Assembly (NCBI GenBank): GCA_949746285.1
Contig: CATJZH010000106.1
Location: 1 to 34,718, forward strand
Direction: 5' to 3'
DNA: 34,718 nucleotides
Source: an uncultured Clostridia bacterium
GTDB taxonomy: Bacteria; Bacillota; Clostridia; TANB77; CAG-508
This document shows, piece after piece, positions 1-34,718 of the stretch. Each line of letters begins with the position of its first letter. Position 1 is the first letter of the stretch. A program made the translations under genes and the position numbers. The notes beneath the pieces are model-generated. The model made no database searches and was not told the origin of the DNA. It was given only the letters and a program-made list of their open reading frames with translations.

Positions 1-21
1 CACTTCCCGTGAACGAGATTT

Positions 22-51
22 ATTTTAACACAAACTATAGTATAATGTCAA
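22..51 (-). promoter_or_regulatory. Putative sigma-A promoter, module A of a duplicated pair, firing leftward out of the window
   Basis: Minus strand reads TTGACA (51..46), an 18-nt spacer, then extended -10 TGtTAAAAT (30..22). An A-rich tract lies upstream on the minus strand (52..70). About 30 nt is near-identical to module B. Confidence 0.35.
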
Positions 52-161
52 CACTTTTTTTAAACTTTTTTCAAAAAATTTTTCAAGTGCTTTTTTACTT
101 TTTTTTGCATTAAATTTTGTCTCATTATAAATCACTTACTTTTATTAGGTGACTATTAATT

Positions 162-190
162 AGTTTAACACCAACTATATTTATTGTCAA
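162..190 (-). promoter_or_regulatory. Putative sigma-A promoter, module B of the duplicated pair
   Basis: Minus strand reads TTGACA (190..185), a 17-nt spacer, then TGtTAAACT (170..162). It shares TTTAACAC..AACTATA..TGTCAACA with 24..53. Confidence 0.35.
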
Positions 191-231
191 CAGATTTTTC
201 TAAAAAATCTATGGTAATTTTTAGAAATTTT

Positions 232-274
232 AAAACACAATTTATTTTTATATTATAAAAATAAATTGTGTTTT
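232..274. terminator. Terminator-like hairpin with a perfect 19-bp inverted repeat, just downstream of sdaA
   Basis: AAAACACAATTTATTTTTA (232..250), a 5-nt loop, then TAAAAATAAATTGTGTTTT (256..274), which is an exact reverse complement. It sits 3 nt after the sdaA stop. The stem is AT-rich, so its strength is uncertain. Confidence 0.55.
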
Positions 275-277
275 AAA

Positions 278-1507
278 TTATTCTTGCATATCAATATTAT
301 AATATTTATTTCGACAATATTTTTTTGCAAGTCCACCTTCACTAGTTTCCCTATAATGGCTTTGTAAATCTCTTCCTGTTTCGTACATTGTTTCTACTAC
401 TACATCAAAAGATATTTTTCTATCATTTTCTAATATCATTGCCAAATTACTACATTCCATTGCTCTCATTGCTGCCACCGCATTTCTTTCTATACAAGGA
501 ATTTGAACATAGCCATATATAGGATCACAAGTTAAACCTAAATGATGTTCCATCGCAATTTCTGCTGAATTTTCTATTTTTTGAAGATCTCCACCTAATA
601 AATATGTACAAGCTGCTGCTGCCATTGAGCAAGCTGTCCCTATCTCAGCTTGACAACCACACTCTGCTCCACTTATTGAAGCATTTGTTTTAATTAAATT
701 ACCAATGACTCCTGCTACTGCTAAAGCTTTTACTATATTTTCATCTGATATATTGTATATTTTTTTCATATAATATAATACTGATGGCAAAACTCCTGCA
801 GCTCCACATGTAGGTGCTGTAACTATTATTCCTCCTGTTGCATTTTCTTCACTTGTAGCATATGCATAAGCACTTAATAATCTATTTTGCTTTGAAACTT
901 CATTCTCATTTTCTATTTTTTTCTCAAAAAGTCCTTTTGCTCTTCTATTTAAATTCAATTTTCCATGTATAATTCCTTCTTTATTTAAACCTTTTTCTAT
1001 TGTTTTCTGCATTGATTCCCATATATTGGCTAGAAATGGTTTTATTTCTTCTCCTTCAACCTTATATATATATTCGTACAAATCACAATTATTTTTTTCA
1101 CAATATTCCTTTATTTCATAAAAACTCGTTTCATTATATATATCAGGTACTGTTATTTCTTTTTTTCCTTCAACTTTAAAAGTTCCACCACCTACAGAAT
1201 ATACTCTCCAATTAGCTATATTTTCCTCTCCTTTAAAAGCTATAATATCAAATGTATTTGGATGAATTTCACATTTATATTCTGTATTAAATTCAATTTG
1301 GGTTTCGTATCCTTTTAATGTCTCTTTTATTATATAGTCTGTTAAATGCCCTTTCCCTGTTAACGCTAGTGATCCGTATAATATTACTTTAAACTTAGTA
1401 GCTTCTAGATGTTTGTTTTTAAAAATTTCAACTGCACGTTTTGGTCCCATTGTATGTGAACTAGATGGTCCATTTCCTATTTTATATAATTCTTGTAATG
1501 TTTGCAT
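278..1507 (-). CDS. sdaA: L-serine ammonia-lyase (L-serine dehydratase), iron-sulfur dependent, single-chain form
   Basis: N-terminal ELYKIGNGPSSSHTMGP motif typical of Fe-S serine dehydratases. Cys-containing C-terminal alpha domain (TAPTCGAAG, SGAECGCQAEIG). 409 aa. Confidence 0.88.
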   Translation of the reverse strand: MQTLQELYKIGNGPSSSHTMGPKRAVEIFKNKHLEATKFKVILYGSLALTGKGHLTDYIIKETLKGYETQIEFNTEYKCEIHPNTFDIIAFKGEENIANWRVYSVGGGTFKVEGKKEITVPDIYNETSFYEIKEYCEKNNCDLYEYIYKVEGEEIKPFLANIWESMQKTIEKGLNKEGIIHGKLNLNRRAKGLFEKKIENENEVSKQNRLLSAYAYATSEENATGGIIVTAPTCGAAGVLPSVLYYMKKIYNISDENIVKALAVAGVIGNLIKTNASISGAECGCQAEIGTACSMAAAACTYLLGGDLQKIENSAEIAMEHHLGLTCDPIYGYVQIPCIERNAVAAMRAMECSNLAMILENDRKISFDVVVETMYETGRDLQSHYRETSEGGLAKKYCRNKYYNIDMQE

Positions 1508-1558
1508 ATATTTTAACCTTAAGAATATTCAAATATTCTTTTTCTCCTATCTTAGTTT

Positions 1559-2278
1559 TTACAATTTTAAAGTAGATTCTAAAGCTAGCTTAATCATATC
1601 GTTCATTGAATTTTGTCTCTGTTCTGATGATAATTCTTCACTAGTACATAAAGAATCTGATACTGTTAAAAGGCATGATGCATTTTTTCCAAAATGTTTT
1701 GCTGTATAAAATAATGCAAAACTTTCCATTTCAGAACCCATTATTTTATATTCTTTTGGTAATCTATTTACAAATAGCATTGGATCATCTAGATATGGGT
1801 CAAAACATTCTGTACATGCCATATTACCTTTTACAAAATTTTGGTTCAATTCATTTGCAGTTTTCTCTATTATTTTATTTAAATATGCTGAAGATGGTAC
1901 AAAATGATTTTCATTCCCAGTCATATTTTTTGCAAAATTTCCTTCTGTGTAACTATTTTCAACCAAAACTATATCTAGTACTTTCAAATAATCTACATGT
2001 CCTCCACAAGAACCTATTCTAATTATATTTTCAACATCATAAATTTTATATAATTCATACGAATAAATTCCGATACTTGGCATTCCCATACCTGATGCCA
2101 TTACTGTTATTTCTTTGCCTTTATATTTTCCTGTAAATGCATACATTCCTCTTACTGTGTTTACTAATTTATAATCTTCTAAAAAATTCTCTGCTATATA
2201 TTTTGCTCTCATTGGATCTCCTGGCATTAATACCGTTTTTGCTATTTCTCCAATTTTAGCTTCATTATGAACTGCCAT
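1559..2278 (-). CDS. deoD: Purine nucleoside phosphorylase, DeoD type
   Basis: VLMPGDPMRAKYIAENFLED near the N-terminus and SEMESFALF, as in DeoD. 239 aa. GGAGG RBS upstream. Confidence 0.92.
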   Translation of the reverse strand: MAVHNEAKIGEIAKTVLMPGDPMRAKYIAENFLEDYKLVNTVRGMYAFTGKYKGKEITVMASGMGMPSIGIYSYELYKIYDVENIIRIGSCGGHVDYLKVLDIVLVENSYTEGNFAKNMTGNENHFVPSSAYLNKIIEKTANELNQNFVKGNMACTECFDPYLDDPMLFVNRLPKEYKIMGSEMESFALFYTAKHFGKNASCLLTVSDSLCTSEELSSEQRQNSMNDMIKLALESTLKL

Positions 2279-2338
2279 AATTAACCTCCTTTTTTACTTA
2301 GTTTGATTATAACATTGATATATTTTCATTTCAATTTA

Positions 2339-2911
2339 TTATGATAACACTGTTTTTAATTCTTCTTCAACTTTATCTTCTACTTGCTTCATACCACCAA
2401 GTGTTTTTTCAAATAGCTCATTTAATTCCCATCCTAAATTTTCTGCACCTTTAGATATTGTATCTCTTGAACATCCTGCTGCAAACTTTTTATCTTTAAA
2501 TTTCTTTTTTAAACTTGATACTTCCATATCTTTTGTACTTTTAGATGGTCTCATTTTCGCTGCTGCCCATATTAATCCAGTTAATTCATCAACTGCAAAT
2601 AAAATTTTCTCCATTTCTTTCTCTGGTTTAACATCTGAACAGATACCATATCCATGACTGCAAATAGCATGTATCATTTCGTCACTTGCATTTATTTGTT
2701 TTAATAACTCAGGTGCTTTTTTACAATGCTCATTTGGATATTTTTCATAATCTACATCATGAAGTAAACCAACCATTCCCCAAAATTCTTCATCTTCTCC
2801 ATTTGCTTTAGCAAAATATTTCATTATTTGTTCAACTGTTACCGCATGCCTTAAGTGAAACTCTTCATTATTGTATTTTTTTAATAATTGTACTGCCTCT
2901 TTTCTTTCCAT
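2339..2911 (-). CDS. HD-domain (HDIG-type) metal-dependent phosphohydrolase
   Basis: H...HD signature (LRHAVTV, GLLHDVDYE). 190 aa. AGGAG RBS. Confidence 0.75.
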   Translation of the reverse strand: MERKEAVQLLKKYNNEEFHLRHAVTVEQIMKYFAKANGEDEEFWGMVGLLHDVDYEKYPNEHCKKAPELLKQINASDEMIHAICSHGYGICSDVKPEKEMEKILFAVDELTGLIWAAAKMRPSKSTKDMEVSSLKKKFKDKKFAAGCSRDTISKGAENLGWELNELFEKTLGGMKQVEDKVEEELKTVLS

Positions 2912-2971
2912 TTTTTCATCTCCTATATGTTTTTTATTTATACATAATTCATTTTTTTATATTTGTCAAGC

Positions 2972-3014
2972 AAAAAAGAAACAATAAATAAATTTTATTC
3001 ATTGTTTCTTTTTA
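2972..3014 (-). terminator. Rho-independent terminator after spo0A
   Basis: Arms AAAGAAACAAT (2975..2985) and ATTGTTTCTTT (3001..3011), followed on the minus strand by a T run. It begins 6 nt after the spo0A stop. Confidence 0.65.
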
Positions 3015-3019
3015 ATGAA

Positions 3020-3832
3020 CTATGCTGTTTTCAAATCTAATCTCAATTTATCTGCTATCATTGCTATAAATTCTGAATTAGTTGGCTTTCCCTTATTTGA
3101 ATTTACAGTATATCCAAATATACTTTCAACTGTTTCTATTTGTCCTCTATTCCAAGCAACTTCAATAGCATGTCTAATTGCTCGTTCTACTCTTGATGGT
3201 GTTGTTTTATATTTTTTAGCTAAATCTGGATAAAGTTGTTTTGTTATCTGATTTATAACCTCTATATTATTAACCACCATCATAATTCCATCTCTTAAAT
3301 ATTGATATCCTTTTATGTGTGCTGGTACTCCTATCTCATGAATGATATTTGTAACTTTTATTTCTAATATTTCTTCTTTACTTGCTTGATTATTAATAGG
3401 CACATAATTATTTATTGCTTCTTTACTTATTGATTTATTTATTTGTTTTGATACTGGTGTATTTACTAATTCTCTTATTCTTTTCATCAATACATCCATT
3501 TTGAAAGGTTTTAAGATATAATACCTAGCACCTAAATTTATTGCCTGAGATGTAACTTTGTCTTGTCCAACAGCTGATAACATTACACATATTGGTAATT
3601 CTATATTTGATGAAACTAATTTTTCTAAAACTCCTAAGCCATCTAAATGTGGCATTATAACATCAAGTAAAACTACTTGTGGTCTTTCCATAATTATCTT
3701 ATTATAAGCTTCTTGTCCATCTCTAGCTGTTGCTATAACTTCTACATCTTCCTGTGTTTTAAAATATGTAGTTAGTGTATTAACAAAATCTAAATTGTCA
3801 TCTGCTATAAGTATTTTGATTTTTTCGTTCAA
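3020..3832 (-). CDS. spo0A: Sporulation master regulator Spo0A (response regulator)
   Basis: N-terminal receiver domain ([18 protein letters not shown]). C-terminal Spo0A-specific domain ([34 protein letters not shown]). TTG start preceded by AAGGAGGG. Confidence 0.93.
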
Positions 3833-3954
3833 AATAATCCCTCCTTAAAATAAATGTGTAAATATTTACAAATGGAATTATATTACTTAAAATTTTCCAA
3901 TGCAATGTTTTTTCTTCATTTTGAAATACTTTCGCATTTCAGTATTCTACATTT

Positions 3955-3961
3955 TTCGACA
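3955..3961 (-). promoter_or_regulatory. Consensus 0A box (TGTCGAA) upstream of spo0A
   Basis: The minus strand reads TGTCGAA about 120 nt upstream of the spo0A start. It matches the Spo0A-binding consensus TGNCGAA, which is known to autoregulate spo0A in Bacillus and Clostridium. Confidence 0.4.
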
Positions 3962-4000
3962 TAAAATAATAAGAAAATACATAAATTTTTATTTTATTAC

Positions 4001-4043
4001 AAAAAAATAAACTACACTATTATTCATAAATAATATAGTTTAC
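4001..4043 (-). terminator. Rho-independent terminator after yigZ
   Basis: A 7+7 bp stem with a 3-nt bulge: TAAACTA-cac-TATTATT, loop CATA, then AATAATATAGTTTA. It is followed on the minus strand by T7 (4007..4001). Confidence 0.6.
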
Positions 4044-4063
4044 TTTTTATTTGAGCATAATTT

Positions 4064-4684
4064 TTATATTTGTATATATTTCTCTCTAATTATCTCTTGT
4101 TTTATAATATTAAAATTTATATTTTCTTTATTTTCTACTAATTCACCTAATTTTTCATCAGTAATTTCTACAATAATAGATACATTTTCGGAATAATTTA
4201 AATCTACTATTTTAATATCATTCTGATTAAAATAATATTTAACTTTTTCAAAGTCTGAATAAGATATATCTAATCTTACTTCTAATCCCAAATCCTTATT
4301 TATTTCCGAAACACTTTCCAGTGCCTTAATTGTTGCACCTGTATAAGCTCTTACTAATCCACCTGTGCCTAGAAGTATTCCACCAAAATATCTAGTTACA
4401 ATTACTAATATATTGTTTAAATTCTGTGACACTAAAACATTAAGCATTGGTGACCCAGCAGTTCCAGATGGTTCACCATCATCACTAAATCTATCTACTA
4501 TTCCTTCCTTTGTAAAAACTCTAAAAGCATAACAATTATGTCTTGCATCAAAATATTTCTTTTTATTTTCTTTTATTATCTTTTCTGCTTCTTCTATAGA
4601 TTCTATATAAAATATATTTGCTATAAATTTTGATTTTTTTTCTACGATTTCAGCAACTGTATTTTCTGATATTGTCTTAAACAT
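4064..4684 (-). CDS. yigZ: YigZ / IMPACT-family (UPF0029) protein
   Basis: SKFIA...ARHNCYAFR...DDGEPSGTAGSPML motif series. The ATG at 4684 has an AGGAG RBS 5 nt upstream, while the ORF-track start at 4687 is a GTG too close to the RBS. Confidence 0.85.
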   Translation of the reverse strand: MFKTISENTVAEIVEKKSKFIANIFYIESIEEAEKIIKENKKKYFDARHNCYAFRVFTKEGIVDRFSDDGEPSGTAGSPMLNVLVSQNLNNILVIVTRYFGGILLGTGGLVRAYTGATIKALESVSEINKDLGLEVRLDISYSDFEKVKYYFNQNDIKIVDLNYSENVSIIVEITDEKLGELVENKENINFNIIKQEIIREKYIQI

Positions 4685-4700
4685 CACTACTCCTATACAT

Positions 4701-5945
4701 TTAATTTATTCCTGCAGTGAATCCTGTAGAGTATGCTATTTGTAGATTAAATCCACCAGTATATGCATCTACATCTATTATTTCTCCTGCAAAATATAAT
4801 CCTTTAATTATTTTTGATTCCATAGTTTTAGGATTTATTTCTTTTGTAGAAATCCCACCAGCTGTTACTATTGCTTCTTCTACAGGTCTAAACCCAGTAA
4901 TTGTAATATCAAATTTTTTTAATAAATAAACAATTTTTAATCTTTCTTGTTTTGTAATTTCATTTACTTTTTTGTCAGGTTCAATTTCAGATAATTGAAC
5001 TATTGTATTTATCATTTTTTTAGGTAATAATTCATTTAAACTATTTTTAAATTCCTTATTTTTAAATTTTTCAAAATCTCTTCTAATTCTTATATCTAAA
5101 TCTTCTTCTGATAATGCTGGTTTTAAATCTATTATTAATTTTATTTTTTTGTTTTTTAATAATAAATCTATTTCTTTATACCTAAGCAAATGTGCTGAAC
5201 CACTTAAAATAGTTGGACCACTTACTCCAAAGTGTGTAAAAAGCAATTCTCCAAAATCTTCATAAATCTTTTTATTTTTTTCTACATCTTTTATTTGCAT
5301 TTTTATATTTCTAAGTGATAATCCTTGCATACTTTGACACAATTTTTTTTCGCCTACTAATGGTACTAACGAACCTCTTATATTCTCAATAGTATGACCT
5401 AAATTTCTAGCCATTTCATATCCTTCTCCATTAGAGCCTGTTAAAGGATAACTACTTCCTCCTGTTGCAAGTATAATCTTCGAAGCAAATATTTTTTCTT
5501 TTGCCGTTTGTACACCTATTACTTCATTATTTTCTACTAATATTTTTTCTGCTTTAGCATTAGTTTTTATTAATATATTTTTATATTTTTTCATTTCTTT
5601 TATAAAACATTTTAAAACATCTTCTGCTTTATCTGTTACTGGAAATATTCTGCTTCCTCTCTCTTCCTTTACTTCTATTCCGTTTTCTTGTATTAATTTA
5701 ATAATATCTTCATTACTAAAATTCTGAAAAGCACTATATAAAAATTTGCCATTGCCTGGAATATTTTTTATAAAATCATTTATGTCTAAGCTACTGGTAA
5801 TATTACATCTTCCTTTTCCTGTAATTAAAAGCTTTTTTCCTAAAGTTTCATTTTTCTCTATTAAAATTACATCATTTCCGTTTTTTGCAGAAGATATTGC
5901 AGACATAATTCCCGCAGGTCCGCCACCTATAATTATTACTTTCAT
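4701..5945 (-). CDS. HI0933/YhiN(BaiN)-type NAD(P)/FAD-dependent flavoprotein
   Basis: N-terminal GGGPAG dinucleotide fold, TGKGRCN, and C-terminal GLYFAGEIIDVDAYTGGFNLQ typical of the HI0933 family. 414 aa. Confidence 0.85.
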   Translation of the reverse strand: MKVIIIGGGPAGIMSAISSAKNGNDVILIEKNETLGKKLLITGKGRCNITSSLDINDFIKNIPGNGKFLYSAFQNFSNEDIIKLIQENGIEVKEERGSRIFPVTDKAEDVLKCFIKEMKKYKNILIKTNAKAEKILVENNEVIGVQTAKEKIFASKIILATGGSSYPLTGSNGEGYEMARNLGHTIENIRGSLVPLVGEKKLCQSMQGLSLRNIKMQIKDVEKNKKIYEDFGELLFTHFGVSGPTILSGSAHLLRYKEIDLLLKNKKIKLIIDLKPALSEEDLDIRIRRDFEKFKNKEFKNSLNELLPKKMINTIVQLSEIEPDKKVNEITKQERLKIVYLLKKFDITITGFRPVEEAIVTAGGISTKEINPKTMESKIIKGLYFAGEIIDVDAYTGGFNLQIAYSTGFTAGIN

Positions 5946-5957
5946 TATGATTTCCTT

Positions 5958-7691
5958 TTACTTTTCTTCTATTTCTGTACAATATACTGTTTCTAATTGT
6001 TCTAATAAATATTTTCCAACAAATTTAGGTGAATAATATGTTTCTAATTCATATGAAGGAACTACTATAACATTTCCAGCACTATCTATTACTCCCCACT
6101 TTCCTTCTTGATAAATTCCAGCAAAACCATATTCATTTAATTCAGTTACCCTATCATATTTACAATCTACAACAACTTTACCTTCTTTATTTGTAAATCC
6201 CCATTTTCCATCTTCAGCTTGATAAGTATATAATTTTGCATCCTTAAAAACTTCTGTATTTGAAACAATATTTCCTTTTGAGTCAATATATTTTAATTCA
6301 TTTGATGAATATATTGCTGTATATTCTTGCCCTACTTTTTCCACAACTGCATCACTCATTGTTAATATTTTTTCAATATCTTCTGTATATATATCTACTA
6401 TATTTCCTTTTCTCGCTTCTAAAGCATTAGCATTTTCTAGCAAAATTATATAATCATATTCTGCTGGAACTTCAATTCCTGTATAAACATTTAATACTCC
6501 TGATTTTCCTTCTTCATTTGAAAAAATAAAGAAATTATCAAAAGCATAGCTTATATTAGTATATTTATCTTCTATTTGTATATCTTTACTAATTATACTA
6601 TAATATCCTTGTTCATCTTGTGCAATAAAAAATGATGGATTTCCCGTATCTAACATACTTTTATATGTGTTTGTATTTACTAAATTTCCATGCATATCAT
6701 ATAACATGGCTTTGTCATCTTTTTTAACTGAAATATAATGTCCTGCAATAGAATAACTTTCATATCCTGGTTTTAATATTTCTTTTCCATTTTCTTCATA
6801 AAATCCATATTTTCCATTTTTATTTACAACAAAAACATTTGAATTATTATAATAATTTATAGATTGATATCTTGGTTTAATTATAATTTTATTATTTTTT
6901 ATAACACCTTTTTTTCCTTTATCCATAAATATTAAATATATATCATTTGTATCATATTCTAATGCTCTACTTATGTCTTCATATTTTGGCGATATTATCA
7001 TTTTTCCATTATAATCTATATATCCATATATAATTCCGCTACTAGTTTTTTCTGATACAATATATCCTGTTTTTAAATATCCATCTTCTCCTGATGAATA
7101 TTCATCTCCTTTTATTGAATTATATTTTATATCTATAATGGTTTTTCCTTCTGAATTTAATACTCCATATAATCCATCTTTTTTTACTTGTATACATCCT
7201 GGTTTGTTTACCAAACTAGATATATCCTCATATATAGCATCTGTAACTTTTTTTCCTTCAAAATTTACTAATCCATATTTTCCATTTTCCTCATATGAAA
7301 GAACTTTAGTTTCAAATTCTAAATATGTATCTGAAACAATAATTGGCATTACTAATGTGTAATTTTCAAAAATATCTTTTTCTTTTGAATTTAATACCCT
7401 ATATTCTTCATCATTTGTAAAACAAAAAAAGACGTCTTTTGATGGATTAGGAATATAAATATTTGTGTAATTACTTTCTATTATTGTGTTCCCTTCTTTA
7501 TCTATAACCCCTACTTTTTCATCTAATGAATATAAATTAAAGTACTCATATGGCTCTTTTTGTATAGTTTCAACGGCTTTATCTTTATTAATATTTATAA
7601 TAACTATTATACCTAATATTATAATTACTACTATGATTGCTATAACTGCTGAAACTATTCTTATTTTTCCTGATTCTTCTTTAAATTTCAA
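5958..7691 (-). CDS. Membrane-anchored WG-repeat (KWG-like) protein
   Basis: One N-terminal TM helix, then many repeats of the G(K/L)(Y/W)G(L/V/F)(V/I/T)(N/D)xxGK type (GKYGLVNFEGK, GLYGVLNSEGK, GKWGFTNKEGK, GKWGVIDSAGN). I prefer the TTG at 7691, which has AGGAGG 7 nt upstream, over the track start at 7712. Confidence 0.72.
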   Translation of the reverse strand: MKFKEESGKIRIVSAVIAIIVVIIILGIIVIININKDKAVETIQKEPYEYFNLYSLDEKVGVIDKEGNTIIESNYTNIYIPNPSKDVFFCFTNDEEYRVLNSKEKDIFENYTLVMPIIVSDTYLEFETKVLSYEENGKYGLVNFEGKKVTDAIYEDISSLVNKPGCIQVKKDGLYGVLNSEGKTIIDIKYNSIKGDEYSSGEDGYLKTGYIVSEKTSSGIIYGYIDYNGKMIISPKYEDISRALEYDTNDIYLIFMDKGKKGVIKNNKIIIKPRYQSINYYNNSNVFVVNKNGKYGFYEENGKEILKPGYESYSIAGHYISVKKDDKAMLYDMHGNLVNTNTYKSMLDTGNPSFFIAQDEQGYYSIISKDIQIEDKYTNISYAFDNFFIFSNEEGKSGVLNVYTGIEVPAEYDYIILLENANALEARKGNIVDIYTEDIEKILTMSDAVVEKVGQEYTAIYSSNELKYIDSKGNIVSNTEVFKDAKLYTYQAEDGKWGFTNKEGKVVVDCKYDRVTELNEYGFAGIYQEGKWGVIDSAGNVIVVPSYELETYYSPKFVGKYLLEQLETVYCTEIEEK

Positions 7692-7775
7692 GGGAACACC
7701 TCCTAAAATCAATTTTCTACTTCATTTTACATTATTTTAAATTATATTTCAATATAATAGCTTATCATTTCACAC

Positions 7776-7803
7776 AAAAAACAAAAATCGGGGATATCCC
7801 CGA
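7776..7803 (-). terminator. Rho-independent terminator after the LPXTG protein gene
   Basis: GC-rich palindrome TCGGGGAT/ATCCCCGA (7788..7803), followed on the minus strand by TTTTTGTTTTTT. Confidence 0.78.
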
Positions 7804-7806
7804 CTT

Positions 7807-8994
7807 CTATTTTACATCTTCATATTTTTTTAATTTTACCCAAATTACCATCATTGTAACAAAGCTAAAACCTGAAATAAATATAATTCCATAAGTTCCT
7901 GTTTTAGGTAACTTTGTTTTTGCTACTGTAGTATCTGGTTTTGTATTGTTAACATTGTTAGTATTTTTATTATTTATAGTACCAGTCTTTTTAGTAGTAT
8001 TAGTATTTTTATTGCTATTGTTTTGTTTATTTGAATCTGGTTTATCTGTATTTGTGTTAGTGTTTGTTTCTGGTTTTTTATTTTCGTTTTTATCAATATT
8101 ATCTGTTGTATAACTTACAGTGGCAGTATCAATCATCCAATCAAATCCGTAAATTTTTCCTTTTTTAATCACAACTGAATCAGTAGTTTCTGTTCCATAA
8201 AATTTATTTTTAGTGTTAATTGCTATATCTCTTTGTGTATCATTATAAATATATTTTTCAAATTTATATTGTAATTGATCTCCATCTTTATAATTACTCA
8301 AATTAATAATTTCGTCTTTTGAAATTAGTTTTAGTAGTTCTTCATTTTCTACTGGTTTATACATAATTCTAAACGTCTCCCCTTGGTCGTATTCATTAAA
8401 TGACATTGATAACTTCGTTCCTGAAATTTCTTTATACATATTTATTTTTTTACTATAAACATTTTCTTTTCTCTCTTTAATATAAATAATACAATTCTCT
8501 CCAATATCGTTTTCAATTTTAGGAAATTGTGTTGTAGAGTTAGCTGTATATTGATAAATTGCATTCTCTTTAAGTTCAGATAATTTTATTTCCTTACTCC
8601 ACTCTTTTTCATTAATACTTTTACCATACTCAATATTAAATAATCTGTTTATATTTTCTTCTGATATATCTTCAATAATTTCATTCGTTTGATAATTTAT
8701 AACTTTACAATCATAAACTTTATAATCTTCTTGAGAATATGTTATTCTTAAACGAATCTCATCTTTATAATCATATAAGTTTGATGGTAAATCGTAATCT
8801 GCTGCATTAATTGATAATAAGACATCATTACTCTCTACATCCACATTACATCCATAAATAATTTCACCATTTGATGAACTATATGAATTTAATTCTAAAT
8901 CTTTTGTAATTTTTTCACTATTTGCATAACAATTATCCCCCATAACAAAAATAAGTACAATTATTACAAATATTAATATCAACTTATTTTTCAT
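7807..8994 (-). CDS. LPXTG cell-wall-anchored surface protein (sortase substrate) with a T/N-rich stalk
   Basis: Signal peptide MKNKLILIFVIIVLIFVMG. C-terminal LPKTGT, hydrophobic helix and KLKKYEDVK tail. Low-complexity TNTNTNT/NNK stalk. The start at 8994 has GGAG 6 nt upstream, whereas the track start at 9048 would overlap ppaC. Confidence 0.8.
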   Translation of the reverse strand: MKNKLILIFVIIVLIFVMGDNCYANSEKITKDLELNSYSSSNGEIIYGCNVDVESNDVLLSINAADYDLPSNLYDYKDEIRLRITYSQEDYKVYDCKVINYQTNEIIEDISEENINRLFNIEYGKSINEKEWSKEIKLSELKENAIYQYTANSTTQFPKIENDIGENCIIYIKERKENVYSKKINMYKEISGTKLSMSFNEYDQGETFRIMYKPVENEELLKLISKDEIINLSNYKDGDQLQYKFEKYIYNDTQRDIAINTKNKFYGTETTDSVVIKKGKIYGFDWMIDTATVSYTTDNIDKNENKKPETNTNTNTDKPDSNKQNNSNKNTNTTKKTGTINNKNTNNVNNTKPDTTVAKTKLPKTGTYGIIFISGFSFVTMMVIWVKLKKYEDVK

Positions 8995-9040
8995 AAAATT
9001 CTCCATTTTATCTTTTGTTTTAGTTTTTACATATATTAAG

Positions 9041-9961
9041 TTAAGCATTTTCTGTCATTATAGGAACTACTTGTTTTTTACGAGAAACAACTCCCTCTAA
9101 CAATGCTGTATTATCTTGTAACTTAACATTATATGCTTTTTCAACTATATTTGCTGAATTTCCAAGTGCAATTGTTTGTGTATTGCTATTTATTATATCA
9201 GTAATTAATAGCATAAATAAGTCTAATCCATTTTCATTAATTATTTTATTCATTCCAGCTTCTAAGTCTGATTTCATTTTCATAACTTCAGGAATTGAAG
9301 CAGTGTTTACTTGTGCAATTATTGATTTTTTATCTTTTAATGAAATAGCCTTAGCATCTAAAGCTAATATTTGTTCTATTGTAAATGAACTTAAGTCTGT
9401 TCCTGCTTTTAACATATCCATTCCATAAGTTTCATAATTTATTTCTGCTATTTTTGATAATTCTTTAACTGCATTTATATCATCTTCTGTACAAGTTGGT
9501 GATTTAAGTAAAAGTGTATCTGAAATAATAGCTGATAACATAAGTGTTGCTATTTTTTTATCTATTTGCAAATTATGCTCTTTATATAATTTATACATTA
9601 TTGTTTCTGTACATCCTACTGGTTCAGCTCTATAAAATACTGGATAAGATGTATTTAGTAATACTTGATGATGATCTACAATTTTCTTTATTTTTACATT
9701 TTCTAAGTTTGGAATAAGCTCTCCTGGATTTGCAGTATCTACTATAATAACTTCTTCTCCATCTTCCAAATCTTCTATAAGTTCTGGTGCCTCTATTCCT
9801 ACATAATTTAAAATATATTCTGTTTCTTTATTTACCATTCCTAATCTACAAGCAACTACTTCTGCGTTTCCAGTTCTTTTTTCAAATTCTGTCATAACTA
9901 AACTTGAGATAATAGAGTCTGTATCTGGATTTTTATGTCCAAAAATATAAGTTTTTCCCAT
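9041..9961 (-). CDS. ppaC: Manganese-dependent inorganic pyrophosphatase (family II, DHH)
   Basis: IFGHKNPDTDSI (DHH motif I), IVDHHQ, and a DHHA2 C-terminal domain. 306 aa. Confidence 0.92.
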   Translation of the reverse strand: MGKTYIFGHKNPDTDSIISSLVMTEFEKRTGNAEVVACRLGMVNKETEYILNYVGIEAPELIEDLEDGEEVIIVDTANPGELIPNLENVKIKKIVDHHQVLLNTSYPVFYRAEPVGCTETIMYKLYKEHNLQIDKKIATLMLSAIISDTLLLKSPTCTEDDINAVKELSKIAEINYETYGMDMLKAGTDLSSFTIEQILALDAKAISLKDKKSIIAQVNTASIPEVMKMKSDLEAGMNKIINENGLDLFMLLITDIINSNTQTIALGNSANIVEKAYNVKLQDNTALLEGVVSRKKQVVPIMTENA

Positions 9962-10090
9962 TTCAATTCTCCGTTTCTTTACTAAAATTTACAGTTATAT
10001 TATAACATTTCCTTTAAAAAATCAACATTTTCCATGTAATTTTAACATACTGTAATAATAAAGTAATATTTGAAACATATATCATTTTTT

Positions 10091-10120
10091 AAAAAAATTC
10101 CTGATTCTAAATCAGGAATT
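10091..10120 (-). terminator. Rho-independent terminator ending the ABC-F / repeat-protein gene string
   Basis: 10-bp stem AATTCCTGAT (10096..10105) and ATCAGGAATT (10111..10120) with a 5-nt loop and a T run on the minus strand. It lies directly after the stop at 10125. Confidence 0.75.
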
Positions 10121-10124
10121 TAAT

Positions 10125-12122
10125 CTATGCTATTACTCTTTCATTTTTTCTTCCTACATTTTTATCTATTTCTTGCGATTTCTTTTGTGCAATATCTACA
10201 GACTTTCTTAACATATGTAATTTTTTCTTATCTTGTGTTGTTATTAAATCATTTTGCATACTAAAAGTTATAAAGCTATTTGCTCTTTTATATTGCATAT
10301 TAGCTATACAAGCTTTAGTAAAAAATGTACAGTTTCTATAATCAACTGTATCATAATCAATAAATTCCAAAGCATTATGAAGAGTATCAATTGTTTTATC
10401 TGACATTTGAGATAAATCTTCTTTATATTTTTCACGACATAAATTAATATATTTTATTACACTTGCTTTAGCCTTTTGAGATTCTATAAAGTTATCCATT
10501 ATCTTTATACATCTATTTTCAATTTTCTCAAATTTTTCTAAATCACTTTTTAAAGTTTTTGTAACTTTATTTTTTAATTTTTCTTTTTCATTTCTGATTT
10601 TTGCTTGTTCTAACACAGTTTTATAGTTTAAAGAATTATTAAATAAAGATATAATTCCTGCTTCAAACATTTCTTCATCAATATGTAAAACTTTGTAAAT
10701 CACTTCTTGATCATCTCCATTTAGTAGCATATTGAATAATTTTTTTCTAATATCCTCAAGATTTGTTTTTAATACTTCTAACTTTTTATAACTAGTAATC
10801 CCATCTGTTCTATCATATAATTCACCTAAACTATATTCATTTCCTAACATTTTTAATATATCTATATCTCTTTTCTTCAAAAAACTTTTTTTGTTTTCTA
10901 AAGTTCCTGAAATAGATAATATTTTACATGTTTCTACTTTTTCTTCATCATCTCTATAAAACATATGTCCATAATCATCTTTGTTTATTTCTAAAATATC
11001 TTGTGCAAATTGTGGTCTCGACATAATAGTTACAGCATTTTTATATAATTTTTCGAAAAATTTAGCTGTTATTCTTTGTTCAAAGTATAGTAAATTTTCT
11101 TCTATTACTCTAGCTTTTAAGTTAGCTATATCGGCATCTGAAAATTCAAATCTACTATATATTGCTCTTTTCCCATTTTCGCTATCAAGATTATTTTTCA
11201 TATAAGATAAATTATGCCCTGCCATAAATAATATACCTTCTGAGAATTGTCTTTCAGAGAGTTTTTCTCCATAAGTATCATATAATCTTTTAAATTCCCT
11301 ATAATCAATTAGTTCTCCTTTATAATGTCCCGATTTCTCAAAAACTTTTTTTCTTATCCTATTTATTTCCTCTTCTGAAACATTCTCATTTCTTAATATT
11401 CCTGCTGTTTTTTCTTCCTCTTCAGCAAAACTCTTACCTTTTCTTTTTTCGTAATCTCTAACAATTTCTTTCATTTTATCTTCTGAAACATCCAAAATCT
11501 GACTTGCAAAAGTTTTTTGTGACATTCCATTTCCATATTTATTGTATAAATCTACAAATTGCCTACCTGTTATAAAATCTTCTATATGCAATTTATTTTC
11601 TTTTATTACAATTTCTCTTAAATTCTCTATCTGCTTTTTACTTAATTCTTCTTTATCTTCCCCCGCTTTAAGTTTTTTTGTTTTACCAAATATAACCTTT
11701 GTTTTACATTTTCCTTCTTTGAATTCTGGAAATCCATTTTTAGCTATTTCAAATACCTCTTCTGCAAATTCTACTTCATTTGTTATAAAGCCATATTTTT
11801 CATAAAATTGTCGAAACTCTTCATATGTTATAGCTTTCCCTATATAAACATTTTCATCTTCTTGTATTTTATTTTTTGTTTTATAATAAAATCTTTCTGG
11901 AATTTTAGTATCTGTAAGTATAATGCTTTCATATTTTTCTTTTTGAAAACCATAAAATCTAGACTTAGTTATATCTAATATTTGTGATGCAAAATCGCTT
12001 TCAGACAAAATTCCAGAATGTCTTTTATATATGTCTTTAAATTTTTTATAACTAATTTGGTCTTTAATATGCAAATTTTCATCAAATATTGTTTTTTCTC
12101 TTATTTTCAATAAATAATCCAA
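10125..12122 (-). CDS. C-terminal part (665 codons) of the second HTH-like-repeat giant protein, probably one gene with 12173..12901
   Basis: Colinear with residues about 260..879 of the 12932..15571 product (LDYLLRIREE.. versus LDYLLKIREK.., down to the CRE.Y...MQYKRAN...DKKKL C-terminus). The nominal TTG start has no RBS, and its frame stays open 33 codons further upstream. Confidence 0.6.
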   Translation of the reverse strand: MDYLLKIREKTIFDENLHIKDQISYKKFKDIYKRHSGILSESDFASQILDITKSRFYGFQKEKYESIILTDTKIPERFYYKTKNKIQEDENVYIGKAITYEEFRQFYEKYGFITNEVEFAEEVFEIAKNGFPEFKEGKCKTKVIFGKTKKLKAGEDKEELSKKQIENLREIVIKENKLHIEDFITGRQFVDLYNKYGNGMSQKTFASQILDVSEDKMKEIVRDYEKRKGKSFAEEEEKTAGILRNENVSEEEINRIRKKVFEKSGHYKGELIDYREFKRLYDTYGEKLSERQFSEGILFMAGHNLSYMKNNLDSENGKRAIYSRFEFSDADIANLKARVIEENLLYFEQRITAKFFEKLYKNAVTIMSRPQFAQDILEINKDDYGHMFYRDDEEKVETCKILSISGTLENKKSFLKKRDIDILKMLGNEYSLGELYDRTDGITSYKKLEVLKTNLEDIRKKLFNMLLNGDDQEVIYKVLHIDEEMFEAGIISLFNNSLNYKTVLEQAKIRNEKEKLKNKVTKTLKSDLEKFEKIENRCIKIMDNFIESQKAKASVIKYINLCREKYKEDLSQMSDKTIDTLHNALEFIDYDTVDYRNCTFFTKACIANMQYKRANSFITFSMQNDLITTQDKKKLHMLRKSVDIAQKKSQEIDKNVGRKNERVIA

Positions 12123-12172
12123 ACTTAAAATTTCGTGTTCCCAAACTTTCGCATCTTTTACTCTTCCATCAA

Positions 12173-12901
12173 TTAATTTTTTTGCCTTGATTCTGTAAGA
12201 CCTAACACTTCTTTTGCAAAATCAAATTGCGAAAAATTATCTTCTCCATAAATCTCATAAAGTTCTAAAAACTTATCTTTTTCTATTTTGTCTCCCATAT
12301 GCAAATTCATATCCATGGCTATAGTATCTTTTAAATCAGAGAGTTCCTTTTTCTTTTCAGTTACAGACTTTTTTATGTATTCTTCTATTTCCTCTTCATT
12401 TTTTTCTGAAAAATATATATCATCTGTTTTCGTAAAAATTTTTTGTCTATCTGTTTGGTCATATTTAATTCTTGAAAGATTGTCTCTTAAAATATCCAGC
12501 ACCTTTTCAGAAAAAGTAATAATATTTAATTTACTAGGAATAGAATTATATATTTCTTCTATCTCGTTATAAAATTTTCCCTCTCCTTTTTTTAAGTTTA
12601 ATTTTCTTATAAGTTGTAACTTCATTAATTCTATTTCTATATCATCTATTTCTTCTTTTTTTAATATCGAACGATTAGTTCCTTCTTTAAAACCATAAAA
12701 ATCTGTATCTTTAATATCTAAAAAAACATCTGCAAACTCTTTTTCTGTAAATCCTTCTCCGTAATTATCATATAATCTTAGAAACTCTTCATGGCTTATT
12801 AAATCTTCGATATGAAGATTTTCTTTTTCAATTATAGCTTCTCTTAGATTTTTCTGTCTTCTCTTTTTCACAGATGTTGCTTTTTCTACTGAAAATCTCA
12901 T
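12173..12901 (-). CDS. N-terminal part (242 codons) of the second HTH-like-repeat giant protein
   Basis: Aligns with residues 1..about 245 of the 12932..15571 product (MRFSVEKATSVKKR versus MEFSVERKASIKKR). Strong GGGAGGTG RBS. It ends at a TAA immediately after an A7 tract. Confidence 0.6.
   Translation of the reverse strand: MRFSVEKATSVKKRRQKNLREAIIEKENLHIEDLISHEEFLRLYDNYGEGFTEKEFADVFLDIKDTDFYGFKEGTNRSILKKEEIDDIEIELMKLQLIRKLNLKKGEGKFYNEIEEIYNSIPSKLNIITFSEKVLDILRDNLSRIKYDQTDRQKIFTKTDDIYFSEKNEEEIEEYIKKSVTEKKKELSDLKDTIAMDMNLHMGDKIEKDKFLELYEIYGEDNFSQFDFAKEVLGLTESRQKN
12177..12183 (-). repeat. A7 homopolymer (coding strand) at the frame break between the two ORF halves
   Basis: Coding strand reads ...TCA AGG CAA AAA AAT TAA TTG ATG G... 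One extra A would give Q K K L I D G R V K D A K V W E H E I F K L D Y L L, continuous with the downstream ORF and the same length as the paralogue in this stretch. Confidence 0.7.
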
Positions 12902-12931
12902 ATAATCACCTCCCTACTCTCTAAAATTTAT

Positions 12932-15571
12932 TTATACAGCATATTCTCCTTCAAATATTCTATTTTGTCTACTCTCCATTGGTATAATTCTTCTCTTTTT
13001 CATTACTGTATCCTTTTTCTTTGATGCATCCCTAATCATAGTTCTCATTTCTTGCAGTTTTCTTTTATCACTAATACTTAGGTTTTCATCTTGCATATTA
13101 AATGTTACTATTTCATTAGCTCTTTTATATTCCATATTATCAATGCAAACTCTTACAAAAAACAAGCTATTTTCAAAATCTATATCTAAAAACTCTATAC
13201 AATTTTGAATAGAATCTAAAATTTCCTCTGGCATTTCTTTTGGATTTTCCCAGTAAAATTCCCTACATAATCTTATATAACGTTTTAAAATTTTTCTATT
13301 TTTTTCTGTATCATCAACCTCATACATTATATGGTCACATTGTTTTTTAATCTCTTGTAATTCTTTTTCTTTATTCACCCTAGCTATTATACTTATAATC
13401 TTATCTTTCTCTATATTACTATCCTTTACTCTTTTCTCATCTATGACTTGACCATTCTTAGCTTTATTATATATGTATTTACATGTAACACTCTTTTCAT
13501 CTAATTCTGTTTCATATAAATTTTCTATTTTTTTATTTAACTCTTCTTTTGATAAATTTATATTTTCTTCTATTTCATCATATCCATATCCTGCTTCAAG
13601 CATTTGTTTTATTTTCTTATCTTGCCTTTCTAAAAATTTAACTTTATTTTGTTCAGTTCCTGAAGTAGTTAAAATAAAACTGCTACCTATTTCTTTATTT
13701 TCAAGTTGACAAAGACTCCAGTTATTTATCTCTAATATTTCTTTTGCAAAAACTCGTTTAGACATAATCGTATGAGCACTTTTATATAATTTATTTAGGA
13801 AAGCTAAAGTTACTGATTGATTATAAAATAATAAATTTTCTTTTACTACTTTAGCTTTTAAATTTGCTATATATGCATCAGAAAATTTAGCTCTACAAAA
13901 AATTTCAGCACGTCCTTCTAAGTCATTTCGTATATCAACTAATTTATCTGAAGAAATAAATAATATTTTATTTGCAAATTGTTTTTCAGATAAGATGCCT
14001 CCATATAAATTATATAATCTTAGAAATTCTTTATAATCAATTCTATCTCCTTTACAATGTTCTCCTATTCTAAAAAGTCTTTTTCTTAAACTTTTAATCT
14101 CTTCGCTACTTACTTTTTCATTTGTAAGTATTTGTGTACCTCTATTTTCATCTCTTAGTATTAAGTTTAAATTATTATCTTTTATATCCAATATTTCAAA
14201 TGCAAAATCTTTTGGACTCATTCCAAAACCATATTTTTCATAAAGTATTTTAAATTTACTTCCTCTTATAGAATCTTTTATATGTAATTTATTTTCCCTT
14301 ATCACGAGTTGTCTTAATTTTTTGATCTCTTCTGAATTTTTTTCATTTCCTTTATTCTTAAGAATCATTGCTATTTTATTTCTTCCGCTTCTTAATGACA
14401 TTATAGCATCTTGATCCATTTCTAATACTTTTTCTCCAAATTCTAAATCATTTATAATAAATCCATATTTTTCGTGTAACATCTGAAATTCTTCATATGT
14501 AACAAATTTTCCTTTATAGACATTTTCATTATTTTTAATTTTCTGTTTTGTCTGAACATAAAATTCTTCTGGTGCTTCAATGCTGGAAATAACTCCAGAT
14601 TCACTCTTTCCTTTCTTGAGTTCATTATATCGCGCTCTTTCTATATCTAATACTTCTAAAGCAAAATCTACTTCATTTAAAATTCCAGAATGCCTTTTAT
14701 AAATTTCTTTAAATCTTTCATAATTTATTTTTTCATTTATATGTAATTTTTCTTCTAGTATAGTCTCTTCTCTTATTCTTAATAAATAATCTAATGTAGG
14801 AATTTCTTCCTTCCAAATTTTTACATCTTTAGTTTTATCATTTAACAAACTTTTTATTTTAGTAGAACCTACACCTAATATACTACTAGCAAATTCCTCT
14901 TTTGTAAAACCTTCGCCATAAATTTGATATATCTCTTCAAAATCATTTTTATTTATTTCATCTGACATATGAAGATTTCTATCTTTAGCTATTATATCTT
15001 TTAAATCTGATATTTCCATTTTTCTTTTTTCTATTTCTTTCAATGTACTTTTTAAAACTTCATCACATTTCTGAAGATTAAAATAATCACTATTGGTTTT
15101 ACTTAAAATTGTAGTTTTTCTTGTTTTCACAATACTTGTACGTGAAACTGTTTGTTGAGCTACATCTAATATTTTTTCTGCAAAATGAACTAATGATAGC
15201 TTGCTTTGCGCTTTATTATATATTTCTACTAGTTCATCATATCTTTTTTCATCTAACTGTTTTAGTCCTAATTCTTTTATTAACTTAACCTTCATACATT
15301 CTATATCATAATCATCTACTACTTCCTTTTTTAGGATTTTACAACTTCCTCTCTTTTTTAAATCATAATAATCATTTTTGGACATATCCAAAAATATATC
15401 TCCAAATTCACTTTCACTAAGATTTGTACCATAAACAGAATATAGTTCTAAAAATCTACTATATTCTATAGAGTCGTAAATATGAAGAGCTGCTTTTTTT
15501 ATCATATCCTCTTTTAATTTTTTTAGTTCTCTCTTTTTTATTGAGGCTTTTCTTTCAACTGAAAACTCCAT
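12932..15571 (-). CDS. Giant protein of unknown family: about 8 HTH-like repeats of about 75 aa plus a conserved C-terminal domain (intact copy)
   Basis: Repeated core (K)LHIxDxIxxxxFxxLYxxYGxx(L/M)SExxFAxxILDI at roughly residues 29, 108, 199, 276, 350, 429, 505 and 580. AAAGGAGGTG RBS. It starts 21 nt after the ABC-F stop. 879 aa. Confidence 0.75.
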   Translation of the reverse strand: MEFSVERKASIKKRELKKLKEDMIKKAALHIYDSIEYSRFLELYSVYGTNLSESEFGDIFLDMSKNDYYDLKKRGSCKILKKEVVDDYDIECMKVKLIKELGLKQLDEKRYDELVEIYNKAQSKLSLVHFAEKILDVAQQTVSRTSIVKTRKTTILSKTNSDYFNLQKCDEVLKSTLKEIEKRKMEISDLKDIIAKDRNLHMSDEINKNDFEEIYQIYGEGFTKEEFASSILGVGSTKIKSLLNDKTKDVKIWKEEIPTLDYLLRIREETILEEKLHINEKINYERFKEIYKRHSGILNEVDFALEVLDIERARYNELKKGKSESGVISSIEAPEEFYVQTKQKIKNNENVYKGKFVTYEEFQMLHEKYGFIINDLEFGEKVLEMDQDAIMSLRSGRNKIAMILKNKGNEKNSEEIKKLRQLVIRENKLHIKDSIRGSKFKILYEKYGFGMSPKDFAFEILDIKDNNLNLILRDENRGTQILTNEKVSSEEIKSLRKRLFRIGEHCKGDRIDYKEFLRLYNLYGGILSEKQFANKILFISSDKLVDIRNDLEGRAEIFCRAKFSDAYIANLKAKVVKENLLFYNQSVTLAFLNKLYKSAHTIMSKRVFAKEILEINNWSLCQLENKEIGSSFILTTSGTEQNKVKFLERQDKKIKQMLEAGYGYDEIEENINLSKEELNKKIENLYETELDEKSVTCKYIYNKAKNGQVIDEKRVKDSNIEKDKIISIIARVNKEKELQEIKKQCDHIMYEVDDTEKNRKILKRYIRLCREFYWENPKEMPEEILDSIQNCIEFLDIDFENSLFFVRVCIDNMEYKRANEIVTFNMQDENLSISDKRKLQEMRTMIRDASKKKDTVMKKRRIIPMESRQNRIFEGEYAV

Positions 15572-15592
15572 ATATGCACCTCCTTTTATATT

Positions 15593-17506
15593 TTAGTGCA
15601 ATATTTCATTTATTCTATCTATTTCTTCCTCAGTAAATTCCCATGTTTTCATATTTTCTTCAATTTCTCTATTTATACTATTAATCTTTTCTTGTATTTC
15701 AGTAACTTTTACATAATCAGAATATATTTCTTCTTGTAATAATTCTTTTTGCAAGCTAGAAACTTCCTCTTCTTTTTTAGAAATTTCTTCTTCAAGTTTT
15801 TTTATTTTTCTTTGCAATTTGCCTCTATCTTTTAATGGATTATTATAAACTGCTTTTTTAGCTTTTTCTTGTTTTTTATTATTTTCATCTTCTACTACTA
15901 TTTCTTCTCTTTTTTCTAAGTAATATCCGTATCCATAATCATAAAATTTTGTTTGTCCGTTTTCAAAACTTAAAATACAATTAGCTATTTTATTAACAAA
16001 AAATCTATCATGTGACACAAAAATAAGAGTTCCTTTATATTCAGATAACATGTTTTCTAAACTTTCTTTACCAACTATATCCATATGATTAGTGGGTTCA
16101 TCTAATATAAGCAGATTAGGTTTTCTTTTTAATATTTTACAAAGTGCTAGTCTTACTTTTTCTCCACCAGATAGCATACTAATTTCTTTAAATACATCTT
16201 CTCCATAAAACATAAAAGCTGCTAATGAATTCCTTATTTCTGTTACTGTTAAGTTTGGAAATTCTTCATAAAAATCGTCAAATATTGTTTTACTAGAATT
16301 TAGCTGTGCTATTTGCTGGTCAAAATATCCAATCTCTACATTGTGACCTAATTCAAAATTACCTCCTAAAGCTCTTTCTTTACCTACAATCGTTTTTAGT
16401 AAAGTTGATTTTCCTGTTCCATTACTTCCAATTATTCCAAGTCTTTGTGATTTATACAATTTAAACGATACTGTAGATAATAATTTATCGTATCCTATTT
16501 GTAAGTTATCTACAGTTAAAACATTATTTCCACTTTCTTTTTCAATATTAAAATTTGTTTTAAAAGTTTTTAAATCATATTTATTTGGCTCTTCAATTTT
16601 TACCATTCTTTCAACTTGTTTTAATTTTGAAAGTGCCATCTTTGCTTTTGTGGGTTTATATCTAAATCTATCAGCTATTGCTGTAAGCCTTTTTATCTCT
16701 TTTTGTTGAAATTCAAAATCTTTTAATGTTCTTTCATAATTTATTCTTTTTTGTTTTTCAAAAAATTCATAATTTCCCGAATACTCTGTAATTGTTCCAT
16801 ATTCTATTTCATATATTTTATCAACTATTTTATTTAAAAACATTCTGTCATGTGAAACTATAACTACTGCTTTGTTATAACTTTTTAAATAACTTTCAAG
16901 CCATTCTATAGTAGTAATATCTAAATGATTTGTAGGTTCATCTAACAATAATATGTCTGGTTTACTAAGTAATAATTTAATAAATGCAATTTTTGTTCTC
17001 TGTCCTCCTGAAAATTCACTTATTTTTTTATATTTGTCTTCTGCTGTGAAACCAAACTTATTTATAGCTGTTTCATATTCTTTTTTATATGTATATCCCT
17101 CTAAAAATTCATATCTATCCTGCAATCTTGAATATTCTTTTGCGATTTCTTCTGATTTATCTGTTTGCATTTTTATTACTATATTTTCTATTTTTTTCTC
17201 TAAATTTATTATTTCTTTATATTCTTTTAAAATTTCATCTAACATAGTAATATTTTCGTCTTCGAAATCTATTTGTTTTAAATACCCAATAACTGGTTTA
17301 CCTTCTTTATATACACTAAATTTCTCTGTTCCGATTCCTTCTGATAGAAGTTCATTATCTACAATTGCTTTTAAAAGTGTAGATTTACCACTTCCATTTC
17401 TTCCTACTATTGCTACTTTTTGCTTTCCTTTTACTTCAAAATTTATTTCTTCTAATATAGTTTCAGCTCCATACGATACTGAACCATTAGTTATTCTATA
17501 ATTCAT
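15593..17506 (-). CDS. ABC-F family ATPase with two ABC domains and a coiled-coil C-terminal extension, no TM domain
   Basis: Two Walker A motifs (GRNGSGKST, GSNGTGKST), two signatures (FSGGQRTK, LSGGEKVR) and two Walker B motifs (LLLDEPTNHLD, LILDEPTNHMD). An interdomain linker of about 80 aa. The ATG at 17506 (MNYRITNG) has AAGGA upstream, and the 24-codon extension to 17578 is unlikely. Confidence 0.88.
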   Translation of the reverse strand: MNYRITNGSVSYGAETILEEINFEVKGKQKVAIVGRNGSGKSTLLKAIVDNELLSEGIGTEKFSVYKEGKPVIGYLKQIDFEDENITMLDEILKEYKEIINLEKKIENIVIKMQTDKSEEIAKEYSRLQDRYEFLEGYTYKKEYETAINKFGFTAEDKYKKISEFSGGQRTKIAFIKLLLSKPDILLLDEPTNHLDITTIEWLESYLKSYNKAVVIVSHDRMFLNKIVDKIYEIEYGTITEYSGNYEFFEKQKRINYERTLKDFEFQQKEIKRLTAIADRFRYKPTKAKMALSKLKQVERMVKIEEPNKYDLKTFKTNFNIEKESGNNVLTVDNLQIGYDKLLSTVSFKLYKSQRLGIIGSNGTGKSTLLKTIVGKERALGGNFELGHNVEIGYFDQQIAQLNSSKTIFDDFYEEFPNLTVTEIRNSLAAFMFYGEDVFKEISMLSGGEKVRLALCKILKRKPNLLILDEPTNHMDIVGKESLENMLSEYKGTLIFVSHDRFFVNKIANCILSFENGQTKFYDYGYGYYLEKREEIVVEDENNKKQEKAKKAVYNNPLKDRGKLQRKIKKLEEEISKKEEEVSSLQKELLQEEIYSDYVKVTEIQEKINSINREIEENMKTWEFTEEEIDRINEILH

Positions 17507-17662
17507 ATACTTTTTCCTTAAACACAGACTTTTCATTATTATATCATATTTTTGAGTATTTTTAAAGCTTTTTTCCATTTTTTAACAGATTATGTAAAAT
17601 TAAAATTGGGGAGCAAAAGTCTATAACCTTCACTCCCCAAAGCTTATTATCTAAGCATCTTA

Positions 17663-18559
17663 CTATTCCAACAACTTCTCGAAATAACTGTCATCTATAA
17701 TTAACATTCCTTTGAATGATTCCAATATAGCGGCTCTTTCCTCTTCCTCCAGCTCTTCACAATAATTGGCTGTCATATGGCACATGACATCTTGAATTAC
17801 TTTAACAAGTTCCTCTGCGGTTTCTGTGTCAGAAAGATTGCCATATATCTCATAAAAACTACTTAAAATTGCTAAGGCACTATTGAATTTTTCTGACATC
17901 CCCTCTTTAGTCAGTTCATCCAATTTATTAGCGAGTTCACCATCAAAAATCATTTTTTGTGTTTCTACCTCTCCAAACACTGTAAAAAGTTGCGTTAGAT
18001 AGAGTACTTCATACTGATATTGCAGTTTAAATGGTAAGGCATTTAAATTTGAAATCTGTCCTGCAAAGAAGTCTGCAACTCCCTCCCAGATTTGGAGCTT
18101 CACTGCTTCTTCTGAGTACGTCAGCGTATGCATCAGCTCATGCAATATGAGCGTTTTTAGGTAGTCTTCCTCATATTCAGAACAGACTGGAAAAACTAAT
18201 ACTTTGTTCAATTTTACAAAGTATTTGGCATCCATGCCCTCTGTCCTAGCTTCCCCAGATTTAAGTTTTACTCCCTTAGAATGACAAATCTCCGCCTTTT
18301 CCAAAAGCTCCCAATTGAAATACGGATATAATTCTTTCATATCTGTTTCATTTATCATATCCTTACATTCTTCTAAGAGCTTATCTAACTCCTTGTCATC
18401 TTGCAGTTCTATGGGTGTACCATCTTCATATGCTAATTCGAATGGACTCTCCCATTTATCAGCATACTGATACCGATATGTGTCTTTGTAACTACATCCT
18501 GTCAATACTACCATTACCAATGCCATTACCAGTGCCAATCCTTTACTCATTTTCTTCAT
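17663..18559 (-). CDS. Lipoprotein with an HExxH zinc-metallopeptidase-like motif (family unknown)
   Basis: Lipobox VVLTGC after a signal peptide, and LILHELMHTL. G+C is far above the surroundings. The ATG at 18559 is 6 nt after GGAGGA. Confidence 0.7.
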   Translation of the reverse strand: MKKMSKGLALVMALVMVVLTGCSYKDTYRYQYADKWESPFELAYEDGTPIELQDDKELDKLLEECKDMINETDMKELYPYFNWELLEKAEICHSKGVKLKSGEARTEGMDAKYFVKLNKVLVFPVCSEYEEDYLKTLILHELMHTLTYSEEAVKLQIWEGVADFFAGQISNLNALPFKLQYQYEVLYLTQLFTVFGEVETQKMIFDGELANKLDELTKEGMSEKFNSALAILSSFYEIYGNLSDTETAEELVKVIQDVMCHMTANYCEELEEEERAAILESFKGMLIIDDSYFEKLLE

Positions 18560-18683
18560 ATTCATTCCTCCTAAAGTTTATTAGTATTAAGTTGTTGAAA
18601 TATATAATATATATAAAAGAGCATAGCTCTGTACTATATATTATACTTCTTTTTATGTTAACTGTCAATTTTATATGTCGTAC

Positions 18684-18712
18684 TTTACATAATCTTCAAA
18701 AAGTGCTATAAT
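18684..18712 (+). promoter_or_regulatory. Near-consensus sigma-A promoter for the 81-aa ORF
   Basis: TTTACA (18684..18689), a 17-nt spacer, then TGcTATAAT (18704..18712). AAGGAGG RBS before the ATG at 18762. Confidence 0.5.
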
Positions 18713-18761
18713 AATTATGTTCGCTAATATAGGAATATAGAAAAAATAAGGAGGAATCTAT

Positions 18762-19007
18762 ATGATACGACCAGACCCTAAAAAGACTATGACACGGCAG
18801 AAAGCGGAAAGAATTCGTGAGGCACTTTGGATATGGAGAAAATTTGACTTTCTTACATCAGAGTTACTTGAACTCATACCCATAAAGCCTTATGAGCGAG
18901 AGTTATACGCTCTTATTTCAGATGGTATAATAATCCTCATTGAGGTTATGGAAGATGAAACAATTGCCTGCTCTCAGCTTGAACCTCCTGAGCTCAAAAG
19001 CAATTGA
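18762..19007 (+). CDS. Small hypothetical protein (81 aa), higher-GC, divergent from the HExxH lipoprotein gene
   Basis: Strong RBS, own promoter and own terminator. I recognise no motif. Confidence 0.6.
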   Translation: MIRPDPKKTMTRQKAERIREALWIWRKFDFLTSELLELIPIKPYERELYALISDGIIILIEVMEDETIACSQLEPPELKSN

Positions 19008-19017
19008 AAATGAAATA

Positions 19018-19054
19018 GGCAGATGCTGGATAATTCCAGCACTGCTCTTTTTTT
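19018..19054 (+). terminator. Rho-independent terminator after the 81-aa ORF
   Basis: GCAGATGCTGGA, loop TAAT, then TCCAGCACTGC (7 + 4 bp with one bulge), followed by TCTTTTTTTA. Confidence 0.75.
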
Positions 19055-19094
19055 ATTTGTATTTCTACAAATAATTTGCTATACTACATATATT

Positions 19095-20030
19095 ATGGAA
19101 AATAAAGATAGGTATAATCGTTTAAATAAATATTTGAAGAATAAATTTGGAGAAAGGACCTTAAAAATATGTATTGATGGAGGATTCACTTGCCCAAATC
19201 GTGATGGAAAAGTATCTACTGGTGGATGCATTTTTTGTAGTGAAAGTGGTTCTGGTGAGCATATAAAATCTAATTCTAAAAATTTACCTATAACCGAAAA
19301 TATAAATCTACAAATAAAAAACTATTTCAATAGTTATAAATCTACTAGAGCTAATAAATTTATAGCTTACTTTCAAAATTTCACAAATACTTATGATTCT
19401 ATCGAAAATTTAAAGAAAAAATATGATAGCGCTTTAATAAATAACAGAATTGTAGCATTAGCCATTGCTACCCGCCCAGACTGTATAAATGAAAATATAT
19501 GCAAATTATTAAAAACTTATAAAGACAAAGTTTATGTTTGGGTTGAACTTGGATTACAAACATCTAATGATGTTACTGCTAACATTATTAATAGAGGATA
19601 TGAAAGTATTAGGTTTACAGAAGCTGTATCTATTTTAAACAAATATAATATTGATATTGTAACTCATATAATGATTGGACTTCCAAAGGAAAATTTTGAT
19701 GATATAAAAAATACAGTTTCTTTTATAAACAAACATAATATTCAAGGTTTAAAAATTCATTCAACTTATGTTATAAAAAATACTAAATTAGCTGATATGT
19801 ATAAAAAAGGGAATTATACTCCTATTACTCTTGAATATTATTTAGAAACTGCAAGTTATATTTTAACACATATAAATCCTAACATAGTTATTCACAAAAT
19901 CTCAGGAGACGCTCCAAAAGATTTACTTCTAGCACCTGAATGGAATAAACACAAAAAGTGGATTATGAATGGACTTGATAAATACTTAAAAGAAAATAAT
20001 TTATATCAAGGTAAATATTATGAGATGTAG
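19095..20030 (+). CDS. TIGR01212-family radical SAM protein (YhcC-like)
   Basis: GGFTCPNRDGKVSTGGCIFCS cysteine motif characteristic of TIGR01212. I chose the start at 19095 (MENKDRYN) because the track start at 19023 lies inside the preceding terminator. Confidence 0.82.
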   Translation: MENKDRYNRLNKYLKNKFGERTLKICIDGGFTCPNRDGKVSTGGCIFCSESGSGEHIKSNSKNLPITENINLQIKNYFNSYKSTRANKFIAYFQNFTNTYDSIENLKKKYDSALINNRIVALAIATRPDCINENICKLLKTYKDKVYVWVELGLQTSNDVTANIINRGYESIRFTEAVSILNKYNIDIVTHIMIGLPKENFDDIKNTVSFINKHNIQGLKIHSTYVIKNTKLADMYKKGNYTPITLEYYLETASYILTHINPNIVIHKISGDAPKDLLLAPEWNKHKKWIMNGLDKYLKENNLYQGKYYEM

Positions 20031-20050
20031 TACATATTGCCCTACATCTC
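20022..20050. terminator. Bidirectional terminator hairpin between convergent genes
   Basis: GAGATGTAG (20022..20030) and CTACATCTC (20042..20050), a 9-bp stem with an 11-nt loop and AT/T-rich flanks. Confidence 0.6.
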
Positions 20051-20076
20051 ATTATTTTACTTGCTATTATATATTT

Positions 20077-20970
20077 TTATTTCATCTTCTTTAGTTTAGC
20101 TACGAAAAATCCCTCATATAATTCAGTTGGTGCTAAAAGCAAAGTGCCTTCTATTTTTGCCTGTAAAATTGGGAGTTCTTCTATTCCTTGTAATTTAATT
20201 GGTACTATTTTAACATTATGTTCTTTTAAAATTTTTTCAATATTATTTTCGTTTTCTTCATATAGAATTGAACATGTAGAATACACCATTTCTGAACCTG
20301 GTTTTAAAATTTTAACTGCTTTTTTTAGTAAATTAAATTGAGTTTTAGAAATTTTATCAATAAAATTTTTAGTTATGTTTACTTCTTTTTCAGTATTTAT
20401 AGTTCCACTCCCTGAACATGGACTATCTAATAAAATCTGATCAAAAGAAAAAAAATCATCTATTGTTCTCGCATCTTTTTGCATAATATAAACACAGGAA
20501 GCTCCTTGTTTTTCTATATTATATTTTAGTCGTTCTGCTCTAATATTATTAATTTCACAAGCTGTTATATGTGCCTTATTATTAGAAATAGCAGCAAGTT
20601 GTGTAGTTTTCCCTCCAGGTGCTGCTGCCATATCCAAAATATCTGCTCCCTCTTTTGGATTCAATATTATTGGTGGTAACATTGATGATAAACTTTGAAG
20701 ATATATATTCCCATTTTTATAAATATCTAACTTCTCAATTTCAGTTTCTTTTATTTCTTTTAATATAAAAGCTTCTTCACACCATTTTACTTTTTCATAT
20801 TCTATTTTCTCTCTTTTTAATATTTTTTCTACTTCATCTACTGATGTTTTTAATGTATTTACTCTAAAGGTTACTTTTCTTTTTGATGCAAATCCTTCAA
20901 TTATTTGTTTACTTATGTTTTCTCCATATTGTTTTTTTAGCATATCTAATAGAAAATCTGCTACTATCAT
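20077..20970 (-). CDS. RsmB/RsmF (NOL1/NOP2/Sun) family rRNA m5C methyltransferase
   Basis: SAM-binding DMAAAPGGKTTQLA, with catalytic DSPCSGSGT and YSTCS motifs. 297 aa. Confidence 0.85.
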   Translation of the reverse strand: MIVADFLLDMLKKQYGENISKQIIEGFASKRKVTFRVNTLKTSVDEVEKILKREKIEYEKVKWCEEAFILKEIKETEIEKLDIYKNGNIYLQSLSSMLPPIILNPKEGADILDMAAAPGGKTTQLAAISNNKAHITACEINNIRAERLKYNIEKQGASCVYIMQKDARTIDDFFSFDQILLDSPCSGSGTINTEKEVNITKNFIDKISKTQFNLLKKAVKILKPGSEMVYSTCSILYEENENNIEKILKEHNVKIVPIKLQGIEELPILQAKIEGTLLLAPTELYEGFFVAKLKKMK

Positions 20971-20981
20971 TGTTTCTCCTT

Positions 20982-22169
20982 TTACTTATATATTTCCTTT
21001 GCTAACTTTTTAAAAGCTTCTTCTGATTTTTGTATCATTTCATATGGCACACAATAAGCAATTCTAACATATCCAGGGCATCCAAAAGAACTTGCTGGAA
21101 CAAATAATAAATTATGCTTTTTAGCAATTTCACAAAATTCTTTTTCATTATCAATTGGAGATTTTACAAACAAATAAAATGCACCCTGTGGCTTTATACA
21201 TTCAAACTTATTTTTTGTAATTATTTCATACAATAAATTTCTATTTTTATTATAAGTTTCTATATCTACTTTTGCATCTAAACAATATGGTATTAATCTT
21301 TGCATTAAAGATGGTGCATTAACACATCCTATAATTCTATTTGCTATTGTTACAGCTTCTATCATCTCTTCTGAATTTGATAGCTCATTTGGAATAACAA
21401 CATATCCTATTCTTTCCCCTGGTAATGACAAAGATTTACTATATGAATACACCACTATAGTATTATTATAATATTTAGTAACATATGGTACTTTTATCCC
21501 ATCATAAACAATTTCTCTATATGGTTCGTCTGATATTAAATATATTTGACTATTATATTCCTTTTCCTTTTTCTTAAGTATATTAGTTAAATTTGTAATT
21601 GTGTCTTCTGAATATACTACTCCTGTTGGATTATTTGGCGTATTTATTATCACAGCTTTTGTATTTTTATTTATTTTTTGTTCAAACTCTTCTAAATCTG
21701 GCTCAAAATTTTTTAAATTAGGAGATACAACTTGTACTTTTCCATCATAATTTTGTATGTAATTATTATATTCAGAAAAATATGGTGCAAATACTATCAC
21801 TTCGTCCCTAGGATTTATAATAGATTTTAGTACAATATTTAGTCCACTCGCTGCCCCTACTGTCATAATTATATTTTTATAATTAAACAGTGTTTGGTAT
21901 TTTTTATTTATAGAATTTGCTATAGATTCTCTTACATCTTCATATCCACTATTACTCATATATCCATGCAAAAACATACTATCTTCTTTTTCTATTATTT
22001 CTAATATTGCTTTATTTACTTCTTTTGGAGCTGGAACACTTGGATTGCCTAAACTAAAATCAAATACATTTTCTTTCCCATATAATTTTTCTAGTTTTTT
22101 GCCTTCTTCAAACATTTCTCTAATTACAGAATTATTTTTTACTAACTTTTTCATTTTTTCTGATATCAT
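20982..22169 (-). CDS. PLP-dependent class I/II aminotransferase (aspartate/aromatic type)
   Basis: NPxNPTG (NTPNNPTG) and the PLP-lysine region YSYSKSLSLPGERIGY. 395 aa. Confidence 0.85.
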   Translation of the reverse strand: MISEKMKKLVKNNSVIREMFEEGKKLEKLYGKENVFDFSLGNPSVPAPKEVNKAILEIIEKEDSMFLHGYMSNSGYEDVRESIANSINKKYQTLFNYKNIIMTVGAASGLNIVLKSIINPRDEVIVFAPYFSEYNNYIQNYDGKVQVVSPNLKNFEPDLEEFEQKINKNTKAVIINTPNNPTGVVYSEDTITNLTNILKKKEKEYNSQIYLISDEPYREIVYDGIKVPYVTKYYNNTIVVYSYSKSLSLPGERIGYVVIPNELSNSEEMIEAVTIANRIIGCVNAPSLMQRLIPYCLDAKVDIETYNKNRNLLYEIITKNKFECIKPQGAFYLFVKSPIDNEKEFCEIAKKHNLLFVPASSFGCPGYVRIAYCVPYEMIQKSEEAFKKLAKEIYK

Positions 22170-22194
22170 TAATACAACCTCATTTCTTCTGAAA

Positions 22195-22998
22195 CTAATA
22201 TATTCCTAAAATTCTTATATATATATCTTTTTCTTTTATTTCATAAACAGCTTTCATTTCACTACCATTTTCATTAGTTGTAACATCTATCCAAAAGAAA
22301 TATTCTCCAAGTACTGTTTTTGCTGGTCTAGATTCTATTTTTGTAAGATTTAAATTGTATTTTTTAAAAATCTCCAATGCATTATATAATGCACCTGGCT
22401 TATCTTTTACAGAAAAAATTATAGACATTTTATTTTTTTCTATCTTATCATTTTCTTTTTTACTAAGTACCCAAAATTTGGTTTTATTGAATATATTATC
22501 CTGTATCTCTTTTTTTATTAATTTCAATTTATAAACTTCTAAACAAGCAATATTTCCTATACATGCATATTTTTCATTACTCACACTTACTTTTTGTGCA
22601 GCATAAGAAGTGCTTTCTACTGGTACAATTTTTGCATTAGGTAAATTCTTTTCTAAATATTCTTTGCACTGTGCTAGTGCCTGTGGATGTGAATAAACTT
22701 TTTCTATTTCTTCTACATTATAATTTCCATTTGACATTAAGTTCTGATTTATATCTAATAAAATTTCATCTTTTACTTTTATATCTTCATTTTGTATTAA
22801 TGTATCTATTGCATCTGTTACGCAACCTTGCAAAGAATTTTCTATCGGAACTATCACTTCATCAACCTCATCATCTTCTAGTGCTAAAATTGTTTCAGTT
22901 ATTGTTCTATACTCAATTTTTTCCTGATCTTTTTTACAATAATTATCACAAGCTTCATACGAAAATGTTCCTTTTGGTCCTAAATATCCTACTTTCAT
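22195..22998 (-). CDS. pheA: Prephenate dehydratase
   Basis: YLGPKGTFSYEA N-terminus, a PDT domain and a C-terminal ACT domain with IESRPAK. 267 aa. Confidence 0.88.
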   Translation of the reverse strand: MKVGYLGPKGTFSYEACDNYCKKDQEKIEYRTITETILALEDDEVDEVIVPIENSLQGCVTDAIDTLIQNEDIKVKDEILLDINQNLMSNGNYNVEEIEKVYSHPQALAQCKEYLEKNLPNAKIVPVESTSYAAQKVSVSNEKYACIGNIACLEVYKLKLIKKEIQDNIFNKTKFWVLSKKENDKIEKNKMSIIFSVKDKPGALYNALEIFKKYNLNLTKIESRPAKTVLGEYFFWIDVTTNENGSEMKAVYEIKEKDIYIRILGIY

Positions 22999-23008
22999 TT
23001 TTACCTCT

Positions 23009-24400
23009 TTAATTATCTTCTAAATTTTCTATTGCTGGTGTTTCTATTACTTCTCCTTCTTTTGTAAATCTTGAGCCATGACATAAACAATCCCAAGTTT
23101 GTTCAATTTCATTCCAAGATAACTTACATCCTAAATGAGTGCATGTTGGTGTTGAAACTGTTTTTAATCTTTTAACAACAATTCCTTCAGCACTTTCTTT
23201 AAGCATATTCATTGCCTCATCTTTGTTTTTAATAATTTCTAATCTTGAACTTCTAAAAATATCTTCATATTTATTTTCAATATTTAAAATTTTATCTTTA
23301 ATTATATTAGCTGCTACATTTGAACTAGTTATCCCCCATTTGTTAAAACCTGTTGCAACATAAACATTATCCATTACTTTAGAAAAATCACCTATATACG
23401 GTATTTTGTCTAGACTAATACAATCTTCTGCACACCATCTTTTTATTTCTTCTGCATTTGGAAAAATTTTTCTAACTCTTGATTTTAAATATTCGTATGG
23501 GTTGCCTATTATCTCACTTCCAGTTTTATGGTCGTACCCAACAGCCAATAATAGATTTTTTCCATTATATTCTACACTCCTAAAAGAATTTTGTGGATTT
23601 TCTGAATTTATAAACATACCATTAGTATTAAAATTTGGACCAACATCAAAAATCATTGCATAGGATGTAGATTGATACATTTTTATAAAATAATATCCTG
23701 GAAATGTTATTATTGGATACCTTGTAGCTACTATAACAAATTTGGTATTAACTTCTCCATTTTCTGTTTGTACTATATATTCTTCATCCTTTTTTACAAC
23801 ATCTACAACTTTCGAATTTTCAAAAATTTTACCATCATTTTTTTCTATAGCTTCTGACAATCCATAAGCATATTTTAATGGATGAAATTGAGCTTGGTTT
23901 TTAAACTCAATAGCTCCTAAAACATCAAATGGTAAATCAATAGAATTAACAAACTCTGCTTCTATTCCTATATCTTTTGAAACTTTAACCTCATCTTTTA
24001 TTTTCTGCAAATCTTTTTCAGATTGTGTATATACATAAGCACTTTTCTCTTCAAAATCACATTTAATATTTTCATCTGCAATTATCTTTTTCATATTTTC
24101 TATTGCTCTTTGATTTGCCTCAAAATATTTTTTAGCAAAATCTTTACCTTGAGACTCTTTTAAATATTTATATATAATACCATGCTGACTTGTAACCTTT
24201 CCTGTTGTTCCTACACTTGTATGAGAACATATTCTGTCTTTTTCTAAAACAACAACTTTTTTCCCTTCTTTGCTTAAATAATATGCCGTTAAAAGTCCTG
24301 TTAATCCTGCTCCTATTATACAAATTTCTGTTTCAATACTATCTTCCAAACTATCAAATTCTTTATGATTTTTTCTTTCTAAATTCCAAAAACTTTCCAT
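23009..24400 (-). CDS. FAD-dependent oxidoreductase fused to a C-terminal Rieske [2Fe-2S] domain (YhfW-like architecture)
   Basis: IIGAGLTGLLTAYYL dinucleotide fold. Rieske ligand motifs CTHLGC and CLCHGS near the C-terminus. 463 aa. Confidence 0.82.
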   Translation of the reverse strand: MESFWNLERKNHKEFDSLEDSIETEICIIGAGLTGLLTAYYLSKEGKKVVVLEKDRICSHTSVGTTGKVTSQHGIIYKYLKESQGKDFAKKYFEANQRAIENMKKIIADENIKCDFEEKSAYVYTQSEKDLQKIKDEVKVSKDIGIEAEFVNSIDLPFDVLGAIEFKNQAQFHPLKYAYGLSEAIEKNDGKIFENSKVVDVVKKDEEYIVQTENGEVNTKFVIVATRYPIITFPGYYFIKMYQSTSYAMIFDVGPNFNTNGMFINSENPQNSFRSVEYNGKNLLLAVGYDHKTGSEIIGNPYEYLKSRVRKIFPNAEEIKRWCAEDCISLDKIPYIGDFSKVMDNVYVATGFNKWGITSSNVAANIIKDKILNIENKYEDIFRSSRLEIIKNKDEAMNMLKESAEGIVVKRLKTVSTPTCTHLGCKLSWNEIEQTWDCLCHGSRFTKEGEVIETPAIENLEDN

Positions 24401-24476
24401 ATATCCACCTTCATAATAATTTATAATATATTTTAGGCATATTTTTATAAATTATACTTTTCGTGGAATATATTAA

Positions 24477-24917
24477 TTATTTTATTAAGTTTAAAATTTC
24501 ATCTTTTGAAATAAGACCAACAGACATGTTCTCTACTTCTCCATTTTTTATAACTATTAATGTTGGTATAGACATTACGCTATATTTTATTGCTAAATCT
24601 TGCTCATTATCTATATTTACCTTTACAACTTTTATATCATCATTTTCTGATGCAACTTCTTGAACTATTGGTGATAACATTTTGCAAGGTCCGCACCAGT
24701 CTGCATAAAAATCTATTAATACTGTTTTTTCACTCTCTAAAACTTCTTTTTGAAAGTTTTCACTCATCACTTCTAAAATATCCATACTACTTATTTCCTC
24801 CCTATTTTCTTTTACTATATTATCAGTTTTATTATTATCATTTAACAATACATTTATTATTACTAAAATTGCAATAAATGAACCTACAAGTAAAATAATT
24901 TTTATTTTTTCTTTCAT
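24477..24917 (-). CDS. Membrane-anchored thioredoxin-family protein
   Basis: N-terminal TM helix followed by a thioredoxin fold with WCGPC. 146 aa. Confidence 0.88.
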   Translation of the reverse strand: MKEKIKIILLVGSFIAILVIINVLLNDNNKTDNIVKENREEISSMDILEVMSENFQKEVLESEKTVLIDFYADWCGPCKMLSPIVQEVASENDDIKVVKVNIDNEQDLAIKYSVMSIPTLIVIKNGEVENMSVGLISKDEILNLIK

Positions 24918-24925
24918 TTTTTACC

Positions 24926-25558
24926 TCATAAAATTATATAAATTCCCATTAAAATTAATATTACTCCTGAAATTATTCTTATAATATTATAATTCTTTTT
25001 TATAAAATCAAACATTACTTTTAACTTTTCTATTAAAATAGCAGATATTATAAATGGTATTCCTATTCCTAATGAATAAATTAACATTAAAACAATTCCT
25101 TTTACTGTATTCTGGCTTGTTGCAACAAGTACAAGAGCAGAACTTAAAAAACTTCCTATACAGGGTGTCCAACTAATAGAAAATAAAATTCCAAATAAAA
25201 CAGATTTAAAAAAGTTGAAATTGTTTTTATTTATTTTTATTCCTTTTGTTTTATTTAAAAAATTAATTTTTAAAACACCACTATAATTAAGACCTAATAA
25301 TATTATTAAAATACCAAATACTATTTTAATATATTTAATTTTAGGAGTTATTAAATTACCAAGCTTACTAGCAAATATAGATAAGATTAGAAAAACAATA
25401 GTAAAACCTAGCACAAACCCTATAGAATTAATTATTGCTTTACTTGTTTTTTTATTATCTTCTCCAATAAAATATGATATATATATTGGTACCATTGGTA
25501 GTAAACACGGAGAAATAAAACTTGCTATACCTTCTAAAAAAGTAAAAATATATTCCAT
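24926..25558 (-). CDS. ccdA: CcdA/DsbD-type thiol:disulfide transmembrane electron transporter
   Basis: Polytopic membrane protein with SPCLLPMVP and WTPCIG motifs. It lies 8 nt upstream of the thioredoxin gene. Confidence 0.85.
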   Translation of the reverse strand: MEYIFTFLEGIASFISPCLLPMVPIYISYFIGEDNKKTSKAIINSIGFVLGFTIVFLILSIFASKLGNLITPKIKYIKIVFGILIILLGLNYSGVLKINFLNKTKGIKINKNNFNFFKSVLFGILFSISWTPCIGSFLSSALVLVATSQNTVKGIVLMLIYSLGIGIPFIISAILIEKLKVMFDFIKKNYNIIRIISGVILILMGIYIIL

Positions 25559-25642
25559 TTTATATTCCTTTTTCTTATTTTTATATATTTTACATTATTT
25601 TCTTTTAAAAATACATACTAAATTTAAATTTTTATAATAATT

Positions 25643-25651
25643 TGTTATAAT
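25643..25651 (+). promoter_or_regulatory. Extended -10 element (TGtTATAAT) upstream of the 114-aa ORF
   Basis: TGTTATAAT lies 22 nt before the ATG, with an AAGGAG RBS in between. The -35 is weak (TTTAAA). Confidence 0.35.
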
Positions 25652-25673
25652 ATTTACATAAGGAGATTTTAAA

Positions 25674-26018
25674 ATGACAAATTCTAAACAATTTCTTAAT
25701 AAAATAGTAACTGTAAAAATCGATAGACCTATTGGAAGCAAACATTCTGAAAAATATCCAAATACAATTTATCCTATTAATTATGGATATGTTCCAAATA
25801 CTATTAGTGCTGATAATGAGGAATTAGATTGTTATGTTTTAGGTATAGATGAACCTTTAGATTCATTTACTGGTAAATGCATAGCAATTATTCATAGAAT
25901 TAAGGATAATGATGATAAACTAATAGTTGTACCAAAAAATCAAAACTTTTCCAATAAACAAATCCGCAGCCTAACAAATTTTATAGAAAGATTTTTTGAA
26001 AGTATAATTATAAGATAA
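25674..26018 (+). CDS. Small inorganic-pyrophosphatase-like (family I-like) domain protein
   Basis: INYGYVPNT and DNEELDCYVLG resemble the family I PPase D-x-D-x-x-D region, with E at the second acidic position. At 114 aa it is much shorter than canonical PPases. Confidence 0.5.
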   Translation: MTNSKQFLNKIVTVKIDRPIGSKHSEKYPNTIYPINYGYVPNTISADNEELDCYVLGIDEPLDSFTGKCIAIIHRIKDNDDKLIVVPKNQNFSNKQIRSLTNFIERFFESIIIR

Positions 26019-26102
26019 GTTACAAATCTCCAAAATTGCTTTTTTTACTAGTATATGATATAATTAAAATACAACAAATTTTTGAAAAGGAAGGTAAATG
26101 GT

Positions 26103-26510
26103 ATGACCCTACCACAAATAACAACAAAAGTTATGAAGCGGGATGAAATTTATCCTGCAAACTCTCTATTAGGTTGTCCAGGATTTACTTACAGACAAGC
26201 TGTAGGTTTTAAAGCACAACAGGAAAGAGCTTTAAAAGGTGAGAGAAGTACTGTTGAAATTCACCTAGAAATAAAACCTATCCCTAACAGGGACAAAGAA
26301 TACTATGTGCATAATACAAGCACATATGTAAAGGAAATATCTTCTTTAGAAGGTATTTCTAAACTACAAGTCCCGCCTTGGGCAAAAAGAACTGCAGATG
26401 GAAATATAGAGTTTTTAAGCATTGCTCCTTTTTACATTGGAGAAACACAGCTCATTAAATCAGCTTATAAAAATCCCGATGAGTCTGCAAAACCTGATGA
26501 AGATGAATAA
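26103..26510 (+). CDS. Hypothetical protein (135 aa) with an acidic C-terminus, higher GC
   Basis: The ATG at 26103 is preceded by GGAAGG, and the track start at 26082 is a TTG without an RBS. I recognise no motif. Confidence 0.55.
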   Translation: MTLPQITTKVMKRDEIYPANSLLGCPGFTYRQAVGFKAQQERALKGERSTVEIHLEIKPIPNRDKEYYVHNTSTYVKEISSLEGISKLQVPPWAKRTADGNIEFLSIAPFYIGETQLIKSAYKNPDESAKPDEDE

Positions 26511-26519
26511 GACCTTCAA

Positions 26520-26554
26520 AAAAAGAACTCTCATTACTTCTGGGAGTTCTTTTT
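26520..26554. terminator. Bidirectional terminator hairpin between convergent ORFs
   Basis: AAAAAGAACTC (26520..26530) and GAGTTCTTTTT (26544..26554). It overlaps the last codons of the HNH ORF. Confidence 0.55.
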
Positions 26555-27196
26555 TACAATAACATTTTCAAGGACAACTGCACATACATAGTGTTTGTTG
26601 ATCTTTTTAGCATGAGTTATTATATGATTTCCTTCAAAAACCCAACCATTGGCTGATACTATAATAGGTTTTGAATACTGATGCCATTTTTCAAAATAAA
26701 TTTCGAGTTTTTTATATTTTCTCTTATTGATTCTTTTAAATGGTACATCCCGAAAATATCTTGAAACATCATAGATTTCTATCCATTCGGATGGAATTAA
26801 AAATTTCTTTTTCTTAAGAACTTCTGTGTTTTCCATAACACAATTCTGGAAAAATAAATCTTTTTCTTTGATACTTCCAATTGAGCTCCAAACCATAAAC
26901 TGTTCTTCTGTCATACACAGTTTATTTAGATTGCATTTCTTGCAACAAGGCTCAAGATTTTCTGGGATACTAATTCCTCCTAAAAACCTAGGATACTTAT
27001 GGTCCAAAGTCATTTTCTTAGAAGTCAATGGATTTCCACAATAATAACATGTGGTTTTTCCCTTCAAAAAATATACTATATCATATATCAGCCGTTCATA
27101 ATTAACATTTCCTTCTATATACAGTTTTCCTTTACTTACATACGCCTTACCAGCTTTGTTACTGTAAAAATAGTGTTCGGGTAGCATTATTTTCAT
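26534..27196 (-). CDS. HNH endonuclease-domain protein with a possible degenerate ParB/Srx-like C-terminal region
   Basis: CYYCGNPL...LDHKYPRFLGG...ENLEPCCKKCNLNK is a classic HNH/CCCH pattern. The C-terminal PIIVSANGWVFEGNHIITHA resembles the ParB-N I.V...dG.HR..A motif but lacks the Arg. The ATG at 27196 is 7 nt after AGGGA. Upstream on the minus strand: TTGACA (27269..27264), 15 nt, TATAAT (27248..27243). Confidence 0.72.
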   Translation of the reverse strand: MKIMLPEHYFYSNKAGKAYVSKGKLYIEGNVNYERLIYDIVYFLKGKTTCYYCGNPLTSKKMTLDHKYPRFLGGISIPENLEPCCKKCNLNKLCMTEEQFMVWSSIGSIKEKDLFFQNCVMENTEVLKKKKFLIPSEWIEIYDVSRYFRDVPFKRINKRKYKKLEIYFEKWHQYSKPIIVSANGWVFEGNHIITHAKKINKHYVCAVVLENVIVKKNSQK

Positions 27197-27275
27197 AATA
27201 TCATCCCTTTCATTAAGAAACAACTATTAGTTTCATATTTATATTATACTCATTTTTGTAGAATGTCAATTTTTT

Positions 27276-34718: not shown

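Follow-up and report, generated by a model that had tools for sequence, protein, structure and literature searches.

Two neighbouring genes of an uncultured gut Clostridium, termed A and B here, appear from their sequences to encode members of an uncharacterised family of cytoplasmic repeat proteins, restricted to Clostridia among its organism-labelled clusters. The products are about 900 residues long and predicted to be cytoplasmic. Their most likely role, with a probability of about 0.4, is that of a polyvalent array associated with DNA or transcription, and a sigma-70 fusion in one distant relative is a hint that the repeat protein is of a new, DNA- or transcription-associated kind. Coordinates refer to the window, the whole stretch of 34,718 nucleotides that was analysed; A, B and their parts, the ABC-F gene, the promoter-like site before it and the terminator-like hairpin after B lie on its minus strand. 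Gene A (12932-15571) is an intact open reading frame (879 aa, pI 8.3, type I architecture) with a strong Shine-Dalgarno sequence, AAAGGAGG, 7 nt 5′ of its ATG. Gene B (10125-12901) is a single 925-aa gene with a 1-nt frameshift inside it. The two are colinear paralogues, as the first-pass annotation had it, although their identity is 40.5% over 928 columns and not about half.

The repeat module

The repeat array of A (13667-15541; residues 11-635, from HMM domain calls) comprises eight modules of about 75 aa. A repeat HMM built from nine obvious units of A and B found exactly eight units in each protein, those of A starting at residues 11, 85, 184, 260, 335, 413, 487 and 563 (spacing 73-99 aa). 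The seven non-seed units scored 11-46 bits vs a maximum of 7.1 bits over 1000 shuffled sequences, which bears out the earlier count and period well above the control. The motif first read from the two genes, LHIxDxIxYxxFxxLYxxYGxxLSExxFAxxILDI, is also real: in the wider family its positions are conserved over 1118 repeats (F42 95%, L47 92%, A43 84%, Y33 81%).

Full-length A was modelled by AlphaFold2 with a mean pLDDT of 85.8 and a pTM of 0.64, and a single repeat by AlphaFold with values of 95.5 and 0.82. In these models the repeat is an autonomous four-helix module, assigned by DSSP as H1(~15 aa)-β1-H2(11)-H3(8-9)-turn-H4(9)-β2. The long H1 is predicted to connect and stack the modules, and H2, H3 and H4 to pack into a small bundle that a two-stranded β-bridge closes off. 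H3-turn-H4 has lengths of 8-3-9 in both the full-length and the single-repeat model, and its sequence motif is (S/T)ExxFAxx(I/V)L(G/D)I(S/T).

The description of this unit as HTH-like holds for the helix and turn lengths, for the A...G-hydrophobic-S/T pattern and for the summed scores of distant relatives, whose whole proteins reach 34.0 bits with HTH_26 (cut-off 22) and 30.7 bits with HTH_3 (cut-off 23) as sums over repeats in which no single stretch is significant. Further HTH models (Xre-like-HTH, HTH_17, HTH_37, HTH_Tnp_1) are found in these relatives, and the best-scoring stretch corresponds to the helix-2-turn-helix-3 positions of the HTH models. On the other side, a Foldseek search of the PDB with the pLDDT-95.5 repeat model returned no HTH protein (best match E 2.7, TM ≤0.43), individual repeats of A and B reached none of the Pfam HTH models, an hhalign comparison between the repeat profile and a Cro/C1 alignment was not significant (P 0.033, probability 1.6%; register as expected), and the Ala-to-Gly spacing is +5, one residue longer than the canonical +4. 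The repeat is placed in no HTH family by any fold or profile test, and the more specific likeness to homeodomains or sigma region 4 received no support. The first-pass annotation could name no family for the two proteins, and indeed neither gave a significant match in Pfam, NCBIfam, PHROGs, PADLOC or PDB sequences, or in Foldseek searches of the PDB and BFVD.

The surface of the module is uneven in charge. Exposed H4 positions are depleted of acidic residues (mean K+R 0.29, D+E 0.09), the D+E fraction at exposed H1-H3 positions is about 0.37, and 80% of repeats have K/R at position 58. Conservation of the H4 surface among orthologues is no better than at other surface positions (0.32 vs about 0.34). 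The net charge of both proteins is near zero (A +6, B -6), and A contains two acidic repeats.

The main alternative, possible but doubtful, is that the array is a scaffold for protein-protein interaction, a solenoid of four-helix modules that binds peptides or partner proteins, such as regulators of sigma factors, sporulation or translation, and no nucleic acid, its HTH-like motif being only structural. The sole structural neighbours, all weak, agree with this. For the repeat they include EF-hand pair domains (12 of 27 matches), and for the full-length protein they are TPR, 14-3-3 and designed helical repeats. In its first half (G/N-D-x-I-s-Y-e-e-F), the repeat is similar to the exit of an EF-hand loop (recoverin E 0.5), and the near-neutral charge fits as well. 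However, every EF-hand and helical-repeat match is non-significant (TM ≤0.43), the repeats lack the Ca-binding loop consensus, and the acid depletion and Lys/Arg cap are selective for H4 and the loop after it. Moreover, several independent HTH models of Pfam score the same segment in relatives, and a further, conventional HTH candidate follows the array.

Parts after the array and the proposed function

That candidate is the HTH-like segment of A (13457-13645; residues 643-705, ...QDKKIKQMLEAGYGYDEIEENINLSKEELNKKIENLY...), which is modelled as four short helices and has weak profile matches. The family C-terminal profile weakly matches LuxR/GerE-type proteins (DevR/DosR, VraR, NarL and GerE; E 0.016-0.5), and HTH_7 matches five of 17 family members and Sigma70_r4_2 two of 17, all under the curated cut-offs. 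Overlooked previously, this region 3′ of the array is the HTH candidate proper, of LuxR/resolvase/sigma-4 type, as judged from its sequence. In the model, a long charged helix (13319-13408; residues 722-751) joins it to the C-terminal domain (12986-13306; residues 756-862), which was delimited from alignments and has five predicted helices and conserved Cys769, Cys809, FF804-805 and Ala818. Its counterpart in B lies at 10176-10532 (residues 791-909 of the restored protein). This domain, already recognised as conserved, is helical, spans about 110 aa, is encoded by both genes and was found in 67 of the 178 relatives retrieved; it has no match in PDB sequences or Pfam.

A search with the repeat profile yielded 351 protein clusters (50% identity) among 1.84 billion, 267 of them at E≤1e-10. 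All organism-labelled clusters come from uncultured Clostridia, the median pI of the family is 8.6, and there are two alternative C-terminal architectures (type I and type II). The architecture itself, eight modules with a conserved C-terminal domain behind them and the whole duplicated in tandem, is confirmed and is found again in related genomes. One relative, P0123, bears seven to nine family repeats N-terminal to a complete sigma-70 (regions 1.2, 2, 3 and 4; phmmer against B. subtilis SigA E 6e-42, Sigma70_r2 E 5.7e-18) and also a type II C-terminal module; this fusion is a single cluster on one contig. It had escaped the earlier reading.

H4 and the loop after it present a variable, polar, acid-depleted and Lys/Arg-capped surface. 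In the proposed mechanism, the eight modules would form a polyvalent nucleic-acid-binding array. Its target would most likely be double-stranded DNA with roughly 25% G+C, as in the window. The small conventional HTH of LuxR/resolvase/sigma-4 type would follow, and the helical C-terminal domain may serve oligomerisation or contact with a partner, e.g., RNA polymerase, such that the protein would act as a global transcription factor or nucleoid-associated factor. This reading is preferred because the HTH signature (N-cap S/T, ExxFAxx(I/V)L, G/D, I, S/T N-cap, 9-residue helix) is conserved over the 1118 repeats, because distant relatives exceed the Pfam cut-offs for Cro/C1-type HTH models, and because exposed H4 is acid-depleted, position 58 is K/R and the median pI is basic. 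It is also preferred because of the Rosetta-stone link between the repeats and sigma-70 in P0123, the coherent, sub-threshold resemblance of the post-array segment to LuxR/GerE, resolvase and sigma-4 HTHs, the strong ribosome-binding sites, the core chromosomal neighbours and the translations of A and B, in which inspection revealed no signal peptide or transmembrane segment. Against it stand the Foldseek result without an HTH match, the non-significant hhalign comparison, the lack of a Pfam HTH in the repeats of A and B, the +5 spacing, the near-zero net charge with its acidic repeats, the H4 surface that is no better conserved, the occurrence of the sigma fusion in one cluster on one contig, and disrupted alleles in at least two lineages. 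The fusion suits the scaffold alternative equally well, as a regulatory, sigma-1.1-like or partner-recruiting N-terminal extension.

Gene neighbourhood and disrupted alleles

An ABC-F ATPase gene (15593-17506; Pfam ABC_tran twice, ABC_tran_Xtn, ABC_tran_CTD; called as 637 aa in contig L011) lies upstream of A. The gaps are 21 nt between ABC-F and A and 30 nt between A and B, and a terminator scan found no terminator in either. A promoter-like site (17538-17566; TTTAAA-17-TGaTATAAT, a consensus match only) precedes the ABC-F start, with a terminator hairpin (17606-17640) upstream of it. Right after the B stop, an intrinsic-terminator-like hairpin with a T-run (10091-10121; AAATTCCTGATT-tag-AATCAGGAATTTTTTT) was read from the sequence; the consensus scan does not list it because its stem is AT-rich. 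ABC-F, A and B are probably co-transcribed.

This arrangement would suit an RNA-binding repeat protein that acts, PPR- or PUF-like, with the ABC-F translation factor on ribosomes or mRNAs, and helical repeat arrays often read single-stranded RNA. The order ABC-F then repeat gene is also found in the closest relatives (L001-L003, L007, L008, L011). Such a role is nevertheless improbable: the association is lost in other lineages, where repeat genes neighbour PolA, pyruvate formate-lyase, SpoU methylase, rpsO/pnp and Spo0A, no RNA-binding family was matched, and the known fusion partner is a sigma factor, not a translation protein. A general association of the family with ABC-F is not supported: it holds in the closest relatives alone, and the linkage is lineage-specific. 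No phage, plasmid or defence context was found around the family genes, whose neighbours are core chromosomal genes. Copy number varies between relatives: some have A and another paralogue, some a B-type gene immediately downstream of ABC-F, where A lies here, and some a single copy.

P0001, which is 99% identical to A, is present on five independent metagenome contigs. A near-identical 14.6-kb contig shows 22 differences from the window, ten of them within A codons 705-731. These codons encode the stretch just N-terminal of the long charged helix.

For gene B, reading frames of 242 and 665 codons had been taken as a pair paralogous to A; the ORF list confirms these frames and that of A, and the paralogy stands, but the pair is one frameshifted gene, which had been missed. 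The 5′ part (12173-12901; 242 codons) has a strong Shine-Dalgarno sequence, GGGAGG, 7 nt 5′ of its ATG, is colinear with A residues 1-240 and ends in a premature TAA after repeats 1-3. The 3′ part (10125-12122; 665 codons) encodes repeats 4-8, the HTH-like segment and the C-terminal domain, and the sequence upstream of it holds no ribosome-binding site of its own. At the frameshift site (12173-12190; tcaaggcAAAAAAAttaa) the frame goes on in -1, and one base added in or beside the A7 run (12177-12183) yields a 925-aa frame colinear with A over its full length. Two independent assemblies, L011 (Logan SRR11284146) and L012 (ENA ERZ27255223), carry the identical sequence at this site. Intact B-type orthologues (P0201, 925 aa; P0023, 918 aa; 64-76% identical) read ...ESKARKLI... 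at this position. In this strain lineage a fixed 1-nt frameshift disrupts gene B, whose output is probably no more than a three-repeat fragment.

It is highly improbable that gene B uses a programmed -1 ribosomal frameshift, or a phase-variable tract, to make a three-repeat protein as well as the full 925-aa one. The zero frame, C-AA AAA AAT TAA, does hold a heptamer of slippery form (A_AAA_AAU) with a stop codon next to it, the downstream frame is -1, and the site is unchanged between independent assemblies. Yet the RNA downstream folds into no stable stimulatory structure (MFE -8.3 kcal/mol, z -1.2), A7 is short for transcriptional slippage, and intact relatives have ACAGAATCAAAGGCAAGAAAA-type sequence, deduced from P0023 and P0201, in place of the tract, so that the site resembles the outcome of a recent 1-nt deletion and a G-to-A change.

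Genes are likewise split in L008 and L010, and in the P0035 lineage 138 contigs carry an in-frame TAA at codon 204 vs 100 with the intact gene. As disrupted alleles are kept in at least two lineages, the genes are dispensable in at least some settings. Decay of the whole locus, in which B would be a pseudogene and the family a lineage-specific expansion that evolves fast, is dispensable and has no conserved molecular function, would be consistent with these alleles, with a B frameshift fixed in three assemblies, with the 3′ part lacking a ribosome-binding site and with the variable copy number. It is unlikely, given that A is intact and has a strong ribosome-binding site, that eight repeats with repeat-specific conservation are retained across proteins just 40% identical, that the family is so large and has intact B-type orthologues, and that the models are very confident, which requires coherent covariation.

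Comparison with known systems

EF-hand pairs (calmodulin lobes, centrin, S100) resemble the module in size (about 70 aa), in their four helices and two short paired strands and in the x-I-s-Y-e-E-F strand-to-helix junction, and are its commonest, though weak, Foldseek neighbours. However, TM is ≤0.43 and E ≥3.6, the second strand of the family comes after H4 and not between H3 and H4, and the DxDxDG loop is absent from its repeats. As regards sigma-70 factors, P0123 is a bona fide member (regions 1.2-4) with the array as an N-terminal extension, and the type I post-array HTH weakly resembles region 4 and LuxR. In contrast, Pfam finds none of sigma regions 2, 3 and 4 in A or B, and hhalign comparisons of the type II C-terminal module and the type I C-terminal domain with sigma region 2 detected no relationship (P 0.18 and 0.2).

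The Cro/C1 (XRE) HTH (HTH_3, HTH_26, Xre-like-HTH) shares the pattern S/T-E-x-x-F-A-x-x-(I/V)-L-G-I-S/T-x-x-x-Y-x-x-L-K with 8-3-9 lengths, and the summed above-cut-off scores of distant members cover helix 2-turn-helix 3. Unlike Cro/C1, the family has a first HTH helix one residue longer and a domain of four helices and a β-bridge in place of five helices; no single repeat is significant, A and B are without a match, and Foldseek returned no XRE structure. We know of no XRE architecture with eight or more copies per chain. Myb R1R2R3, Pipsqueak Psq repeats and paired/CENP-B bipartite domains are tandem tri-helical HTH-like units with one recognition helix each, and the concept of small HTH-like units in tandem is shared. 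These eukaryotic arrays, however, have two to four units of about 50 aa in defined Pfam families, and the long H1 and β-bridge are peculiar to the A/B family. Myb, Psq and paired/CENP-B families were absent from the Pfam searches (in two of these, from the 25 most frequent families).

The pTERF proteins are mTERF-like helical tandem-repeat proteins of 3-11 units, found only in gut-metagenome Bacillota/Clostridia MAGs, of which pTERF1 and pTERF2 recognise specific DNA motifs at nM affinity (Hu et al., NAR 2024, PMC11417379). The A/B family, too, consists of helical tandem-repeat proteins within this range of unit numbers, and its organism-labelled clusters likewise come only from such MAGs. Compared by description only, the two differ in that pTERF proteins repeat every 35 aa with three helices per unit and carry mTERF annotations (PMC11417379), whereas the A/B family has a period of about 75 aa with four helices and two strands; the Pfam searches gave no mTERF, for distant relatives among the best 25 of 49 families. 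Among published proteins, pTERF comes closest as a precedent for the function suggested for A and B.

The A/B repeat family

Genes A and B lie in a window of about 25% G+C in which nearly every gene is on the minus strand. Gene A is an 879-aa ORF (12932-15571, minus strand) and is followed on the same strand by a 242-aa ORF (12173-12901) and a 665-aa ORF (10125-12122). These two shorter ORFs are a single gene, B, as the addition of one base produces a 925-aa frame colinear with A over its full length (40.5% identity over 928 columns). The first-pass annotation had described colinear tandem paralogues identical at about half of their positions; the full-length alignment bears out the colinear pair, and the measured identity is lower. 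B-type orthologues with an intact frame include P0201 (925 aa, 67% identity), P0023 (918 aa, 64%) and P0026 (76%). The isoelectric points of A and B are 8.3 and 6.3, respectively, and the family median is 8.6.

A repeat HMM seeded with nine obvious units assigned precisely eight units to each protein, with the seven non-seed units scoring 11-46 bits against a maximum of 7.1 bits in 1000 shuffled copies. The units of A start at residues 11, 85, 184, 260, 335, 413, 487 and 563, giving a period of 73-99 aa, and a conserved C-terminal domain occupies residues 756-862; the architecture originally proposed, of about eight units plus such a domain, is thereby confirmed. Across 1118 repeat instances the first half of the consensus reads I-x-x-(L/I)-(R/K)-x-x-(I/V)-I-x-x-x-(K/N)-L-(Y/H)-I-(G/N)-(D/K)-x-I-(T/D/N/S)-Y-x-E-F-x-x-L-Y-x-x-Y-G and continues after Y-G as x-x-(L/M)-(S/T)-E-x-x-F-A-x-x-(I/V)-L-(G/D)-I-(S/T)-x-x-x-(Y/L)-x-x-(L/I)-K, the best conserved positions being F42 (95%), L47 (92%) and A43 (84%). 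AlphaFold2 modelled a single repeat from an 82-repeat alignment (pLDDT 95.5, pTM 0.82) in the order H1 (about 15 residues), β1, H2 (11), H3 (8-9), a three-residue turn, H4 (9) and β2. The model of A (25 homologues; mean pLDDT 85.8, pTM 0.64) places four short helices (643-705), a long helix (722-751) and a five-helix C-terminal domain (756-862) after the array. Conserved residues of this domain are Cys769, FF804-805, Cys809 and Ala818.

A word-indexed search recovered 38 relatives, none of which carried a Pfam domain, and the same type of search run with profiles of the repeat and the C-domain was uninformative, yielding almost no matches. An exhaustive HMMER search of 1.84 billion representatives with the repeat profile found 351 proteins at E<=0.001 (267 at E<=1e-10), and each of the best 150 of these contains 2-11 repeats. 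Eight units are present in nearly every full-length close homologue and 5-9 in remote ones. All members with an organism label derive from uncultured Clostridia MAGs, whose sources include human, mouse and chicken gut, and the only source name given to members is 'hypothetical protein [Clostridia bacterium]'. Ten loci from GTDB species genomes are all from uncultured Clostridium or Clostridia MAGs (e.g., from Hadza human gut and chicken), and the contigs bearing the relative P0001 include a mouse-gut metagenome.

Among 178 fetched members, 67 have the A-like type I C-terminus and 64 a type II C-terminus, the remainder being mostly fragments. The type II module carries a G-x-x-E-K-N-F motif and is unrelated to type I; the two share homology only over a brief HTH-like stretch (probability 5%). 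An additional C-terminal HTH-like tail, weakly matching DUF2802, is found in most type I proteins and is missing from A and B. One relative, P0123 (1129 aa; L018:1381-4770, on a single 6.9-kb contig), comprises 7-9 repeats, then the type II module, then a complete sigma-70 (regions 1.2, 2, 3 and 4). Its gene adjoins a Fic gene, with a Coat_F spore-coat gene a few genes downstream, and does not lie in a dnaG-rpoD operon. This fusion ties the repeat array to transcription initiation, though as a single cluster on one contig.

The initial description of A and B as belonging to no nameable family was upheld after extensive searching of Pfam, NCBIfam, PHROGs, PADLOC, PDB (sequence and fold) and BFVD. 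Neither protein matched Pfam or NCBIfam above noise, and neither has a family in PADLOC or PHROGs. Searches of Pfam, NCBIfam, PHROGs and PADLOC with A, B, single repeats, C-termini and more than 62 relatives gave only sub-threshold or cumulative matches, among them one marginal, unannotated PHROGs match (relative P0038, E 0.008). No Pfam family consistently matched 82 isolated repeats, and neither these repeats nor A and B gave any HTH family. Profiles of the repeat, both C-termini and the whole protein found no significant match among PDB sequences, the best being designed helical repeats, a nitrogenase Fe-protein tail and Cas11b. Likewise, Foldseek gave no match at E<=0.001 for the whole and repeat models against PDB, or for the repeat against BFVD. 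A phage, plasmid or defence origin is unsupported by PHROGs and PADLOC, by tblastn against 50,697 phage records, which found no relative, and by IMG/VR, where no contig encodes one. An Rfam scan of the window gave no match. Judged by sequence and fold, the repeat constitutes a new domain family; as a concept, an array of tandem small helical HTH-like units is a variation on something already known. With a confident fold, no detectable relative in the databases named above and at least 351 protein clusters, the repeat merits its own family definition.

Gene neighbourhood and disrupted alleles

An ABC-F gene lies 21 nt upstream of A, and A is separated from B by 30 nt; both A and B are preceded by a strong Shine-Dalgarno sequence, and the 3' part of B lacks one. 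A promoter-like TTTAAA-17-TGaTATAAT (17538-17566, minus strand) precedes the ABC-F start and follows a terminator hairpin (17606-17640), and an AT-rich hairpin with a T-run directly 3' of the B stop (10091-10121, minus strand) looks like an intrinsic terminator. The short gaps, the promoter-like site and the hairpin make a single three-gene transcript likely. The hairpin was absent from a consensus terminator scan requiring at least 3 G-C pairs. The longest ABC-F ORF (661 aa; 15593-17578, minus strand) is probably too long at its 5' end and contains the promoter-like site; gene calls on related contigs start at an ATG at 17506 (637 aa), with AAGGA ahead of it.

Two neighbouring minus-strand genes without a Pfam match were also noted. 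A 300-aa protein (17663-18565) has a lipoprotein-like signal (…LTGCS) and a HELMH motif and is possibly a zinc metalloprotease, with a perfect TTGACA-17-TATAAT promoter-like site upstream (18640-18668). A 413-aa protein (7807-9048), whose start overlaps the end of a DHH/DHHA2 gene by 8 nt, resembles a sortase-anchored surface protein in its N-terminal hydrophobic segment, its Asn/Thr/Lys-rich low-complexity region and its C-terminal LPKTG motif, hydrophobic tail and basic end.

The question raised at first, whether homologues always follow an ABC-F gene, is answered in the negative. The order is kept only in the closest relatives, where the related contigs L001-L003 carry two intact paralogues (883 and 877 aa) and L007 a B-type gene directly after ABC-F. 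Obligatory linkage is contradicted by the neighbourhoods of L004-L006, L009, L010, L015, L018 and L019, and in other lineages single repeat genes lie beside PolA, pyruvate formate-lyase, SpoU methylase, rpsO/pnp or Spo0A. The ABC-F link is lineage-specific, and a conserved partner gene is absent. An RNA- or translation-linked role for the array is considered improbable.

A 1-nt frameshift (12173-12190, minus strand) within or beside an A7 run (tcaaggcAAAAAAAtt, 12177-12183) breaks gene B; the 242-codon frame meets a TAA immediately after this run, and coding resumes in the -1 frame. Two independently assembled contigs from near-identical strains, L011 (Logan SRR11284146) and L012 (ENA ERZ27255223), carry the identical frameshifted B, which is therefore not an assembly error of the window. 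The frameshift is fixed in this lineage. In the zero frame the site reads C-AA AAA AAT TAA, where a stop codon directly follows a heptamer (A_AAA_AAU) of -1 slippery form. Programmed frameshifting lacks support from RNA structure, as the downstream RNA forms no stable stimulatory element (z -1.2), and intact relatives do not carry the A-tract; a plain 1-nt deletion is the simpler reading.

Disruption recurs elsewhere in the family. In the P0035 lineage (L015:8001-10220; also L016 and L017) an in-frame TAA at codon 204 (ELL*RDFAV) splits a 739-aa gene into 203 and 507 aa, the broken allele being recorded on 138 and 117 contigs, more than the 100 that carry the intact one. Relatives of A in two other MAGs also appear as two ORFs, at L008:9962-12723 (294+597 aa) and L010:10088-12863 (628+304 aa), through either real disruption or assembly error. 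As a rival reading, a decaying, dispensable expansion is judged to have a slim chance. Recurrent, population-wide disrupted alleles single the family out as a possible source of functional variation between gut strains. Between the window and the near-identical L011 (14.6 kb) there are 22 differences, 16 of them in gene A, and B (2.7 kb) is identical here and across all near-identical contigs. Ten of the differences cluster in 78 nt (13379-13457, minus strand; A codons 705-731), just past the HTH-like segment, which suggests a local recombination patch or variation hot spot.

HTH likeness and other family comparisons

The HTH reading of the repeat stands in part: a local HTH-like motif and a post-array HTH candidate are present, but membership of no HTH family could be established. 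In the models and consensus, H3 (about 8 residues) and H4 (about 9) are linked by a short turn and show the HTH-type pattern of small residue, Gly, hydrophobic and polar N-cap. The canonical HTH has an Ala-Gly spacing of +4, whereas that of the repeat is +5, with one extra residue before the turn Gly. Neither A, B nor the 82 isolated repeats gave a significant single-domain match to the Cro/C1 (XRE) families HTH_3 and HTH_26 in Pfam. In distant relatives, H3-turn-H4 segments summed per protein exceed the Pfam cut-offs for both families, with no single repeat significant. Xre-like-HTH, HTH_17, HTH_37 and HTH_Tnp_1 also matched distant members, always by the helix-2-turn-helix-3 part, and VHP and EF-hand_7 accumulate score as well. 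Against reference sequences, hhalign with the repeat profile was not significant for a 4-sequence Cro/C1 alignment (P 0.033, probability 1.6%), calmodulin (P 0.09) or GerE (P 0.25). The modelled H-β-H-H-H-β order is not the five-helix lambda-repressor-like fold, and no XRE or lambda-repressor structure was among the repeat-model Foldseek matches with E<=10.

The list from the same Foldseek search of PDB contained no HTH protein; no match surpassed E 2.7 or TM 0.43, and EF-hand pair domains were the commonest weak matches. The EF-hand pair fold is not borne out for the repeat (TM at most 0.43; hhalign P 0.09), and the repeat loop (K/N-L-Y/H-I-G/N-D/K-x-I) differs from the EF-hand Ca-binding loop (DxDxDGxIxxxE) in having no acidic ligand set. 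Membership of TPR, Sel1 or other alpha-solenoid families, which are built of 34-40-aa helix-hairpin repeats, is likewise not borne out: per-protein Pfam searches found no TPR-type model, and the whole-protein fold search gave no significant match.

The post-array segment (A 643-705) is a separate candidate for a conventional HTH. Its PDB profile matches (DevR, E 0.016; 4wt0, a response-regulator receiver-domain protein, 0.019; GerE, 0.12; NarL, 0.23) all fall on the same 40-60 profile columns, and HTH_7 matches 5 of 17 family members (best E 2.4e-6), A itself not being among them. This amounts to a coherent, sub-threshold likeness to LuxR/GerE, resolvase and sigma-4 HTHs. No Sigma70 model matches A or B, and regions 2 and 4 were seen only in P0123. 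Alignment of the C-terminal modules with sigma region 2 by hhalign was not significant. Inspected by eye, the type II module (ED..QD...G..EKNF) had suggested a degenerate sigma region 2; this was rejected (hhalign P 0.18), as a PDB profile search finds no sigma factor and P0123 has the module plus a true sigma.

Proposed function and comparison with known arrays

The best-supported mechanism, held at a probability of roughly 0.4, is that A and B are polyvalent DNA- or transcription-associated arrays. The exposed residues of H4 are variable and polar, with few acidic side chains (K+R 0.29, D+E 0.09), against a D+E of about 0.37 on exposed H1-H3, and H4 ends in K or R in 80% of repeats. The H4 surface has the lowest conservation between repeats in the module (identity 0.05-0.08); among orthologues it reaches 0.18-0.44 (about 0.32), level with other surface positions. 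This pattern is compatible with repeat-specific recognition, without proving it. A protein-binding solenoid is a somewhat unlikely alternative. Foldseek with the whole A model retrieved only generic solenoids from PDB, at a best E of 0.043 and TM of about 0.1. As a protein scaffold, the array would still be a new solenoid type.

If the array binds DNA, it would be a modular, possibly programmable scaffold of HTH-like units and would offer an initial entry point to global gene regulation or nucleoid organisation among abundant, uncultured, very AT-rich gut bacteria, and the sigma-70 fusion would be a new way to extend promoter recognition. A more specific form of the DNA-associated reading, regarded as quite unlikely, is that the module of about 75 residues is a new DNA-reading unit, whose variable H4s would contact successive DNA stretches so that 2-11 modules specify long composite sites. 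In some lineages such an array would be joined to RNA polymerase by the sigma-70 fusion or by C-terminal domains, forming a new type of device for promoter selectivity.

As a DNA-reading unit of this kind, the array would be the bacterial equivalent, derived from an HTH, of TALE or pTERF arrays. The nearest publication found describes pTERF, DNA-binding repeat proteins from Clostridia MAGs, with a period of 35 in pTERF1 (PMC11417379). No mTERF match was found in the per-protein Pfam searches or among the families listed for relatives. The A/B repeat differs from the pTERF repeat and is set apart by Pfam and by period: mTERF and pTERF are built from three-helix units of about 30-35 aa, whereas the A/B repeat recurs every 73-99 aa.
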